Part shown: positions 1 through 53,718 of the stretch, piece by piece
How the letters are laid out: each line of letters begins with the position of its first letter
Position numbering within the stretch: the first letter of the stretch is position 1
NCBI GenBank assembly: GCA_019894955.1
Contig: JAGXNQ010000001.1
Coordinates: 1-53,718, forward strand
Length of the DNA: 53,718 nucleotides
DNA from: Promethearchaeota archaeon
GTDB lineage: Archaea; Asgardarchaeota; Lokiarchaeia; Sigyniarchaeales; SOKP01
Direction of reading: 5' to 3'
The notes under the pieces: generated by a model
Told to the model about the DNA's origin: nothing
What the model saw: only the letters and a program-made list of their open reading frames with translations
The model's database searches: none
Translations under genes and position numbers: made by a program

Positions 1-204
1 GATGAGGTAGATAAATGGAAAATTAGAGCTGAAGAATATAATAGGCTTGAAAAGAACGCTTTACTTCAGTTAGACTCGCTAGAATTGGAAAAGGGAATTA
101 AAACTGATGAAGAATCTTTATTTGCTGAACATGACGAAACCGATATAAAGAAGGAAAAGAAAATCGAAGATATTTTCGATGATCCAGGATTTCTAGAGTT
201 TTGA
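1..204 (+). CDS. 3' end of a CDS entering from upstream of the window; K/E-rich, probably helical tail, no family recognised
   Basis: Frame 1 is open from base 1 to TGA at 202-204 (DEVDKWKIRAEEYNRLEKNALLQLDSLELEKG...EDIFDDPGFLEF*). It is followed by T-rich sequence. Confidence 0.4.
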   Translation, partial: DEVDKWKIRAEEYNRLEKNALLQLDSLELEKGIKTDEESLFAEHDETDIKKEKKIEDIFDDPGFLEF

Positions 205-417
205 TACTTCAAGTCATTGATTTGATTTGGTATTTACTTCCATGCTTTCTTTAAATCTATTTAATAGCATTAATTTTTTTTGAATAACTGTTTTTTTAGA
301 TATTAATTTTTTTTAATTATTTTTGATAGTAATAGGTCAAAAAATTAGATGGGATGATAAAAGTAATTGGATTAAAAATCTAGCAGGGTAAATGAAGTAT
401 TGATGCGCAGTTATATA

Positions 418-894
418 TTAACCTTGGTTCCGTTTGGCAAACAATTGCTTTAATTCACCCATAATAGCACCCCTTAAACTTACGGGGCTTGCTGGACGAA
501 CTCCTCCAGGAGCTCCAGGTGATGGTGGTGGTCCTCCTGGTGGTCCCCCGGGTGGTCCTCCTGGTGGTCCCCCGGGTGGTCCTCCTGGCGGTCTTCCAGG
601 TGGTCCTCCGGATGGAGGAGGCGCGCTACTTGGGGCGCTAGGTGTGGCTAAAATTGGAGTAGAGAGAGTTGCTCTTGATTTAATATTAGTAACTTCTGTA
701 TTTATCGTATTAATTCGTGATTCCATAGATGTGATTTGTTGATTAATTGCCAATAGAGCATTATCAACTAGATCTGGAATCCTTAAGAACATTGTCATCA
801 TTTTTTCTACAATGTCTCCAAACGCATTAATTTTTTCATCAATCGGTGATTTACGAGCGTTCTCTAAAAAGCTGGTAAATTCTTCAGCACACAT
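418..894 (-). CDS. Hypothetical protein: N-terminal helical/coiled-coil domain, S/P linker, (PPGG)n tract, C-terminal amphipathic helix
   Basis: 158-aa ORF. The N-terminus has heptad-like sequence (LVDNALLAINQQITSMESRINTINTEVTNIKSR). This is followed by PPPSGGPPGRPPGGPPGGPPGGPPGGPPGGPPPSPGAPGG and then SLRGAIMGELKQLFAKRNQG. The antisense 102-aa ORF consists of repeat plus junk, so the minus strand is preferred. Confidence 0.6.
   Translation of the reverse strand: MCAEEFTSFLENARKSPIDEKINAFGDIVEKMMTMFLRIPDLVDNALLAINQQITSMESRINTINTEVTNIKSRATLSTPILATPSAPSSAPPPSGGPPGRPPGGPPGGPPGGPPGGPPGGPPPSPGAPGGVRPASPVSLRGAIMGELKQLFAKRNQG
527..610. repeat. Coding tandem repeat, seven 12-nt units (ggtggtcctcct / ggtggtcccccg alternating) encoding (PPGG)n on the minus strand
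   Basis: Read directly from the sequence: units at 527, 539, 551, 563, 575, 587 and 599. It forms a GC-rich islet in an AT-rich background. Confidence 0.9.
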
Positions 895-1025
895 TTTTTA
901 ATCTCGGTTAACTAATTTTCATAAAAATTTTTAATAATTATATGTTAGAGGTGTTTAATAAATTTAAGCAGTTACTTAGGAAGAGTCGTTAAATCAATAT
1001 TAGAAAAAAAATAATGAAGAATTAG

Positions 1026-1658
1026 TTAGCTTGACTTGGATACGGAATCTTTTACTTTTAACCATAAGTTGTCTACCTCGTCTCTAACTTGTAAAAATTG
1101 ATTAATTTTTTTAAGCATTACGTCTCGAGCTCTATCAAATTCTCTTTGGATATCATCTAGTTCAGATTCATATATTTTTATTTTTTCGCCTTCTTCCAGG
1201 TTATTTTTCTTTTTTTCAACAAATAAAGCCTTTTTTATGATATTACTTCTCCTTTGGGCTACTTCATTTAATGCATCAGCAAATTCATCTTTTTTTTCAA
1301 TTAAATAATCTTTTTTCAGAGTAAGGTTTTTTATAGAATCAATATAACTCTTGTTAGTTTCAATATATTTATCATTTTGATGGATGATATCATCAAACAA
1401 TTGAACTTCTTCGTCTTTAATATTCGATCTTCTCTCTCTTGCTAAAGTTTGCATTTGTTTTAAAACGTCTCTATAAGTTCGATTCATCATTTCTCTTGCG
1501 AGAGTGGCTTTAGTTAGGTTTTCTGCGTATTTTTTCTGAGAATTTACCAATGATGATTGAGCTTTCGCTAGTTTTTTAATCTCTTTCACGAGATCTTGCT
1601 CGATCTTTGCTAATTCTAGCTCGTCTTCATGTGTTATAATCGGACTCATATTTTTCAA
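1026..1658 (-). CDS. Hypothetical all-helical coiled-coil protein (210 aa), K/E-rich
   Basis: Long ORF on the same strand as its neighbours. Heptad-like charged sequence runs throughout (ELELAKIEQDLVKEIKKLAKAQ..., ESELDDIQREFDRARDVMLKKINQF). No enzymatic motif is present. Confidence 0.55.
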   Translation of the reverse strand: MKNMSPIITHEDELELAKIEQDLVKEIKKLAKAQSSLVNSQKKYAENLTKATLAREMMNRTYRDVLKQMQTLARERRSNIKDEEVQLFDDIIHQNDKYIETNKSYIDSIKNLTLKKDYLIEKKDEFADALNEVAQRRSNIIKKALFVEKKKNNLEEGEKIKIYESELDDIQREFDRARDVMLKKINQFLQVRDEVDNLWLKVKDSVSKSS

Positions 1659-1733
1659 CTCGAATAAATAATCATTTTATATAATATTATGTTAACAATT
1701 TGATATTATAATTTTTAGGTTTTTTAAAGTGTT

Positions 1734-2780
1734 TTAAGTAGAAGGATATCTAGCTGTCAAGATATTATCTTTATAATTAGCTTTTATAATCTTCGCTTTT
1801 ATTTCACTACCTATCATATTTTCTGTAAATTTAAGAGGTTTTTGTAGTAGCACTTTAATACCTATCTCTTCAGTAATTTTACCAATACATTCTTGCTCCC
1901 AACGTCCTTTAGATACAATAATTAATTTTATTTCATCATTTTTTCTTAAATTTAAGGTAGAAATTGATTCTCTCCTATGAATCCCAAAATCTTTAGGTCC
2001 AAGTTTTAATTTTAGTTTATATTTTTTTTCTAATTTTGTAAGTTGCTCGTAAAAATATCCCCACGATTTTGGATAAGTTCTGCTGAGTTTTCTACCAGTT
2101 TTATATACTAAATACTTCTGTATTCCTATTTTAGGAATTTGTGGATATCCTTGATTTTTTAAGGAAATTATATATTTAATGATATTCTCAATATCTATGT
2201 CATTTTTCCCTGGGAACCATACCGGTGCAATAAGTACTTCTATTTTTGATGCAATAAGTAAATTTAAATTGTCCAGTAATTCATTTATACCATAAACTTT
2301 ACAACCACACAATTTTCTTGCTAGATCTTCATTAAGTGTGTTTAAACTAACATTTATCCTTGAGAGATTTAATGATTCTAATTTTTTGATTATTTTTTTT
2401 GTTAATAATAATCCGTTACTTTGCATAGAGATTGTCGAAATTCCTTCAATTCTCCATAATTTCGAAATTAAATCATATAATTCAGGATAAAGTAAACTTT
2501 CGCCATAAGGGGCAATGTGGATCTCTATATCGTGAGCACCTTTAATTTCTATTATTTTTTTGATTCCCTTTATTATATAGTCTGAACTAACAATAAAATT
2601 TGTCTTGTAATCTCCAGCACTAACAAAGCAATATTTACATTTTAAATTACATAATGTGATGGGTTTAATTTCAATAACGTTTGTCCCGCGATCTATTAAT
2701 CCTAAAAAGTCTACCCCCATCAACGGGATATTTGATGTTTCGTTAACATAAATAGTATCTTGATACATATTATACGCCAT
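1734..2780 (-). CDS. Radical SAM domain protein with a TRAM-like C-terminal beta domain
   Basis: Canonical CX3CX2C motif (ITLCNLKCKYCFVSAG) lies near the N-terminus and is followed by a TIM-barrel-like alternating pattern. The stop is 6 nt from the upstream pelota gene. Confidence 0.8.
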   Translation of the reverse strand: MAYNMYQDTIYVNETSNIPLMGVDFLGLIDRGTNVIEIKPITLCNLKCKYCFVSAGDYKTNFIVSSDYIIKGIKKIIEIKGAHDIEIHIAPYGESLLYPELYDLISKLWRIEGISTISMQSNGLLLTKKIIKKLESLNLSRINVSLNTLNEDLARKLCGCKVYGINELLDNLNLLIASKIEVLIAPVWFPGKNDIDIENIIKYIISLKNQGYPQIPKIGIQKYLVYKTGRKLSRTYPKSWGYFYEQLTKLEKKYKLKLKLGPKDFGIHRRESISTLNLRKNDEIKLIIVSKGRWEQECIGKITEEIGIKVLLQKPLKFTENMIGSEIKAKIIKANYKDNILTARYPST

Positions 2781-2786
2781 TATTGG

Positions 2787-3866
2787 TTAAAATTTATATC
2801 TTAATATTGCTAAGAGAGATCCCAAATCTTCTATACGCTGTCCAGTTGGATGCTCACTACTCATAATGTGGATTACTCCTTGTGACTTCTCTACATTGCT
2901 AATTATTTTTTCAATATGTAGTTTTTGATTTTTTTGTGCTCCCCTAATTAGGGTATCTACAAGAAATAATTCTTTTACTGCACCCCTCTCCGATGCGATA
3001 TCTACCTCATCAAAACCGATAGCAATAAGATCAGGGTTTTTATCAAATAATGTAAAAATTTCTTCGATATTTTGGGTCTCTTGCAGAATTTTTACATTTT
3101 TTTTTATTTTCGCTAATTGTTTAGATTTTAGAATCTCAATAATTCCACTTTCAGTCCCAGAACTCGCATGAAAGTTTTGAATTTTATTTGTATATGGTAC
3201 TTTTACTTTTTCTTTCAAATAAGTCAAGAAATGATCCCTGATACTTCCCGGTCCGCATAAAACAATCAAATTAATATCATTGAGCTTAATATTTTCTCCT
3301 ACTATCTTTTCTATTTCCATAAAAAATTCTTGGATTGCTTTATTTCTGTGTGTTTGCTCGTATCGTTTTCCGGGTATGTTCTTTTTAATAGTAGCGATTC
3401 TTTTATGGCTGAAATTTGTTGTGAGTGATATAGTAGCCAATCCCGTTTCAATAGCAACTATTAGCATGTTAAAATTAACTTCGAATTTGGAGTGTTCACT
3501 TAATCTCTTTATTTCGTTTCTCAACCATTTCTCCTTAATAATTACCAATTTCTGACCAATTTCAATATTTAAAGTATGGTAGGTTCCAAAACTTACGAAG
3601 TCTTCAGGTCCTTCTAAAATTGTACCCTTAATCCTTAGACGATTTGAAAATTCATGAAATGACACATCTTCAACGTTAATTTTAAGGTACATTGGTTTAC
3701 GTTCTCCTTTTGATCCTTCTTTTAATACAATTCTTCTCTGAGTTCGAGCGGCAACTTTATCATTCTCTGATATTACATTGTATAAGCTCCATAAATCGTT
3801 TAAATTCTCAATTTGAACCGTTATTTCTCTAGTTTTATCATTTCTTTCCAGAATTTTCATAAACAA
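2787..3866 (-). CDS. pelA: Pelota (Dom34 homologue, aRF1-related mRNA surveillance / ribosome rescue factor)
   Basis: The N-terminus MKILERNDKTREITVQIENLNDLWSLYNVISENDKV matches the typical Pelota N-domain. The eRF1-like central and C-terminal domains and the ~356-aa length also fit. The true start may be the third codon (MKIL). Confidence 0.9.
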   Translation of the reverse strand: MFMKILERNDKTREITVQIENLNDLWSLYNVISENDKVAARTQRRIVLKEGSKGERKPMYLKINVEDVSFHEFSNRLRIKGTILEGPEDFVSFGTYHTLNIEIGQKLVIIKEKWLRNEIKRLSEHSKFEVNFNMLIVAIETGLATISLTTNFSHKRIATIKKNIPGKRYEQTHRNKAIQEFFMEIEKIVGENIKLNDINLIVLCGPGSIRDHFLTYLKEKVKVPYTNKIQNFHASSGTESGIIEILKSKQLAKIKKNVKILQETQNIEEIFTLFDKNPDLIAIGFDEVDIASERGAVKELFLVDTLIRGAQKNQKLHIEKIISNVEKSQGVIHIMSSEHPTGQRIEDLGSLLAILRYKF

Positions 3867-3985
3867 TCAATTTCTCTTAAGGTAAGGCAAAAAATAAATT
3901 GTATTAGTATTAGGAAAGTACTTTTTCCAATAAATTTATACTTCAGATTATAAAAATAAATAAATAAAAATTAAAAAAAAAATAA

Positions 3986-4138
3986 TCATTTCTCTCCAAG
4001 AGCTTCTTTGATCTTCTCCAATTCTTCCATCCGCTTCTTCTTTTCTTCTTCACGTTTCTTCATTTCTGCATCGTCTACTTTTTGGAGAGTTACACCCTTT
4101 TTTATTTCCTCTTTCAGTTCATTATCGACTGGGGTCAT
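3986..4138 (-). CDS. Small ORF (50 aa) not in the ORF track: MTPVDNELKEEIKKGVTLQKVDDAEMKKREEEKKKRMEELEKIKEALGEK, with a WH2/beta-thymosin-like motif
   Basis: ATG at 4138-4136 and TGA at 3988-3986. An in-frame stop lies 3 codons upstream of the ATG, and GAGGT lies 3-4 nt upstream. The ORF fills an otherwise empty 380-nt gap on the same strand as both neighbours. Confidence 0.4.
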   Translation of the reverse strand: MTPVDNELKEEIKKGVTLQKVDDAEMKKREEEKKKRMEELEKIKEALGEK

Positions 4139-4246
4139 TATACCTCAACGTTTCTTATTTTTTGTATAGTAATCTGATTTTAAAGCATTTAGATATACTG
4201 ATATTATAATAATTTTTATTTATAAGTTTAAGTTAATAGTAAAAAG

Positions 4247-4687
4247 CTAGAGTTTAAGCTCCATTAAGAAAGCATTATCACCTATTCGGTAATAATTATC
4301 AATTTCTTTGATTATGCGAAAATCATGGTTCTTGTATAGTTTAAGAGCACTCAAATTAGATGTTCGTACATTTAAGATTATTCGTTTAAAAATTTGTGAT
4401 TTTTCAACTTCCATTAATACGTGGTTTAGGAGAAAAGAACCTAATCCCATATTTCGATAACCTTCTTTTATGAGCAAACTTATAATGTTGAGTGTATTTC
4501 TTTCTTGCTCTAGTACGATTACAAATCCTATTATTTTTTCATTACTATTTAATAGTTTAAAAAAAAAAGTATTATTATATAATAATTGTTCAATTGTCTC
4601 TTTTGAAAATGAATCATCCTTGAAAGTGGTTTTCTCAAGTGAATTGATCTGATTCAAATCATTAATCTTGACTTTTTCTATCTTCAT
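4247..4687 (-). CDS. GNAT-family N-acetyltransferase (RimI-like)
   Basis: Acetyl-CoA binding motif region IKEGYRNMGLGSFLLNHVL and the C-terminal ALKLYKNHDFRI are present. The length is 146 aa. The start overlaps the upstream radical-SAM gene by 26 nt. Confidence 0.85.
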   Translation of the reverse strand: MKIEKVKINDLNQINSLEKTTFKDDSFSKETIEQLLYNNTFFFKLLNSNEKIIGFVIVLEQERNTLNIISLLIKEGYRNMGLGSFLLNHVLMEVEKSQIFKRIILNVRTSNLSALKLYKNHDFRIIKEIDNYYRIGDNAFLMELKL

Positions 4688-5828
4688 TTAATCCAAAATC
4701 CTCCCAAAATACATTAATTGGAGATTTCTCTGTTATTTGTTTATATTTCTCTTCTCTGAAAGGAGTAGTTTCCAAAATATAAAATTTTAATCCTTTCTTA
4801 TCAACTAATTGAATAATATCGTCATTTAGTGAAGCCTCAACAGATAACTTTAATCCTGCAGTATCAATTTCTAAATGATGCGATTTTAAATTTGCATTCT
4901 TTAAAATTTCTTCTTTTAATTCATGTAATTTATCTAAAGGTCCTTCAATTTGACTATAAATCAATAACCCTTCAGGAGAAATTGATTCATATGGTTTTCG
5001 TATTTTTTTTGCTCGGCGATAATAACGCTTGCTTAATTGCCAATAATCTTTTGCAATTATTGTGCAAAAATGGATTTTAATTGATACTTTGGGTGCCATC
5101 CGTTCTATTAGTTCAAACGCCATCTCTTTACTATTCTCAACAGAAGCTATAGTCCCATTCTTTAAATCATAACCTCTATCTTTTAATTGAGCACTATTAG
5201 ATACACTATATTCGAATTCATTTATATTGAGAAAATCAGCCCCAATTTTATCTAAATAGATAATAAATTGTTCTAATTCATTTAAATATTTATTTTGAGG
5301 AATTAAAGGAACTTCAGCACCAACTTGCATCCCTTTTTTAAGAGCTAATTTGATAACATTCCAATTGGACCGAGAAGGATTAAATCTAATCTCGTCTAAA
5401 CCAGAATTAGCAAGATCGATGGCTAAATTCTCATCAAAATTAACACCATTTGAATAAAGGTGTATATGGAATTTCTTACCCATTTTGTGTCTGATAAACC
5501 TAATTATTTCTAGGGTAGATTTAATATTTGGGGTAAATAGAGGATCACCACCTGTTATTCCCATGCCTAACGCATTTGTATTATTAATTTCATCGAGGAT
5601 TTCTTCTTTTGTATTAATTTGGATTTCATTAGCAAACATTAATGATTTATTTTTCCTTTCTTCAGAAATAGGACAATACCAGTAACAATGGTCTGGATTT
5701 TGGCACAATCCATTGAGAAATAATACTGTTTTTGCTCCCTTCAGGCAAATTTGGCATCCCTTTGGAATCCCTCTTCCTTTAATTAGAAATGTTCCTTTTC
5801 CTGAATCATAAAAACTATTTTTTCTCAT
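4662..5828 (-). CDS. Radical-SAM-related enzyme with atypical cysteine spacing (PFL-activase-like uncharacterised family)
   Basis: The GGDPLF SAM-binding-type motif (GMGITGGDPLFTPN) lies ~35 aa after the cysteine cluster LCQNPDHCYWYCP (CX5CX3C). An extra CQIC pair lies upstream. The start overlaps the stop of the nucleotidyltransferase gene (ATGA, 4 nt). Confidence 0.7.
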   Translation of the reverse strand: MRKNSFYDSGKGTFLIKGRGIPKGCQICLKGAKTVLFLNGLCQNPDHCYWYCPISEERKNKSLMFANEIQINTKEEILDEINNTNALGMGITGGDPLFTPNIKSTLEIIRFIRHKMGKKFHIHLYSNGVNFDENLAIDLANSGLDEIRFNPSRSNWNVIKLALKKGMQVGAEVPLIPQNKYLNELEQFIIYLDKIGADFLNINEFEYSVSNSAQLKDRGYDLKNGTIASVENSKEMAFELIERMAPKVSIKIHFCTIIAKDYWQLSKRYYRRAKKIRKPYESISPEGLLIYSQIEGPLDKLHELKEEILKNANLKSHHLEIDTAGLKLSVEASLNDDIIQLVDKKGLKFYILETTPFREEKYKQITEKSPINVFWEDFGLNEDRKSQD

Positions 5829-6526
5829 ATTTCTCGTAATTTTTTTCTAATAATTGTTTTTTTTCTAGCAAGTGTTTTTAGCACATTTTCAGTAGATTCG
5901 TCAGGATTTAATGGTCTTTTTAAAAATACCCCTGTACGCCCAAATTGTTCTCGCCTCAAAAGTACATTCCTTCTTTCCATAATTGTTTCAATATTTACAT
6001 TAATCTCTTTAGCCACATTATGCTCGTTCCCCAAAATTGATGATTCTTCATGACCATTACTTGTGGGTTTGATAAAAACTAATCGTTTATCTATTCCTGG
6101 GACTCTTATTTCTCTTTTTATTTGATCTTGATTGATTTTTCCTCCAAATGAATAAAATTCTAAAGATTTTTTATCGAAAGAGGATATTGGGATTGTGATA
6201 CTTTCTAATTCACTTAAATAGATATACAATTTTATTGTATCTCCTGGAGTTGCCATAACTATTTCTCTAAAATAATTATTATAACCATTCTTAAATAAAA
6301 CATGCTCAATTAGAAATGATGATATTCTTTTCAGAAACACAATATCAATATCGCTATCTATATGTACGTCTCCACGAGCTAAACTTCCGTAAATGTATGG
6401 ATTAAATCCTGCCATAACAAAAAGATCTAATAATTTTAAAGCTTGTAGTCTTTTACTTTTTAGAAGTTCCCAATCTTTTTTTTTGTATTTGATGATTCTA
6501 TTATGATTTCTTAATATTTTATCCAT
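5825..6526 (-). CDS. Minimal Pol-beta-superfamily nucleotidyltransferase with an uncharacterised C-terminal domain
   Basis: Signature GSLARGDVHIDSDIDIVF (G-S...D-x-D) lies at residues ~47-64. The length is 233 aa. Confidence 0.75.
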   Translation of the reverse strand: MDKILRNHNRIIKYKKKDWELLKSKRLQALKLLDLFVMAGFNPYIYGSLARGDVHIDSDIDIVFLKRISSFLIEHVLFKNGYNNYFREIVMATPGDTIKLYIYLSELESITIPISSFDKKSLEFYSFGGKINQDQIKREIRVPGIDKRLVFIKPTSNGHEESSILGNEHNVAKEINVNIETIMERRNVLLRREQFGRTGVFLKRPLNPDESTENVLKTLARKKTIIRKKLREI

Positions 6527-6537
6527 TGTTAACTCAT

Positions 6538-7332
6538 TTAAGATTTAATTTTATTAATGAGTTTTAGAATAATTCCAAATAAAATTGTTTCAAAATATTT
6601 AAAATTTCGAGTAGCATCCCTAACTATAATTGAATTATGAAAGTTTTGTGTTCCACGATATTTCTCAATGGTTTTATTTTTGAATTTAATAATGCTATAT
6701 TCACTGAAAATAAGATAGCTATCCTTTGTGGAGTTAAATCCCGTATTTTCTATCAAATTTTCCTGTTTTTCTTTAATATTAAGCTTTGAATTTATAATAA
6801 TATGACCTAGGTAATTCTTTTCATTTTTTATGTATATGGGATTGAAATTTTTGTCATTATAAGATATTAATATGTATTTATCATTATTTGCTGAACCAGA
6901 TGTATTTTCCATTATAGAATTGATAACACATATTATCTCATCGTTGATATCATTTTTAGATGAATCGATCGAGGATTTTTTACTTAATGATAATAATACA
7001 TTAATCACTCTTAATCCATAACTACTGAGCCCTTCTGTTACGACTCTTAGCAAACTAATTCTTCTTTTTGTACGAAGGATGATTATTATAGGATCGCTTT
7101 TATTCATGAGTTTATTATTAATAGCTAAGTTCCATCGGCAAGCTTTAATAATAGACTCGTTTGTTCTTTGTACTGAATTTTGAGATGATAAGAGGATATC
7201 TTCATTAACTAGAGTATTTCTCCAACGTGTCAAAATCTTATAAATTTTAACCAAAATTAAAAATGTTATTAAAAGAATGATAGCAACTGAACTAACAAGT
7301 ATCCAATCAACACGAAAAATATCAAAACTCAT
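6538..7332 (-). CDS. Hypothetical protein anchored by one N-terminal TM helix
   Basis: The N-terminus VDWILVSSVAIILLITFLILVKIY is hydrophobic and the remainder is soluble with no recognisable motifs. The gene is tightly packed, 5 nt after cutA and 11 nt before the nucleotidyltransferase gene. Confidence 0.55.
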   Translation of the reverse strand: MSFDIFRVDWILVSSVAIILLITFLILVKIYKILTRWRNTLVNEDILLSSQNSVQRTNESIIKACRWNLAINNKLMNKSDPIIIILRTKRRISLLRVVTEGLSSYGLRVINVLLSLSKKSSIDSSKNDINDEIICVINSIMENTSGSANNDKYILISYNDKNFNPIYIKNEKNYLGHIIINSKLNIKEKQENLIENTGFNSTKDSYLIFSEYSIIKFKNKTIEKYRGTQNFHNSIIVRDATRNFKYFETILFGIILKLINKIKS

Positions 7333-7337
7333 TGAAA

Positions 7338-7682
7338 TTACTCCTTACTATTATTTACGACATTGGCAATCCAATTTAAATATTTTTCTGAGCCCTTTGT
7401 TATAGGAATTCTTATACATTCGGGATTTTCATAACTATGGGTTTCTTGGATCTTTTGAATAATCAAATCACTTTTACTTTCAACAGTTTTTATAATCAAT
7501 AAAAATTCTTTCTCAATTTCAATATTATTTTTCCACCAATAAGTAGAAATAATATTTGGTACAATGCTTACACAAGCGGCTAGCTTTTCTTCGACTAAGA
7601 TTCTAGAGATATCAGTACCTTCTTCAATATTTGAGACCGTCACAAAAAAAATACAATATTTTATCTTCTTCACCATTGACAA
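7338..7682 (-). CDS. cutA: CutA1 divalent-cation tolerance protein
   Basis: The pattern EEKLAACVSIVPNIISTYWWKNNIEIEKEFLLIIKT...THSYENPECIRIPI is typical of CutA. The length is 114 aa. Confidence 0.85.
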   Translation of the reverse strand: MSMVKKIKYCIFFVTVSNIEEGTDISRILVEEKLAACVSIVPNIISTYWWKNNIEIEKEFLLIIKTVESKSDLIIQKIQETHSYENPECIRIPITKGSEKYLNWIANVVNNSKE

Positions 7683-7767
7683 ATTCTTTGATTTACCATT
7701 ATATATGAATGTTTAAATACAAACTTTTTTTTCTAAATAAGATTTATTTTATCCTAAGATTAGAAAT

Positions 7768-8724
7768 TTGAGCAGTAATATGTTAGATAAATTCTCTATT
7801 TCAATACCCGGTCGCATTTGTATCTTAGGTGACAAAGTTGATTTAATGGAGAAACCCGTGATCGCAGCAACGATTAATTTGATGATGAATTTCAATTTTA
7901 TAAAATCTGACAACTCATCTATTACATTTTACAGTCATAACACTAAAGAAAAAATACAATTTCATTTAGGAGATACCCCTCCCCGAAATAATGATCTCTC
8001 CTATTGGAGTGTATTATACAGCCGATTGAAGGAAAAAATTAATACGGGATTTTATCTGGAAGTTAATTCCAATATTCCTATTGGACGGGGTCTAGCAACT
8101 TCTGCCGCTATATCTGTAGGGTTTCTTGGAGTAATGAATAGAGCATATGACTTGAAATTTCAAACTAAGGATATTGCTGAACTTGCTTTCTGGGGAGAAA
8201 ATCAAGAATTAGGAATCCAATGTGGTAGAATGGATCAATATAGCATCGCTTATGGAGGGGTTACATTCATTCAGACAGGTGTTAATCCTAAGGTTGAATT
8301 ATTGAATGTTTCTACAATTCCAATGGTTATTGGAGATTCACTTGAAGACAGGAAAGCAAGTTCTGTACTTAATCGAATTAAATCTCAAATTAAAGAGGAA
8401 GATCCAACTACATTAAAAGCCTTCAGAAATATTGAAGAAGGGGTACAAAAAGGTAAATATGCATTGATTAATCAGGATTTTACACTACTTGGCCATTTAA
8501 TGAATCAACAACAGGAACAGGAACAAAATTTGAAAGCAGATACTGAAAAAATTCAATCTTTATGTGAAGCTTCCAAGCAAGCTGGAGCTCTTGGAGCAAA
8601 ACAAATGGGTGCTGGAGGAGGGGGATGCATGATTGCATTATGTCCGGGAAAACAATCAGAAGTAGCAAAAGCTATAGAAAATGCAGGGGGAAAAGCCTGG
8701 GTTTTTAATATTTTTAATTATTGA
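7768..8724 (+). CDS. GHMP-family kinase (mevalonate-kinase-like / sugar-kinase-like; substrate unresolved)
   Basis: Motif I PGRICILGDKVDLMEKPVIAA, motif II NSNIPIGRGLATSAAISVG and motif III GAKQMGAGGGGCMIAL are all present. Confidence 0.85.
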   Translation: MSSNMLDKFSISIPGRICILGDKVDLMEKPVIAATINLMMNFNFIKSDNSSITFYSHNTKEKIQFHLGDTPPRNNDLSYWSVLYSRLKEKINTGFYLEVNSNIPIGRGLATSAAISVGFLGVMNRAYDLKFQTKDIAELAFWGENQELGIQCGRMDQYSIAYGGVTFIQTGVNPKVELLNVSTIPMVIGDSLEDRKASSVLNRIKSQIKEEDPTTLKAFRNIEEGVQKGKYALINQDFTLLGHLMNQQQEQEQNLKADTEKIQSLCEASKQAGALGAKQMGAGGGGCMIALCPGKQSEVAKAIENAGGKAWVFNIFNY

Positions 8725-8730
8725 ATTATT

Positions 8731-9480
8731 TTGTTAAATGAAATGAAAGCCATTATTTTATGTGCTGGTTATGGAACTCGAATGGAACCATACACGAAGC
8801 GATACCAAAAAGTCATGATTCCAATCCATGGTAAAGCAATTCTTGATTATCTAATCCAATCAATCAAAAAATCTGGAATTTCCGATTTTATTATCGTGGT
8901 CGGTTATAAGAAAGAGCAAATAATGAATCATCTTAAGGACGGAAGAAAGTTTGGTATAAGTGTAGAATATATAACCCAGGAAAAACTTAACGGCACTGGT
9001 GGAGCATTGTTAATATGTGAATCTTATATAAAGGACTCTCATTTTTTCTTGACTTGGGGGGACACTTTGGTTACACCTGGTATTTATAAAGAAGTGGTAA
9101 AACTCAGGGAAATCGAAAATGAGGATTTCATAATGGTTGCAAATCGCGTAGATGATCCTTATAAAGGTGCAGCAATATATCTCGAGGGAAATTATTGTAA
9201 ACAAATTATCGAAAAACCTGCAAGAGGTACATCTGATACTAATCTCAATAACGCAGGAATTTTTATTCTACAGGAAGATATTTTTGACATCTTAAAAACT
9301 CAAAAACCCTCAAAAAGAGGAGAAATAGAAGTCCCAGAGACGATAAGTAATGGAATTAAAAACTTAAATTGGAAAATAAAAGTTGTTCAAATGAGAAAAA
9401 ATGATTTTTATGCTGATTTCGGTGATAAGAAACAATTTGAAAACCTGAAGATTGATAAAAATTGGTTAAAATTATTTTGA
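8731..9480 (+). CDS. Sugar-phosphate nucleotidyltransferase (NTP_transferase fold)
   Basis: The N-terminus contains MKAIILCAGYGTRMEP...KVMIPIHGKAILDYLI (GxGTR motif). The ATG at 8743 is a more likely start than the TTG at 8731. The gene lies 6 nt after the GHMP kinase. Confidence 0.85.
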   Translation: MLNEMKAIILCAGYGTRMEPYTKRYQKVMIPIHGKAILDYLIQSIKKSGISDFIIVVGYKKEQIMNHLKDGRKFGISVEYITQEKLNGTGGALLICESYIKDSHFFLTWGDTLVTPGIYKEVVKLREIENEDFIMVANRVDDPYKGAAIYLEGNYCKQIIEKPARGTSDTNLNNAGIFILQEDIFDILKTQKPSKRGEIEVPETISNGIKNLNWKIKVVQMRKNDFYADFGDKKQFENLKIDKNWLKLF

Positions 9481-9664
9481 ATTTCTAAATTAAACACGAA
9501 TTAATATTCAATTTTAAATTGTCTATAAAGAAAATAATAGATAGATAACTTGTATTATCATAATTTTTTTAAATCGAGACTTTAGTGTTTAATTGGAGTT
9601 TAAATAATTAATTTTGGATAGTAATATAATCCGAATTCAAATTTTAAAAAGATGTTAAAATTAT

Positions 9665-9832
9665 ATGAATGAAGAAATCCTAAGAGCAATAATTGAAGAT
9701 ACAGGATTAACAAGAAAAGAAATTAGAGAGTATGTATCGGGAAAGAAGAGAGAGATCGAGGGAATTACAGAGTTTGGTGCATTGATTATAATGTGTAAGG
9801 AATTATGTGTCGATTTTGCATATCCTCTATGA
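9665..9832 (+). CDS. Possible small ORF (55 aa) MNEEILRAIIEDTGLTRKEIREYVSGKKREIEGITEFGALIIMCKELCVDFAYPL
   Basis: The ORF has ATG and TGA in a 500-nt gap. The sequence resembles the short helical N-terminal module (..GLSxEEI....I.ELxGLISEEGAA.IVAKELGV) found on some archaeal OB-fold/RPA-like proteins, but here it stands alone. Confidence 0.3.
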   Translation: MNEEILRAIIEDTGLTRKEIREYVSGKKREIEGITEFGALIIMCKELCVDFAYPL

Positions 9833-9981
9833 ATAGAATTTTCTCTTTCAGAACAAAAAACTTGAATTTTATTATCAACTTATTTAATTCAGAAATTATA
9901 AATATTGGGAATATTATTAATATTAAAACAATTAATTGAAGTCTTGCTTCTGTAATAAGAGCGTTATAAATGAATTAGGAG

Positions 9982-10716
9982 GTGCCTAAAGTTCTTCATA
10001 ACCTATATCTGATACACCAACATTCGGGAATATGTCTGATCCATCGAAGTTATGGAAATATTGAATTCAACCAAGATTTAGTTTCTGGTTTTTTAACCGC
10101 ACTTAAGGATTTTAGCGTTGAGTTCTCGAAGGGTTCGGGTGAATTAAAAATTATAGATATGCAGGTATTTTACCTGTTATTAGTTTTTAAAGATGGAATT
10201 CTCTGCACGGCTGCTGCAGATAAGAATGATGATGCGAAAATTACACATAAGGCTTTAAGTGATATAATCGAGAGATTCGTGGAAGAATTTGGTGATAAAA
10301 TTGCGAATTGGTCAGGAGATGTTCGAATGTTTAGAGAATTCGAATCAGTCATAGATAATATCTTGCAAAGGGGGAAGATTGCGGAAGTCCCGCTCAAAAT
10401 TCCAATTTTAAAAATATATGAAAAGGATTTTACAAAAAAAAGTAAACAAATCTCTAAGAAAGGTTTAGTTGTTTCAGAAGAAGATTTGCGTACTGTGCAA
10501 GATCAGAAGCCGGAATGGACTTCGAAGCGATTACCTACTCAGGTTATTACACAGGGCTTTTTGGATAAGAATGCCTACAAAATTGCTCATTTAGCAGATG
10601 GATTTCATACAATTTCGGATATAGCGGAGGAAGTAGGTATTCCACAATCGGAGATTGAAGTTATTATTGATGACTTGGATGATTTGGGTTTACTGAAATT
10701 CATTGATATCAAGTGA
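9982..10716 (+). CDS. Longin-like (SNARE-like/roadblock superfamily) domain protein with C-terminal winged-helix
   Basis: GTG start preceded by GGAGGTG. The N-terminal ~125 aa carries a longin-type pattern (LYLIHQHSGICLI...DLVSGFLTALKDFSVEF...FYLLLVFKDGILCTAAADKNDDAKITHKALSDIIERFVEEF). The C-terminus is wHTH-like (ISDIAEEVGIPQSEIEVIIDDLDDLGLLKFI). Confidence 0.6.
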   Translation: MPKVLHNLYLIHQHSGICLIHRSYGNIEFNQDLVSGFLTALKDFSVEFSKGSGELKIIDMQVFYLLLVFKDGILCTAAADKNDDAKITHKALSDIIERFVEEFGDKIANWSGDVRMFREFESVIDNILQRGKIAEVPLKIPILKIYEKDFTKKSKQISKKGLVVSEEDLRTVQDQKPEWTSKRLPTQVITQGFLDKNAYKIAHLADGFHTISDIAEEVGIPQSEIEVIIDDLDDLGLLKFIDIK

Positions 10717-10843
10717 TCACATTTCTTGATTTTCTATTTTTTTGAAGTGATTTGATACAAAATAATCATAAAGTTTAAACAAATCCATAAATAAAATAAA
10801 CTTACAAAATTTTCAAACAAAATTTTATGAATTTAGAACAACT

Positions 10844-12331
10844 TTGAAGAATATGAATATAAAAAAAATCGCGGATAATATATATGAAATTCCCCCTACC
10901 ACTTTAATGGCACGTGTAGAAGGCACGATAAAGAAATTTGAGATGAGGGTTCCAGTTCACGTGTATGCTAATGAATACATTATGGAGAAGATTAAACAAG
11001 ATAGAACCCTGGATCAGATAAGTAATGTTGCGTGTCTTCCAGGCATCAAGAAACATGCTATAGCTCTTTCTGATGCTCATCAAGGTTATGGGTTTTGTAT
11101 AGGGGGGGTTGCTGGAACAGATGCCGAAACAGGCATGATTTCTCCAGGAGGCGTGGGGTATGATATAAATTGTGGTGTAAATTTGTTAAGAACGAATTTA
11201 ATGATAAAAGATGTAAAGAATAAAATTCCAGCATTGTTAGACTTAATATTCAAAAATATTCCTTCAGGATTGGGATCAAAAGGTAAATTAAACATATCTT
11301 ATACAGATTTAGATAATGTATTAAATAATGGGTTAAACTGGGCACTTGATAAAGGCTATGCTTTGGAAGGAGATTTAAAACATTGTGAGGAAAATGGTTT
11401 CTTAAAAGAAGCGAATGCAGATTTAGTTTCAGATAAAGCAAAGCAAAGAGGTATAAAACAGCTCGGTTCATTAGGAAGTGGAAACCATTTTTTAGAAATT
11501 CAAAAAGTAGAAAAAATTTTTAATAAGGAAATAGCAAAAAAATTAGGAATTTTTCAAGAAGATCAAGTCACAGTAATGGTTCATACAGGATCGAGAGCTT
11601 TAGGTCACCAAGTATGTACCGATTCGTTGAGAGCTGTAGAACAAGCCATGAAAAAATACGAGATTAATGTTCCAGATAGAGAACTTGCTTGTGTACCCGC
11701 TAATACAGCAGAAGCTGAGGAATATTTAAGTCGAATGGCATGTGCTGCGAATTTTGGATTTAGTAACAGACAAATAATTACACATTGGCTAAGAGAATCT
11801 TTTCAATCACATTTTAAACTGAGTGCTGATGATTTAGATTTCACTTTGATATATGGTGTTGCTCATAATATTCTTAAGATAGAAGAACATGAAGTAGATG
11901 GCAAGAAGATGAAATTAAATGTACATAGAAAAGGAGCTACACGTGCTTTCCCTCCAGGTCATCCAGAATTACCACAGGATTATCAAGATATTGGACAACC
12001 CGCATTAATCCCGGGTACTATGGGTTCAGCATCATATCTTTGTGTTGGTAGACCAAAAGCGATGGAACTCTCATTTGGATCGACGGCACATGGATCAGGT
12101 CGATTAATGTCTAGATCCAAAGCGAAACGAAAATATCTTCCTAATATTCGGCAATTAACAGATAGTCTTGGAAATAAAGGTATATCGATAAGAGCCGCTT
12201 CGAATGCAGTTGTTGCTGAAGAAGCTCCTGGAGCCTATAAAGATATTGATCAAGTAGTTCAGGTTAGTCATGATCTTGGAATCATTGAGAAGATTGTACG
12301 TTTAGTGCCATTAGGAGTTGTTAAAGGATAA
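10844..12331 (+). CDS. rtcB: RtcB RNA 3'-phosphate/tRNA-splicing ligase
   Basis: Diagnostic blocks are LPGIKKHAIALSDAHQGYGF, GGVGYDINCGV, GSGNHFLE, HTGSRALGHQV and HGSGR. The ATG at 10853 (MNIKKI) is probably the real start rather than the TTG at 10844. Confidence 0.95.
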   Translation: MKNMNIKKIADNIYEIPPTTLMARVEGTIKKFEMRVPVHVYANEYIMEKIKQDRTLDQISNVACLPGIKKHAIALSDAHQGYGFCIGGVAGTDAETGMISPGGVGYDINCGVNLLRTNLMIKDVKNKIPALLDLIFKNIPSGLGSKGKLNISYTDLDNVLNNGLNWALDKGYALEGDLKHCEENGFLKEANADLVSDKAKQRGIKQLGSLGSGNHFLEIQKVEKIFNKEIAKKLGIFQEDQVTVMVHTGSRALGHQVCTDSLRAVEQAMKKYEINVPDRELACVPANTAEAEEYLSRMACAANFGFSNRQIITHWLRESFQSHFKLSADDLDFTLIYGVAHNILKIEEHEVDGKKMKLNVHRKGATRAFPPGHPELPQDYQDIGQPALIPGTMGSASYLCVGRPKAMELSFGSTAHGSGRLMSRSKAKRKYLPNIRQLTDSLGNKGISIRAASNAVVAEEAPGAYKDIDQVVQVSHDLGIIEKIVRLVPLGVVKG

Positions 12332-12769
12332 TCATATATCAAAAACAATATCGATTATGGTTTTTTCATTTTTTTCTTCAATATTCATATATGAGTACGT
12401 GATTGCTTTTACTTCAATCCCGATATCATGACGTAATTTATTAAATTTCTCTCCACTGGCATTCGCTATTAATGTGTATTTATTCTCTATTTTTTTAATT
12501 TTCTCAACGATTATTTGGGAAAATAATAAACCTTCAACATCAAAGATGTATAAAAATTCTGACAAAAAATCAAATAGTAAAGCTTCCTTATCTTCTGATT
12601 TGATTGTAATTTCTTTTTTCTCTAGAATTTGGATTTTTTCCAAATTCGGTGAGATAGTCATCATCAAACTATAGGCAGTTTGTTCAAAAGCTTGTTCGAG
12701 AGAAAACCCATAACAACGAGCTTGAACATCTGCGGTGTGATCTATATACTCAAATCCTGGTATTTTCAC
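12332..12769 (-). CDS. Archease (RtcB activator)
   Basis: The N-terminus FEYIDHTADVQARCYGFSLEQAFEQTAYSLM is the archease signature. The length is 145 aa. The gene is convergent with rtcB and abuts it with no gap. Confidence 0.9.
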   Translation of the reverse strand: MKIPGFEYIDHTADVQARCYGFSLEQAFEQTAYSLMMTISPNLEKIQILEKKEITIKSEDKEALLFDFLSEFLYIFDVEGLLFSQIIVEKIKKIENKYTLIANASGEKFNKLRHDIGIEVKAITYSYMNIEEKNEKTIIDIVFDI

Positions 12770-12886
12770 GTTCTTTTCATTCTCATTATAAATTTATAAA
12801 TTTGAATCTTTAATAATAAAGTATCTCATATTCTTTATTTTTTTCTTAGAGGACTTTAAAATGATTGTTGAAAAAATAACTTATAC

Positions 12887-13399
12887 ATGTTGGATATAAA
12901 TTCTATAGATTCTACGAATTCATTACTAAATCAGAGACTCCACATTAAAAAAAAATATACAAATCAGGAAATACTCCTTCATCATTATTTTTATCAATGC
13001 TGTAAGGTTTATCCTAAAAATATTATCTTAATTAGTAACTTCGTGTTCTTTTTTGTAGATGGTCGGGATTATTTTAATGCAAAGCTCTCGTTACCTCTCA
13101 TGAGAAGACAACTACAAGTTAAGAAGCTACTTATAATTCGAGAAGAAAAAAACCTATTAAGGCTACTATATAATTTCTTTCCTGATCCTTATGTTCATGA
13201 TATAAGTGTACATCGAAATTTTTATTCTGGTAAAATAGAGATAGTAGTTGGTTTTTTAAGTTTTGTGGAACGAGGAATTGCAATCGGTTGTCGGGGAGAA
13301 TATATAAAAGCGGTGAATAAGCTATTTGAAAAGAATGTAAGTTTTGGAGAAAATAAAGGATTTCCAGTTAATATAAAATGTGAAGTTGTGAAGCTTTAA
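12887..13399 (+). CDS. Divergent NusA-like two-KH-domain protein
   Basis: The second half aligns by eye with archaeal NusA: KKLLIIREEKNLLRLLYNFFPDPYVHDISV matches KKVEVIEFSEDPEEFIKNIF.PAKVKSV.I, and ERGIAIGCRGEYIKAVNKLFEK matches DKGIAIGKGGKNIK.AK.L. The first KH domain lacks a GXXG loop. Confidence 0.45.
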   Translation: MLDINSIDSTNSLLNQRLHIKKKYTNQEILLHHYFYQCCKVYPKNIILISNFVFFFVDGRDYFNAKLSLPLMRRQLQVKKLLIIREEKNLLRLLYNFFPDPYVHDISVHRNFYSGKIEIVVGFLSFVERGIAIGCRGEYIKAVNKLFEKNVSFGENKGFPVNIKCEVVKL

Positions 13400-13400
13400 T

Positions 13401-14174
13401 TTACCATGGAACATCTTTCCATCCAACAACGTAGGCGATTGTGTTTGCTATGATGCTTATTGATGGTGTAATTATCATTAAGAATATGATAATGTTCAAA
13501 TCAGGAGCATAATACATCCCGGGAAATATGAAAGCAGGAATTGAAGCAAGAATTATTGCTCCCAAAGCAAAATCTAGTTGATCAACGATCCAAAATGGAG
13601 CTCCACTGGGATAATTAAAACGTCTTTTTATGAAAGAACCTGCTAAATCACCTAAAGATGCTCCATATGAGACTAATATTATCCTTATTAACAACATTAT
13701 AAGCCCAAATGGAGGTGGTCCACCAATGAAGTAAAATTCATATAACATCAAATCAGAATATAGTTTAGATATTCCTAGATCGTTAACGGTAATGGGAATT
13801 AGTTGGATTCCCGACCATAATACGAGAAATAATAAAAAAATACCAATAGAGATAGGTATTCCGATAAAGAGAGGTCCTTTAATTAGTCCATTTACGGTTT
13901 TATGATCCCCTAATATTCTTCTTCCATCTTTACAAAATTTCCCTTTATCAATTGGTTTTCCGCCACCTACGAAAACCATTCCGGCATTAGAAAGGTATGC
14001 AGGAACAATAAATAACATGCTTAAAACCAGAGTTGCCACCCAATCTGCCCATGAAAAAATCTGTGAAATAACTATAAAATCTAAGAAGATCATCAATCCG
14101 CAAGTAAGCGCTAGTATCAATGCGATTCTAATATGTTTCTTTTTTGAAGGATCGTTATTATCGTATTCTGACAT
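13401..14174 (-). CDS. carS: CDP-archaeol synthase (CarS, DUF46 family), longer than usual
   Basis: Polytopic membrane protein carrying PAYLSNAGMVFVGGGKPIDKGKFCKDGRRILGDHKTVNGLIKG, the CarS cytoplasmic-loop signature. At 257 aa it has an N-terminal extension and extra helices. Confidence 0.75.
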   Translation of the reverse strand: MSEYDNNDPSKKKHIRIALILALTCGLMIFLDFIVISQIFSWADWVATLVLSMLFIVPAYLSNAGMVFVGGGKPIDKGKFCKDGRRILGDHKTVNGLIKGPLFIGIPISIGIFLLFLVLWSGIQLIPITVNDLGISKLYSDLMLYEFYFIGGPPPFGLIMLLIRIILVSYGASLGDLAGSFIKRRFNYPSGAPFWIVDQLDFALGAIILASIPAFIFPGMYYAPDLNIIIFLMIITPSISIIANTIAYVVGWKDVPW

Positions 14175-14476
14175 TTTAAAATCAAACTAAATAAGGAAAA
14201 TTAGATTGGATAATTTTTTATTGAAATTAAATTTTAAGTTTTACTTTCCTTTTTAATAGGTGCTTAATAATATTGGTCAACTAATAATGATCTTTTATAT
14301 TCCCGACAATAATATTATATTTTATTGATTAGGTTGTTGCAAAATGGTCTTATTAAATCTTTAATATGATTTCAATAAATAAATTTATATTTATATTATG
14401 CATTGGAAATAATATGATTTCGATTGGAATTTTTTTGCTATTAATCCTACAAATACCCCTTAAAGGAATGATGTGA
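14175..14476. promoter_or_regulatory. Candidate replication-origin / cdc6 promoter region
   Basis: This 302-nt AT-rich gap lies directly 5' of orc1/cdc6. A direct repeat TAATATGATTTC(A/G)AT occurs at 14362-14376 and 14410-14424, flanking a pure A/T stretch at 14377-14399. TTGGAA(A)T motifs (CATTGGAAAT at 14401, GATTGGAAT at 14422, GATTGGATAAT at 14204) resemble the GTGGAAAT core of archaeal mini-ORB elements. Confidence 0.3.
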
Positions 14477-15796
14477 GTGTTGACTAACCCAAATAATAAC
14501 GATAGCTATAATTTTAACATTGATCAATTTTACAAAAAATACATGGATGGTCCTAAAATTTTTAAAAATCGAGAAGCACTAGATCCATCTTTCATACCAG
14601 ATGAATTACCACATAGAGATGCTGAGATTGAACAAATAGCAGGACTCACTGCTTGTGCTTTGAAAGGGGATGTTCCTCCAAATTTCTTATGTTATGGGAT
14701 GACAGGGACTGGTAAAACTGCTACAATAAGATATGTCAGTCAGAAGTTAGCTCAATACTGTGATTCAAATCCCCCTTGGTGGATTTATATCAATTGTAAT
14801 GTTGTTTCAACACCTTATCGAGTTTTAGCACATATTTATAATACTATTTCCGGAAAAGAAAAAATACCTCCTACGGGTTTGCCAAAAGATATCATTTTTA
14901 AGAAGTTATTAGGATTACTCGATTTATATATAAAAACAAATGTGTGTTTTCTTGTTTTAGACGAAATTGATATTCTTATTGAAAAAAAGGGAGGAAACGA
15001 AATTCTTTATGATCTAACCAGACTAAATGAAAATTTAGATGTCTGTAGAGCTAATGTCATTGGTATTTCAAATAAATTGAAATTTAAAGAATTTTTAGAT
15101 CCTCGAGTAAAATCTAGTTTGGGACAAGAAGAATTGGTTTTTCATCCATATAATGCAAATGAATTATCAGATATTCTTGAGAAACGAGCAAAAGTTGCAT
15201 TTCAAGAGGGTGTTATTAATGAAGGAGTAATAAAATTATGTGCAGGGTTAGCTGCTAAGGAACACGGTGATTCTCGTAAAGCCCTTCAATTGTTAAGAAA
15301 AGCTGGAGAGCATTCAGAGAGAAATCAGAGAGCATTCATCTCTGAATCGGATGTAAATAAAGCTCAACAAGATATAGAGAAAGATCATGTAGTTGAATAC
15401 ATATTAGGGATGCCGTTACAGTCTCAATTAACACTCACTGCTATTTACTTAATGAGAAAGTTTTCAAAGGAAAATATAATCACTTCAGGAGATATATATG
15501 AAATACACTTAGAACTTGCAAATAAGCTAACAAATACAAAATTATTAACTAAACGAAGAATATCAGATTATATAAATGAACTTGCTTTAGCGGGTATTAT
15601 AACAGCCAATACAAGATCATTGGGGCACTATGGGAGAACTAAAATTATCACATTAGACATTGATATATCATTGATTGAAAAAGTATTATCTCAAGTAAAA
15701 CACATATCAATGGCTGATTTATTGAATTATAAACCCTTATTATTGCAAACAGATAAAGTGAAAATCAAAAATAACGTTTTTAAAAAGTTACTTTAA
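14477..15796 (+). CDS. cdc6: Orc1/Cdc6 replication initiator
   Basis: Walker A (YGMTGTGKTATIRYV), Walker B (FLVLDEIDIL), sensor regions and a C-terminal winged helix are present. The start is GTG or TTG. Confidence 0.95.
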   Translation: MLTNPNNNDSYNFNIDQFYKKYMDGPKIFKNREALDPSFIPDELPHRDAEIEQIAGLTACALKGDVPPNFLCYGMTGTGKTATIRYVSQKLAQYCDSNPPWWIYINCNVVSTPYRVLAHIYNTISGKEKIPPTGLPKDIIFKKLLGLLDLYIKTNVCFLVLDEIDILIEKKGGNEILYDLTRLNENLDVCRANVIGISNKLKFKEFLDPRVKSSLGQEELVFHPYNANELSDILEKRAKVAFQEGVINEGVIKLCAGLAAKEHGDSRKALQLLRKAGEHSERNQRAFISESDVNKAQQDIEKDHVVEYILGMPLQSQLTLTAIYLMRKFSKENIITSGDIYEIHLELANKLTNTKLLTKRRISDYINELALAGIITANTRSLGHYGRTKIITLDIDISLIEKVLSQVKHISMADLLNYKPLLLQTDKVKIKNNVFKKLL

Positions 15797-16479
15797 CCTT
15801 CAAATTCCCAATCATTGATGTTATCTCCAATTTCTTTTAGGAAATAAGTAGCTGAAGTTTCATCTTGTTCTTTTAACAGAAAAAACATTTTAGCTAAATG
15901 TTTACAAAATTTTTTCGATTTGGATTTTTTTGTTTGAAAATCAGAACAATCATGTTTTAATATTTTTAGATCAATATTTATCTCAATTTTATAATTATTT
16001 TCTTGGGATCCTTTTACAGTAGCTTTAAGAATTCCCGTTTTTTCATCAAATTTGAGAAAATTTATATCAGATTTTAAAATAGAAGCTGATCTTCCCGCTG
16101 TAGCCTCATCAACGAATATTTTAAATAGGTTTTTGAATTGATTAGAATTTTTTATTAAATTTCCTTTTTCAGTCCTTAAATCTTTAATCATTCTAGAGGA
16201 AGACAATTTCTCAGATATTTCATTCTTTCTTTTTAATTGCCACATTGATAATTCTTGATTTAGTTCCTTTGACAATTTGAGATTACCATTATCTAACGTT
16301 AAATATTTTTGAGAAATTGCAGTTTCAACAAAATTCTTAGCTTCTTTAGGATCGTATAAAAATAAATCAAATGAAAGTCTATAAAGAAGATCATTTGATG
16401 ATATTGAAGATAATCCAATGATTTTCCAAATATATAGTACCATATCTGAAAGTTCTTTACGGGGAATTGTTAAATCCAT
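15793..16479 (-). CDS. Hypothetical protein co-transcribed with PolD DP1: N-terminal winged-helix-like module, C-terminal SWIM-like Zn motif
   Basis: The gene starts 12 nt after the DP1 stop on the same strand. The N-terminus is ELSDMVLYIWKIIGLSSISSNDLLYRLSFDLFLYDPKEAKNFVETAISQKYLTL. The C-terminus KILKHDCSDFQTKKSKSKKFCKHLAKMF has an H-x-C...C-x-H arrangement. Confidence 0.55.
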   Translation of the reverse strand: MDLTIPRKELSDMVLYIWKIIGLSSISSNDLLYRLSFDLFLYDPKEAKNFVETAISQKYLTLDNGNLKLSKELNQELSMWQLKRKNEISEKLSSSRMIKDLRTEKGNLIKNSNQFKNLFKIFVDEATAGRSASILKSDINFLKFDEKTGILKATVKGSQENNYKIEINIDLKILKHDCSDFQTKKSKSKKFCKHLAKMFFLLKEQDETSATYFLKEIGDNINDWEFEG

Positions 16480-16491
16480 AATAATTCATAT

Positions 16492-18240
16492 CTATAGTTG
16501 CTTCTTAAAATCTAATGAACTAGATTTTAAGGAATCTAATTCAATAACTGGTACTATTCCTATTGTTGGATCTATGCCAAAACTTCGCATAAAGTCTGTT
16601 TGTCCTTGAAAGCATCCTGAGTTGATTAGATTAACATTTCGATAACGACTAAATCCATTAATATGGAGATGACCCGTGTGAAATATATCTGGAATCGTGT
16701 CAATTACGAGCCAATCCTTGCTCGTGGGTGCAATTTGAGTCTTTCCACCATACACAGGTGCGAGATGTCTACATATAAGCAATTCTTTCATTGTTTCAGT
16801 TGGTTTTTTTATATCTAAATCAGGAACGGACATATTTAAATCGTGCATACTTTCACCATGAAATATAAGGGTATTAACACCATGGGTACTTATTAGAGAG
16901 GGATTTCCTAAGAATTTAACTCCTAAATCTGCTAATCCTTTACAATATTTTTTAGGGACAGCGGGTCTTGCAATAGCGTTCCTCACAGGTTCATGATTAC
17001 CCGATACATAGAAAATCTTGATATATTCAGGTACCTCTTTTATAAATTCTGTAGCTTTATCATATTGTTTATAGATATCTGATATAAGGAGGTCTTCATT
17101 TTGGTTTGGGTACACACCGATTCCATCAATTAAATCTCCATTAATAACCAAATATTTAATTTTTCCGGCTAGTTTTCTTACTTTATTATCACCGACTTTA
17201 CCGTTTAAGAATTGGATAAATTTATTGAATAATGTTTCTTCAAATTCTTTACTTCCGATGTGAGTATCAGAGATCAACGCAACAGCAAGAGGTTCTTTGG
17301 CTTTATTAGTTTGAAAATTAGTAGGGATATCTATTTTCGTGAAATTATTTGCAAATATAATCCCTTTACCTTTGGAATTACTTGGATTATAGACACCTTC
17401 CACGTATATCATTTGATCGTTTACGATCCGTTCAGTTTTTTTCAATTCATCAAGATCTTCATTATTTTTCTTAATTAATACATTAACTTCTCCCGTTAGA
17501 TCTTCTAATATTAATAAATAATTTTGATTTTTTGTTAAACGTATACTTTTAATCAATCCCATCGTAGATACCTCAGCATTGTTAGATAATCTATTTATTT
17601 TTTCAATATTTGTTGCTGAGAGTACTTCAGTTCGTTTTCTCATTAATTCACGTAATGAATTGTATTTATCTACAGTCATCTCATAGAAATCATCGAAATT
17701 TCCATTTGTGAATAATTTACCATTTGGATCCTTTAAAATCTTATATTCAAATTCATAATCTTTAGCTATGGGTTTAAATGAAAGCGATGACTTTGTCGAT
17801 TCAAATTGTTTAATTTTTGAATGTTGTCTTTTTGCAGGAAGAGGATCAATAGTCATAGGTTTTTTTCTTTGAGGAATACTAATAGAATTTTGAGTATTTA
17901 ATGAATTCTTAACTTCTTTCTTTATTGAAGCTGGAATATTTACTTTATCAATCTTCAGGTTATTTTCTTTATACTCTGTTTTTTCATTGCATTTTATTTT
18001 TATATTCTCTCTTTTCAACACTCTCTGGATTTCTTCATTTGATATTCTTTGTATTACATCTAAAGTGAGATGTCCATTAAAAGTGGGGTTGATATTCATT
18101 TCTTCTATTATGAGATCAGTTTTAATTAGAGGATTATCCATTTTCAATATGATTTCAATAGATTTGGGAGAAATATTTATTCCAGAATTAGCTAATCTAT
18201 TTATCAATACCTTCTTTTGGGAAAAATACTCTTGATCCAA
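16492..18240 (-). CDS. dp1: DNA polymerase II (PolD) small subunit DP1 (Mre11-like 3'-5' exonuclease)
   Basis: Calcineurin-like phosphoesterase motifs are present: ALISDTHIGS, INGDLIDGIGVYPNQ, VSGNHEP, FHGES and TGHLH. An OB-fold region and an N-terminal helical domain precede them. Confidence 0.9.
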   Translation of the reverse strand: MDQEYFSQKKVLINRLANSGINISPKSIEIILKMDNPLIKTDLIIEEMNINPTFNGHLTLDVIQRISNEEIQRVLKRENIKIKCNEKTEYKENNLKIDKVNIPASIKKEVKNSLNTQNSISIPQRKKPMTIDPLPAKRQHSKIKQFESTKSSLSFKPIAKDYEFEYKILKDPNGKLFTNGNFDDFYEMTVDKYNSLRELMRKRTEVLSATNIEKINRLSNNAEVSTMGLIKSIRLTKNQNYLLILEDLTGEVNVLIKKNNEDLDELKKTERIVNDQMIYVEGVYNPSNSKGKGIIFANNFTKIDIPTNFQTNKAKEPLAVALISDTHIGSKEFEETLFNKFIQFLNGKVGDNKVRKLAGKIKYLVINGDLIDGIGVYPNQNEDLLISDIYKQYDKATEFIKEVPEYIKIFYVSGNHEPVRNAIARPAVPKKYCKGLADLGVKFLGNPSLISTHGVNTLIFHGESMHDLNMSVPDLDIKKPTETMKELLICRHLAPVYGGKTQIAPTSKDWLVIDTIPDIFHTGHLHINGFSRYRNVNLINSGCFQGQTDFMRSFGIDPTIGIVPVIELDSLKSSSLDFKKQL

Positions 18241-18512
18241 GGTTTATTCTCTCGTGATAAAAATTATAATATGTATTGTAATGAATAATTATATTGTTTA
18301 TTATTAAAGAACAAACATCTCATCTTATATTATAAGAGAGAGTATCATTTCAATCGATTTATTTAAAAATCAACCATCTCATTTGGTTATTTAAGTAAGT
18401 TTTCAATTAATCTATTAATAATTCCATTTATGTTTTCAAGATTTATTTATATACAATATGTCCATAATAAATTTTGTTTAATGGATTCAGTTCATACCAA
18501 TAGTGCGTCATC

Positions 18513-21500
18513 ATGTCAGATACAAGCAAAGATATGGAAGAATATTTTGCATTGATTCAGCAAAATGTAGATAACTGTTATGAAATTGCTGAAGAAGCCC
18601 GTCAGAAAGGTTTAGATCCTGAATTATTTGTAGAATCACCACAAGCAAAAGATCTAGCTGGAAGAGTAGAAAAACTTGTAGGTCCAGAAGGAATTGCTGA
18701 TGTAATCCGAAATTTAAAGAATCTGGGCAAATCTGATGATGAAATTGTGTTTCAAGTTGTTTCTGATATTTTGGAAAAAAAGTTAGGAAATATTGGGATT
18801 TTAGACGAAAGAGTGGAACGTGCTATTAGAGCAGGATTAGCAATAAAGACAATGGGGGTTGTTAGTGCTCCATTAGAAGGAATATCTAAAATTATCATTA
18901 GAAAAGATAATTATGGAAAATCTTATCTATCACTCTTTTTTGCGGGACCAATAAGGGCTGCTGGTGGTACTACTGCAGCTTTATGTGTGCTAATTGCAGA
19001 TTATGTAAGAAAGAAGTCAAATATCCCTAAGTATGAGGCTACTGAAGCAGAGATTGGACGATATGTGGAAGAAATTAAATTATATGATCGGAGAGTCCAT
19101 CTTCAATACCCTTCTTCAAATGATGAAATAAGATTCGCTGTTGAACATCTACCAATTGAAATTAATGGAGATTCGACTGAGGATGAGGAAGTTTCGGCTT
19201 TTCGGGATCTCCCCCGGGTTGATACGAATAAAATTCGAGGAGGTGCTTGTTTAGTGTTGAATGATGGGATACTTCTTAAAGCTCCAAAATTAATGAAGAT
19301 TGCTGCAAGCATGAATTTAGAAGGGTGGGAATGGTTAAAATCACTAAAAAAAATTTCTCAAAAAACAGAAACTTCGAAAAAAAATGAGAATATTAATCAA
19401 AACGAAATATCTCCAAATTCTAAATATGTTTCAGATATAATAGCGGGAAGACCTGTTTTTAGCCATCCTTCACGTATCGGAGGTCACCGAATTCGTTATG
19501 GTAGATCTAGAAACACAGGTCTTGCAGCTGCTGGTATGCATCCGGCGACAATGACTCTATTGGATAATTTTATAGCAATTGGTACTCAACTAAGAATAGA
19601 GCGCCCTGGGAAAAGTGCAAGTATTTGTCCTGTAAGCTCCATAGAGCCTCCAATAGTAAAATTGAAGGATGGAAGTGTGATTAGAGTTAAAACTAAGGAA
19701 AAAGCAAAACGTATTTTTCCAGAAGTAGAAAGTATACTCTTTTTAGGGGATATTTTGTTTGGTTTCGGAGAATTTGCAGAAAATAACCATAAATTAATCC
19801 CATCAGGTTATGTTGAAGAATGGTGGGCATTAGAATTAGAAAACGCTCTTCAAAAAACAGGAAATATACCTCCAAAACTAAAAATTTTCATACAAGACCC
19901 TTTTTCTAACGTTCCTTCAGCAGAAGATGCAATAAAATTAGCGTACAGTTTAAAAATCCCACTACACCCTTTTTATACAGATTATTGGGGAAATGTATCT
20001 ATAACTGAATTAGAAGTACTTCGAACGGCTATGAGTGAAGGTTTTGATCACTCAGAAAAGAAAATTTATTTGAAAAACGATCCCAAAATAAAAGAAATTT
20101 TAGAAAAGGCTTTTATTGTCCATTTGCTCAAGGATGGAGTTATTGAATTCAGTAATGCCAAGAATTTTATTTTTCAATCGCTTTTCGATCTTTTAAATTC
20201 AAATCATATTTCCTTGGAAGGTATTAATGATAGTTTTTCTTATTTTAAATTAAGATCTGGTCTTGAAATAAGGAATAAAGCCCCTTACTACATGGGGACT
20301 AGAATGGGACGACCAGAAAAATCTGAACGAAAATCAATGAAAGGCGTTCATTCATTGTTTCCATTAAGTGAAAGTGTTGGGAATCATCGATTAGTAGAAA
20401 AAGCTATAGAGCTTGGAACAATTAAAATTGACGCAGGTAGAAAAAAATGTCCTAATTGTAATTATGTTTCCCTTTTTAATAAATGTCCAAAATGTGGAAG
20501 TCATACAGAAGTACAAAAGATCTGTGTAAAATGTAAAAAAACATATTCTAAGAATAATGATAAATGCTCTCAATGCGGTCAAGCGTTAAGTTTCTCAAAG
20601 GAAGCATCTCTTAACTTTAAAAATTATATCAATACTGCTCTCGATTCATTAGGATTGACTCTACCTAAAAAATTTAAAGCGATTTTTGGATTAACCAATC
20701 AATTTAAGCTTCCTGAACCTATTGAGAAAGGTATATTAAGAGCAAAGAATGGTTTATTAGTATATAAAACGGCAGAGATACGATATGACGCTACTGACAT
20801 ACCATTAACCCATTTTAAACCTAAAGAAATTGGCACATCTATTAAAAAACTGAAGGAATTAGGATATGAATATGATTATCAAGGTAACCCATTAGAGGAA
20901 GCTGATCAAATAATAGAATTAAAAGTACAAGACGTTCTCTTATCGGAGGATTGTGCCAATTATTTTCTACGGCTTACGAAATTTTTAGATGAGGAGCTTG
21001 AAAGTTTTTATCAATTGAAGAGGTTTTATAATGTATCTGGTCTAGATGATTTAATTGGTCACTTGGTTGTTGGTTTAGCACCTCATACTAGTGCGGGCAT
21101 CATTGGTAGAATAATTGGTACTTCACCAGCAAGGTCTATTTATGCTCATCCTTATTGGCATGCTGCCAAGCGTCGTAATTGTGATGGCGATGAAGATGGT
21201 ATAATGCTTTTACTGGATCCATTGTTAAATTTTTCCAGATATTATTTACCTAGTAGGATTGGAGGGAGAATGGATGCTACGTTAGTAATTTCTACTAAGT
21301 TGGATCCTAATGAAATTGATGTGGAAGCACATAACATCGACACTTTGTACCGATATCCTTTAGAATTTTATGAAGCAACTCAAAATTTTGCATCACCACA
21401 AAAAGTTGAGGATATTATGAATTTAGTGAAAACTCGATTAGGCACAGAAAAGCAATACGAAGATATCGGATTTAATATTCCCACGGAGGATATTAATGAG

Positions 21501-21938
21501 GGCCCATTGATGACAGCATATAAAACTCATGAAACTATGGAAGAGAAGATTGAAGCTCAATTACATATTGCGAAAATTATCAAAGCTGTTGATGCAAAGA
21601 AAGTTGCTGAAAAAATTCTCTCTACACACTTCAATCCAGATATACTTGGGAATTTACGTAAATTTTCAGTTCAAGAGTTCAGATGTGTTAAATGTAATGA
21701 AAAATTTCGACGTCCTCCAATTTCTAATAATGGTAAATGTCCAAAATGTGGTAAAAAAGTGATTTTAACGGTAAATAGGGGAGGTATAGAGAAATATATT
21801 CCTAGAGCTCAAAAACTTTGCAAAGAATTCAATCTGGATCACTATACCGTGCAAAGAATGGAATTAATTGAACAATATGTGGAAAGTTTAACTAATAATC
21901 CAAAAATAAAACAGCAAAAATTATCAGATTTTTTCTGA
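18513..21938 (+). CDS. dp2: DNA polymerase II (PolD) large catalytic subunit DP2
   Basis: The length is 1141 aa. The N-terminus is MEEYFALIQ...AEEARQKGLDPE. Zn modules (CPNCN..CPKCG, CVKCK..CSQCG, CVKCNEKF..CPKCG) and the catalytic block NCDGDEDG are present. No intein-sized insertion is present. Confidence 0.95.
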   Translation: MSDTSKDMEEYFALIQQNVDNCYEIAEEARQKGLDPELFVESPQAKDLAGRVEKLVGPEGIADVIRNLKNLGKSDDEIVFQVVSDILEKKLGNIGILDERVERAIRAGLAIKTMGVVSAPLEGISKIIIRKDNYGKSYLSLFFAGPIRAAGGTTAALCVLIADYVRKKSNIPKYEATEAEIGRYVEEIKLYDRRVHLQYPSSNDEIRFAVEHLPIEINGDSTEDEEVSAFRDLPRVDTNKIRGGACLVLNDGILLKAPKLMKIAASMNLEGWEWLKSLKKISQKTETSKKNENINQNEISPNSKYVSDIIAGRPVFSHPSRIGGHRIRYGRSRNTGLAAAGMHPATMTLLDNFIAIGTQLRIERPGKSASICPVSSIEPPIVKLKDGSVIRVKTKEKAKRIFPEVESILFLGDILFGFGEFAENNHKLIPSGYVEEWWALELENALQKTGNIPPKLKIFIQDPFSNVPSAEDAIKLAYSLKIPLHPFYTDYWGNVSITELEVLRTAMSEGFDHSEKKIYLKNDPKIKEILEKAFIVHLLKDGVIEFSNAKNFIFQSLFDLLNSNHISLEGINDSFSYFKLRSGLEIRNKAPYYMGTRMGRPEKSERKSMKGVHSLFPLSESVGNHRLVEKAIELGTIKIDAGRKKCPNCNYVSLFNKCPKCGSHTEVQKICVKCKKTYSKNNDKCSQCGQALSFSKEASLNFKNYINTALDSLGLTLPKKFKAIFGLTNQFKLPEPIEKGILRAKNGLLVYKTAEIRYDATDIPLTHFKPKEIGTSIKKLKELGYEYDYQGNPLEEADQIIELKVQDVLLSEDCANYFLRLTKFLDEELESFYQLKRFYNVSGLDDLIGHLVVGLAPHTSAGIIGRIIGTSPARSIYAHPYWHAAKRRNCDGDEDGIMLLLDPLLNFSRYYLPSRIGGRMDATLVISTKLDPNEIDVEAHNIDTLYRYPLEFYEATQNFASPQKVEDIMNLVKTRLGTEKQYEDIGFNIPTEDINEGPLMTAYKTHETMEEKIEAQLHIAKIIKAVDAKKVAEKILSTHFNPDILGNLRKFSVQEFRCVKCNEKFRRPPISNNGKCPKCGKKVILTVNRGGIEKYIPRAQKLCKEFNLDHYTVQRMELIEQYVESLTNNPKIKQQKLSDFF

Positions 21939-23123
21939 AGGATATAACTCTGAATCGATTTTGCGTAAGGTTTCAAGACTGATTTCCAAAACATTATTTA
22001 AATTTTGAACATTACATTTATCTGGAGTATCTCTTGGAGAATGGATGTATTTTACATCCTTAGCAGAGTGGAAGCAAGCAACTTGAAAATCTGATTTGGT
22101 TTTTTTTCCAAATTTTAGAAAAACCTTATGGTCAGTCTTTGGAGTAATCTCGTGTTTAACTATTGATATTCCTAATTTGTTTGCAGTATCTACAATATTT
22201 TTATTTAGTGTTTGATTGATTAATTTTCTGAGGAATAAATTTTTCTTATTAAGTAATCCTATATAGGACCCAATCATGTCAAAATTTATATTTAGCGATT
22301 TATCGAGAATGTATTTCTCTGAAAAAGATTTTTGATTTCGTTTGCAGAATCTTTTTGCACCAATTAATCCCCATTCTTCAGCACCTGTGAAAACTATGAT
22401 AACATCCATATTTTTTAAAGGTTTCTCATTTAATTTTTTAGCTAATTCGAGTATTATAGAAACTCCACTCGCATTGTCAATGGCACCCGTTGATTTTTTA
22501 GTATTATAAATAAGTAAGAAAATCAAGAAAAGGATGACAAATTCTATCAAAGATGACTTCAGAATGAAATCTAAAATGATTGGTGATTGATATGTAGTTA
22601 GATTAAAACTCCCAAGAATCCAGAGTGAAAAGGTTAATTTGATAATAAAATAAGGAATTATGAAAATCCTGAAAATAAAAAACAAGATACTCTGAAGTCT
22701 AAATGGAAGGTTAGCTGAAAATGAATCGTAATGAGCTGTGAGTATAACTACCGGAAGTTTTTTTCTTCGATTAATTGCTGATATTGTTGATACTAAATTT
22801 TTTGAAGTTTCTTCTTTTACTAATGAATAATTGCGCGTGGTTACAAATAAATATTTTATAGAAAAGTAGATAGCAATGACCATTAAGAATTTAAAGAATA
22901 ATAGATAAGTTAAGAAAATGAGATATACAAGTCTCATTACTACTTTTCTTGGACCCATATATGTAAAATATTCAAAACGATTTTCAATATCTTTATTATC
23001 TAATTGATCGCGGATATAAAAAACTGCTTCTGTTTCTCCCTCTGAACCGGTAGACCTATTAAATGCTAAGGAGTTGACGTGTTTAATGGTTGCTTCTGGA
23101 TCATCTAATATTGAAGTCATCAT
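21924..23123 (-). CDS. M28-family metallopeptidase with an internal polytopic membrane insertion
   Basis: M28 blocks are RSTGSEGETEAVFYI, VILTAHYDS, GAIDNASGVSIILELAK and FTGAEEWGLIGAKRF. About 90 hydrophobic residues (several TM helices) lie between HYDS and DNASG, and one TM helix lies before HYDS. Confidence 0.8.
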   Translation of the reverse strand: MMTSILDDPEATIKHVNSLAFNRSTGSEGETEAVFYIRDQLDNKDIENRFEYFTYMGPRKVVMRLVYLIFLTYLLFFKFLMVIAIYFSIKYLFVTTRNYSLVKEETSKNLVSTISAINRRKKLPVVILTAHYDSFSANLPFRLQSILFFIFRIFIIPYFIIKLTFSLWILGSFNLTTYQSPIILDFILKSSLIEFVILFLIFLLIYNTKKSTGAIDNASGVSIILELAKKLNEKPLKNMDVIIVFTGAEEWGLIGAKRFCKRNQKSFSEKYILDKSLNINFDMIGSYIGLLNKKNLFLRKLINQTLNKNIVDTANKLGISIVKHEITPKTDHKVFLKFGKKTKSDFQVACFHSAKDVKYIHSPRDTPDKCNVQNLNNVLEISLETLRKIDSELYPSEKI

Positions 23124-23236
23124 TCATATCCTAGTGGATGTGTAAAAATATAGGCATTATTTTGAATAGTAATGTGATAGTCAACTATTAAATCTAACTT
23201 TTATTTTCTACCTCTAAAAGGAAAAAATGAGAAAAA

Positions 23237-23351
23237 TGCAGGAAGTGGGATTCGAACCCACGAAGACCTATGTCATTATCTCCGAGAATTGGTTATATTC
23301 TCAGTCTAGAACCTCAGTCTAGCGCCGTAGACCATGCTTGGCAATTCCTGC
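23237..23351 (-). tRNA. tRNA-Leu (anticodon GAG) with a ~31-nt intervening sequence at the anticodon-stem/variable-arm junction
   Basis: The reverse complement is GCAGGAA-TT-GCC-AAGCATGGTCTAC-GGC-G-CTAGA-CTGAGGT-TCTAG-[ACTGAGAATATAACCAATTCTCGGAGATAAT]-GACATAGGTCTTC-GTGGG-TTCGAAT-CCCAC-TTCCTGC-A. The acceptor stem, T arm and anticodon arm pair perfectly. The long D loop and variable arm are class II features. Confidence 0.8.
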
Positions 23352-23481
23352 TTAATTCTTAGAGAAATCAAGATTTCAAATATTTTAAAATCAAGATTTA
23401 ATTTCATAAAATAAGAGAAATTTTAAAAACCTTTTTTATAGTTATAAAGTATTTTAAATAATAATTTTTTGAATAATTGTA

Positions 23482-24282
23482 ATGATAGATTATAGATATA
23501 TTGAAATAGAGTATTTTAAGGAGAAGGGGTTTTTAATATTATCTTTTAATCGTCCAAATAATATGAATGCTTTTAATTATGCACTCACTAGCGAATTTTG
23601 TGATGCGTTGAGAACAGTGATAAAAGAAAATTCTATTAATTGCATGATAATAACAGGAAAGGGAAAAACTTTTAGTGTAGGAGGCGATATAAGGGAATTT
23701 AAAGAATATGCTGATCCCGTTGCATCAATGGCTAAACTGGCGGCAAAATTACATGAAGGAATACGATTAATCAAGAGTATAAAAATACCTATAGTGGCTG
23801 CTATTAACGGACCATGTTTTGGTGCGGCTTTAGGTTATGCTTGTTCATGTGATTTAAGATACTGTAATGAAAAAGCAACGTTTGGAGCTGCTTTCACAGG
23901 AATTGGTCTTTCTCCTGATAGTTCTACTTCTTTCCATTTACCTAAAGTTGTCGGTTATTCCCTGGCATCTGAAATGATATTGTTAAATCGTATTTTAAAT
24001 TCACAAGAAGCCCAAAGTTATGGTTTAGTGAATAAAATATTTTTATCAAATGATGACTTTATTGAAGATGTGAAGAATATAGCGTCTCAATTGGGCACAG
24101 GACCTATCAAAGCTCTTCAATCAAGTAAAAACTTAATCAAAAATTCATATCTTAATGATCTCGAAACGCATTTAGAAGAAGAAGCTAAAAATATTGAAAA
24201 ATGCGCTGGAGCTGAGGACTTTCTAGAAGGATTAAATGCTTTTCTTGAAAAGAGAAGACCAAATTTTAAACAAAAGAATTAA
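23482..24282 (+). CDS. Enoyl-CoA hydratase/isomerase (crotonase) family protein
   Basis: Blocks ITGKGKTFSVGGDIREF, PIVAAINGPCFGAALGYACSCDLRY and FLEKRRPNF are present. Confidence 0.9.
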   Translation: MIDYRYIEIEYFKEKGFLILSFNRPNNMNAFNYALTSEFCDALRTVIKENSINCMIITGKGKTFSVGGDIREFKEYADPVASMAKLAAKLHEGIRLIKSIKIPIVAAINGPCFGAALGYACSCDLRYCNEKATFGAAFTGIGLSPDSSTSFHLPKVVGYSLASEMILLNRILNSQEAQSYGLVNKIFLSNDDFIEDVKNIASQLGTGPIKALQSSKNLIKNSYLNDLETHLEEEAKNIEKCAGAEDFLEGLNAFLEKRRPNFKQKN

Positions 24283-24414
24283 TTATATGTCTTTATAATC
24301 TTCTTTTTAGCTAGGATCTAAGAACTTTTTATGTATATATTTATATTTATTTAAATAAAGCTTTTTATTATGTAATTTTAATTACATATATACTTAGAGA
24401 AGATTTGTGCACTT

Positions 24415-25428
24415 ATGTCAGTTGATACAAAAAAGTTACAGGCATTATTAAAATGGTACATGCAGAGTATTGGAGAAAATTTAATAGCTGTTATCATTGT
24501 AAATCGAGAAGGTTTAATTATCGATAGAATTTTTGGTGCATCGGAAAAACAATTGGATGAGGATATAGTTGGTGGAGTAAGTGCTTTAGTTGAGCCTGTT
24601 TTAACAAGGATCACCAAAGAATTTAGTTCAGGATCCTTTGGTACGGGAACGTTTGATACTGAAGAATATAGATTGATTTTCTGTGAAGCTGGTCCTGAAG
24701 CTGTTTTAGTGACGATATTAGATGCGATTGCTGGAGTGGATCCTGTCTTTCCATATGCCTATTTAGCCGCAGAAAAAATTGCTCGAATATTTGACGGAAG
24801 AACTGTAAGTCCTGTAATACCAAAGCTAATTTCAGAAAAAAGGATTAATAATATTGAAAAAAAAGTAAATCAACTCCAAAAGATAAAAGTACAATCGGGA
24901 GAATATGCTTTCAAATTAATCCTTGGAGGTGACGGAGCCGTTGGTAAGACATCCATGGTTCATCGGTTTGTTGAAAACGAGTTCGCAAAAGATTACAAAT
25001 CAACTATTGGAACTTCAATTATGAAGAAAGAATGCAAATTTGATGGATTAGAGAGCTTGGTTCGATTTGTGCTTTGGGATCTTGCGGGACAAGCCCAATT
25101 CAAGAAAGTTAGACAATCTTATTTATCAAACGCTGAAGCAGGTATATTAGCATTCGATGTTACAAATCCTTCTTCATTCCAAAGCATTGAAAATTGGCAT
25201 AAAGAAATCATTTCAGCTTCCCCTAACATATCACTTATTCTAATTGGAAATAAGATTGATTTAGTAGATAATAGAGTAGTTTCCAGGGAAGATGGAGAAA
25301 AAACAGCTGAAAAACTTGGAATTCCATATATTGAGACATCCGCTAAGACCGGTGAAAGTATTAATGATGCTTTTAGAATGTTGGCATTGCAGATGATTAA
25401 GAATTATCTTGTAGGTGAAGAAATATAG
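24415..25428 (+). CDS. Roadblock/LC7 (MglB-like) domain fused N-terminally to a Rab/Ras-like small GTPase
   Basis: Residues 1-~125 carry a roadblock pattern (IGENLIAVIIVNREGLIIDRIFGAS...VGGVSALVEPVL...EYRLIFCEAGPEAVLVTILD). The G domain has G1 GGDGAVGKTS, G2 YKSTIG, G3 WDLAGQ, G4 GNKIDL and G5 ETSAK. There is no C-terminal Cys. Confidence 0.85.
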   Translation: MSVDTKKLQALLKWYMQSIGENLIAVIIVNREGLIIDRIFGASEKQLDEDIVGGVSALVEPVLTRITKEFSSGSFGTGTFDTEEYRLIFCEAGPEAVLVTILDAIAGVDPVFPYAYLAAEKIARIFDGRTVSPVIPKLISEKRINNIEKKVNQLQKIKVQSGEYAFKLILGGDGAVGKTSMVHRFVENEFAKDYKSTIGTSIMKKECKFDGLESLVRFVLWDLAGQAQFKKVRQSYLSNAEAGILAFDVTNPSSFQSIENWHKEIISASPNISLILIGNKIDLVDNRVVSREDGEKTAEKLGIPYIETSAKTGESINDAFRMLALQMIKNYLVGEEI

Positions 25429-25561
25429 AGCCCCTGGGGGGAATTGCTCAATTCGGAAGAAGCTTCGCGTAGTTTTTGAACCCCCGATCTACAGATTACG
25501 AATCTTTAGCATCCCCACATAAAAAGATGAGAACGTTGCTATACCGCTAAGCCACAGAGGC
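25429..25561 (-). tRNA. tRNA, probably Thr (anticodon CGU), interrupted by two intervening sequences (after the D arm, ~29 nt; in the T loop, ~32 nt)
   Basis: The reverse complement is GCCTCTG-TG-GCTTAGCGGTATAGCA-[ACGTTCTCATCTTTTTATGTGGGGATGCT]-AAAGA-TTCGTAA-TCTGT-AGATC-GGGGG-TTCAAAA-[ACTACGCGAAGCTTCTTCCGAATTGAGCAATT]-CCCCC-CAGGGGC-T. The acceptor stem pairs 7/7 with one G-U pair and the T stem is GGGGG/CCCCC. The anticodon stem has one A-G mismatch, so the isotype and exact splice points are tentative. Confidence 0.65.
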
Positions 25562-25610
25562 ACAAGATCTGTTTAATAATTATAATATAAAACAATTATA
25601 AAATTTTTCG

Positions 25611-26627
25611 ATGTCAGATTCTACTAAATTGAAGGAATTAGGGGAAAAAAAAATAATTGCAATTATTGAGGAAATCGTTTTTCAAAAAACGGGTAACCAT
25701 CTTCTAAGGGATGATTCTTTTTTCTACAAAATTGACAATTCCTCTCCTAATAAAGTCTTGGTCTTCAATTCAGATATGTTTGTTTCTACAACTGATGCAC
25801 CAAAAAAAATGACATTTTATCAAATGGGGCGTAAATCTATTTTAATGAATATTAGTGATTTAGTCGTAAAGGGAGTTCATCCTGTTGGAGCTTTCATTTC
25901 AATTGGATTACCGCCTAGCCTTGATGTTCAATCATTTAAAGAGATAATAGAAGGAATAGTTGATTATTGTTGTAGATGGAATATCAGATATATAGGAGGA
26001 GATATGAATATGACAAATGAAATCATTATAAATCCAACAGTCTTTGGATTTGAAAATCCTCATAATATTATTTATAGAAAAGGGATGGATATCTCCGATA
26101 TTGTAGTTATTACTTCGAAATTTGGCTTAACAGGGGTAGGTTTTGAAATCTTATTAAACCAATATAAAGATATTGATAAATATATTAATTATGATAGATC
26201 TATCCAAAGTGTTTTAGAACCTTTTCTTGATGACAAAATTGCATTTACATTAGCAGAAAATCAACTTTCCACAGCAAGTATTGATTCATCAGATGGATTG
26301 GCAGGTTCTTTAAGAGATTTAATGTTGTCAAATCCAGGTATTGGTTTTGATATAAATTTCAATGATAATCTGATTGATGATGAAGCACGATCATTTTCAA
26401 CTATTCATAATATCCCGCTAGAGGATTTGATATTCAATGCTGGTGAAGAATTCATCCATATATTCACAATACCTCCTAATAATTATGAAAAAGCAAAAAA
26501 AATTATTGAATCGAACAAAGGGAGGATTTTTGCTGTAGGAAAAGTCAATTCAGATGGTAAAATTTACATTATTCACAATAATAAAAGAAAAGTGTTACAA
26601 ACTAAGGGATTTGAACACTTCTTATAA
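25611..26627 (+). CDS. thiL: Thiamine-monophosphate kinase (ThiL; PurM/AIR-synthase-related fold)
   Basis: The pattern LLRDDSFFY...VFNSDMFVSTTDAPKKMTFYQMGRKSILMNISDLVVKGVHPVGAFISIGLP is typical of ThiL. The length is ~338 aa. Confidence 0.7.
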   Translation: MSDSTKLKELGEKKIIAIIEEIVFQKTGNHLLRDDSFFYKIDNSSPNKVLVFNSDMFVSTTDAPKKMTFYQMGRKSILMNISDLVVKGVHPVGAFISIGLPPSLDVQSFKEIIEGIVDYCCRWNIRYIGGDMNMTNEIIINPTVFGFENPHNIIYRKGMDISDIVVITSKFGLTGVGFEILLNQYKDIDKYINYDRSIQSVLEPFLDDKIAFTLAENQLSTASIDSSDGLAGSLRDLMLSNPGIGFDINFNDNLIDDEARSFSTIHNIPLEDLIFNAGEEFIHIFTIPPNNYEKAKKIIESNKGRIFAVGKVNSDGKIYIIHNNKRKVLQTKGFEHFL

Positions 26628-26767
26628 CCGCTGCTTTACCTTAAAACACGATATCTTATCGGTATTGAATGTACAGAAAAAGTTTTAAATTAGGGAGGAT
26701 TTATTCTAATACAATTTTAACATTTTAAATGAGTTAATATCTATTTTTAAAAATGTCATAATGATAT

Positions 26768-26841
26768 GGGCCATTAGCGCAGGCAGGTAGCGCGGCAGGC
26801 TTTTAACCTGAAGGTCGTGGGTTCGATTCCCACATGGCCCG
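26768..26841 (+). tRNA. tRNA-Lys (anticodon UUU), intron-less
   Basis: The sequence is GGGCCAT-TA-GCGC-AGGCAGGTA-GCGC-G-GCAGG-CTTTTAA-CCTGA-AGGTC-GTGGG-TTCGATT-CCCAC-ATGGCCC-G. It gives a 74-nt clean cloverleaf. Confidence 0.9.
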
Positions 26842-26960
26842 TTTTAATTTTCCAAAATATTCAAAAATTCAATTTAGATTCAGTTATTTCAGTTTACATA
26901 ATAAATTAAAATATTCATTAATTATATAAACTAATAAAAGTTTACATTTTTTTCAAAATT

Positions 26961-27971
26961 ATGATAAAAACTGAGTTAAAACTCCCTTCTGATGAATCAG
27001 AACAATTAATAATTAAATCGCAAGATATTACAAACCCAGAATATGGAAAAATACCCCAAAATCGGAGTATTAATGAATTACTCCAACTAGGTGTCATTAA
27101 TTTGGATAAACCTAGCGGACCGACAAGTCATGAAGTTGTTTCTTGGGTTCGTAAGATATTAGATATTCAAATTGCTGGTCATGGTGGAACTCTCGATCCT
27201 AAAGTGACCGGTGTTTTGCCTTGCGCTCTTGGTAGTGCTACTCGAGTTTTATCAGCTCTATTATCTGCAGGGAAAGAATATATAGGTATCATGTATATAC
27301 ATTCGCTGGAGGATCCAAAAAAGATAGAAAAAGCCTTTAAGCTATTCACGGGGAAGATCTATCAAACTCCTCCACTTAAATCCGCGGTAGTACGAAGAAT
27401 GAGAATCAGAGAGATTTATTATAACAAAGTTTTAGAAATTAATAATCAACACGTTCTTTTTCGCGTGGGATGTGAGGCTGGTACTTACATAAGAAAATTA
27501 TGTTTTGATATAGGAGAAACTTTATGTACCGGAGGAAACATGCTAGAACTTAGGAGAACACGAGTTGGTAATTTCCGAGAGGATAATACTTTAATGTCAC
27601 TCCAAAATTTGAAGGATGCTTGGGAGTTATTTCAAGAAGAAGGCAATGAATACTATATTCGAAAAATTATTCTTCCAATGGAAGAAATGGTTTCACATCT
27701 TCCTAAGATATATTTAAGAGATACTGCTGTTGATGCGGTTTGTCATGGTGCAGATGTTGCCGCAGCTGGTATCTGTTATATTGATGCTCGTATTAAACCA
27801 AATATTCAAGTTGCTATAATGACTTTGAAGAAAGAATTAATAGGGTTTGGTACACCCATTTTTAATGCCATGAAAATTTATAAAGCAAAATCCGGAATAA
27901 TGGTAAAAATAGATAAAATTTTCATGAAACGAAAAATATATCCACACTGGAAAGGAAAGAAATCAGATTAA
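26961..27971 (+). CDS. cbf5: Cbf5 (H/ACA RNP pseudouridine synthase; TruB catalytic domain plus PUA)
   Basis: Blocks GVINLDKPSGPTSHEVVSWVRKIL and AGHGGTLDPKVTGVLP (catalytic Asp) are present, with a C-terminal PUA domain (LPKIYLRDTAVDAVCHGADV). Confidence 0.95.
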   Translation: MIKTELKLPSDESEQLIIKSQDITNPEYGKIPQNRSINELLQLGVINLDKPSGPTSHEVVSWVRKILDIQIAGHGGTLDPKVTGVLPCALGSATRVLSALLSAGKEYIGIMYIHSLEDPKKIEKAFKLFTGKIYQTPPLKSAVVRRMRIREIYYNKVLEINNQHVLFRVGCEAGTYIRKLCFDIGETLCTGGNMLELRRTRVGNFREDNTLMSLQNLKDAWELFQEEGNEYYIRKIILPMEEMVSHLPKIYLRDTAVDAVCHGADVAAAGICYIDARIKPNIQVAIMTLKKELIGFGTPIFNAMKIYKAKSGIMVKIDKIFMKRKIYPHWKGKKSD

Positions 27972-27983
27972 TGTGATTGTAAA

Positions 27984-28616
27984 ATGACTCATAATCATCA
28001 AGATTACTCGACAACCTTTCCGGATGTTTCTTTGAAGATATATACGGTTCCTGTAAGTTTAAGAAGACACCTTTACATGTTTAAAACTCTCACGGGTGTT
28101 TTTTCTTATAAAAAATTAGATTTAGGAACAAAAGTGTTAGTAGATCATATGATTATCCCCAATAAACCAAGTGTGTTATTAGATTTGGGTTGCGGTTATG
28201 GAGTTATCGGAATTGTATTGGCTTACGAATCACCCTTTAGTTCCGTCTATTTTATAGATGTAAACAACCGTGCAATTTGGTGTACTCGGGAAAATGTGAG
28301 ATTAAATTTATCAAAAAATAAAGGAAAATACAAAATTTATGCGGGTAATTATTTTAACCCCATAGAAGAAACAAAAGTAATGTTTGATGCCATATACATG
28401 AATCCACCTCTACGAAAAGGTCGAAAAGAGTTCCTAGATCTTTTTACTTACCTTCCAAATTACCTAAAACCAAATGGTTCGTTTCAATTTGTAATAAAGA
28501 AGAAAATGGGATCAGAATATGTATATAAATATTTACTTGATCGATTTTCAGATAACAATATAAAGGTTTTATGCAAACGAAGTGGATATTGGGTATTTTA
28601 TTACAATCAAATCTAA
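27984..28616 (+). CDS. Class I SAM-dependent methyltransferase (RsmC/MJ0882-like)
   Basis: Motif I is VLLDLGCGYGVIGIVLA. The catalytic NPP motif is IYMNPPLRKG. The gene lies 12 nt after cbf5. Confidence 0.8.
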   Translation: MTHNHQDYSTTFPDVSLKIYTVPVSLRRHLYMFKTLTGVFSYKKLDLGTKVLVDHMIIPNKPSVLLDLGCGYGVIGIVLAYESPFSSVYFIDVNNRAIWCTRENVRLNLSKNKGKYKIYAGNYFNPIEETKVMFDAIYMNPPLRKGRKEFLDLFTYLPNYLKPNGSFQFVIKKKMGSEYVYKYLLDRFSDNNIKVLCKRSGYWVFYYNQI

Positions 28617-28716
28617 TAATTTTTAAAAGTATTTTTATTTTCGAAGAATAACGTAAAATTTTTTAGAAATACTGTATTTCTTCATCTAATACTTACGTGA
28701 GATATGAGGATTCCTT

Positions 28717-28974
28717 TTGGCTAAGAAGAAAAAGATTGACGTATTGCTACATGAACTTGTTCCTAAACATTATCTTTTAACAAAGGAAGAAACTAAACAA
28801 CTATTAGAGAAATTCAGAATAACAGTGACTAATCTACCCCAAATGTTTGAAAAAGACCCAGTTGCAATAGCAATCGGGGCAAAAGAGGGGGATGTAGTTA
28901 AAATCGTGAGAGAGTCTGAAACAACGGTGAAATCAATAGATTATTACCGTTTTGTTAAAAAAGAGAAAGTATAA
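28717..28974 (+). CDS. rpoH: DNA-directed RNA polymerase subunit H (Rpo5/RPB5 C-terminal domain homologue)
   Basis: The sequence HELVPKHYLLTKEETKQLLEKFRITVTNLPQMFEKDPVAIAIGAKEGDVVKIVRES matches the RpoH consensus. The start is TTG. Confidence 0.9.
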   Translation: MAKKKKIDVLLHELVPKHYLLTKEETKQLLEKFRITVTNLPQMFEKDPVAIAIGAKEGDVVKIVRESETTVKSIDYYRFVKKEKV

Positions 28975-29013
28975 TTTCAATCTCATTATAAAACATTAAT
29001 AAGGTATATAGAT

Positions 29014-32000
29014 TTGAGTACTGAAAAATTATCTAACATTGATAAATGGGCAATTTTAAAAAGTCTATTTGATGAAAAGGGTTTAGTTCGACAGCATCTT
29101 GATTCTTATAATAATTTCATCGAATATGAAATGCAAGCAATTGTGGATGAATCTAGTGAAGTTGTTCCTGACATTCCAGGGTTTAAAATAAAATTTGGAA
29201 AGATAAATGTAGGGGTTCCAAAAGTTAGAGAAGCTGATGGAGCAACAATGGAAATAACTCCAATAGAAGCACGGATCAGAGAATTAAGCTATGCCGCTGA
29301 TATAACTCTTGAAATGACCCCCATTACTATTGATGAAAGAACACAAAGAGAAGAAGCTGAAGAAACTTTAAATATCTATATTGGAAAGATTCCAATAATG
29401 TTAAAGAGCTGCCGATGTCCACTTGAAAGCTTGACAGAACAAGAGTTAATTAATAGAGGGGAAGATCCCCTTGATCCCGGAGGATATTTCATTATAAATG
29501 GAACCGAACGGGTTTTAGTTACACAAGAGGATTTAGCTCCTAATAGGATATTAGCAGAAGAAGCAAGTAGAAGCTCAAGCGCAACCCATCAAGCCAAGGT
29601 ATTTTCAACTAGAAGTGGATTCCGAGCACCCGTAACAATTGAAAGAAAAAAAGATGGAAATTTAAGAGTATCTTTCCCATCAGTTCCAGGAAAGATTCCG
29701 CTCGCTATTTTGATGAGGGCTTTAGGATTACATTCTGACAGAGAAATTTTCCAAGCTATATCTGAAAATGAAGAAATTCAGAAAGAGTTAATTCCTGTAA
29801 TTGATGTTGCTTCTGAAATCCAAGTTTTAAAAGACCCAGAGAAATCTCAACAAAATGCTTTAGATTATATTGGTAAAAGAGTTGCCATAGGGCAAACTAA
29901 AGATTATCGTATTAGACGTGCACTTCAAGTTCTTGATAGATACTTGTTACCTCATATTGGTAATGCTGAAGAAGATCGGATTAAGAAAGCATATTATTTG
30001 GGACAAATGGCACAAAAAGTCATGGAACTTGCTTTGATACTTAGAGAACCAGATGATAAAGATCATTATGCCAACAAACGACTAAAACTAGCAGGTGAAT
30101 TATTTACATCCTTATTTAGAGTTGCTTTTCTTAATTTAGTAAAAGATATCAAATATCAGTTAGAGCGAACAGCGGTTCGAGGGAGAGCTCCAAATATTAA
30201 AACCGCAGTTCGAGCAGATGTAATAACTGAACGCATTAGACATGCATTAGCAACTGGCAATTGGGTCGGAGGCAAGGCAGGAGTTAGTCAATTACTGAAT
30301 CGAACCAATCATGTGGGAACATTAAGCCATCTAAGAAGGGTTATTTCACCATTAAGTCGCAGTCAACCTCATTTTGAAGCTCGAGATTTGCATCCAACTC
30401 AATGGGGAAAAATTTGTCCAGCAGAAACTCCTGAAGGACCTAATTGTGGATTAGTAAAAAACTTGGCTTTAGCTTCAATTATTTCGGTAGGAGCAGATGA
30501 AAGAATAATTGAAAACATAATTATCGACTTAGGAGTTATTCCAATTAATGAAGTGAAACATGTTAAAGGTGATAAATCGAAAGTTTTCTTGAATGGTAAA
30601 CTTGTGGGGATTCATCAGCAATATAATCCATTTATTCGCCAATTACGAGAAAAACGAAGAAAAGGTGAAATAGGTCAACATGTTAACATCGGTTTTTATA
30701 TTGATTCAAAAGAAATTCAAATTAATTGTGATGCTGGAAGAGCAACCAGGCCACTTTTTGTAATCAAAAATAAAAAATTATTGATTACAGGCGAAGATAT
30801 TGATAAGTTAAAACAAGGCAAGTATGTATGGACAGATTTGATTCAAAAAGGAGTAATCGAATATTTAGATGCAGAAGAAGAAGAAAACGCCTATATAGCA
30901 ATGTTTGAAGAGGATATAACTAATGAACACACCCATTTAGAAATTTCACCAGCAGCGATATTAGGTATCTGTGCTTCAATTATTCCATTCCCCGAGCATA
31001 ATCAATCACCTAGAAACACCTATGAAGCAGGAATGGTTAAACAAGCTTTAGGTTTATTTGCAGCAAATATGCATTTAAGATTAGACACTCGAGGACATAC
31101 TCTACATTATCCTCAACAGGCACTAGTAAAAACTAGTCCAATGGAGATTATAGGAATTAATAAACGCCCATCAGGACAGAATTTCATTATAGCAATGATG
31201 AGTTACGAGGGTTATAACATAGAAGATGCTATTATTATCAATAAAGCTTCAATTGAAAGGGGTCTCGCGAGAAGTCATTTTTTCCGAACATACGATGCTG
31301 AGGAAAGAAAATATCCAGGTGGGGAGGTTGATAAATTTGAGATCCCAGAAAGAGGCGTAAGAGGTTTCAAATCAGCTGAGTCTTATCGTTTATTATCTGA
31401 GGAGGATGGAATTATTGAGCCCGAAACAACTGTGGGTGGAGGAGACGTGCTAATAGGTAGGACTTCACCTCCAAGATTCATTAAATCATATGAAGAATTT
31501 GAATTAATGCAACCTAATAGACGTGAAACTTCAAAAAATATGAGACATAACGAGCAAGGAATAGTTGATACGGTAATCATCTCAGAAACTGTTGATGGAA
31601 ATAAATTGGTTAAAATTAAAGTAAGAGATTTAAGGATACCTGAATTAGGAGATAAGTTTTCGTCGCGCCATGGTCAAAAAGGCGTGCTTGGATTAGTTCA
31701 ACCTCAAGAAGATTTACCATTTACTTCTAAAGGTGTAATTCCAGATATTATTGTCAATCCACATGCTATGCCATCAAGAATGACATTAGGACAGCTTTTT
31801 GAAGGAATTAGTGGGAAGATCGCTTGCTCTACAGGAGAATTAGGGGATGCGACTGCTTTTGAATGGAAAGACATTACCAAACTTCAAGATCAACTCGTAC
31901 AAGCTGGGTTCGAATTCAATGGACGTGAAATAATGTATAATGGAATCACTGGAGAAAGGTATGAAGCAGGAATATATTGTACTCCAATTTATTACCAGAA

Positions 32001-32385
32001 ACTGTACCATCTGGTTGCTGATAAACTTCATGCTCGAGCACGTGGTCCAGTTCAAATCTTAACAAGACAACCTACTGAAGGTCGAGCGAGAGAAGGAGGA
32101 TTAAGGTTTGGAGAAATGGAACGAGATTGTTTAGTAGGACATGGTTCTGCCTTGTTATTAAAAGAACGTCTGTTAGATGAATCTGATAGAACAGTGATAT
32201 TAGTCTGCGAAAAATGTGGATTGTTAGCTGTATATGATCGAAACCGAGATAAACGGTATTGTCCAGTATGTGGTGAAGGGACCATTATTTCTAAAGTTGT
32301 ATGTTCATATGCATTTAAACTACTGTTGCAAGAAATGATGTCATTAGGGTTAGCACCACGTCTAAAATTGAAGGAAAAAATTTAA
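29014..32385 (+). CDS. rpoB: DNA-directed RNA polymerase subunit B (Rpo2), unsplit
   Basis: The length is 1123 aa. Blocks LVRQHLDSYNNF, GGYFIINGTERV, SRHGQKG, GLRFGEMERDCL and a C-terminal Zn ribbon (CEKCG...CPVCG) are present. The start is TTG. Confidence 0.97.
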   Translation: MSTEKLSNIDKWAILKSLFDEKGLVRQHLDSYNNFIEYEMQAIVDESSEVVPDIPGFKIKFGKINVGVPKVREADGATMEITPIEARIRELSYAADITLEMTPITIDERTQREEAEETLNIYIGKIPIMLKSCRCPLESLTEQELINRGEDPLDPGGYFIINGTERVLVTQEDLAPNRILAEEASRSSSATHQAKVFSTRSGFRAPVTIERKKDGNLRVSFPSVPGKIPLAILMRALGLHSDREIFQAISENEEIQKELIPVIDVASEIQVLKDPEKSQQNALDYIGKRVAIGQTKDYRIRRALQVLDRYLLPHIGNAEEDRIKKAYYLGQMAQKVMELALILREPDDKDHYANKRLKLAGELFTSLFRVAFLNLVKDIKYQLERTAVRGRAPNIKTAVRADVITERIRHALATGNWVGGKAGVSQLLNRTNHVGTLSHLRRVISPLSRSQPHFEARDLHPTQWGKICPAETPEGPNCGLVKNLALASIISVGADERIIENIIIDLGVIPINEVKHVKGDKSKVFLNGKLVGIHQQYNPFIRQLREKRRKGEIGQHVNIGFYIDSKEIQINCDAGRATRPLFVIKNKKLLITGEDIDKLKQGKYVWTDLIQKGVIEYLDAEEEENAYIAMFEEDITNEHTHLEISPAAILGICASIIPFPEHNQSPRNTYEAGMVKQALGLFAANMHLRLDTRGHTLHYPQQALVKTSPMEIIGINKRPSGQNFIIAMMSYEGYNIEDAIIINKASIERGLARSHFFRTYDAEERKYPGGEVDKFEIPERGVRGFKSAESYRLLSEEDGIIEPETTVGGGDVLIGRTSPPRFIKSYEEFELMQPNRRETSKNMRHNEQGIVDTVIISETVDGNKLVKIKVRDLRIPELGDKFSSRHGQKGVLGLVQPQEDLPFTSKGVIPDIIVNPHAMPSRMTLGQLFEGISGKIACSTGELGDATAFEWKDITKLQDQLVQAGFEFNGREIMYNGITGERYEAGIYCTPIYYQKLYHLVADKLHARARGPVQILTRQPTEGRAREGGLRFGEMERDCLVGHGSALLLKERLLDESDRTVILVCEKCGLLAVYDRNRDKRYCPVCGEGTIISKVVCSYAFKLLLQEMMSLGLAPRLKLKEKI

Positions 32386-32449
32386 TTTATTAATGTTTAA
32401 CTTACTCATTTTTATTATTTTAATTCTTATTTACCAGATTCAATTCTTC

Positions 32450-32465
32450 AAAAAAAAAAAAAAAA
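32450..32465 (-). terminator. Oligo-T tract (T16 on the minus strand) immediately after the stop of the 32466-32885 gene
   Basis: A run of 16 A at 32450-32465 on the plus strand. Archaeal RNAP terminates at oligo-T. Confidence 0.45.
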
Positions 32466-32885
32466 TTAAATTCCAAATCCTAGGAATGAATAAAGATCAG
32501 GTATCATTGTATACAAAAGGAACAAGAAGAATAACGTAGTTAAAGAAATCCATACAGCGTGATCCCATGTTATGTCCAAGAAAAATTTTATTAGGATTAA
32601 GATGATTAAGAATCCAATAATAGGAGTCAATTGAGTTAAGTAATTTGTACCACTGAAAGCTATTAATTGACCAATCGCACCTAAAACGCTATTTATTGCA
32701 CCTAACACTATCGGTATAATTAAAACACAAATGAAAGCTAGGAGAATTATCAAGAGTTTCTTATCAGATGCTTTGGTCTTGGATGCGATTAGTAATACCG
32801 CTATGTATATGATCAATGCTACAATTATTGTTGCAACTATCAGCCATAAAACAAAAAAAAGTGTTTGTTCACCTTGAAATATCAT
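32466..32885 (-). CDS. Small integral membrane protein (about 4 TM helices)
   Basis: 139 aa, almost entirely hydrophobic helices (FFVLWLIVATIIVALIIYIAVLLIA..., LLIILLAFICVLIIPIVLGA...). Confidence 0.6.
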   Translation of the reverse strand: MIFQGEQTLFFVLWLIVATIIVALIIYIAVLLIASKTKASDKKLLIILLAFICVLIIPIVLGAINSVLGAIGQLIAFSGTNYLTQLTPIIGFLIILILIKFFLDITWDHAVWISLTTLFFLFLLYTMIPDLYSFLGFGI

Positions 32886-33018
32886 TAATTTTCACTCTTT
32901 TATAATTTTTTTGTATTATATTTTAATTTAAGAGAAAATACGTACCTTCTTTTTTAAATATTAACTCTTTTTTTTATGAGATTTAGTCTTATTTGTACAA
33001 TAAATGAAAATTATCCAA

Positions 33019-33261
33019 TTATATCCCAATACTTGAAAGGAAAAAGTGAGTTGCAAATCCAAGAAAGACTGAAGAAAACACAATAGATAATACAGTTAAC
33101 TTCATTGATAACTCTCTGCCATATTTTGTGTAAAGTATTAATACTACTACAGAAAAGATGCCTATCAGTAAAAAAATCCACGCTAAGGTCCATAATGTTA
33201 TTGAAGGTATTTCAAACTCATTAATTTGCATTATACTTAGAATCATTATAAATAGACTCAA
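33019..33261 (-). CDS. Small membrane protein (2-3 TM helices)
   Basis: 80 aa, with hydrophobic segments LWTLAWIFLLIGIFSVVVLILY and LTVLSIVFSSVFLGFATHFF. It is preferred over the overlapping 60-aa ORF in another frame. Confidence 0.45.
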   Translation of the reverse strand: MSLFIMILSIMQINEFEIPSITLWTLAWIFLLIGIFSVVVLILYTKYGRELSMKLTVLSIVFSSVFLGFATHFFLSSIGI

Positions 33262-33491
33262 ATTGTTATGATTATTGTAACTAAAAGTTTTGTTTTTTTT
33301 TAAGTTTATTAATGTATAGGAATATTAATTCTGAAGAATGATATGAAAAAGCAATATTTATTGCTCCTATTAATTTTTTATGGTTCTGATAAGTTTATAC
33401 AGATATTAATAAGTATAAATGAATAAAGTTTAAAGCAATGAGCGGTTGTTAATTAATAATATTCATACTTGAAATATAAAGAGACTGTTAA

Positions 33492-34274
33492 ATGCACTAT
33501 TTGAAGAAGCTGATAGAAAAACCTCATTTAGAAGACCCTGCTCAACAACATATGGATATTCATAGACATTTCTATAGATATTCACGGGGGGATTTCCTCG
33601 GACCCGCATTAAAAATTAGAGCTACGAGTGCCAAAATTACACTTAAGGGAACCCATGAATATGAAGATCTGATATTAGAATCAGTAGTAAATTCAATTGA
33701 AGATGCTAATAGTAACTTTGAAATAAAAGGGAATCTGATTACAGGAAGTGATATTAGCAAAGACCTATCTAAATTAGGTTTAGAGTGGAAGTTAAAAAAA
33801 TCTACAGGGAAAACCAAGAATTATAAATCAGTTATATTGGATAACGTAACGAAAGAGCAATTATTAGCAGGTCTTGAATTTTTTCGCTCTAATAGTTATG
33901 TTCTTTTATCGTTTATTATTAATCCATCTTGTAAGATAACAACAAAAAAAAATATTCCTCAACCATCAAAAAAAACACCTGAAGACGACGATTTAAATAA
34001 ACGAATTCAATTTTGCACAGGTATTTTAAAAAATACAAAGAAAAATATGGATTTCATTTTAGATTCTACACTTTCAGATTTCAAATCAGAATTGCCAAAA
34101 ACTTGGAAATCAATTTCAATTTTAAATAATTATAAAATAACTGAAATAGAAACACCAAAAGATTTAAAGGATTCTCGTTTATTGCGTATATTTGCAATAC
34201 GGAAAGGTAAGATGATACGCTCCATTGATGTAGACGATGAAGTATTTGAAAAGCAGTACGATATTGTGGTTTAA
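33492..34274 (+). CDS. Hypothetical protein (260 aa), no recognisable domain
   Basis: Clean long ORF with non-repetitive mixed composition, 74 nt upstream of tfe on the same strand. Confidence 0.55.
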   Translation: MHYLKKLIEKPHLEDPAQQHMDIHRHFYRYSRGDFLGPALKIRATSAKITLKGTHEYEDLILESVVNSIEDANSNFEIKGNLITGSDISKDLSKLGLEWKLKKSTGKTKNYKSVILDNVTKEQLLAGLEFFRSNSYVLLSFIINPSCKITTKKNIPQPSKKTPEDDDLNKRIQFCTGILKNTKKNMDFILDSTLSDFKSELPKTWKSISILNNYKITEIETPKDLKDSRLLRIFAIRKGKMIRSIDVDDEVFEKQYDIVV

Positions 34275-34348
34275 TATAACACAAAAATTTAATTTTTAAG
34301 AAATATTCGCATAATAGTGAAAAAAAAAGAAATACTGAAAGTGAAATA

Positions 34349-34933
34349 ATGTCTGAAAAAGAAATGAATCCTCTATTAAGCTCATTTCTATACATTATAG
34401 GAGGAGACGTAGCAATTGAAGTAGGTATTGAGCTTCTAAATTCTGAGAATAAAGATATTACTGATGAAGACATAACTGAAAACATTAAACAAAGATTAGA
34501 AGGGAGTGAAGTGGATTTTGAACCGGATGATACGGAAATCTTGAAACTGAATACAGTTCGTAAAACTTTATATAAACTATATAGCGAAAAATTAGCTCAA
34601 TTTAGAAGAATTCGTGATAAATCAACTGGTTGGTTTATTTATTATTGGTGGCACGAGTTTGAGAGGATAGAAGAAATTTTAAGTGAAAAGAAAAAATTAA
34701 ACGAAACAAAATTACGAGAAAGACTCCAATATGAAGAAGATAATTATTTTTTTACATGTCAAAATTGTAATGATCAAAATATAAAATTCATTTTTGAACA
34801 AGCATTTGAATTTAATTTTAGGTGTCCCGAATGCGGAGGCCCCTTAGAGGCACAAAATAATCAGGAGATTATCCAATTCTTAAAAGAGAAAATTACATTG
34901 AATCAAAAAATTAACATGACTAAGGATATTTAA
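34349..34933 (+). CDS. tfe: Transcription factor E alpha (TFIIE-alpha homologue)
   Basis: Winged-helix block VRKTLYKLYSEKLAQFRRIRDKSTGWFIYYWW and Zn ribbon YFFTCQNCNDQNIKFIFEQAFEFNFRCPECGGPLE are present. An acidic insertion lies in the wH domain. Confidence 0.8.
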   Translation: MSEKEMNPLLSSFLYIIGGDVAIEVGIELLNSENKDITDEDITENIKQRLEGSEVDFEPDDTEILKLNTVRKTLYKLYSEKLAQFRRIRDKSTGWFIYYWWHEFERIEEILSEKKKLNETKLRERLQYEEDNYFFTCQNCNDQNIKFIFEQAFEFNFRCPECGGPLEAQNNQEIIQFLKEKITLNQKINMTKDI

Positions 34934-34940
34934 TTTTAGA

Positions 34941-35474
34941 TTATTTCTTCTTTTTTACAAAAGCCATATCTCCTAATGATGTTCCTGAAGATTTTTTCAT
35001 ATATTTACTGACTTGAGTCGATGTATCTAAAGTTTCTGATGTTGTAATTAATTTAATTCCATATACTTTCTCAATCTTTTTAGCTAATTTGATTGAAGGT
35101 TTTGCTTTACCAGTTTCGATCCTTTTAAGTAATGATGGTTTTTCATTTAACTTTTGTGCAAATTGATCTTGATTTAATCCCAATGATTGTCTAACTTGTC
35201 TGATTTTAATAGTAAAATCTTTGACAATTTCAAGTTCACTTTGTGGTTCATTTTGAGATTTGAAAGATTTTGTACTAGACGATTTTCTATATTGTTCTAC
35301 CTTTCGTAGGGATGCAGAAGGAGTTTTATTCACTATCTTTTTTCCATGTTGGGCACAATTTTGACATACAGTTATTTTTGCACCCTCTATTATTACTTTA
35401 ACCCCTCGACCCCAAATTATGCTATCACAAATTTCGCATTTGTGTTCTGTGTCGTTTGTTCTTTTACCACTCAT
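34941..35474 (-). CDS. mbf1: Archaeal MBF1 (N-terminal Zn ribbon plus Cro/C1-type HTH)
   Basis: Zn ribbon CEICDSII...VCQNCAQHG is followed by the HTH IRQVRQSLGLNQDQFAQKLNEKPSLLKRIETGKAKPSIKLAKKIEKVYGIKL. Confidence 0.85.
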   Translation of the reverse strand: MSGKRTNDTEHKCEICDSIIWGRGVKVIIEGAKITVCQNCAQHGKKIVNKTPSASLRKVEQYRKSSSTKSFKSQNEPQSELEIVKDFTIKIRQVRQSLGLNQDQFAQKLNEKPSLLKRIETGKAKPSIKLAKKIEKVYGIKLITTSETLDTSTQVSKYMKKSSGTSLGDMAFVKKKK

Positions 35475-35706
35475 AAAATTACCTCGCGTTTAAAACTATT
35501 TAAGGATGAGGATATAATTATAAAATCTCTTCAAGAACTCTTATATTTTTCGGTTTTAAAGCGAAGTTCATTATAAAATATAACCTATATATTTTTTAGA
35601 TATCTCCTTTTTTTGATATTTAGGGAAGACCTTAAATTTAAATGAATAAAAGTTTATTAATAAAATAGTTACAATAAAAATACATACATATAGGGGTTAA
35701 TATTTT

Positions 35707-36915
35707 ATGACTGTTACTAAAGAAAAAAAGAAAAGAGAGGAAACCAAGGATGGAGAATATCTAATCACGTATACTAGACATCTGGAAAAAAGACTTCGTA
35801 ATTTAGAAACTGAAAAACAGTTATTAGATGCAGAGCGTATGAGATTAGAACAAGAATTAAATGGTTTGAGGAACGAAATTGATAGATTACGAGAACCTCC
35901 GTTAGTTTCTGCTACCATTATTGACTTACTTGATGAAAATGGCAAAGTTATCGTTAAAAGTTCCACGGGACCCAGTTTTGTAGTAAACGCAAGTCGGAAA
36001 GTAAAAAATGAAAAATTAACTCCGGGAATGAGAGTTGCTCTAAACCAAAGAACTTTTGCAATCATGGAAATATTACCTTTAAAATTAGATCCTTTTGTTA
36101 AAGGCATGGAAGTTATCGATTCTATTCCTGATTTATGTTATGAAGATATTGGAGGTTTGTCCGACCAACTCCTAGAAGTCAGAGAGACCGTTGAATTACC
36201 CTTAAAACGACCTGATTTATTTAAGAAGATTGGAATTGAACCTCCTAAAGGTGTATTATTATATGGTCCCCCTGGTACAGGTAAAACTTTGGTTGCAAAA
36301 GCCATAGCCCATGAAACTGAAGCTACTTTTATTAGAATTATCGGATCCGAATTAGTTCAAAAATTCATCGGAGAAGGTGCTAGATTAGTTAGAGAAATCT
36401 TTAATATGGCTAAGAAAAAAGCTCCAACGATCCTTTTTATTGATGAGTTGGATGCTATTGGTTCTCAACGATTAAAAATAGCAACCTCAGGAGATCGTGA
36501 AGTTCAAAGGACTTTAATGCAATTATTAAGCGAATTAGATGGTTTTGAGCAGCGAGGAGATGTAAAAATTATTGGCGCAACGAACAGAGTAGATATTTTA
36601 GATCCCGCTTTATTAAGGCCTGGTAGATTCGATCGAATGATCGATTTTCCAATACCAGATGATGATGCACGTTATTCAATTTTTAAAATTCACACTAGAT
36701 CCCTTAATGTAAATGAAGAAATTAATATAAAAAAGCTTGTAGATTTAACCGAAGGTGCAACTGGCGCTGATATTAAAGCGATGTGTACAGAAGCTGGAAT
36801 GTTTGCGATTCGAAAAGAAGCTGATGCAATTTCTGAAGTTGATTTCATAGATGCTGTTGAAAAAGTTATGAGTAAAGTAAAAGATAAGGGAAATGAATCA
36901 AGACTATATTCATAA
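35707..36915 (+). CDS. pan: Proteasome-activating nucleotidase PAN (Rpt-type AAA+ ATPase)
   Basis: An N-terminal coiled coil and OB domain are followed by Walker A GPPGTGKT, Walker B ILFIDELD and the second region of homology. The C-terminal LYS fits the HbYX docking motif. Confidence 0.95.
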   Translation: MTVTKEKKKREETKDGEYLITYTRHLEKRLRNLETEKQLLDAERMRLEQELNGLRNEIDRLREPPLVSATIIDLLDENGKVIVKSSTGPSFVVNASRKVKNEKLTPGMRVALNQRTFAIMEILPLKLDPFVKGMEVIDSIPDLCYEDIGGLSDQLLEVRETVELPLKRPDLFKKIGIEPPKGVLLYGPPGTGKTLVAKAIAHETEATFIRIIGSELVQKFIGEGARLVREIFNMAKKKAPTILFIDELDAIGSQRLKIATSGDREVQRTLMQLLSELDGFEQRGDVKIIGATNRVDILDPALLRPGRFDRMIDFPIPDDDARYSIFKIHTRSLNVNEEINIKKLVDLTEGATGADIKAMCTEAGMFAIRKEADAISEVDFIDAVEKVMSKVKDKGNESRLYS

Positions 36916-36972
36916 TCGTTGCATAAATGATAAAAAACTTATTTTATGTTTAAATATTTAAAACATTGAAAT

Positions 36973-37464
36973 ATGAAAAAATCTTCATCTTTTCTCATTT
37001 TAAGAAAAATAAGAGCTATTTCAGATTATCAATTTGGACCTGCTATAACTAATATACTTTTTAATGATACAGAAAGTATTAGTATAATTTTTTCCAAGAA
37101 TACTGGTAAAATGAAACATATTTACGATAAAGATAAGATTCTGTTAAATTTTCGTCCAAAAATTGGATTATTTACATTAACCTTTTATTCGGCAGCAAAG
37201 ATAATATCTGAATTACCCGTACCTAAAATGAGAGCCGTTGTTCCAAATGATATTTCAGAATTCATTCAAAAAGGTCGGAATGTCTTTTGTAAACATTTAT
37301 TAGAAATTGATATCAAATTACGACCCTTAGATGAGGTTATTGTAGTGAACCAAGAAGATGAGATACTTGCTATTGGTAGGTTATCTATGCCAATTCCATA
37401 TATCAAAACCTTTAAATCTGGTATTGCAATCAATGTTCGAAAAGGCAATAAATCAAAAATATAA
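36973..37464 (+). CDS. PUA-domain RNA-binding protein (pre-PUA plus PUA)
   Basis: The N-terminus contains LRKIRAISDYQFG. The C-terminal PUA pattern is RNVFCKHLLEIDIKLRPLDEVIVVNQEDEILAIGRLSMP...GIAINVRKG. Confidence 0.75.
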   Translation: MKKSSSFLILRKIRAISDYQFGPAITNILFNDTESISIIFSKNTGKMKHIYDKDKILLNFRPKIGLFTLTFYSAAKIISELPVPKMRAVVPNDISEFIQKGRNVFCKHLLEIDIKLRPLDEVIVVNQEDEILAIGRLSMPIPYIKTFKSGIAINVRKGNKSKI

Positions 37465-37506
37465 GGCTCAATTAATTATATCAGATTATAAATATCAAAT
37501 TATCTT

Positions 37507-37989
37507 GTGATTATAATGGTTAAATTACCAAAAGATTTACAAAATAAGGAAAAAAGTAAACCGAAAAGGCCACAAGCAGTTAAACAAAGGGAAAGCTCAC
37601 AAGCAGGATCTCGACAGATGCGTAGACGCATGCAGCAACAAGGAATAGATATGGATCAAATTGAAGCAACACGAGTGATTATTGAAGGACCTGATAAAAC
37701 ACTCATTATTGATCAACCAGAAGTAATTTTAATGAAACAAATGGGACAAGAGATTTATCAAGTAATTGGAGATGCTCACGAAGCTTCTCAAGGAGAAGAA
37801 ATAATCATTGAATCAGATCAAGACGAGGAATTATTATCCCAAGATGAAATGAAATTAGAAATCACTGAGAATGATGTGATGTTAGTAGCTAGCCAAGCAA
37901 ATGTGGAGACTGAAGAAGCCCGTGCAGTACTAAATGATTGTGATGGAGATATTGCAAAAGCTATTTTATTTTTGAAAAATCGTCCATAA
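37507..37989 (+). CDS. nac: Nascent polypeptide-associated complex protein (archaeal NAC: NAC domain plus UBA)
   Basis: The NAC domain is QQQGIDMDQIEATRVIIEGPDKTLIIDQPEVILMKQMGQEIYQVIG. The C-terminal UBA domain is ITENDVMLVASQANVETEEARAVLNDCDGDIAKAILFL. The real start is probably the ATG at 37516. Confidence 0.85.
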   Translation: MIIMVKLPKDLQNKEKSKPKRPQAVKQRESSQAGSRQMRRRMQQQGIDMDQIEATRVIIEGPDKTLIIDQPEVILMKQMGQEIYQVIGDAHEASQGEEIIIESDQDEELLSQDEMKLEITENDVMLVASQANVETEEARAVLNDCDGDIAKAILFLKNRP

Positions 37990-38060
37990 TAAAATCGAAA
38001 AAAAAAAAGTTAAGAATCATACACAATTAAAGACATCATAACTCATACGGTTTAAAAAAT

Positions 38061-38414
38061 ATGTCAAGTATAAAGAAAAAACGACCAACTCCTACTGATT
38101 CAGGTATTGAAGAGGATATTATATTTGAAAAAATTATCAATTTTACGGGTTGGATCTTTTTAGTAGCGATCTTAGGATTTTTAGGAACCTGGTTTATCTT
38201 AGATTTTACCTTGGATTTAATTGAAATTGTACTTGAAGCCCCAGTATTTGCAATTATAGTATTTTTAGGGATAAATTCTGCAATTAGTTTTGGTTTATCC
38301 TCTGTGATTAAAAGCAATAGGGATTTAAAGAAGAAATATTATTATGATTGGCTAATTGGGGAATTACTAATCTGCTTGTTTGCTATTTTCTCTGTTGCGG
38401 CATATCAATGGTAA
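38061..38414 (+). CDS. Small membrane protein (3-4 TM helices)
   Basis: Hydrophobic helices are FTGWIFLVAILGFLGTWFILDF, APVFAIIVFLGINSAISFGL and LIGELLICLFAIFSVAAY. The antisense 93-aa ORF looks like a shadow. Confidence 0.5.
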   Translation: MSSIKKKRPTPTDSGIEEDIIFEKIINFTGWIFLVAILGFLGTWFILDFTLDLIEIVLEAPVFAIIVFLGINSAISFGLSSVIKSNRDLKKKYYYDWLIGELLICLFAIFSVAAYQW

Positions 38415-38420
38415 GGTTAC

Positions 38421-38744
38421 CTACTTATAATCATTTCTCGCGGGGTTAAATACATCAATAACTTCCGAATCTTCGAGTATAAAAGCTCCGTGTTTTTCAT
38501 TTGAATTAAAAATGTAACTATCTCCTTCTTGTGCAATAAATTCTGATTGTTCTGTAATGAATCGTAATTTTCCTTTAATGACATACCCAACTTGGTGCTG
38601 TTCGTGGGAGTGTAGCGGTACTTCAGAACCTTTTTCGAGATAGAAATGACAGAGCATTAAATTTTCATTATAGGTTAAAGTCTTTCTGAATATTCCATCT
38701 AAAGCTTCTATTGCTTGGACATCTTTCTTGCTGATTTTATTCAT
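38421..38744 (-). CDS. Cupin-domain protein
   Basis: The pattern GSEVPLHSHEQHQVGYVIKGKLRF...GDSYIFNSNEKHGAF is the two-motif cupin signature. The length is 107 aa. Confidence 0.8.
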   Translation of the reverse strand: MNKISKKDVQAIEALDGIFRKTLTYNENLMLCHFYLEKGSEVPLHSHEQHQVGYVIKGKLRFITEQSEFIAQEGDSYIFNSNEKHGAFILEDSEVIDVFNPARNDYK

Positions 38745-39158
38745 AATTTCATCAAAAGAAATTATTTTTTTTTTAAATATACTCGTATTTAGTGTTCAAT
38801 CAAATAAAAAATCTCATAAACAAATCAAAAAACCATCGATGACGACATATTTTTAACTTGGAAGGATCCAATTAAAAAAAACATCAGAATATCGAATTTA
38901 TATAATGTGGTGTGTTTACTAATAGGAAAAAGCTCAACCGATTTTAAAATCACGCTCAGATAATTGATAAAATAACTTTATATTGGAGAAATGAATAAAT
39001 TTTTATATTAAAAAATGTAAAATATTAACGATAGAGATTAATTGGTTATAAGCTCAATCTCATCAAACGAGCCGACAAAATAAAATAACATTTAATTCAT
39101 TATCGGGGGAAAAAAAGGGTATAAGAATCTTTAATATCAAAAAATTAGATGATTAAAT

Positions 39159-41300
39159 ATGGTAATAATTCCTGAATCAGAACCAATAGAAGAAAAGAGA
39201 GAGAATTTAAGTAAAAGAGGTTTTTTAAATAATTTATTGCCAAGAGTCTTTAGAACTGAAGGAGATGTAGTAACTTTTGATCCTTCCAAGATAGAAGGTA
39301 GTATAATAAAAGAAACAGGTATAAACCCTGAATCTGCTAATGAATTAACGCAATTAGTTGTTCGAAGAATTATTTCTTCTGGAATTAAATTTCTTTCTGG
39401 ACCACATATTAGAGAAATTGTATGTTCTATTTTATCTGAAGAACATTATGAAGAGGCTCGAAAATTATATACTAGGATTGGAATGCCTTTAATGGATTAT
39501 GAAGCAATTTTAGAAAAAGGTATTAATGAAAATGCTAATCAAGACATGAATCCTGAAAGTATTCACCATTGGGCAGCAAATCGAATTTCAGACGAATATG
39601 CTCTTCTGAGAATTTTAGATTCTGAAGAAGCTCATGCTCATTTATACGGTGATCTTCATATTCACATGCTTAGGTATTTTGATTTGAGACCTTTTTGTCA
39701 GGAATGGGATCCAAGAATGATTTTGGAACATGGATTACCCCCTGTAGACAGTTGGGCACATTGTAGTAAGTCTGGACCCGCGGGAAGTTTACGGGTTGCA
39801 GTAACACATCTAGCAAAGTGGTTAGGGATTATTCAAGGTGAATTTTCAGGTGGGCAAGGATATGATTATATAACGACCTTTCTAGCACCATATGCAAGAG
39901 GATTGTCGAAGAGAGAAATTGAACAATCAATGCAATGTTTAATTTTTGAAACAAACCAAATTTTCGCTGCACGTGGAGGGCAAGTCCCATTCACATCAAT
40001 ATCTTGTACACCTACTGTTCCTGATGGATTAATTAAGATTCCGGCTATTGGTCCTCATGGAAAAATAAATGGTACCTACGGGGATTATAAGGTTGAATGC
40101 TTGGAACTATTTGATGCCTTAACCGATGTTTATATTCAAGGGGATCATAATGGAAAACTTTTTGCATTTCCGAAACATGAAATCAAAATTAAGAAAGAAT
40201 GGTTAAAAGAATTTGAACCTTCTTACTTGAAAGTTATGGAAGAAGTTGCAACAATGGGTACACCATATTTTCTTAATATGTGTCCAGATTGGATGCCTGA
40301 TGAAATTCATAGTCAATGTTGCCGAAAATTTTTAAGTGGTAATCAAATCATTAAACAATGCATTTTAGATCCAGAGAAAAGGAAAAATGCTAATATTTGG
40401 GAAAACTACGTGACAATAGGCTCTTTACAGAGTGTGAGCTTAAATTTACCAAGATATGCATATCTTTCTAATAACGAGGAGGATTATTTTCATATTTTAG
40501 ATGAAAAAATGGAATTAGCTGCACGTATCTTAAGAAAAAAATGGAATTTAATGGAAAAAAGATTAAAAACAGGTCATTTACCCCTATGTAGTGGTAAAAT
40601 TAACGGTGAATCGATATTTAAATTGAAAGATCAAAACCTTTCCATTGGTTTTACGGGGTTGAATGAAGCTGTTCAGAGTTTGACTAATTTTGAATTGCAT
40701 GAAAACGATATTGGTTATTCTTTAGGAAAAAGAATTCTTGAATTTATGGTAGCTAAATGCAATACCATGACAGAAAGAGATGGAAAATCATATTCTCTTT
40801 GGGAACAGCCTAGTGAATCAACCTCGAATAGATTAGCAAGGTTAGATTTAAAACACTTTCCAAAAAAAGCGATTGTTCAATCCAAGGGTAAATCCGCATA
40901 CTATACAAATTCAAGTCACTTGCGATATGATGCTAATATCCCATTATCCGAGAGAATTAGGAAACAAGGAGACTACCATCCTATTGTTGAAGGTGGCGTA
41001 ATAACACATATTTGGATGGGTGAACAAAAACCAGACATCCAAGGGCTCTGGGAATTAACTAAAAATATTTGTCTTAATACAAATACGGCTTACTTTGCAT
41101 ATACTCCTGATTTTACTTTCTGTCCTCATTGTAGAAAGATGTTCCGAGGTGGAGATTTTAAATGCCCCCAATGTCTTTCTGAAGATGTCAAGGTTTATTC
41201 TCGTATTACAGGATATTACAGCCAAGTTAATAGGTACAACCCAGGGAAAAAGGCGGAATGGGAAGCAAGAAAACGAGAAAATATATACAATATTTCCTAA
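39159..41300 (+). CDS. nrdD: Anaerobic ribonucleoside-triphosphate reductase (class III, NrdD)
   Basis: N-terminal ATP-cone-like segment, C-terminal Zn site CPHC...CPQC and glycyl-radical loop SRITGYYS. The length is 713 aa. Confidence 0.95.
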   Translation: MVIIPESEPIEEKRENLSKRGFLNNLLPRVFRTEGDVVTFDPSKIEGSIIKETGINPESANELTQLVVRRIISSGIKFLSGPHIREIVCSILSEEHYEEARKLYTRIGMPLMDYEAILEKGINENANQDMNPESIHHWAANRISDEYALLRILDSEEAHAHLYGDLHIHMLRYFDLRPFCQEWDPRMILEHGLPPVDSWAHCSKSGPAGSLRVAVTHLAKWLGIIQGEFSGGQGYDYITTFLAPYARGLSKREIEQSMQCLIFETNQIFAARGGQVPFTSISCTPTVPDGLIKIPAIGPHGKINGTYGDYKVECLELFDALTDVYIQGDHNGKLFAFPKHEIKIKKEWLKEFEPSYLKVMEEVATMGTPYFLNMCPDWMPDEIHSQCCRKFLSGNQIIKQCILDPEKRKNANIWENYVTIGSLQSVSLNLPRYAYLSNNEEDYFHILDEKMELAARILRKKWNLMEKRLKTGHLPLCSGKINGESIFKLKDQNLSIGFTGLNEAVQSLTNFELHENDIGYSLGKRILEFMVAKCNTMTERDGKSYSLWEQPSESTSNRLARLDLKHFPKKAIVQSKGKSAYYTNSSHLRYDANIPLSERIRKQGDYHPIVEGGVITHIWMGEQKPDIQGLWELTKNICLNTNTAYFAYTPDFTFCPHCRKMFRGGDFKCPQCLSEDVKVYSRITGYYSQVNRYNPGKKAEWEARKRENIYNIS

Positions 41301-41557
41301 CTAAAGAAATAAAAGATAATTCAAATCAAAAAGAATCTAGCTCACAAAAATCTGACCAATACCTAATAAGTATATTCCAGGAAATTTTTTCATAAAAAAT
41401 TATATTAAATCTTTTATTACCTAATTTTAACTGTTATATTTAAACAAAAAAGGAGAGCAGCGAATTTCTGTCGAAAAAAAAAGAAAGAAATGTCAGAAAG
41501 ATATGTTATCCTAATTTTATTTTAATTCTATAAATAGAATTCATAATTAAACATATT

Positions 41558-41878
41558 ATGAAAAAAAAAAATTCTTTTAATGAAATTCAATCTAAAATTA
41601 ACGATTGGATCCGTGATCATGGGGATTATTGGCCCCCACTATCAATGTTAAGTGCTATAATGGAAGAATTGGGTGAATTTTCACGGGAAGTAAACTATCA
41701 AGAAGGGTTTAAGCCGAAGAAATTACAACATACAGAATCTAAATTGGAAGAAGAATTGGGAGATCTTCTGTTTTCAATTGTGTGCATTGCAAATTATTAT
41801 AAAATTGATCTTGTAGATGTTTTAATGATGACTATGAAAAAGTACTTTAAAAGAGATCCTAATAGATTCATAAAATAA
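41558..41878 (+). CDS. MazG-like nucleoside-triphosphate pyrophosphohydrolase
   Basis: The EExxE...ExxD metal-binding helices are MEELGEFSREV and LEEELGDLLFSIVCIANYYKIDL. The length is 106 aa. Confidence 0.8.
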   Translation: MKKKNSFNEIQSKINDWIRDHGDYWPPLSMLSAIMEELGEFSREVNYQEGFKPKKLQHTESKLEEELGDLLFSIVCIANYYKIDLVDVLMMTMKKYFKRDPNRFIK

Positions 41879-41914
41879 TTTCTATTCTGATGGTTTATAG
41901 TTATAAAATTTTAA

Positions 41915-43132
41915 TTGGTTGCATATTTCTATATTCTATTAAACGAATTTAGAGCAATAATGTTAAAAGAAGGACTTACTAAAAAGGAAATAACTGAAAT
42001 ACTTGAAGGGAAGCTTAAACAAGATTTTTCTTACGATTCGGGATCAATATTAGGATCGATGTGTACGGATCCCCATGATTTTGGGAAGGAAATCTACACG
42101 AAATATATTTCTAAAAACCTTGGTGATCCAGGTTTATTTTTAGGAACAACAAAATTAGAAGAAGAACTCACTAGAGAAATTGGTGATTTATTCAACGGCA
42201 AAAATATAGTCGGAACATTTACTACGGGAGGATCAGAAGCGAATATTATAGCTATGAGAATTGCTAAGAAATTACATCCTGAAATAAATAAACCAGAAGT
42301 AGTCCTACCTATCTCTTCTCACATCTCTTTTGATAAAGCGGCAGATCTTTTAGGTATAAAATTGAGGAAAGCTAAGATAAAGGAGAATTATGAATTAGAT
42401 ATCGCCCATTATGCGAGTTTAATTAATAAAAATACTTGTGGAGTAGTAGGGATTGCTGGAACAACATCATTAGGATTAATTGATCCGATAAAAGAAATAG
42501 GAAATTTGGTACATGATAAAGACATCTTTTTTCATGTAGATGCTGCTTTTGGAGGTTTTATTTTACCTTTTCTAAAGGATATCGGTTACAAAGTTCCTTT
42601 ATGGGATTTTTCTGTTAAAGAAGTAGACTCTATTACTGCAGATCCTCATAAAATGGGTCTTGGTATTATTCCCTCTGGGGGATTTTTCTTAAAAGATGAA
42701 TCAATTTTAGAAAAGACGGGATTTGAAATTCCATATTTAGCAGGAGGGAATTTTAAACATTTTCATATCGTCGGCACACGACCTGGAGCTTCAGTAATTG
42801 CTTTTTGGGCTATAATGAAATATTTAGGGAGGGATGGGTTTACAAAAATGGTCCAAAACTGCATGCGGAATACTGAATATTTAGCTAAAAAAATTTCAGA
42901 AATTCAAGGGATTAAACTTGCCGCTCAACCAGTTCTTAATTTAGTTGGGATTACAACCGAAGATAATGAATCAATATGTGAAATTGATAATAAATTAAGG
43001 GAAAAGAATTGGATGTTGGGTAAATTTATAGATTTTAATCTAATTAGAGCAGTAATGATGCCTCATGTTAAATATGAACATTTGAATCGATTTATAGAGG
43101 ATCTTGAAGAAATTTTAAGCAGCTCAAAGTAA
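41915..43132 (+). CDS. mfnA: PLP-dependent tyrosine/aspartate decarboxylase (MfnA type)
   Basis: Blocks FTTGGSEANIIAMR, FHVDAAFGGF and SITADPHKMG (PLP lysine) are present. The probable real start is the ATG at 41960 (MLKEGLTKKEI), not the TTG at 41915. Confidence 0.85.
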   Translation: MVAYFYILLNEFRAIMLKEGLTKKEITEILEGKLKQDFSYDSGSILGSMCTDPHDFGKEIYTKYISKNLGDPGLFLGTTKLEEELTREIGDLFNGKNIVGTFTTGGSEANIIAMRIAKKLHPEINKPEVVLPISSHISFDKAADLLGIKLRKAKIKENYELDIAHYASLINKNTCGVVGIAGTTSLGLIDPIKEIGNLVHDKDIFFHVDAAFGGFILPFLKDIGYKVPLWDFSVKEVDSITADPHKMGLGIIPSGGFFLKDESILEKTGFEIPYLAGGNFKHFHIVGTRPGASVIAFWAIMKYLGRDGFTKMVQNCMRNTEYLAKKISEIQGIKLAAQPVLNLVGITTEDNESICEIDNKLREKNWMLGKFIDFNLIRAVMMPHVKYEHLNRFIEDLEEILSSSK

Positions 43133-43201
43133 ATCTTAATAAGAATGAAAGTAATTTTATAATTTAAGAACTCTAAGAATTAAGAGAATACCACTTTAAG
43201 A

Positions 43202-43987
43202 TTGAAAAAAAGAATGGCGAAAGATAAGAAAAAGTCATTGGGAATTAAAACAACCAGATATTTTACAAAAACGTGCTTAAATTGCAATTTTGAATATCCA
43301 AATTGGTTTACAAATTGTCCAAAATGTGGTATAGCCTGGGACTTTGTTGAAGCAGAAAAGACTAGTGGTACAAAGGATGCCCTAAAGAAAACAATTAAAA
43401 TCATAGTTAAAATAACCGAAGAAGATTTTGATGAAGCTCTTGAGCGAGTTCAATTGAATTTTTCTGCTGATCAAGGAATTTCATGGTATCAAATGGAAAT
43501 GATAAGTAAAACTGATTATTTCGTTGCAGAACTTGCGGATGTGCCCACAGGATCTACTATCATCTACTTTATTGAGGTGCGATTAAAAAATGGAGAGATC
43601 ATAGTAGAAAATAATGATGGTAATTATTATTATTATATTGTGGGATCACCTTATGAGGATACTTCAAGCTCATCAATTAATTCCAAAAAAATTGAAAATC
43701 AAGAAATTTCGAAAAAAGTAGAGATTCCAGAAAAACCGAAAAAACAAGAAGTAATTACTCGTCCTATTAAACAAGAATATTTCAAACCAAAGACTGAAAC
43801 CCCAAAAATGCCCCATCGAGTTTCTAAAATTCAGACTCCTCAAAATCTAAAAGATTATCGAGCTGAAGATAATATTACGATATTTGGTAATCCTCAAACT
43901 GAAATCGACCCTGATCTTAAATTATGTCCTCACTGTAATTCAAAAATAAAGAAAATGTGGAATACCTGTCCTATTTGTGGAAAATAA
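43202..43987 (+). CDS. Hypothetical protein with Zn ribbons at both termini flanking a beta-rich domain and a K/E/P-rich linker
   Basis: The N-terminal ribbon is CLNCNFEYPNWFTNCPKCG and the C-terminal ribbon is CPHCNSKIKKMWNTCPICGK. The central part WYQMEMISKTDYFVAELADVPTGSTIIYFIEVRLKNGEIIVENNDGNYYYYIV looks like an Ig/CBM-type beta sandwich. The probable start is the ATG at 43214. Confidence 0.6.
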   Translation: MKKRMAKDKKKSLGIKTTRYFTKTCLNCNFEYPNWFTNCPKCGIAWDFVEAEKTSGTKDALKKTIKIIVKITEEDFDEALERVQLNFSADQGISWYQMEMISKTDYFVAELADVPTGSTIIYFIEVRLKNGEIIVENNDGNYYYYIVGSPYEDTSSSSINSKKIENQEISKKVEIPEKPKKQEVITRPIKQEYFKPKTETPKMPHRVSKIQTPQNLKDYRAEDNITIFGNPQTEIDPDLKLCPHCNSKIKKMWNTCPICGK

Positions 43988-44005
43988 ACATTAGGTATTA
44001 AAATT

Positions 44006-45751
44006 TTATACTAATTTATTCCCACATTTGTTACAAAACGCGTAATCAGAAGATAATATTGCCCCACATTGTGAACATGTTAAAAATTCTTTAGGTTGAG
44101 GTTCTTCCTCTATACTAGGTTTTGGACTTGATGTTATTACTGTGAACGAATTAGATTCTGGTTCAATATTTGCTACATTTGGAATAATTCTCAAAGTAGA
44201 TGATTCTTCTATCTTTGGTTCCTTGCTTGAAGCGAAAGATACGAATGGGGCTGATTCTTCAATTTTCACATTTTCCGTTTTTTGTGTTAATGCTTGGAAT
44301 AACGAAGGTGTGCTCATAGTTGCGTCTGATTTAGGAAAAACTACTTCTTGTTCCGGACCCCCCTTTTTCTTTTCTTTTTTCAGTTTTTCTTTTTTACTTT
44401 GTTTCATTTCCTCAATCAATCTATCTTGCTTTTCTTTCTCCTCTTTAAATTTAATTTCTTTTTCCTTTTTCTTCTTATCTTTATCAAGCTTTTTCTTTTC
44501 TTTTTTAGATATAATTGTTTCTGGCATATAGTCAACTAATGATTGAGAAGGTGGAGAAATAGTTGTGGAACTTGGTGCTGGTTCAAATGTCATTGAGGCA
44601 GGTTTGGGTTTTATTGGTTCCTCTTTTTTTGAAACAATAAACGGTACAGTTTTCGTAGTGGTGGTTTGAGGTGAAATTGTTCCTTTATGAGATTTAAATT
44701 CTTCTGGAGTGGGGGCAGGAACAGGTATATTAGGAGAAAAAGGAACGGTTTTTGGTTTATATGATTCTTTTATTGGTCCTTGAGATAATTTTGAAGATTG
44801 CGTTGTTTTTTGTGGCATTTTTGCTTCTTGCGAGAAAATTTCTTCTGGTGTTTTAAATTCAAATTCAGCAGGATCTGGAATGGAAACTTCGGGTATGGAT
44901 GTAAATTCAAATGAAGGTATTGGTTTTGTTTTTGTTTCAATTATTGGTGTTGTTTTTGTTTCAATTATTGGTGTTGTTTTTGTTTCAATTATTGGTTCTG
45001 GCACGGGAGGTGCAGCATATTTGATTTCTGGAATTATTCTTACGGGTTCTGGTATGGGAGGTGCGTCATATTCGATTTCTGGAACTATTCTTACGGGTTC
45101 TGGTACGGGAGGTGCAGCAAAATCATTAGTCTCTAATAGAAATGAACTTCTTTCCTCATTACTACTTACCGGGATTTGACCAGGATTATATACAATATTG
45201 TTTAATAGTTGTGCTGGAACTCCTTGACCAATCATCAAGCAAGCTAAGATATAGAAACAATCTCCAACGCCGTCCCCTGTTTTAGCAGAAGTCTCCATAT
45301 AATAGAGGTTAAAATCTCGGGTAAAATTATTTATTTCTTCAAGTGAAACCATACGTTGATCAGTTAAATCGCTTTTATTTCCCACAAGCAACAATGGAAT
45401 TTCGGTTTTTAGATTAGCTCTCACTTCTTCAATCCATTGAGGTAAATGTTCAAAGCTTACTGCATTGGTAAGATCAAATACTAAGACTGCTCCAAGTGAA
45501 CCTCTATAATACATTGGACGGATTGAGCTAAAGCGTTCTTGACCTCCTGTGTCCCAAAGTTGGAGTTTGGCTTTGATAGGTCCTTCTATGGTATTAATGG
45601 TTATTGTCTTTACGTGAAAGTCAACTCCAATTGTCATTTTATAATCTTCTGTAAAAAAATCCTTGGAAAAGCGTAAAGTTAGAGCGGTTTTACCTACGCC
45701 GCCATCCCCTACGACGATTGATTTAAACAAGTAGTCATATTCTTCTGACAT
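44006..45751 (-). CDS. Rab-like small GTPase with a ~380-aa repeat-containing disordered tail and a C-terminal Zn ribbon
   Basis: G motifs are G1 GDGGVGKTA, G2 YKMTIGVDF, G3 WDTGGQERF, G4 GNKSDL and G5 ETSAKTG. The tail has repeats APPVPEPVRIVPEIEYD x2.5 and IIETKTTP x3, a KEKEKK-rich block and the final CSQCGAILSSDYAFCNKCGNKL. There is no CAAX or CC motif. Confidence 0.85.
   Translation of the reverse strand: MSEEYDYLFKSIVVGDGGVGKTALTLRFSKDFFTEDYKMTIGVDFHVKTITINTIEGPIKAKLQLWDTGGQERFSSIRPMYYRGSLGAVLVFDLTNAVSFEHLPQWIEEVRANLKTEIPLLLVGNKSDLTDQRMVSLEEINNFTRDFNLYYMETSAKTGDGVGDCFYILACLMIGQGVPAQLLNNIVYNPGQIPVSSNEERSSFLLETNDFAAPPVPEPVRIVPEIEYDAPPIPEPVRIIPEIKYAAPPVPEPIIETKTTPIIETKTTPIIETKTKPIPSFEFTSIPEVSIPDPAEFEFKTPEEIFSQEAKMPQKTTQSSKLSQGPIKESYKPKTVPFSPNIPVPAPTPEEFKSHKGTISPQTTTTKTVPFIVSKKEEPIKPKPASMTFEPAPSSTTISPPSQSLVDYMPETIISKKEKKKLDKDKKKKEKEIKFKEEKEKQDRLIEEMKQSKKEKLKKEKKKGGPEQEVVFPKSDATMSTPSLFQALTQKTENVKIEESAPFVSFASSKEPKIEESSTLRIIPNVANIEPESNSFTVITSSPKPSIEEEPQPKEFLTCSQCGAILSSDYAFCNKCGNKLV
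44921..44992. repeat. Coding tandem repeat, 3 x 24 nt (tggtgttgtttttgtttcaattat) encoding (IIETKTTP)3 on the minus strand
   Basis: Units at 44921, 44945 and 44969. Units 2 and 3 are identical and unit 1 differs at 2 positions. Confidence 0.9.
44994..45119. repeat. Coding tandem repeat, ~2.5 x 51 nt encoding the APP(V/I)PEPVRI(V/I)PEI(E/K)Y(D/A) repeats
   Basis: Units at 44994-45044 and 45045-45095, with a partial unit at 45096-45119. A few substitutions occur between units. Confidence 0.9.
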
Positions 45752-45956
45752 GGCGATTCGACCATTTTCTTATGAGAATTATTATAGTGAACTGATATAC
45801 TATTACTAAATTGTAGTAATTATTATTATTAATATAAGTTTAATTTATTATATTTTTACTTATTTTACTATTTTACGTTTATACCTAATACAAGAACAAT
45901 TTTTCTTCAAATATACGACTAATAGAGGAATATTTATTTTATCTATTTAAAAGTAG

Positions 45957-46856
45957 TTATTTCTTTATAGTTTTGCTTAATTCAGCTGCTTCTTTATTAA
46001 GATCATTGTTTTCAACCCATTCTTTTAAATCCTCTAATTGATCTGCAAAATAATCATAAGAATGATCTTTATTTGGATAAATAGCATTTATCACTTCATT
46101 CTTATATTGATTTAATGCTTCAATTATAGATTCTCTTACATTTCCAAAGTACTTTAAAAATTTTGGCTTGAAATCTGTGAAAATACCTAACATATCATGC
46201 AATACGAGAATTTGTCCATCACAATGTGATCCCGCACCTATCCCTATTGTTGGAATATCTATTTCTTTAGTAATAAGTTCTGCGATTTGCCAAGGTATAC
46301 TTTCTAATACTATTGAAAAAACACCCGCTTTTTGAAGATTTTTTGCATCTAATATTAGATGTTTTGCATTTTCAATTGTTTTTCCTTGTACCATAAATCC
46401 TCCAAACCTGTATATTTTTTGAGGTGTAAGACCAATATGACCCATTACTTCAATATCAGCATCTATCATTCTCTCGATCGTGGTACAAATTTCAGTTCCT
46501 CCTTCAACTTTTACAGCTTCTGCACCTCCTTCTTGGATGAATCTACCGGCGTTTTTCACAGCATCTGTTTTATTTATTTTATAAGATAAAAAGGGCATAT
46601 CTCCAACGATTAAAGCATTTGAGACAGCTCTACTTACAGCCTTAGTATGATGAATCATTTCATCCATCGAGACTGATAACGTATTCTGATATCCTAGCAT
46701 AACCATTGCTAATGAATCTCCCACAAGAATTAAGTCTATATCACAAGCATCGACTATTTTAGCTAGAGCATAATCATAAGCAGTAATAGTTACTATTTTT
46801 TCTCCATTTTGCTTTTTTTCTAAAATATTCTTTATCGTAACTTTTTTTAGGGACAT
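45957..46856 (-). CDS. panB: 3-methyl-2-oxobutanoate hydroxymethyltransferase (ketopantoate hydroxymethyltransferase)
   Basis: Blocks ITAYDYALAKIVD...ILVGDSLAMVMLGY, VGDMPFLSY, VKVEGG and GHIGLTPQ are present. A ~35-aa C-terminal extension follows. Confidence 0.92.
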   Translation of the reverse strand: MSLKKVTIKNILEKKQNGEKIVTITAYDYALAKIVDACDIDLILVGDSLAMVMLGYQNTLSVSMDEMIHHTKAVSRAVSNALIVGDMPFLSYKINKTDAVKNAGRFIQEGGAEAVKVEGGTEICTTIERMIDADIEVMGHIGLTPQKIYRFGGFMVQGKTIENAKHLILDAKNLQKAGVFSIVLESIPWQIAELITKEIDIPTIGIGAGSHCDGQILVLHDMLGIFTDFKPKFLKYFGNVRESIIEALNQYKNEVINAIYPNKDHSYDYFADQLEDLKEWVENNDLNKEAAELSKTIKK

Positions 46857-46963
46857 AAAATCACTACTATTTAATTTTGAAAAGTGATATGAATGTTAAT
46901 TTTTATTTTTAACTAAATTTGTCATTCAAATTATAATTTTATTTCTGTAATAAACTATTTTTT

Positions 46964-47920
46964 TCAAGTAAAAGCAGTTTCCAATATCTTTTGAAACTTT
47001 TCTAGTTCAATTTTTATCTCATTTATCATATTTGCTGGCATACTTACTTCTATATAAAAAATATTATCTCCTTCTTTTGAAGATACTGAGAACATTTTTA
47101 CATATTCCGTTTTTTCTTCTGATATTGATACTCTATCATCAATATTCACGTTATTATCCTTAAGTCTCTGAAAAAACTCAAGATCATCATTAATTTTGGT
47201 ACTAATAATCTCCTCAAATGCTCTTGTATCCATAGTTTCTTTATAATGATCTGCTATTACAATCCCTGATTCGGTATATATTATTGCATGATTACATCCA
47301 AATTTATCGACTAGGATTTTTAATTCCTTACTACTTTGTTCCAAACTTAGCAACTTGTTTAGAGAATAGGATATAGCTTTTGAAATGGAAGAAATATCAT
47401 AGTAGGAAGTGTGAAAGAATTTAAATTTCATATCTTGATTTTGAGATGCGATTAAATTTTCCAACATTATACCACGATCTTGAAAATCTGTATCATTTTT
47501 AAATCTCGGATCATGCTTATTAAAACATACTACAACATCATTCGTGTAATCCATTCCTCTATAAATATTTAAAAGATCATATAAATATTGCATTACTTCA
47601 TCAAATTTCAATTCATCTTGTATATCAATGAGAAAATAGAGGTAATCAGTTTCAGAAAAATATATAGGATTATTGACGTAAATCTTTCTAAATTTTTTCT
47701 GGCCTCCCATATCCCAGATGTTAATCCTATAGGTTTCAAGGAATTTAAAAGAACTATAATCAATTTTTATAGTTGGTTTTAAATTTTTGATTCGTTCATA
47801 AAAGTTATATTTCTGACGTAAAGCGATTAATGCACTACTTTTCCCAGCATTGTCTAAACCAGCAATAACTAATTTAAACTCTTTATAATTATGTTTTATA
47901 CCTGACATTTTCAAGAACAA
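46964..47920 (-). CDS. Arf/Sar-like small GTPase with a C-terminal roadblock-like domain (Rag/Gtr-like architecture)
   Basis: G motifs are G1 AGLDNAGKSS (Sar1/Arf-type P-loop), G3 WDMGGQ and G4 FNKHD. The C-terminal ~130 aa carries LKILVDKFGCNHAIIYTESGIVIADHYKE...AFEEIIS...FYIEVSMP, an alpha-beta-beta pattern typical of roadblock domains. Confidence 0.75.
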   Translation of the reverse strand: MFLKMSGIKHNYKEFKLVIAGLDNAGKSSALIALRQKYNFYERIKNLKPTIKIDYSSFKFLETYRINIWDMGGQKKFRKIYVNNPIYFSETDYLYFLIDIQDELKFDEVMQYLYDLLNIYRGMDYTNDVVVCFNKHDPRFKNDTDFQDRGIMLENLIASQNQDMKFKFFHTSYYDISSISKAISYSLNKLLSLEQSSKELKILVDKFGCNHAIIYTESGIVIADHYKETMDTRAFEEIISTKINDDLEFFQRLKDNNVNIDDRVSISEEKTEYVKMFSVSSKEGDNIFYIEVSMPANMINEIKIELEKFQKILETAFT

Positions 47921-48099
47921 GGATAATTTATAATATTCAATCTTTAAAAATTTAAATAATAAATCTCATTTCAGATATTTATTCTTTTTTATTTTCAGTG
48001 GTTTTCTATATCTAATTTGTTTTATAGGTATAATTTAGAAAATTCAAAAAAATTTTTTAAGAAACGAATCCTTAAATATTTCTAAAAGAAAGTTAGGAT

Positions 48100-49134
48100 T
48101 TGAAAAAGATGGACCCAAAAGAAATTGATTTTTACTCACTTGGTTTCAATTTTATAGAAACCAAAATGATGTATGTAGCAGATTATAAAGATGGTGAATG
48201 GAGTGAAGGACAATTAGTTCCATTTTCCAACTTTGAGATCTCACCGGCAGCATGTGTTTTAAACTATGGTCAAGGTATTTTTGAAGGAATGAAAGCTCTC
48301 AAAACGAAAGATGGTGAAATCACACTCTTTCGTCCCAAAGAAAATGCAAAGCGATTGAATAAAAGTGCGAGTCGAATGTTAATGCCTACTTATGATATTG
48401 AGTTATTTATCAATGCTCTTAAACAAGTTGTAAAGGCAAATGAGGATTTCATACCGCCTTATGATAGCGGAGGTGCACTTTATATACGACCCTTGATGAT
48501 TGGGAATGGTCCTATATTGGGAGTAAAACCTGCTCTAGAATACAAATTTATCATCTACACCGTTCCTGTTGGACCGTACTTTCCCGAAGGCTTTAGAGGT
48601 ATTGATTTAGAAATGTCCACGATTTACACCAGAGCCGCTCCAGGCGGAACAGGTTCAGCAAAAACTTGTGCAAATTATGCAGGATCAATGTTACCTGTTA
48701 AAGAAACTAAATCTAGGGGTTTTTCACAGGTTATCTTTTTAGATGCTGTAAATAGAGAATATATTGAAGAAGTTGGAACAGCTAACTTTTTTGCCGTAAT
48801 TGATGGTGCTTTGATCACACCTAAAACGTCAGGGACAATTTTACCAGGAATTACAAGAAAATCTATATTAGAATTAGGTGATAAGAAATTAGGAATGGCG
48901 ACAGAAGAGAGGGATATTTCATATAAAGAAATTTTTGAAGAGTCTTGCACCGAGACCTTTTGTGCAGGAACTGCCGCTGTTATTACTCCAATTAAATCTG
49001 TTGTATTAGAAGATAAAAAGAGAATATTTAGTGATGGTGAACCTGGAGAAACGACAAGGAAACTTTATGAACTATTAACAGGAATCCAGCGAATGGATAT
49101 TGAGGATGAATATGGTTGGGTTGTAAAAATTTAG
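48100..49134 (+). CDS. ilvE: Branched-chain amino acid aminotransferase (fold type IV PLP enzyme)
   Basis: Blocks VLNYGQGIFEGMKA, RLNKSASRM, LYIRPL, EEVGTANFF and LPGITRKSI are present. The probable start is the ATG at 48109. Confidence 0.92.
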   Translation: MKKMDPKEIDFYSLGFNFIETKMMYVADYKDGEWSEGQLVPFSNFEISPAACVLNYGQGIFEGMKALKTKDGEITLFRPKENAKRLNKSASRMLMPTYDIELFINALKQVVKANEDFIPPYDSGGALYIRPLMIGNGPILGVKPALEYKFIIYTVPVGPYFPEGFRGIDLEMSTIYTRAAPGGTGSAKTCANYAGSMLPVKETKSRGFSQVIFLDAVNREYIEEVGTANFFAVIDGALITPKTSGTILPGITRKSILELGDKKLGMATEERDISYKEIFEESCTETFCAGTAAVITPIKSVVLEDKKRIFSDGEPGETTRKLYELLTGIQRMDIEDEYGWVVKI

Positions 49135-49155
49135 ATCTTCTTTTTTTTCAAATAT

Positions 49156-50364
49156 TCAAGTAATCATTATAATCAACTTCATAATAAAATAAGCTGCAAA
49201 AAGAATCCCTAAACATATAAAAGTTGGAGCTGAAAGGGTTTTAATTGTTTTTTTAAAATCTGTTTTAAAGTAGTTGATATTATATGCAAGACATGGATGG
49301 AGTGGTGTTATTAAATAGCCTAAAAAAATTGCTACGTACATAAAGGTAAAATTAAATAGAGGCATAATAAATAGTGAATTTTGAGTTAGATAAATTGGAA
49401 TTAAAATGGAAATAGGTAATTGTACTCTACCTGTTGCAAATCCTAAAAAAAATCCTATTAGGATGAATAATTCAAAGGAAAGGTTCAAACCCCCTAAGTC
49501 CTCAGGAATACTAGAACTAATAAACACATCTAAAAACAAGAACATTGCAATTATTAATAGAGGAAATCTCCAAATTTTCATTTTTTTCATAATTTTAAAA
49601 ATTGAAGAAGGTGTTGTGTGAGAAATTTGTAAAGCGATACTAATACTAGTAAATAGACCAATTAACAGAAAAAATTCTGGTACAATAAATGGAAAGAATA
49701 ACCGACCTAGGAAATCTATGATGGGAGCAATAATAATTGGAAAGATATTATATAAAACAACTTTCAAATTTCTTTCTGAATTTGTGTTTCTTGATGTAAT
49801 TGGCCTCAATAGTGTAATATATCCAATTGCAAACATCCCAAAAAATGGAATTATTAGTGCGATGATTATATTATAGAGCGCCAATCCCGATAGAGAACTA
49901 GCAACTAATATTGCAGAAGATAAGGGGTAAATTAAAAGTAAAACATGTCGATACCATACATTAATACTCACTTTTTTATGTGAAGAAAGGGTTGGATCAA
50001 TTTGATCTACAATTGGAGCAGACATTAGGGCACCTCCAGCAACAGGCAGGAGACCAAATATAGCAGGGCTTAACATTAATGATATTTTATTCGAAACACG
50101 TAATTTATTGATGAGTTCTAAAATTAATCCAGATTCTTCCATAATTCCACCTAAAAGTGCTATAAGAAAAACAGATAAGGCAATTAATATAGTAGACAAT
50201 TCGCAAAAAACATTTAAGCTAGATTTAAACAAATCTACGTTTGTAAGTACTCCAAGTAGTATCGATCCAAAGATTAAGACTATTCCTAATTCTTTTTTTG
50301 AAAAAAATAATATTAACGTAAGAACGATTAAAAAACTCAACCAAGCAGGAATCATAAAGATCAT
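49156..50364 (-). CDS. Polytopic integral membrane protein (10-12 TM helices; ion-transporter-superfamily/DUF401-like)
   Basis: 402 aa of near-continuous hydrophobic helices. The start lies 20 nt after the stop of the upstream small GTPase gene. Confidence 0.7.
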   Translation of the reverse strand: MIFMIPAWLSFLIVLTLILFFSKKELGIVLIFGSILLGVLTNVDLFKSSLNVFCELSTILIALSVFLIALLGGIMEESGLILELINKLRVSNKISLMLSPAIFGLLPVAGGALMSAPIVDQIDPTLSSHKKVSINVWYRHVLLLIYPLSSAILVASSLSGLALYNIIIALIIPFFGMFAIGYITLLRPITSRNTNSERNLKVVLYNIFPIIIAPIIDFLGRLFFPFIVPEFFLLIGLFTSISIALQISHTTPSSIFKIMKKMKIWRFPLLIIAMFLFLDVFISSSIPEDLGGLNLSFELFILIGFFLGFATGRVQLPISILIPIYLTQNSLFIMPLFNFTFMYVAIFLGYLITPLHPCLAYNINYFKTDFKKTIKTLSAPTFICLGILFAAYFIMKLIIMIT

Positions 50365-50384
50365 AATTGTTAATTGTTTACAAC

Positions 50385-50915
50385 TTATTTCTGATGATAA
50401 GAGAGTCTATTTACCAAAATATCAAAAGCCTCTTTTACGTTATACCCCGTTTTTGATGATATCTTAAGGTAATTGATATTTATATGACTCCTTTCTATAA
50501 TATTATTGAGATAATTATCAATAATCACAATCATGTTATTGTCTACAAGGTCATATTTTGTTCCCAAGATTAACGTTGGCATGGTACTAAATTCTCTTAA
50601 TCTTTCTAACCATTCTTCAACATTCTGAAGACTTGTAATGCGTGTTAAATCAAATAAGATAAATATTGCTATAGAACCATCAACAAAATCCTCAAGTAAT
50701 GTCCTAAATTGTCTTTGACCTGCAAAGTCCCACATTACGAAATTAATTTCACTTCCATTAATATTCATATTTTTGGAAAAGAAATCAATGCCCCTCGTTA
50801 GTTCGCTTTTCATATTGAAATTATCATAAACTAAGCGATTTAGGAAGGAAGTTTTTCCAACTCCCCCTCCTCCAGTCACGACTACTTTTACATTCTTTCT
50901 TATCTGAGGATTCAT
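50385..50915 (-). CDS. Minimal Rab/Ras-like small GTPase (176 aa)
   Basis: G motifs are G1 GGGGVGKTS, G2 LTRGIDF, G3 WDFAGQ, G4 GTKYDL and G5 ISSKTG. There is no lipidation motif. Confidence 0.85.
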   Translation of the reverse strand: MNPQIRKNVKVVVTGGGGVGKTSFLNRLVYDNFNMKSELTRGIDFFSKNMNINGSEINFVMWDFAGQRQFRTLLEDFVDGSIAIFILFDLTRITSLQNVEEWLERLREFSTMPTLILGTKYDLVDNNMIVIIDNYLNNIIERSHININYLKISSKTGYNVKEAFDILVNRLSYHQK

Positions 50916-51112
50916 ATCTATTTTTATCTAATTTATGATTTAAAATCACATAATTGTATTTGATTTCTGTAATATAAGAACAAAATAAAAATTTATCATT
51001 CACATATGTGTTCATTAGTGTTGGAATTATTATTCCATTATTTGTCTAGAATCTGCTTATTATGAACTAGAGATAGTTATATAGCACGAGATAAAAAGTA
51101 AAATTAGATATA

Positions 51113-51556
51113 TTAGGCTTTTTTAATTTTGCTAAAAGACTTCTTGTAATCTTTAGGGTTTCCACCAGAGCTCAAAAAATCTATATACACTTTAAGGCTT
51201 TTTAAAAATAAATCTCCAGCCATATCAAGAACAAATCGTTGATCTTCTAACTCAAATTCTGTCCAGAGCGTTACTATTACACTATCTCCTTTGGAAGAGA
51301 AAATATATCCTATTTTTTGCATTGGACTTCCTTCTTGTGTTGAAGTCATCTTTTTTTCGGGGATATTTTCAATTTCAGTATTGATAACATCTCCAACATT
51401 AGTTTTTAAGAAATATTTATGGGGTTCTATTTGTTCACATTCCGTCACCACAATATTCCACACTGGAAGACTTAGATAATCATTCAGAATTTCATATACT
51501 TTTTGTAAAGAAGCATCAATTTCTATACTTTTTTCTAACCTAGGCATAATTATCAA
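51113..51556 (-). CDS. SRPBCC (START/Bet v1-like) ligand-binding fold protein
   Basis: The pattern LEKSIEIDASLQKVYEILNDYLSLPVWNIVVTECEQI...VIVTLWTEFELED...LFLKSLKVYIDFL is typical of the polyketide-cyclase/CoxG-like SRPBCC family. The length is 147 aa. Confidence 0.75.
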   Translation of the reverse strand: MIIMPRLEKSIEIDASLQKVYEILNDYLSLPVWNIVVTECEQIEPHKYFLKTNVGDVINTEIENIPEKKMTSTQEGSPMQKIGYIFSSKGDSVIVTLWTEFELEDQRFVLDMAGDLFLKSLKVYIDFLSSGGNPKDYKKSFSKIKKA

Positions 51557-51588
51557 ATAAATTGATATTACTTTTAAAAATATTCATA

Positions 51589-52962
51589 TTAAATCTCTTC
51601 TCTCAATTTGATGATTTTTCGCTTTAATTTTTTAATTCGAGGATCAGGAACACTATAAATCAAATCATCTTCCATAATTTTAATGGCATTTTGGTATTTG
51701 TGAATAGCTTTAATATAATCCTTATTCTTTTCCGATTTTTCTCCCGTTTCAATAGAAAATTCAAGTTCTATTGCTTTTACCTTCTTCTCAGAATTAAATA
51801 GAAGGCGGGAAGCACTTTTTTCTTCCTCTCTAAATTTGAATTCTCTTGATAGAATTACGGCTTTTTTATATTCTTTTTCAGCATTTTGATAAGCTAACGA
51901 GCGTTCAGCCGATTTTCCTTTCTTTAGTATTTCTTTAATAATCTCCTTTCCTGTATATTCGTCCACATTTTGAATTTTATTTTTTAATTCAACCAAATCC
52001 TCGTCATTAATAATCATTGAAGATATTGGTTGCATTTTAATCTCACGTTTCTGTGTGGTATCGTGCTTTTTTTCTAAATCGCTTAAAATCGTTTCTATTG
52101 GCATTGTTATAATGATTTTTTTTTCAAATAATTGATAAATTTCATATAAAATTACTTTTAGTTGAATGTGGGCTATTTTCTCAACTTTATTTAAGAGAGT
52201 ATTTATATAAAAAAATGGTTTATCACTTAAGGACTCCTTTGCTAATTCAAATATTGCTTTTTGAACCCAATTTTCATTAATTTGCTCTAATATCTCAGGA
52301 GGAATAGCATAGGTTAGTGTCATAGGGAATACTAAATCAATGTTAAATGAGTCGATAATATAATCATTCATTCCTTCATCATTAAAAAGACCTGTCTCTC
52401 GTAGTGTTGTAAAATTATCATTAAAGGTATCTTCAAAGATATCTAAAAACGGATCTACATTTGTTCTCATATGTGGAGAGGCCTTATGATCGAGAATCAA
52501 ACAAATCCGTATGAATTCTCCATTTTTTAGTAATATATTAAAATCATTATACTGAAATTCATAAAAGCGATGTTCTATAATGGACGCATCTGTATTACCC
52601 GATACTTCATTTGATTCCGAGAAGGTTATATTTGCTTGAATAAATCCACTCAGTAAACTAGCATCAATTTCTGCACTAGATACGGGATAATTCAATAATG
52701 ATAATCCAGATTCATTATCCATAATAATAATATGTTTAATATTGAGTACATCGAGAAATTTTTGCCAGATGGATTCTCTTTCCATTTCTTGACGTTTATC
52801 ATCAGAGATGATTTTTAATATTTTTAAATTAGTGGTTATTTCAAATCCAATTTCCTTTATTTTATCAATAATACATATTCTACAAGAGATATCTTTATTA
52901 GCGCAAGTTCTTTTGTCGTTTCGACAATTAAATCCTAATCCATTTATTATGAAATAAACCAT
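51589..52962 (-). CDS. Multidomain hypothetical protein: N-terminal Cys4 cluster, longin-like domain (paralogue of 9982-10716), winged-helix-like segment, C-terminal TPR-like helical repeats
   Basis: The N-terminal cluster is NCRNDKRTCANKDISCRIC. The longin-like segment HIIIMDNESGLSLLNYPVSSAEIDASLLSGFIQANITFSES...FIRICLILDHKASPHMRTNVDPFLDIFEDTF aligns with the 244-aa protein, sharing SG..L, LLSGF..A..FS.E and an F...F tail. The C-terminus contains AERSLAYQNAEKEYKKAVILS...YIKAIHKYQNAIKIMED. Confidence 0.6.
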   Translation of the reverse strand: MVYFIINGLGFNCRNDKRTCANKDISCRICIIDKIKEIGFEITTNLKILKIISDDKRQEMERESIWQKFLDVLNIKHIIIMDNESGLSLLNYPVSSAEIDASLLSGFIQANITFSESNEVSGNTDASIIEHRFYEFQYNDFNILLKNGEFIRICLILDHKASPHMRTNVDPFLDIFEDTFNDNFTTLRETGLFNDEGMNDYIIDSFNIDLVFPMTLTYAIPPEILEQINENWVQKAIFELAKESLSDKPFFYINTLLNKVEKIAHIQLKVILYEIYQLFEKKIIITMPIETILSDLEKKHDTTQKREIKMQPISSMIINDEDLVELKNKIQNVDEYTGKEIIKEILKKGKSAERSLAYQNAEKEYKKAVILSREFKFREEEKSASRLLFNSEKKVKAIELEFSIETGEKSEKNKDYIKAIHKYQNAIKIMEDDLIYSVPDPRIKKLKRKIIKLREEI

Positions 52963-53113
52963 TTACTATCATCTAATAATTCTAAAAATTGAAGTTATAT
53001 ATTCTATTCTCTAACTCTAAATTAAAATTACATATTTTTAAATTATCATTTTAAAAAAACTACAAGATGATATATTTAGTCAATGTATAAACTATAAATT
53101 GGATTTTTTTTTA

Positions 53114-53257
53114 TTATTCAATCTGGATTTTAAATTCCTCCTTTTCGTCTAAAAACAAAAGGTGACATTCTTCATACCTTTTTTTAATCGGGGCTTTTCT
53201 ATATTCTAACATTCGTTCCCACTCTTCTCGGGTTATAGTAATTATATTGTCTTTCAT
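53114..53257 (-). CDS. Possible small ORF (47 aa) MKDNIITITREEWERMLEYRKAPIKKRYEECHLLFLDEKEEFKIQIE
   Basis: The ORF has ATG and TAA in a 540-nt gap. There is no motif and no clear RBS. Confidence 0.2.
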   Translation of the reverse strand: MKDNIITITREEWERMLEYRKAPIKKRYEECHLLFLDEKEEFKIQIE

Positions 53258-53503
53258 TTTATTTCAATTAAAAATTTAAGTATTATCAAAATAGATTATA
53301 TTGAAATATTTTACATTTTAAGAGTCCAATATTTAACGAGCATTTTTTAAAAAATAATGATCTGAAAAAAAGAAAATTCTAACTATTCAAAGGTAAATCA
53401 ACGATAATATTTTTCGAGGGTTTTTTATAGAAGATTTATTATATTAGTCTGATAAAATCATTTTTATGATGAAATTATCTAAAAAATAAAGGAGCTAAAA
53501 AAA

Positions 53504-53718
53504 TTGGATACAAAAAAGATTAAGTATAAGTGGTACCTAATTGGGAGCGTGGTTATTATTGGAACGATTTTTACATTGTTATATGTGATCTTCTGGTCTA
53601 CAATACAATATTCATTAACGCAATTACCTAATACCATGCTATCGGTTATTGCTAGCTTAATTAGAATCGTTGTATTGGGAATAATGAGTTTATTATTATT
53701 CAATAAATGGTTTAAACA
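53504..53718 (+). CDS. 5' end of a membrane protein CDS running out of the window
   Basis: A TTG start lies 8-9 nt after AGGAG. The ORF is open to the window end and encodes (M)DTKKIKYKWYLIGSVVIIGTIFTLLYVIFWS...MLSVIASLIRIVVLGIMSLLLFNKWFK, which gives two clean TM helices. It is more protein-like than the antisense 74-aa ORF at 53479-53703. Confidence 0.4.
   Translation, partial: MDTKKIKYKWYLIGSVVIIGTIFTLLYVIFWSTIQYSLTQLPNTMLSVIASLIRIVVLGIMSLLLFNKWFK

What the first reader, a model, noticed from the sequence alone, without database searches (positions are those of the whole stretch)
3986..4138. Unlisted 50-codon ORF with a near-consensus WH2 / beta-thymosin actin-binding motif
The ORF falls below the ORF-track length cut-off. 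It fills the only sizeable gap between the GNAT gene and pelota on the same strand. A GAGGT lies just upstream of its only possible ATG.

The peptide is MTPVDNELKEEIKKGVTLQKVDDAEMKKREEEKKKRMEELEKIKEALGEK. The segment LKEEIKKGVTLQKVDD aligns without gaps to the WAVE-type WH2 core [16 protein letters not shown], which is an amphipathic helix, then Gly, then L-x-K-V followed by acidic residues. I count 8 identities and several conservative changes over 16 positions.

The size and layout (short helix, LKKV-type motif, charged helix) mimic the 43-aa thymosin beta-4. The GTPase, roadblock and longin content of the window suggests an Asgard archaeon. That lineage is known to encode actin, profilin and gelsolin/cofilin-like proteins. 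I am not aware of a WH2-type G-actin binder in it.

Caveat: K/E-rich short motifs arise easily in AT-rich genomes.
Basis: partly seen in the sequence, partly recalled or inferred. Interest (0 to 1): 0.68.

Follow-up and report, generated by a model that had tools for sequence, protein, structure and literature searches.

The report
Asgard archaeal WH2-like actin-binding micro-protein
A 50-codon gene that ORF tracks skip is a real, very strongly conserved protein of Asgard archaea, and its sequence, predicted shape and natural fusions to profilin point to a WH2/thymosin-type actin-monomer binder, a module so far regarded as a eukaryotic invention.

Summary
Window 3986..4138 (minus strand) encodes the stated 50-aa peptide. 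It has a GAGGT 3 nt upstream of the ATG and a T10 run 3 nt after the stop.

It is a real gene:
- At least 219 near-full-length homologues (49-51 aa) exist.
- 97 Asgard species representatives carry it.
- Synonymous sites are saturated (pS 0.7-0.97) while pN is 0.06-0.14.
- It is more conserved than the neighbouring pelota gene (median identity 78% against 63%).

The WH2 resemblance is more than a composition effect:
- Three family profiles searched against all PDB sequences each return WH2-actin constructs as top hits (N-WASP, MIM, Spire; best E 3e-5 to 7e-4). A reversed-sequence control returns none.
- The same ~40-residue unit occurs in Asgard proteins as 4-10 tandem copies.
- It also occurs fused behind a genuine Asgard profilin domain (Foldseek to OdinProfilin: E 1.4e-10, TM 0.90).
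- AlphaFold predicts helix 3-14, extended GVTLQKVD, then helix 23-47.

It does not reach the Pfam WH2 or thymosin thresholds. It also carries an extra conserved basic/hydrophobic helix with no eukaryotic counterpart.

Actin binding is inferred, not shown. I found no paper describing it; only WH2-like linkers inside Asgard gelsolins are published. Verdict: probable new WH2-like actin-regulator family, of high interest, needing biochemistry.

The parts
3986..4138 (-). Coding sequence of the 50-aa micro-protein (stop codon TGA at 3988..3986).
   Evidence: Searches give the ORF and its translation. One search finds 219 homologues of 49-51 aa. One search gives mean pS 0.59 against pN 0.086 over 38 distinct orthologues. 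In one search the family HMM hits only this ORF in the window (E 4.5e-24).
4097..4132 (-). Residues 3-14: N-terminal amphipathic helix (PVDNELKEEIKK). The conserved hydrophobic positions are 4, 8 and 12. This is the proposed helix that enters the actin barbed-face cleft.
   Evidence: The AF2 model has helix 3-14. I12 is invariant, and L/M at position 8 and a hydrophobic residue at position 4 are conserved. The segment aligns to the WH2 helix of N-WASP, MIM and Spire.
4073..4096 (-). Residues 15-22: GVTLQKVD, a helix-ending Gly followed by an extended LxKV (LKKT-type) segment.
   Evidence: G15, V16, L18 and V21 are invariant and K20 and D22 are at least 90% conserved. AF2 gives no regular secondary structure for residues 15-22. 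Several distant members have an exact LKKV. The I-to-L spacing of 6 is the same as in WAVE, N-WASP and MIM.
3998..4072 (-). Residues 23-47: long charged helix carrying a conserved face (R29, K33, R36, M37, L40, V/I43, L47). This is a second, family-specific determinant.
   Evidence: AF2 gives helix 23-47 with pLDDT 88-92. R29, E30, R36, M37, E39, L40, K42, A46, L47 and G48 are invariant. The K-x-x-R-[LM]-x-E-[ILV] core is kept in the tandem repeats and the profilin fusions.
4142..4146 (-). Shine-Dalgarno-like GAGGT, 3 nt upstream of the ATG.
   Evidence: One search shows the sequence. SD-like AGGTG or GAGGT lies within 16 nt of the start in 47 of 73 orthologous loci, and a conserved AAGGTGTT block is seen in most.
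4147..4246 (-). A/T-rich 5' intergenic region. It presumably carries the gene's own promoter (putative, not mapped).
   Evidence: Orthologues share a conserved TGTAAATAT-AATTTAATTATTTT block about 35-58 nt upstream of the start. That this is a promoter is inference only.
3973..3982 (-). T10 run 3 nt after the stop codon, a likely archaeal oligo-T terminator.
   Evidence: A run of five or more T lies within 40 nt downstream in 61 of 73 orthologous loci.

Best explanation
The ORF encodes a stand-alone, single-domain WH2/beta-thymosin-like protein that binds monomeric Asgard actin (Lokiactin).

Proposed mechanism (inferred):
- Gly15 ends the helix.
- The extended segment V16-T-L18-Q-K20-V21 runs up the actin surface like the LKKT/V motif.
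- The long conserved helix (23-47), with its Arg/Lys/Met/Leu face, makes a second contact on actin.
- That second contact would make the 1:1 complex stable, so the protein would sequester or buffer G-actin. Alternatively it could hand monomers to barbed ends.

The same module in 4-10 tandem copies, or behind a profilin domain, would bring several monomers together, acting as candidate nucleators or elongation factors.

Shown here: the gene is real and under strong purifying selection; it has WH2-like sequence and predicted layout; it is restricted to Asgard archaea; it is fused to profilin.

Inferred: actin as the partner, the binding site, and sequestration as the outcome.
For: 1. It is a real, constrained protein.
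- 219 homologues exist, all 49-51 aa, and 97 GTDB species representatives, all Asgard, carry it.
- pS is 0.7-0.97 against pN 0.06-0.14 relative to the window.
- Median identity is 78% against 62.7% for the adjacent pelota. The micro-protein is the more conserved in 70 of 72 loci.
- Orthologues keep an SD-like site and an oligo-T terminator.

2. It is WH2-like by unbiased search.
- Profile A1 against 177,635 PDB sequences gives N-WASP tandem WH2 3m3n_W at E 7.5e-4, MIM WH2 2d1k_C at 0.22 (aligned over residues 2-23) and N-WASP 2vcp_D at 0.52.
- The broader profile A2 gives 3m3n_W at 2.4e-4 and Spire DDD at 0.088.
- Profile A7, built only from the repeat units of Asgard tandem proteins, returns four hits at E<=10 and all four are WH2 chains, the best at 3.4e-5.
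- The reversed-sequence control gives a best E of 0.5 and no WH2.
- hhalign against a WH2 alignment gives P 1.2e-3 and 5.4e-4, gap-free over 21 columns. Against RPEL it gives P 0.48.
- For calibration, genuine WAVE1 WH2 finds Spire at only E 1.2e-4.
- The Pfam WH2 model is touched by 3 of 36 members, best E 0.007.

3. Its domain architectures match those of WH2.
- Library-wide HMM hits (E<=1e-3 among 1.84 billion proteins) include proteins with 4-10 tandem units (P0124, P0162, P0166).
- They also include profilin + 1-4 units + a C-terminal domain (P0146, P0170, P0172).
- The N-terminal domain of these fusions is a genuine Asgard profilin. Foldseek gives OdinProfilin 5zza_P at E 1.4e-10, TM 0.90 and rmsd 1.5 A, followed by LokiProfilin1 and 2. 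Pfam Profilin scores E 2.5e-4.

4. The AF2 layout is helix 3-14, coil 15-22, helix 23-47, with mean pLDDT 83.

5. The binding site plausibly exists. Actin residues contacted by gelsolin G1 and cofilin in the barbed-face cleft are reported as largely conserved across Asgard actins (PMC7444086). Asgard gelsolins use LKKT-like motifs on actin (PMC9433394).
Against: - No binding data and no co-fold with actin could be produced here.
- The window protein scores nothing on Pfam WH2 or thymosin at E<=10.
- Individual WH2 matches score only 6-15 bits. The best E-values come from summing three repeats of an engineered tandem construct.
- In the singletons the second hydrophobic residue of the WH2 'LL..I' triad is polar (K/Q/E), and the first basic residue of LKKV is usually Q/E/S.
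- More than half of the conserved positions lie in the C-terminal helix, which has no WH2 or thymosin counterpart. That helix could define a different partner.
- Some fusions are to ribbon-helix-helix and LRR domains, not to actin-related ones.
- DUF3006 and H-NS N-terminal models give sub-threshold hits of similar strength.
- Gene neighbourhoods give no actin link.
Confidence: 0.6

Rival explanations
1. The protein is real and conserved, but its partner is not actin. It would be a small helical adaptor or regulator for something else: profilin itself, the adjacent RimI-type N-terminal acetyltransferase, the ribosome-rescue factor pelota or the ribosome, or nucleic acid. On this view the WH2-like stretch is convergent.
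For: - The order GNAT - micro-protein - pelota - radical SAM is kept in about 80 species and in a distant member, L094.
- A RimI-type GNAT is again adjacent, in convergent orientation, in L095.
- Some relatives are fused to RHH or LRR domains.
- Most invariant residues lie in the non-WH2 C-terminal helix.
- Pfam WH2 and thymosin thresholds are not met.
- A fusion to profilin would also fit a profilin-binding peptide.
Against: - A second set of distant orthologues (P0139, P0140, P0142) sits in a different conserved context (MoxR/VWA ... BtpA) with no GNAT or pelota, and P0138 sits in yet another. No neighbour is therefore shared family-wide.
- The gene has its own SD-like site, upstream A/T-rich block and terminator.
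- Three separately built profiles retrieve WH2 chains, and only WH2 chains recur among the hits. The reversed control does not retrieve them.
- Tandem arrays and profilin fusions are the architectures typical of actin-monomer-binding modules.
Confidence: 0.3
2. The C-terminal E/K/R-rich segment is simply a single alpha-helix or coiled-coil spacer. The family would then be a generic charged-helix peptide whose conservation reflects composition in an AT-rich genome.
For: - The EEEKKKRMEELEK pattern resembles ER/K single alpha-helices.
- The window GC content is 30.8%.
- Sub-threshold hits to other K/E-rich families occur: DUF3006 in 12 of 36 members, H-NS_N in 6 of 36, and a PheRS coiled coil.
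Against: - Conservation is position-specific. R29, E30, R36, M37, E39, L40 and K42 are invariant, with Arg never replaced by Lys.
- Synonymous sites are saturated while the protein is 66-88% identical.
- The reversed profile, which has the same composition, finds nothing comparable.
- The N-terminal half (I12, G15, V16, L18, V21) is not low-complexity.
Confidence: 0.07
3. It is a chance ORF and is not expressed.
For: It is short, and it lies in an AT-rich genome where K/E codons are frequent.
Against: 219 homologues of fixed length, 97 species, pN far below pS, and no frame disruptions in 72 loci.
Confidence: 0.01

Closest known systems
WH2 domain (Pfam PF02205; WASP/WAVE, N-WASP, MIM, WIP, Spire, Cobl)
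   Same: - An amphipathic helix, then Gly, then L-x-K-V 6 residues after the conserved Ile.
- Gap-free alignment to N-WASP, MIM, Spire and WAVE1 WH2.
- Occurs singly, in tandem arrays, and next to another actin-binding domain.
   Different: - It is below the Pfam gathering score.
- The singletons have a polar residue where WH2 has its second Leu, and Q/E/S where WH2 has its first Lys.
- The conserved unit is about 40-45 residues, because a long invariant basic/hydrophobic helix follows.
- It is archaeal, not eukaryotic or pathogen-derived.
Beta-thymosins and beta-thymosin repeats (thymosin beta-4, ciboulot, actobindin; PF01290)
   Same: - A stand-alone peptide of 40-50 residues with helix, LKKT-type segment, then a second helix.
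- A polar N-terminal helix, as in thymosin beta-4.
- A candidate 1:1 monomer sequesterer.
- Multi-repeat versions exist.
   Different: - No Pfam thymosin hit.
- The C-terminal helix starts directly after LxKV-D, is about 25 residues long and is unrelated in sequence to the thymosin beta-4 C-terminal helix.
WH2-like LKKT motif between the two domains of Asgard gelsolins (2DGel: LRRV, LKHV, LVDV/LKDV)
   Same: It is an Asgard protein segment of the LKKT type that is shown crystallographically to lie on actin (PMC7444086, PMC9433394). Loki versions also lack the first basic residue.
   Different: That motif is a linker inside a gelsolin fold, and the gelsolin domain occupies the actin cleft. Here there is no gelsolin domain, and the module brings its own cleft-type helix. 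No gelsolin-containing protein appeared among the family's HMM hits.
Leishmania/trypanosomatid profilin with an inserted WH2-like motif (PMC10907219)
   Same: Profilin and a WH2-like motif occur in one polypeptide, as in the Asgard fusions P0146, P0170 and P0191.
   Different: In the Asgard proteins the motif(s) follow the profilin domain as separate repeats, and an extra C-terminal domain is present. I did not compare the sequences.

Membership tests
WH2 domain (PF02205) | N-terminal amphipathic helix of about 3 turns presenting hydrophobic residues, ended by a Gly or other small residue | tested here: met
   AF2 gives helix 3-14 followed by G15. I12 and G15 are invariant, and L/M at 8 and a hydrophobic residue at 4 are conserved. 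The tandem-repeat units keep the full L-[LMIF]-x-x-I pattern.
WH2 domain (PF02205) | LKK[TV]-type motif at fixed spacing after the helix | tested here: met
   L18-x-K20-V21 lies 6 residues after I12, the same spacing as in WAVE1, N-WASP and MIM. L18 and V21 are invariant and K20 is at least 90% conserved. Caveat: the first basic residue is Q/E/S in most singletons. Several distant members have an exact LKKV.
WH2 domain (PF02205) | Scores at or above the curated Pfam gathering threshold (23.1 bits) | tested here: not met
   The window protein has no WH2 hit at E<=10. Three of 36 diverse members hit, with best E 0.007, all below the threshold.
WH2 domain (PF02205) | Sequence profile specifically recognises experimentally solved WH2-actin complexes | tested here: met
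   Profiles A1, A2 and A7 return N-WASP, MIM and Spire WH2 chains as top hits, with best E values of 7.5e-4, 2.4e-4 and 3.4e-5. The reversed control returns none. hhalign gives P 1.2e-3 and 5.4e-4.
WH2 domain (PF02205) | Binds G-actin at the barbed-face cleft between subdomains 1 and 3 | not testable with these tools
   No multimer prediction or biochemistry was available. This needs AF-Multimer/AF3 with Lokiactin and binding assays.
WH2 domain (PF02205) | Modular use: tandem arrays and combination with other actin-binding domains | tested here: met
   P0124 has about 10 units, and P0162 and P0166 have 4-5. Profilin fusions P0146, P0170 and P0191 were confirmed by Foldseek to Odin and Loki profilins.
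Beta-thymosin (PF01290) | Match to the thymosin family model | tested here: not met
   There is no PF01290 hit for the window protein. PF01290 is not among the 25 families listed, of 45 matched, in the scan of 36 members at E<=10.
Beta-thymosin (PF01290) | Stand-alone peptide of about 40-45 aa with helix, LKKT, then a C-terminal helix that caps the actin pointed face | tested here: inconclusive
   The size and the helix-coil-helix layout fit. The C-terminal helix is longer and unrelated in sequence, and its contact with actin is untested.
RPEL motif (G-actin-binding motif of MRTF/Phactr) | RPxxxEL core with flanking helices | tested here: not met
   Some members read K-P-D-x-x-E-L-K-x-R, which has the same spacing.
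DUF3006 (PF11213) | Score above the gathering threshold (32.3 bits) | tested here: not met
   The window protein scores 14.5 bits. Twelve of 36 members give sub-threshold hits, best E 4e-4. I judge these hits compositional.

The most novel reading that the evidence does not exclude
The WH2/beta-thymosin actin-monomer-binding module did not originate in eukaryotes. On this reading Asgard archaea already use it in three ways:
- as an abundant 50-aa sequestering or buffering peptide;
- as 4-10-copy tandem arrays, that is, Spire/Cobl-like nucleators;
- as profilin-WH2 fusions.

The Asgard actin toolkit would then include monomer-pool control and WH2-based nucleation before eukaryogenesis. The RHH-fused forms might even couple G-actin levels to transcription, in the way RPEL proteins do.
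Probability: 0.4. Interest if true: 0.9.

Novelty: new variant of a known kind. Interest (0 to 1): 0.78.

Why it matters
Profilins and gelsolin/cofilin-like proteins are the only experimentally supported Asgard actin regulators. How Asgard cells keep a monomer pool and how they nucleate filaments is open, because no formin or WASP-type activator is known there.

A stand-alone WH2-like protein, together with tandem-repeat and profilin-fused relatives, would supply candidates for both functions. It would also push the origin of the WH2 module back before eukaryotes.

The hypothesis is cheap to test. The protein is a 50-residue synthesisable peptide. Asgard profilins and gelsolins already work on rabbit actin in vitro (PMC7444086, PMC9433394). 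Two Asgard cultures with Lokiactin antibodies exist (bioRxiv 10.1101/2025.11.30.690169).

The case also shows that length cut-offs in ORF tracks hide one of the most conserved genes of this lineage.

Tried and rejected
- **Single-sequence searches.** The Pfam scan found only sub-threshold DUF3006 and phmmer against PDB found nothing meaningful. Profiles were needed.
- **Foldseek of the 50-aa model against PDB.** No hits. Two helices are too little for a fold search.
- **NCBIfam.** No family for the singleton, the tandem or the fusion proteins.
- **RPEL-motif idea** (K-P-D-x-x-E-L spacing). Rejected, with hhalign P 0.48.
- **Functional link to pelota or the RimI-type GNAT through synteny.** Weakened, because distant orthologues lie in unrelated conserved contexts. 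GNAT adjacency does recur in L094 and L095 and remains unexplained.
- **The ~130-aa gene convergent to the distant singletons.** I checked whether it might be a profilin. By eye its sequence looks longin/roadblock-like rather than profilin-like. I ran no search on it.
- **Homologue search with the profilin fusion P0170 alone.** It returned only itself. The alignment query was needed.
- **Expression evidence.** The L. ossiferum proteome and co-IP table of bioRxiv 10.1101/2025.11.30.690169 lists only GNAMCCOK identifiers without sequences, so the protein could not be located.
- **Full-text search for the peptide sequence.** It appears in no paper.
- **Co-folding with actin.** This was not possible.
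- **Neighbourhoods of the tandem and fusion genes.** They show no actin-related genes.

Full report
**1. The observation**

The minus strand of window 3986..4138 carries an ATG-initiated 50-codon ORF.
- It lies in the 380-nt gap between a RimI-type GNAT acetyltransferase gene (4247..4687; NCBIfam TIGR01575 at 89.6 bits, cut-off 86.4) and pelota (2787..3866). All three are on the minus strand.
- GAGGT (4146..4142) sits 3 nt before the ATG. An in-frame TGA lies two codons upstream.
- A T10 run (3982..3973) starts 3 nt after the stop.
- The comparator is genuine. [28 protein letters not shown] is WAVE1 in PDB 7usc_C, and 8 of 16 positions are identical without gaps.
- The core pattern occurs once in the six-frame translation of the window, against 0.005 expected. 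Alone, that would still allow chance occurrences genome-wide.

**2. It is a real gene under strong selection**

- A word-indexed search of 5.8 billion proteins found 219 homologues. The 120 listed are all 49-51 aa and 74-100% identical over 86-100% of the query. Where they carry names they are labelled Promethearchaeota, Loki-, Thor- or Hermodarchaeota 'hypothetical protein'.
- A scan of one genome per GTDB species found 97 species with an orthologue. All are Asgard-labelled except one obviously mis-binned contig.
- Over 38 distinct 50-codon orthologues, mean pS is 0.59 and mean pN is 0.086. Against the window sequence, synonymous sites are saturated (pS 0.7-0.97) while pN stays at 0.06-0.14.
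- Across 72 syntenic loci the micro-protein is 78% identical to the window copy (median). The figures are 62.7% for pelota and 42.3% for the GNAT. The micro-protein beats pelota in 70 of 72 loci.
- Orthologues keep an SD-like AGGTG or GAGGT before the start in 47 of 73 loci, a shared A/T-rich upstream block, and an oligo-T run after the stop in 61 of 73. This looks like an independent transcription unit.
- Invariant residues are I12, G15, V16, L18, V21, R29, E30, R36, M37, E39, L40, K42, A46, L47 and G48.

**3. Is the WH2 resemblance more than composition?**

Single-sequence searches are silent. Profiles are not.
- The 45-sequence profile A1 was searched against all 177,635 distinct PDB sequences. 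It ranks an N-WASP tandem-WH2 construct first (3m3n_W, E 7.5e-4). The MIM WH2 peptide is third (2d1k_C, E 0.22), aligned over residues 2-23 and including the N-terminal TP. Another N-WASP construct is fourth.
- A broader profile of 36 diverged singletons (A2) gives 3m3n_W at 2.4e-4 and Spire DDD at 0.088.
- Profile A7 was built only from the repeat units of Asgard tandem-repeat proteins, so it shares no sequences with A1 or A2. It returns four hits at E<=10, and all four are WH2 chains (3.4e-5, 0.05, 0.87, 4.6).
- The reversed A2 profile has the same composition. It gives three unrelated coiled-coil hits, the best at E 0.5.
- hhalign against a small WH2 alignment gives P 1.2e-3 (A2) and 5.4e-4 (A7), gap-free over 21 columns. 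Against RPEL motifs it gives P 0.48.
- As calibration, a genuine WH2 (WAVE1) finds the Spire WH2 at only E 1.2e-4 in the same database.
- Pfam's WH2 model is touched by 3 of 36 members (best E 0.007), always below its threshold. Thymosin is not among the families listed.

The N-terminal half therefore has a specific, reproducible, motif-level similarity to WH2. It is not strong enough to prove homology.

**4. Structure**

AlphaFold2 with the family alignment gives helix 3-14, an extended segment 15-22 (GVTLQKVD) and helix 23-47, with mean pLDDT 83. This is the WH2/beta-thymosin layout. Foldseek finds nothing for so small a model.

**5. Relatives with other architectures**

An exhaustive HMM search of 1.84 billion representatives found 54 proteins at E<=1e-3.
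- Most are 47-60-aa singletons with consensus DDELKxEIxxGxxLxKVDxxELKxREEEKKKRxEEL. Several have an exact LKKV.
- P0124 (497 aa), P0162 and P0166 contain 4-10 tandem units of about 45 aa. Their helices read L-[LMIF]-x-E-I-x-x-G-x-x-L, which is the full WH2 hydrophobic pattern.
- A family of 19 proteins has an N-terminal domain, 1-4 units and a ~45-aa C-terminal domain. Pfam scores the N-domain as Profilin at E 2.5e-4.
- The AF2 model of that N-domain (pLDDT above 80) matches OdinProfilin (5zza_P; E 1.4e-10, TM 0.90, rmsd 1.5 A, 28% identity). LokiProfilin1 and 2 come next, followed by eukaryotic profilins.
- P0124 and P0170 are NCBI Promethearchaeota MAG proteins. The MAG that encodes the P0170 twin also encodes a singleton (ACTSUE locus tags).
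- Other fusions are LRR + unit + RHH, and RHH + unit.
- One hit, P0164, comes from a 774-bp contig of unknown origin. It has three repeats ending LKRTESVDKSAP or LKKTMSVDKSSP. From my own knowledge of WIP and beta-thymosin sequences it looks like a eukaryote-type repeat, and so bridges the two sequence worlds.

**6. Genomic context**

- In about 80 species the order is Pol-beta-like - radical SAM - GNAT - micro-protein - pelota - radical SAM. A distant member, P0147, keeps GNAT - micro-protein - pelota.
- P0134 sits beside a RimI-type GNAT in convergent orientation and has no pelota.
- A second group (P0139, P0140, P0142) lies in a different conserved context: VWA - MoxR AAA / micro-protein / ~130-aa protein - BtpA. 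P0138 lies in yet another.
- No neighbour is shared family-wide, so I do not read the pelota or GNAT adjacency as functional evidence. The recurrent GNAT remains unexplained.

**7. Literature**

- WH2-like LKKT-type motifs are described inside Asgard two-domain gelsolins (LRRV, LKHV, LVDV/LKDV) and are seen on actin in crystal structures (PMC7444086; PMC9433394; bioRxiv 10.1101/2025.11.30.690169).
- Reviews list only profilins and gelsolins as Asgard actin regulators (PMC12050087).
- Searches for Asgard with WH2, thymosin or Lokiactin, and for the peptide sequence itself, found no description of a stand-alone WH2-like protein, of tandem arrays or of profilin-WH2 fusions.
- Only the open-access and bioRxiv library could be searched, so prior description elsewhere cannot be excluded.

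**8. Interpretation**

Best explanation (confidence 0.6): a WH2/beta-thymosin-like G-actin-binding micro-protein.
- The N-terminal helix would sit in the subdomain 1/3 cleft.
- The LxKV segment would lie along subdomain 1.
- The conserved R29/K33/R36/M37/L40/V43/L47 face of the long helix would make a second contact and stabilise a 1:1 complex, giving sequestration or buffering.
- The tandem arrays and profilin fusions are candidate nucleators or elongation factors.
- All binding steps are inferred.

Main rival (0.3): a conserved helical adaptor for another partner, such as profilin, the NAT, or the ribosome/pelota. A purely compositional charged helix (0.07) and a chance ORF (0.01) are poorly compatible with the data.

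**9. Novelty and verdict**

This is a new variant of a known kind: a WH2-like module in archaea, used stand-alone, in tandem and fused to profilin, and extended by a family-specific helix. It does not meet Pfam membership of WH2 or thymosin, so I do not file it as a member. The claim is that it probably works like one. Interest 0.78.

Noticed in passing
P0146, P0170, P0172, P0190-P0204 (alignment A4); loci L087 8001-9164 and L092 8001-8909: A family of Asgard proteins made of a genuine profilin domain, 1-4 WH2-like units, and a conserved ~45-aa C-terminal domain (TDYIYDDFxLLRVKHKI) of unknown fold. AF2 gives low confidence for everything after the profilin domain.
   Followed up: partly
P0124 (L091 8001-9494), P0162, P0166: Asgard proteins consisting almost entirely of 4-10 tandem ~45-aa WH2-like units. 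This architecture recalls Spire/Cobl/VopL-type actin nucleators.
   Followed up: partly
P0165 (425 aa) and P0167 (120 aa): The unit is also fused to a ribbon-helix-helix domain, and in P0165 additionally to leucine-rich repeats. I note, from my own knowledge, two eukaryotic parallels: LRR plus WH2 recalls leiomodin, and RHH plus an actin-binding motif could be an actin-sensing regulator. Neither was examined.
   Followed up: no
P0164 (169 aa, 774-bp ENA contig): Three repeats, ELHDEVKKGITLKRTESVDKSAP, GLKNEIKKGPVLKKTMSVDKSSP and DLKKDIKKGVILTRT. They look like eukaryote-type WIP/beta-thymosin WH2 repeats, but with the Asgard-type ELKxEIKKG helix. The source organism is unknown.
   Followed up: no
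L088 6001-6156, L096 6001-6156, L097 6001-6153: Distant singletons (labelled Hod-, Sigyn- and Promethearchaeota) share a second conserved neighbourhood. It runs VWA - MoxR AAA (divergent), then the micro-protein, then a convergent ~130-aa gene, BtpA, a Rce1-like protease, a class I aminoacyl-tRNA synthetase gene (Pfam tRNA-synt_1c) and a Ras/Arf GTPase. By eye the ~130-aa protein looks longin/roadblock-like.
   Followed up: partly
window 4247-4687 (-); L094 2053-2544; L095 7239-7712: A RimI-type N-terminal acetyltransferase is adjacent to the micro-protein gene in three different arrangements, one of them convergent. Whether it has any functional tie to the micro-protein is unknown. The conserved Pro3 would be expected to block N-terminal acetylation.
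   Followed up: partly
window 4662-4687: The radical-SAM gene (4662..5828, -) and the GNAT gene (4247..4687, -) overlap by 26 nt. The same tight packing is seen in the orthologous loci.
   Followed up: no
L057 (DATKTW010000134.1): A contig in a MAG labelled 'Candidatus Nanopelagicaceae bacterium' carries the complete Asgard cluster (Pol-beta-like, rSAM, GNAT, micro-protein, pelota, rSAM). It is almost certainly a mis-binned Asgard contig.
   Followed up: partly
P0002, P0016, P0083, P0117: JGI names these 50-51-aa proteins 'multidrug resistance efflux pump', and one relative (P0207) is named 'DNA-binding protein H-NS'. These are spurious automatic annotations.
   Followed up: no
window 23237-23351 (-): The Rfam tRNA match spans 115 nt against a 71-position model, which suggests an intron-containing archaeal tRNA. 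A second, ordinary tRNA lies at 26768-26841 (+).
   Followed up: no
window 24415-25428 (+) and 44006-45751 (-): There are two Ras-family small GTPases with extra regions. One has a ~165-aa N-terminal extension with no Pfam hit. The other is 581 aa with a C-terminal zinc ribbon. Both are typical Asgard eukaryotic-signature proteins. The rest of the window holds core archaeal genes: PolD DP1 and DP2, RpoB, Cdc6, PAN, RtcB, Cbf5 and NrdD.
   Followed up: partly
window 4008-4169 (+): The 53-aa F/S-rich ORF on the opposite strand is the antisense shadow of the K/E-rich gene, not a gene.
   Followed up: yes

Follow-up and report, generated by a model that had tools for sequence, protein, structure and literature searches.

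How the Rab-like GTPases of Asgard archaea are localised is an open question for the origin of eukaryotic membrane trafficking. Archaeal Rab-like proteins have been described as having short C-termini that lack terminal cysteines, a polybasic region and a membrane-association signal (PMC4915359; PMC10933270), from which it would follow that they are not localised at all, or only via unidentified protein contacts; Surkont and Pereira-Leal proposed that archaeal Rab-likes might localise via protein-protein interactions (PMC4915359). The window analysed here, a stretch of 53,718 nucleotides from contig JAGXNQ010000001.1 of a Promethearchaeota archaeon, encodes a Rab-like GTPase that puts this question anew. 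It shares its archaeal Rab-like G domain with the published Asgard Rab-likes (Thor-Rab 7EZB; Lokiarchaeum), but belongs to one highly conserved Lokiarchaeia lineage whose members do carry a long C-terminal tail with a basic segment, a motif array and a terminal module with four cysteines. Judged by its sequences, this tailed family is at odds with the published statement that Asgard Rab-likes are without a C-terminal extension.

The gene pair and its features

The GTPase gene faces a gene for a protein with two zinc ribbons, called the partner below. The earlier note had described a convergent pair lying 18 nt apart, tail to tail, and the ORF list confirmed both reading frames, 43202..43987 (+, 261 aa) for the partner and 44006..45751 (-, 581 aa) for the GTPase. 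For the partner, the ATG at 43214 is the most likely start, because homologues and gene callers begin at MAKDKKK: M[AG]KDKKK is the N-terminus in all partner homologues, and the gene callers give 257 aa. The residue numbers of the partner ribbons follow the 261-aa ORF from 43202. The features are the following.

43214..43987, plus strand: partner gene, 257 aa, two zinc ribbons; the ORF opens with TTG at 43202
43274..43330, plus strand: partner N-terminal zinc ribbon CLNCNFEYPNWFTNCPKCG, aa 25-43, after the basic N-terminus KDKKK..GIKTTRYFTK
43385..43639, plus strand: predicted CBM/Ig-like beta-sandwich of 7 strands (AF2, residues 58-142, pLDDT 70-84)
43652..43897, plus strand: variable, predicted disordered linker of the partner (residues 147-208, pLDDT <50)
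43925..43981, plus strand: partner C-terminal zinc ribbon CPHCNSKIKKMWNTCPICG, aa 242-260, after the conserved stretch TIFG..QT.IDPDLK
43988..44005, no strand: tail-to-tail spacer between both stop codons, 18 nt, ACATTAGGTATTAAAATT
44006..45751, minus strand: GTPase gene, 581 aa, with Rab-like G domain, ~380-aa tail and zinc ribbon
44021..44077, minus strand: GTPase C-terminal zinc ribbon CSQCGAILSSDYAFCNKCG, aa 559-577 (AF2 pLDDT ~73-83)
44162..44194, minus strand: conserved motif LRIIPNVANIE, in 69/72 orthologues
44282..44305, minus strand: conserved motif SLFQALTQ, in 60/72 orthologues
44375..44506, minus strand: predicted K/E-rich basic helix, aa 416-459, 44 residues (AF2, pLDDT up to 90)
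44510..44542, minus strand: conserved motif SLVDYMPETII, with DY[ML]P in 66/72 orthologues
44924..44995, minus strand: three PIIETKT[TK] units, a 24-bp tandem repeat of polymorphic copy number
44993..45121, minus strand: three [YF]xAPP[VI]PEP motifs at 17-aa spacing, aa 211-253, forming a 51-bp tandem repeat
45218..45751, minus strand: Rab-like G domain, aa 1-178, with matches to Pfam Ras and to Rab relatives in the PDB

The spacer measures 6-113 nt in 79 other species. A bacterial-type promoter and terminator scan, which is not designed for archaea, gave no terminator-like sites. An exact-sequence look-up of the 581-aa GTPase returned no match; repeat variants of 573 and 569 aa are present in public assemblies of the same population.

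A Rab-like switch with a conserved tail

The G domain, taken for a canonical Rab-type domain from the letters alone, is borne out as Rab-like. Pfam Ras matches aa 10-170 with E=1.4e-52, and motifs G1-G5 and the catalytic Gln are all present, with GDGGVGKT, DTGGQE, NKSD and SAK readable in the sequence. Its relation to eukaryotic Rabs, expressed here as similarity ranks against PDB relatives, is closest to Rab30, Rab8A, Rab1 and Ypt1 (E ~1e-45 to 1e-43; 44% identity to Rab30), the top solved relatives all being Rabs; Thor-Rab 7EZB matches with E=1.3e-42. Read by eye, RabF1-F5 can be recognised as IGVDF (exact), KLQLW (4/5), RFSSIR (4/6), YYRGS (4/5) and LVFDLT (4/6), set against the consensus IGVDF, KLQIW, RFRSIT, YYRGA and LVYDIT as used in PMC4915359. 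The domain is nearly invariant among 62 orthologues and, with a mean distance of 0.12, more conserved than the flanking enzymes PanB (0.26) and MfnA (0.32). The intact G motifs, the catalytic Gln and this conservation suggest that the GTPase is a working Rab-like switch.

Topologically, a C-terminal extension with a basic stretch that ends in cysteines recalls the hypervariable region and Cys motif of the eukaryotic Rabs of the Rab1/Ypt1, Rab8 and Rab30 group. However, the tail measures ~380 aa and carries conserved motifs, compared with ~30-40 aa in those proteins, and the GTPase ends in ...CSQCGAILSSDYAFCNKCGNKLV, that is, in a 4-Cys ribbon (...CNKCGNKLV) with no Cys in a CC, CXC or CAAX position. 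In Arl13b, K-Ras4B and Rit, too, the region C-terminal of a small G domain is long or basic and sets localisation, but their tails are non-homologous and have no zinc ribbon, relying instead on coiled coils, palmitoylation, prenylation or basic clusters.

Used alone as a query, the tail retrieved 363 homologues, almost all of them proteins of 528-604 aa with Ras domains, and it could be aligned over its whole length at 40-47% identity across the set. The AF2 models of GTPase and partner are separate monomers, and in that of the GTPase the tail is predicted to be disordered apart from one helix and the ribbon. Several residues in the tail do not vary: D407 in SLVDYMPETII, where Y408, M409 and P410 are nearly invariant as well, L484, F485 and L488 in SLFQALTQ, and L520, I523 and P524 in LRIIPNVANIE. 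Such invariant motif islands within predicted disorder suggest that the tail is under selection as motifs rather than as a fold. Instead of the plain flexible tether that the earlier note had envisaged, the GTPase thus carries a series of short conserved motifs together with a predicted charged helix of 44 residues. The KEKEKK block recorded at the same time was found again as a K/E block of 49 aa from aa 415 around this helix, with 25 K+R and 13 D+E. In the main clade the K/E helix lies ~100 aa N-terminal of the ribbon, and in a divergent clade a poly-K run stands directly ahead of it, so that the basic segment is conserved in kind and not in place.

The proline motif [YF]xAPP[VI]PE is present in 2-4 copies in 72/72 full-length orthologues, and its array has undergone independent local duplication in several lineages. 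In the window, its 51-bp unit, equal to the 17-aa unit, was found by TRF in 2.5 copies with 88% identity (44994-45119), and the 24-bp unit in 3.3 copies with 98% identity (44918-44996). The near-identity at the DNA level that had been claimed for both repeats therefore holds for the 8-aa repeat and not for the 17-aa unit, whose motif is old and occurs throughout the family. The suspected length polymorphism is real: the 8-aa repeat has 3 copies in the window, 2 in L001 and ~1 in L002, near-identical assemblies whose GTPase genes show zero differences from one another and from the window outside the repeat tract at nt 661-832. A "Y(F)KPK" motif considered common to both proteins was dropped, as only 9-10/79 partners have it, and only 16/72 GTPases in its strict form.

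Zinc ribbons and the partner protein

All three ribbons read CxxC-x10-CxxCG, which corrects the x11 spacing given before, and they fit the Cys pattern of one predicted Zn site each. Conservation of the GTPase ribbon among orthologues, proposed earlier as a check, was found in 79/79 species-representative genomes and 59/60 metagenome loci, and it extends to non-Cys residues (C.xCG..LS.DY.FCNKCG). Likewise, Y-P-N-W-F-T and the four Cys of the partner N-terminal ribbon are invariant in 52 sequences. A set of ~165 loci contains 115 small-GTPase-like ORFs that end in a ribbon, every one a member of this single tailed family, and 108 further small-GTPase-like ORFs that lack one. The partner scores 28.2 bits against Pfam DZR (cut-off 27.3), and the GTPase ribbon falls just under the cut-offs of Zn_ribbon_3 (23.8 vs 27) and Zn_Ribbon_1 (23.2 vs 25) and matches the generic pattern C..CG......FC..CG.kl. 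The families PF13240, PF13248 and PF12773 (DZR) have the same two CxxC knuckles with a 10-residue gap, but they are defined by fold only and have no assigned function, whereas each ribbon of the pair differs from the other two and is conserved in its own right.

Beyond Cys and Gly, almost nothing is common to the three ribbons, and CxxC-x10-CxxC recurs in NrdD and the PolD large subunit of the window, so the ribbon type is no evidence for a common target. The "same ribbon module" of the earlier note is therefore a class-level similarity within a generic fold; of its suggestion that a shared ribbon hints at a common target, the ribbon argument fell, and the linkage of the two genes (139/139 loci, see below) held. 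A specific ribbon-to-ribbon similarity was rejected on the same grounds. A RanBP2/NZF-type ubiquitin-binding finger was excluded as well: the spacing fits, but the ribbon has neither the defining Asn four residues on from the first knuckle nor the preceding Trp, and Pfam gives no match.

The partner has 372 homologues at E<=0.001, with a weakly conserved linker whose length varies in the alignment. The beta-sandwich noticed from the sequence reappeared in the AF2 model. Its best Foldseek match is CBM56 (5t7a; E=4e-4, 83 columns, rmsd 2.3 Å, target TM-score 0.68); FN3 domains and the N-terminal domains of amylases come next, FN3 and Ig scoring nearly as high. Its HMM relatives, labelled CBM_56, DUF7743 or DUF6209, occur as repeats within giant proteins. 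As modelled, the sandwich is a generic CBM/Ig-like domain. NCBIfam has zero curated models for the tail or the partner. Mss4, ArfGAP, ArvC and adaptin-ear identities were considered for the partner and found neither sequence nor fold support.

Linkage of the two genes and possible functions

The tailed GTPase lies directly downstream of the partner, tail to tail, in 79/79 testable species-representative genomes and 60/60 testable metagenome loci, i.e., in all 139 testable loci of the main clade, which answers positively the co-occurrence check that had been proposed. In a divergent subfamily the pair is no longer adjacent; the partner has GH2, GIFT-domain and hydrolase genes for neighbours, the GTPase lies several genes off, at a distance of 3.5-5.5 kb in 4/5 loci, and in locus L088 the GTPase is not within 6 kb. 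All homologues are labelled Promethearchaeota or Lokiarchaeota-type MAGs. The pair is best explained as a module of two genes passed on vertically, which these searches recovered solely from genomes and metagenome contigs attributed to Lokiarchaeia-type (Promethearchaeota) Asgard archaea.

It is somewhat doubtful, in our estimate, that GTPase and partner are functionally unrelated, each acting alone and their adjacency reflecting inherited order in a slowly rearranging region. Many genomes share the block NrdD-MazG-MfnA-partner-GTPase-PanB-Rag-like GTPase in synteny, and since the flanks are largely syntenic, part of the linkage may indeed be inherited gene order. Convergent genes form no operon and are not co-transcribed, and the very short spacer offers rearrangement so little room that the genes could have stayed adjacent without being selected to do so. 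In a mirror-tree test, the distance matrix of the partner correlates with that of the tail (r=0.90, partial 0.80) and nearly equally with that of MfnA (0.85, 0.75), which leaves no specific co-evolution signal. The loosening of the pair in the divergent clade, including L088, also suits independent proteins. However, adjacency is kept in 100% of the 139 testable loci, compared with 52/74 for MfnA and 54/69 for PanB (~70-78% per flank), the genes stay within 5.5 kb in 4/5 divergent loci despite inversion or insertion, and the two homologue clusters are near-equal in size (372 vs 363) in the same kind of genomes.

We tentatively favour, at rather less than even confidence, a Rab-like switch that is docked by its ribbon and basic region, bears a motif-rich tail and works with a co-localised partner. 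We infer all functional steps of this model; the architecture, the conservation, the linkage and the repeat polymorphism were observed. The G domain would be joined to the 4-Cys ribbon by a ~380-aa intrinsically disordered tail that acts as a multivalent array of proline motifs, with the further conserved short motifs and the strongly basic K/E segment. Ribbon and basic segment would form a localisation element that keeps the GTPase in one place, bound to a partner protein or to an anionic membrane surface, and might thereby do the job of the hypervariable region and prenyl groups of eukaryotic Rabs. The disordered tail could give the G domain a search radius of tens of nanometres while its motifs recruit other factors, and the two-ribbon protein, as an adaptor or a regulator, might act where the GTPase is held. 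The apparently intact switch, the motif array with its turnover, the ever-present ribbon with conserved non-Cys residues and an adjacency more constant than either flank are consistent with this model. A precedent may be seen in the haloarchaeal vesiculation GTPase ArvA, which works with the neighbouring Zn-ribbon protein ArvC (PMC10927574).

That the tail may anchor the GTPase to membranes in place of prenylation is suggested by the basic stretches and by analogy. On the other hand, ribbons and basic stretches suit nucleic-acid binding equally well, we know of no demonstrated lipid binding by zinc ribbons of this Pfam type, and the convergent arrangement, the small rearrangement target and the lack of a specific co-evolution signal weigh against the docked switch. 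So does the report that Asgard proteins including Thor-Rab, expressed as GFP fusions in HeLa cells, showed no membrane targeting, although the tailed family is outside that set (PMC10933270).

It is unlikely that the partner, instead of being a co-docked adaptor, acts on the G domain as GAP, GEF or chaperone, in the way of the zinc fingers of ArfGAPs, of ArvC or of Mss4, a Rab chaperone that binds Zn. Arg15 of the partner is invariant, and the invariant aromatic-rich ribbon knuckles suggest a specific protein interface. ArvC affects vesicle output beside ArvA and was suggested by the authors to be a GAP (PMC10927574); Tran et al. inferred a need for GAPs from MK-D1 Rab paralogues without the switch I arginine (PMC10933270 supplement). 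However, in Pfam and NCBIfam the partner matches none of ArfGap, DUF2072 (ArvC), Mss4 and TBC, its top 50 Foldseek PDB matches are CBM, FN3 and amylase domains with no Mss4 or GAP among them, and a profile search against PDB sequences gave marginal ribbon matches only. Mss4/Dss4 builds one Zn site from two distant CxxC pairs, unlike the self-contained 4-Cys ribbons here. The likeness to the euryarchaeal ArvA-ArvB-ArvC system lies in an archaeal small GTPase conserved beside a small Zn-ribbon protein; ArvA, in contrast, is Arf-like and tail-less with an N-terminal amphipathic helix, the ArvABC genes form a co-directional operon, and ArvC and ArvB are DUF2072 and DUF2073, neither of which has a Pfam match at the pair, where the GTPase has a ribbon of its own besides those of its neighbour.

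Small zinc ribbons that come with Lys-rich and aromatic residues are a typical feature of archaeal proteins binding RNA or DNA. Some homologues are annotated as "predicted nucleic-acid-binding Zn-ribbon protein" or "RPABC4/Spt4", and weak profile matches point to the RadA N-terminal zinc ribbon. Nevertheless, we regard it as distinctly improbable that the module contacts nucleic acid or the ribosome through its ribbons and basic stretches and links the switch to RNA, DNA or translation instead of membranes: the annotations are automatic, the matches lie far under the cut-offs, the G domain is nearest to trafficking Rabs and not to translation GTPases, and nucleic-acid-binding proteins do not typically have a long tail of proline motifs. 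A role of the sandwich as a true carbohydrate-binding module in glycan handling, with the GTPase nearby by chance, is highly improbable, because, despite CBM56 as best fold match, HMM relatives labelled CBM_56, CBM53 and GlgE N/S, the GH2 neighbour in the divergent clade and GH20, heparinase-like and sugar-transporter genes in some loci, the fold similarity is generic, the partner has two cytoplasmic-type ribbons and neither signal peptide nor transmembrane segment, and no glycan genes lie near the pair in the main clade.

The docked-switch model could be carried further, to tail and ribbon as the archaeal counterpart, possibly the forerunner, of the Rab hypervariable region and di-cysteine anchor, and to the partner as a docking or escort factor of a pre-prenylation Rab cycle, which we consider a most improbable outcome. 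An ancestral Rab-like switch would then have owed its location to a basic segment and to a Cys4 ribbon that docked on a membrane-associated partner, and the second CxxC knuckle near the C-terminus might later have become the prenylated Cys motif.

The pair, the motifs and the terminal module offer concrete targets for tests of localisation and partners in cultured Lokiarchaeia. In MK-D1, the protein WP_147661765.1 is labelled "GXzn" in Supplementary Figs 4 and 5 of Tran et al. 2024, without discussion (PMC10933270). Its G domain is very similar to that of the tailed GTPase, and it evidently has the same architecture.

The convergent gene pair and its linkage

The window, which is AT-rich (GC about 30%), carries a linked gene pair: a partner, and a variant Asgard Rab-like GTPase that is real, conserved and unannotated. 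ORF reading and Tandem Repeats Finder confirmed, with minor corrections, the convergent ORFs, the ribbons and the repeats described in the earlier note; the features concerned are:

41915-43132, + strand, MfnA-type PLP-dependent decarboxylase, flanking the pair
43202..43987, + strand, partner, ORF of 261 aa
44006..45751, - strand, Rab-like GTPase, ORF of 581 aa
45957-46856, - strand, ketopantoate hydroxymethyltransferase PanB, flanking the pair on the other side

The stop codons of the two genes lie 18 nt apart, and according to homologues and public gene calls the partner begins with the ATG at 43214, so that its protein has 257 aa and a MAKDKKK N-terminus. The ribbon spacing had been read wrongly as x11; all three ribbons, one in the GTPase and two in the partner, are CxxC-x10-CxxCG. 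MfnA, whose role here we take to be in coenzyme A or pantothenate synthesis, and PanB plausibly both belong to that synthesis, with the pair placed between them.

A genome scan with one genome per species, limited by its pattern to close relatives, found 97 loci, 80 of which were fetched. The tailed GTPase lies directly downstream of the partner, on the opposite strand and with a gap of 6-113 nt, at 79 of the 80, and all 79 of these GTPases end in the ribbon; at the 80th locus just 95 bp of contig remain past the partner. An independent metagenome scan found the genes adjacent and convergent at 60/60 testable loci of the main clade (that of the adjacent pair), with a recognisable GTPase ribbon at 59 of them. 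The ribbon is thus conserved in orthologues and the two genes co-occur, in agreement with the earlier note. The flanks are less constant than the pair: 52 of 74 loci have MfnA as the upstream neighbour, and 54 of 69 have PanB as the downstream one. That the two proteins work without functional coupling is unlikely, though it deserves serious weight: a mirror-tree comparison gave r=0.90 for partner versus tail and r=0.85 for partner versus MfnA, and hence did not discriminate.

Strict adjacency is a main-clade feature. In a divergent subfamily, still labelled Promethearchaeota or Lokiarchaeota, the GTPase keeps the same architecture, in which a G domain leads into a disordered, proline-rich tail and a poly-K run immediately precedes the terminal ribbon. 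At L087, L089, L091 and L093 it lies 3.5-5.5 kb upstream of the partner in divergent orientation, and since it is still nearby at these four loci, the pairing has survived at least one rearrangement; at L088 no GTPase was found within 6 kb of the partner. A "-" in the precomputed Pfam field is an unreliable sign of domain absence, because the 475-aa product of L087 296-1723 (-) shows "-" yet begins with a Ras-type G domain.

At the divergent loci L087-L091 and L093 the partner always adjoins a GIFT/ABC_transp_aux-domain gene; most of these loci also have GH2 and HAD-type hydrolase genes beside it, and some have genes of GH20, heparinase-like and sugar-transporter type. The main clade has no such glycan-handling context.

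The GTPase switch, its tail and its repeats

Pfam Ras matches residues 10-170 of the GTPase (E=1.4e-52), and the nearest solved structures are all eukaryotic Rabs, led by Rab30 (2.2e-45, 44% identity, 180 aligned residues) and followed by Rab8A, Rab1A/B and Ypt1; 7EZB, the crystal structure of a Thorarchaeota Rab, scored 1.3e-42. The sequence itself shows motifs G1-G5, the catalytic Gln and motifs of the Rab-family type (IGVDF, KLQLW, RFSSIR, YYRGS, LVFDLT). Positions of the G domain are mostly invariant among 62 aligned orthologues, and its mean pairwise distance (0.12) is below those of PanB (0.26) and MfnA (0.32), so that it is a constrained and presumably active switch. We consider it rather unlikely that the partner serves this switch as a GAP, GEF or chaperone.

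When the tail by itself (aa 179-581) served as the query, 363 proteins were retrieved; almost all have 528-604 aa and a Ras domain, and they align across the full tail at 40-47% identity. The orthologue alignment resolves it into conserved islands amid variable sequence: [YF]xAPP[VIL]PE (2-4 copies in 72/72 full-length species representatives), EFKTPEEI, Y.P...PF, DYMP (66/72), a Lys/Glu block, SLFQ.L (60/72), LRIIPN (69/72) and the terminal zinc ribbon. AlphaFold2, run on a 62-sequence alignment, predicted the tail to be disordered except for a short helix (aa 302-308), a helix of 44 residues that spans the K/E block (aa 416-459, with pLDDT reaching 90) and the terminal ribbon (aa 556-581, pLDDT ~73-83). 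Around the longer helix, the 49 aa from aa 415 hold 25 K+R versus 13 D+E. With its motif islands and K/E helix, the tail is more than the plain flexible linker of the earlier note.

Tandem Repeats Finder detected a 24-bp unit (x3.3, 98% identity) encoding PIIETKT[TK] three times and a 51-bp unit (x2.5, 88%) encoding three [YF]xAPP[VI]PEP motifs at 17-aa spacing. In L001 and L002, public assemblies of the same population as the window with identical partner genes, the GTPase gene matches that of the window everywhere except in nt 661-832. Within this stretch the 24-bp unit occurs in 3 copies in the window, 2 in L001 and ~1 in L002, and the first 51-bp unit shows a 6-bp indel and six substitutions. 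Assembly collapse is an unlikely source of the copy-number differences since the repeat tracts are shorter than one sequencing read, and the length polymorphism suspected earlier is borne out. Several lineages show their own, independent duplication or homogenisation of the proline-motif units, in GTPase genes that lie downstream of position 8800 of the locus (two identical units in L008, four copies in L015, three identical units in L077). From these separate duplications and the variation in L001/L002 it follows that, of the repeats previously called fresh, only that of 8 aa is recent; the unit of 17 aa, with 88% DNA identity, carries an old motif with copy-number turnover. In some lineages the identical units are 19-20 aa long.

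The partner and the ribbons

Partner homologues numbered 372 at E<=0.001, the 120th still being 52% identical over its full length. An invariant, basic N-terminus with ribbon (K..GIKT.RY.TK.C..C...YPNWFT.CP.C..W) is followed by a conserved middle domain of ~85 residues, a variable linker and an invariant C-terminal stretch (IFG..Q...DP.L..C..C.SKIK..W..CPICG). Nucleic-acid or ribosome binding by the ribbons and basic stretches appears improbable. AlphaFold2 predicted a seven-stranded sandwich at residues 58-142 (pLDDT 70-84), the remainder being of low confidence. Its top Foldseek match in the PDB was CBM56 (5t7a, E=4e-4, rmsd 2.3 Å), with FN3, amylase N-terminal domains and the peptidylarginine deiminase Ig-like domain close behind, and glycan binding as the partner's role is still less probable.

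The family has no name in NCBIfam, and a profile search of PDB sequences supplied none. Among 1.84 billion representatives the partner profile matched only 127, in four groups: the family proper; the divergent subfamily (32-40% identity); a paralogous family that has the sandwich, a long linker, an "IIPYNPF" motif and the C-terminal ribbon but no N-terminal one; and repeat domains in giant proteins labelled CBM_56, DUF7743, DUF6209 or GlgE_dom_N_S by Pfam. The paralogues P0278, P0280, P0285, P0290 and P0304 have the same sandwich at the N-terminus, a long disordered linker and the fuller motif "IIPYNPF..DG...QSFS.II"; Pfam matches only their ribbon.

The proposal that both proteins share one ribbon module holds for the fold class but not for any specific similarity. 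The CxxC-x10-CxxC spacing recurs in the window in anaerobic ribonucleotide reductase NrdD (39159-41300, +) and the PolD large subunit DP2 (18513-21938, +), apart from Cys and Gly the three ribbons share hardly any residues, and the invariant surface differs from one ribbon to the next (LS.DY.F for the GTPase; YPNWFT and SKIKK.W for the partner). The ribbon of the GTPase agrees with the generic Pfam Zn_ribbon pattern but scores just below the cut-off. All loci examined together contain 223 small-GTPase-like ORFs; 115 carry a terminal ribbon, and all 115 belong to the tailed-GTPase family.

Localisation and known systems

A Rab-like switch, a disordered, motif-bearing and partly basic tail, a terminal ribbon and a nearby two-ribbon sandwich protein are all conserved. 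Our reading, which is tentative, is that the ribbon and the basic segment would fix the GTPase in place, on a partner protein or on an anionic membrane, while the tail would act as a reach-and-recruit scaffold and the neighbouring partner would work at the same site.

Archaeal Rab-like proteins were described as lacking C-terminal cysteines, an extended C-terminus and a polybasic or other membrane signal, and their localisation might use protein-protein contacts (Surkont and Pereira-Leal, PMC4915359). Tran et al. (PMC10933270) concluded that the C-terminal extension is missing from Thor and MK-D1 Rabs and that terminal cysteines occur in none of the MK-D1 small GTPases. The same authors label WP_147661765.1 "GXzn" and WP_147662073.1 "Gzn" in their Supplementary Figs 4 and 5, and the printed G domain of the former closely resembles the tailed-GTPase family; the architecture had therefore already been noticed, though not analysed. 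Functionally, the closest precedent comes from haloarchaea, where the GTPase ArvA has the Zn-ribbon protein ArvC as its neighbour (PMC10927574); Pfam revealed no sequence relationship of the present pair to that system. The pair is of moderate interest, since it contradicts the published generalisation on archaeal Rab-like C-termini and offers a testable handle on the localisation of Asgard Rab-like switches.

Two genes from the pair lies another small GTPase (46964-47920, -; 318 aa); it combines a Gtr1/RagA- and Arf-like G domain with a ~130-aa C-terminal extension, and its position is kept in many related loci.

Follow-up and report, generated by a model that had tools for sequence, protein, structure and literature searches.

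The question raised by this locus is whether three small-GTPase genes that lie within 43-51 kb of the window (the whole stretch of 53,718 nucleotides analysed here) belong together as a functional unit or share the neighbourhood by chance. The first-pass annotation had described the region as a dense GTPase island and had read it as a set of proto-trafficking or signalling switches, each GTPase being combined with a different appended or adjacent element. It is likely that the 43-53 kb segment is instead an ordinary piece of Lokiarchaeial chromosome, in which three unrelated GTPases lie among mfnA, panB and ilvE by chance. While the genes, domain assignments and Asgard placement given in the annotation hold, the proposed local enrichment and a conserved partnership with the adjacent DUF401 membrane protein do not.

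GTPases and associated domains in the window

The source assembly (Promethearchaeota archaeon) is a fragmented MAG of 244 contigs and 2.77 Mb, with 88% completeness and 3.8% contamination; GC content is even along the full length of the window, and an ORF check recovered all previously listed genes in place. Profile searches confirmed PolD, unsplit RpoB, TFE, an MBF1-like protein, PAN, NAC, panB and ilvE. Judged from its named relatives, the genome is Asgard and belongs to the class Promethearchaeia (= Lokiarchaeia): NCBI lists 80 related loci under names like Promethearchaeota archaeon or Promethearchaeia archaeon, Loki_b31 and Loki_b32 among them. The window encodes exactly four Ras-superfamily GTPases; three of them, with intact G motifs, form the trio at 44006-45751, 46964-47920 and 50385-50915. 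As had been noted before, none of the four ends in a lipidation motif: reading the sequences directly revealed neither CAAX nor CC at any C-terminus, the only C-terminal cysteines being the CxxC...CxxC of a Zn ribbon in the first member of the trio.

This first member (44006-45751, minus strand; Pfam Ras 178 bits) is a tailed Rab-like GTPase, in which a G domain (aa 10-170) is followed by a tail of ~380 aa and a C-terminal Zn ribbon (aa 557-580, Pfam Zn_ribbon_3). The tail is rich in Pro, Glu and Lys and exhibits conserved short motifs together with internal tandem repeats, visible in the DNA at 44918-45119 as a 24 bp unit repeated 3.3 times and a 51 bp unit repeated 2.5 times. This full-length architecture is conserved across the order, with 35-36% identity over aa 2-580 in, for example, the relatives G032 and G035. 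The gene is convergent with that of a Zn-ribbon protein (43202-43987, plus strand), in which a beta-rich domain lies between two terminal ribbons (Pfam DZR and Zn_ribbon at aa 21-43 and 239-261); only 18 bp separate the two genes.

The second member (46964-47920, minus strand; translation probably starting at Met5, position 47908) is a Rag/Gtr-like GTPase with an Arf/Rag-type G domain, matching Pfam Gtr1_RagA with 71.7 bits over aa 16-238 (above cut-off) and Arf with 72.6 bits. In the AF2 model (pLDDT 74, pTM 0.73) its C-terminal domain adopts an alpha-bb-alpha-bbb-alpha topology. Foldseek aligned the model over its full length with LokiRagO (8yl2, E 9e-16), RagA/C and Gtr1/2, and the top matches were LokiRagO, LokiRagM (8zla/9m28), RagA/C and Gtr1/2 with TM scores of 0.63-0.70; LokiRagO and LokiRagM were also the best sequence matches in a profile search (E 3.7e-31 and 6.9e-24). 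The predicted structure thus identifies the C-terminal domain as roadblock-like. The third member (50385-50915, minus strand; Pfam Ras 118 bits) is a plain, single-domain Rab-like GTPase of 176 aa, which in sequence comes closest to Rab6 and Rab11 among PDB entries (E about 1e-28 to 1e-22); Rabs are likewise the best PDB sequence matches of the tailed GTPase.

The fourth GTPase (24415-25428, plus strand) lies 18.6 kb from the trio and hence outside the claimed island. It combines an N-terminal domain (aa ~10-135) with a Ras-like GTPase domain (aa 167-327; Pfam Ras 166.7 bits), and profile comparison identifies the former as a roadblock domain: 12 of 13 orthologues match Pfam Robl_LC7 (best E 3.7e-6), a profile of the orthologues matches PDB 9jue (MK-D1 Roadblock3, E 2.3e-4) and an HMM built from the genome's own roadblock genes scores the domain at E 1.9e-31. 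The earlier count of two roadblock domains in the window, one N-terminal here and one C-terminal in the Rag-like GTPase, is thereby confirmed. A single-copy orthologue of the roadblock-Ras gene is present in every family of the order (47-57% identity), and in related genomes the gene keeps a distance of 18-22 kb.

Both longin-like domains reported for the window are upheld at profile or fold level. The protein at 9982-10716 (plus strand) combines a longin-like domain (aa 1-135; weak Pfam Longin, E 0.003-0.009) with a C-terminal winged helix (HTH_47) and belongs to a longin-like family with 27 members in the genome, whose profile matches Fuz_longin_1 (E 2.7e-8), MON1 longin domain 1 (E 2e-4) and BET5 in PDB. 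In the protein at 51589-52962 (minus strand), an N-terminal Cys4 motif (C13, C20, C27 and C30, all invariant) precedes a domain of longin/roadblock fold (aa ~75-190), and the C-terminal part is helical. A Pfam search with it returned nothing above cut-off; hhalign related aa 75-181 to the 9982 family (94%, E 1.5e-7), and its AF2 model (pLDDT 61) matched zeta-COP (E 7e-4), AP2 sigma, MP1/p14 and MglB in Foldseek.

The remaining genes of the segment are a MfnA-type decarboxylase (41915-43132, plus strand; NCBIfam TIGR03812 447 bits, cut-off 299), panB for 3-methyl-2-oxobutanoate hydroxymethyltransferase (45957-46856, minus strand; Pfam Pantoate_transf 374.7 bits, NCBIfam panB 333.8 bits), the branched-chain amino-acid aminotransferase gene ilvE (48100-49134, plus strand; NCBIfam PRK13357 430 bits, Pfam Aminotran_4), a polytopic membrane protein of the DUF401/TIGR00529 family (49156-50364, minus strand; Pfam DUF401 108 bits, TIGR00529 132 bits and below cut-off) and a small SRPBCC/START-like protein (51113-51556, minus strand; Pfam Polyketide_cyc2 27.6 bits, barely above cut-off). 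Together, mfnA, panB and ilvE make up a loose pantothenate-precursor gene set, the metabolic backbone of the block.

Clustering and gene order

A genome-wide inventory gave 55 small-GTPase loci (Ras/Arf/Gtr1) in 2.77 Mb, or one per 50 kb, and revealed no local enrichment over this density: in permutations, at least one GTPase triple fell within 7 kb with P = 0.25 and at least four GTPases fell on any one contig with P = 0.18. Such spacing is what chance produces with ~55 GTPase genes, and the stretch is therefore an ordinary one and no functional island. Ras-type genes are also randomly scattered in G032 and G038, two relatives assembled as a single contig: the highest number of Ras hits in any 53.7-kb interval is 4 and 5, respectively (null means 3.9 and 4.05), and 6 and 8 Ras pairs lie within 10 kb (null 6.4 and 7.6). 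Local duplication does not lie behind the trio either, given that the nearest paralogue of each member is found on another contig; the three are mutually 22-33% identical and not each other's closest paralogues.

Two observations sit less easily with a purely random arrangement. Pooling GTPase, roadblock and longin genes gives 6 on this contig where 1.9 would be expected (nominal P = 0.011), the genome-wide probability that some contig reaches 6 being 0.06. Across the genome, 13 of 42 stand-alone longin/roadblock genes have a GTPase gene at a distance of 5 kb or less, where chance would give 5.7 (P = 0.003), and some local pairing of GTPases with regulators thus exists in this genome.

Gene order was compared in 60 related genomes. 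The segment belongs to a housekeeping block that extends over 20 kb or more, which runs PAN ... NrdD-MazG-MfnA-ZnR-Rab-panB-[Rag]-ilvE-[DUF401]-Rab and is colinear from PAN to the plain GTPase with its housekeeping genes included: order is conserved only as part of this block, as a general feature and not one specific to the trio. Within it, mfnA is retained in nearly all related loci, ilvE in 56/60 and panB, at the same place, in 45/60. The Rag-like gene is found in only 20 and all three GTPases together in 17, so that consistent co-occurrence of the trio is absent from these 60 genomes. The SRPBCC gene occurs in 9/60 loci and the longin gene at 51589-52962 lies upstream of the plain GTPase in 15/60. 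The DUF401 gene adjoins the plain GTPase in just 7/60; it is a variable insertion and therefore no conserved partner of that GTPase. With panB and ilvE interleaved among the GTPase genes, and ilvE on the strand opposite to those flanking it, the earlier description of a neighbourhood rather than one operon is apt.

With protein identities of only about 50-60%, 51/60 related genomes still have the plain GTPase 1.3-4.9 kb from the tailed one, and this closeness could reflect selection and not inertia alone. Of 80 related loci, 79 have the Zn-ribbon protein gene next to that of the tailed GTPase, and G038, a genome of another family, has the pair too. Outside the lineage the homologues of the trio are dispersed: in other families only the Zn-ribbon protein, the tailed Rab and MazG remain together, and the first two form the sole lasting pair.

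Function of the GTPases and competing readings

The most probable reading of the trio is that each member works on its own as a nucleotide-dependent switch, of a type already described from Asgard archaea. In the tailed Rab, the long flexible tail and terminal Zn ribbon could take over the role of a lipid anchor, and the protein may act as a pair with the adjoining Zn-ribbon protein. For the Rag-like GTPase, dimerisation via the C-terminal roadblock domain is probable: eukaryotic Rag/Gtr proteins dimerise in this way, and the oligomeric structure of a Loki Rag-like protein points in the same direction. The plain Rab would presumably have longin or roadblock proteins as its regulators in trans.

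An unlikely alternative is that the trio, the longin and the SRPBCC proteins form a selected functional module, a GTPase cascade or proto-trafficking/signalling unit whose members interact. The retained order of tailed and plain Rab and the genome-wide enrichment of longin/roadblock genes near GTPases are in its favour, as is the fact that about 30% of loci have a longin-domain gene upstream of the plain GTPase and that a small longin gene adjoins it directly in four genomes. However, clustering is no greater than chance, housekeeping genes intervene, the Rag-like, DUF401, SRPBCC and longin genes are each absent from most related genomes while the others stay, homologues are scattered in other families, and the published GTPases of MK-D1 lie generally outside operons of their regulators (PMC10933270). 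Some relatives carry another Rag-like gene 6-8 kb past the longin gene, which counts against the chance reading.

Less probable still, and in our view improbable, is that the Rag-like GTPase is a nutrient- or metabolite-sensing switch foreshadowing Rag/Gtr and tied to branched-chain amino-acid and pantothenate-precursor metabolism, hence its position. Where present, the gene sits between panB and ilvE in 17/20 loci (here it is separated from panB by 107 bp and divergent from ilvE) amid the pantothenate-precursor set, and its reciprocal-best homologue adjoins phosphopantothenate synthetase and pantoate-kinase-like genes in g8, g9 and g11, three genera of another family. Yet two thirds of the related genomes have panB and ilvE without a Rag-like gene, and 20 further genera of the class show no GTPase within 7 kb of the synthetase gene. 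Furthermore, panB, the synthetase gene and the tailed Rab are parts of one large ancestral syntenic region, and the two adjacencies are therefore not independent. An assembly or binning artefact (chimeric contig or collapsed paralogues), conceivable for so fragmented a MAG, is practically negligible given the uniform GC content and a gene order that recurs on long contigs from numerous independent assemblies, chromosome-level records such as CP070831 and CP070805 among them.

Comparison with known GTPase systems

The GTPase architectures of the window, taken here as independent switches in an ordinary stretch, are already published (Tran, Akil, Senju & Robinson 2024, Commun Biol, PMC10933270; PDB LokiRagO and LokiRagM), and the proposed switch set restates the published view of Asgard GTPases in general without adding anything specific to this locus. 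Of the 74 small GTPases of MK-D1 (Prometheoarchaeum), 35 consist of a single domain and 26 are fusions with roadblock or longin domains, and none has terminal cysteines; REP, GDI and RabGGTase are not known from Asgard archaea (PMC10933270). Its common classes are those found here: single-domain Rab-like, roadblock-GTPase, GTPase-roadblock (Rag-like) and stand-alone longin/roadblock proteins. Absent C-terminal lipidation cysteines are shared as well, and the scattered GTPase genes of MK-D1 match the 55 loci and random scatter described above. Our source is another species from a different family of the same order, and there is no difference in kind.

The Rag-like GTPase has its roadblock domain C-terminal to the G domain, as do LokiRagO (8yl2), LokiRagM (8zla, 9m28), RagA/C and Gtr1/2; its identity to the solved Loki Rag proteins is only about 20%. 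The window has no second Rag-like gene next to it, nor does it have a known Ragulator or TOR setting. The plain and tailed GTPases share Rab-like G domains with intact G1-G5 with Rab6, Rab11 and Ypt. They differ from eukaryotic Rabs in having no prenylatable C-terminal cysteine, and the tailed protein carries its ~380-aa tail ending in a Zn ribbon instead of a hypervariable tail. As for MglA/MglB and Ragulator, the N-terminal domain of 24415-25428 matches MK-D1 Roadblock3 (9jue) and MglB in profile searches and two of its orthologues match MAPKK1_Int (MP1/LAMTOR3); in contrast to those systems, the roadblock domain and the GTPase are here joined in cis.

Genomic setting and density of small GTPase genes

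The contig that makes up the window (C111) is the largest of 244 in a genome of 2.77 Mb that is 88% complete and has a G+C content of approximately 31%, and open reading frames were found exactly where the first-pass annotation had placed them. The Asgard origin proposed there was also upheld, as the nearest genomes are named Promethearchaeota or Promethearchaeia archaeon. An alignment scan with the tailed Rab protein (44006-45751), using one genome per species, returned 80 loci with full-length orthologues of 44-80% identity; nearly all of these carry the labels Promethearchaeota or Promethearchaeia archaeon, with Loki_b31 and Loki_b32 among them, and a lineage check identified Promethearchaeia as the class previously named Lokiarchaeia. 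Judged by these named close relatives, the genome can be assigned to the Asgard archaea (Promethearchaeota), class Promethearchaeia. PolD, an unsplit RpoB, TFE, an MBF1-like protein, PAN and NAC are all present as claimed, as is Cdc6. Genes for PanB, IlvE, a DUF401/TIGR00529 membrane protein (49156-50364) and a small SRPBCC protein (51113-51556) are interleaved with the GTPase genes. Near the left end of the window, a 158-residue reading frame (418-894) encodes a predicted helical N-terminal part followed by a long Gly/Pro repeat (GGPPGGPP...); at the right end (53718), colinearity with genome G016 suggests that the sequence probably continues into the end of contig C200, which carries a phosphopantothenate synthetase gene.

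The central claim to be assessed was that three of the GTPase genes form an island of ten kb, in a window dense in GTPase, roadblock and longin modules. Small GTPases were counted as the union of Pfam Ras, Arf and Gtr1_RagA matches, giving 55 loci in the genome or one per 50 kb; this union was used since an iterative HMM built from the G domains of the window had drifted to translation-factor and other GTPases (73 matches) and was dropped. Against this background, one triple within 7 kb was observed where the null mean is 0.30 (P 0.25 for at least one), and the presence of four or more loci on some contig (four observed) compares with a mean null maximum of 2.9 (P 0.18). Pairs within 10 kb numbered 12 against 6.7 expected (P 0.05). 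When the 97 different genes that encode a GTPase, roadblock or longin domain were all considered together, the window contig held six against a null value of 1.9, which is nominally significant (P 0.011) and becomes P 0.06 when any contig is allowed; the density of such genes per 10 kb on three other long contigs (C233, C211 and C66) equals that of the window contig.

Because the assembly is fragmented, we repeated the density test on two single-contig genomes of the same order (G032 and G038, with 53 and 58 Ras matches, respectively), and in both the genes are scattered as expected at random. G032 contains six pairs within 10 kb (null 6.4, P 0.60) and four loci in its fullest 53.7-kb window (null 3.9, P 0.69), while the corresponding values for G038 are eight pairs (null 7.6, P 0.49) and five loci (null 4.05, P 0.21). 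From the tests in the three genomes it follows that, in a genome of this kind, the fullest window is expected to contain four GTPases. Genes and domains are real, the local enrichment is not; its absence had been named by the first-pass annotation itself as grounds for refutation, and the observation is thus confirmed only in part. With one GTPase per approximately 50 kb, a four-gene window or three genes within 7 kb is to be expected somewhere in every genome of this kind. The result is mainly negative, in that no special explanation is required for even a striking series of eukaryote-like GTPase genes in an Asgard genome, and the density of GTPase genes offers a yardstick for weighing similar "islands".

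A genome-wide effect was nevertheless seen for the stand-alone longin and roadblock genes, 13 of 42 of which have a GTPase gene at a distance of 5 kb or less where 5.7 were expected (P = 0.003). This nearness could help in pairing regulators with GTPases; the genome has 27 reading frames with a longin-like domain of the type encoded at 9982-10716 and 22 with a roadblock domain.

Gene order and metabolic neighbours

The order tailed Rab - panB - Rag-like - ilvE - plain Rab is found repeatedly within the genus, although only inside a longer colinear block (20 kb or more) that reads PAN - PUA - NAC - membrane protein - cupin - NrdD - MazG - MfnA - Zn-ribbon protein - tailed Rab - (panB) - (Rag-like) - ilvE - (DUF401) - plain Rab - (SRPBCC) - (longin protein). 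The gene for the roadblock-Ras fusion lies 18-22 kb away on the same contigs. We determined presence at the 60 loci with at least 6 kb of flanking sequence; since the relatives are not independent, these counts are descriptive and are not statistical tests. The Zn-ribbon protein (43202-43987) was found at all 60 loci, ilvE at 56, the plain Rab (50385-50915) at 51 and panB at 45, followed by the Rag-like gene (46964-47920) at 20, the longin protein (51589-52962) at 15, SRPBCC at nine and DUF401 at seven; the three GTPases of the putative island occur jointly at 17. Across these loci, co-occurrence and adjacency of the GTPase genes beyond general colinearity was not found, the block being colinear with its housekeeping genes included. 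In G032 and G038, which belong to another family, only the (Zn-ribbon protein) - tailed Rab - MazG genes have stayed together, beside PAN-PUA-NAC, and the closest homologues of the plain Rab and of the Rag-like protein are encoded elsewhere.

Local duplication as the source of the trio is rejected, as the three proteins share only 22-33% identity and the nearest paralogue of each lies on another contig. The DUF401 membrane protein, which the first-pass annotation had listed as an adjacent element, is likewise rejected as a conserved partner of the plain Rab, which it adjoins in 7/60 genomes.

A further reading starts from the metabolic genes. Together, mfnA (TIGR03812, 447 bits), panB and ilvE make up a loosely grouped set for pantothenate precursors (41915-49134), with the GTPase and Zn-ribbon genes interleaved. 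Three genera of family f2 have a reciprocal-best homologue of the Rag-like protein that lies beside the phosphopantothenate synthetase gene and near a pantoate-kinase-like gene (L126:4814-5866, L128:5168-6154 and L129:675-1508, with GNAT, phosphopantothenate synthetase, aRF1 and pantoate-kinase-like neighbours), which echoes the Rag-like/panB neighbourhood of the window. One lineage has the Rag-like gene between panB and ilvE, another has it next to the synthetase and pantoate-kinase-like genes; it might therefore be an ancestral metabolite-linked switch that couples branched-chain 2-oxo-acid or pantothenate/CoA status to a GTPase cycle, as a forerunner of the amino-acid sensing carried out by eukaryotic Rag/Gtr proteins. 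We consider this very improbable. In 20 further genera of the class, no GTPase was found within 7 kb on either side of the phosphopantothenate synthetase gene, whose aRF1 - synthetase - GNAT core is conserved there. Furthermore, a single ancestral region spanning a few tens of kilobases includes panB, the synthetase gene and the tailed Rab, so the adjacencies of the Rag-like gene to panB and to the synthetase are not independent. In the genus represented by L135, the genes for the pantoate-kinase-like protein, PanB, phosphopantothenate synthetase and MfnA are immediate neighbours. In G026, an apparent homologue of the Rag-like gene, next to an ilvE-like gene, was rejected, since it is the orthologue of another paralogue (the type found on C22).

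Domain architecture of the GTPases and longin-like proteins

Pfam finds exactly four Ras-superfamily GTPases in the window, the number that had been claimed. All four exceed the Pfam Ras or Arf cut-offs, and their sequences retain the full series of motifs that defines the superfamily: G1 (GxxxxGK[ST]), the switch I Thr, G3 (DxxGQ), G4 ([NT]KxD) and G5. The four sets of G1/G3/G4/G5 motifs read GDGAVGKT/WDLAGQ/NKID/SAK, GDGGVGKT/WDTGGQ/NKSD/SAK, GLDNAGKS/WDMGGQ/NKHD/(SYYD) and GGGGVGKT/WDFAGQ/TKYD/SSK. A C-terminal Cys motif for geranylgeranylation in the sense of eukaryotic Rabs was found in none of them, in agreement with the annotated absence of lipidation: the C-termini are ...YLVGEEI, ...KCGNKLV, ...LETAFT and ...LSYHQK, and the near-terminal cysteines of the tailed Rab are part of its Zn ribbon. 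Each GTPase most likely acts as an independent switch.

In the roadblock-Ras fusion (24415-25428), the Ras domain (residues 167-327) follows an N-terminal domain of 160 residues that had been read as a roadblock. Alone, this domain gives a weak Pfam Robl_LC7 match (E 0.11); however, Robl_LC7 is matched by 12 of 13 orthologues (best E 3.7e-6) and MAPKK1_Int by two, a profile of the orthologues matches MK-D1 Roadblock3 (9jue_D, E 2.3e-4) and MglB, and an HMM built from the roadblock genes of the same genome scores the domain at E 1.9e-31, which together identify it as a Roadblock/LC7 domain. The fusion probably carries its own MglB-like platform in cis. It is also unusually conserved: each family of the order contains it as a single-copy orthologue (47-57% identity), and identity within the genus is 73-90%.

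The C-terminal roadblock domain proposed for the Rag-like protein was likewise borne out. An AF2 model (pLDDT 74, pTM 0.73) displays the alpha-bb-alpha-bbb-alpha topology of a roadblock at residues 194-317, after the G domain, and Foldseek aligns the model over its whole length (313-324 columns) with LokiRagO (8yl2, E 9e-16), RagA/C and Gtr1/2; LokiRagM (8zla, 9m28) is also among the matches. Sequence profiles concur. The protein scores 72.6 bits with Arf and, over residues 16-238, 71.7 bits with Gtr1_RagA (cut-off 22), and so has the Rag/Gtr architecture. By analogy with its homologues, it probably dimerises via the roadblock domain. No second Rag-like gene was found within the window; paralogues are located on contigs C22, C217 and C228. 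In four relatives (G007, G002, G010 and G014), another Rag-like gene, orthologous to C228:7554-8525, lies 6-8 kb past the longin gene. A 19-sequence alignment of orthologues was also built. The TTG start as listed is probably too far upstream, with a Met at residue 5, conserved among orthologues, pointing to a start at 47908.

The tailed Rab consists of a Ras domain (residues 10-170), a tail of approximately 380 residues and a Zn ribbon (residues 557-580) with invariant CxxCG...CNKCG. The tail contains the conserved short motifs YKPKT.PF, DYMP, SLFQ.LT and LRIIPNVA.I as well as tandem DNA repeats (44918-45119) of 24 bp x3.3 and 51 bp x2.5, and its length varies through repeat expansion. The 24-bp repeat (98% matches) encodes TPIIETKT x3 and is seen in this genome only, while the 51-bp repeat encodes a unit containing APPVPEP. 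Because of the tail motifs, the repeat-driven length variation, the invariant ribbon and the constant, convergently oriented Zn-ribbon neighbour, the tailed Rab may be positioned by protein contacts that replace a lipid anchor. The order-wide pairing of these two genes may repay further work as a possible lipid-anchor substitute.

Two longin-like domains had been described in the window, and these fared differently. We required the bb-alpha-bbb-alpha-alpha fold together with profile similarity to established longin domains. The genome encodes 27 members of the family to which the N-terminal 135 residues of 9982-10716 belong; the protein itself falls under the Pfam Longin cut-off (E 0.003), but Fuz_longin_1 is matched by 6 of 11 sampled paralogues (best E 2.7e-8) and the family profile matches MON1 longin domain 1 (E 2e-4), BET5 and AP mu/sigma subunits. 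On these profiles, the family can be classed as longin. In case of 51589-52962, residues 75-181 align with this family (hhalign 94%, E 1.5e-7), none of the library families searched covers the protein, and the AF2 model is of low overall confidence (pLDDT 61), with zeta-COP (E 7e-4) and AP2 sigma as the top Foldseek matches and MP1/p14 and MglB also found. The modelled domain would thus be assigned to the longin/roadblock superfold, and to this level only. In the same protein, four N-terminal cysteines (C13, C20, C27 and C30) are invariant, and the long C-terminal half is helical, with weak matches of the MIT/TPR type.

Regulation of the plain Rab (176 residues, Pfam Ras 118 bits) presumably occurs in trans, and the longin protein adjoining it in approximately 30% of relatives may be the regulator. 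At four related loci (L023:4145-4606, L025:4257-4727, L051:4400-4855 and L072:4326-4796), a 152-157-residue gene of the 9982 longin family lies directly upstream of the plain Rab; this small gene is absent from the window.

Comparison with known Asgard GTPases

The wider interpretation is partly supported: an Asgard genome and known modules hold, the island does not. The PDB holds crystal structures of Lokiarchaeal Rag-like GTPases and MK-D1 roadblock proteins; we took the identity of 8YL2, 8ZLA, 9M28 and 9JUE from the PDB titles of the Foldseek matches, a literature search on these entries and on LokiRagO and LokiRagM having found no describing paper. Tran et al. (2024, PMC10933270) reported 74 small GTPases in MK-D1, of which 35 are single-domain proteins and 26 are fused to roadblock or longin domains, with both the GTPase-roadblock and the roadblock-GTPase order described and Rag-like heterodimers predicted. 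The MK-D1 proteins are without terminal cysteines, and their genes generally lie outside operons with roadblock, longin or TRAPPC3 genes. All architectures in the window are of kinds already described in that study or among these structures, with nothing new in kind.
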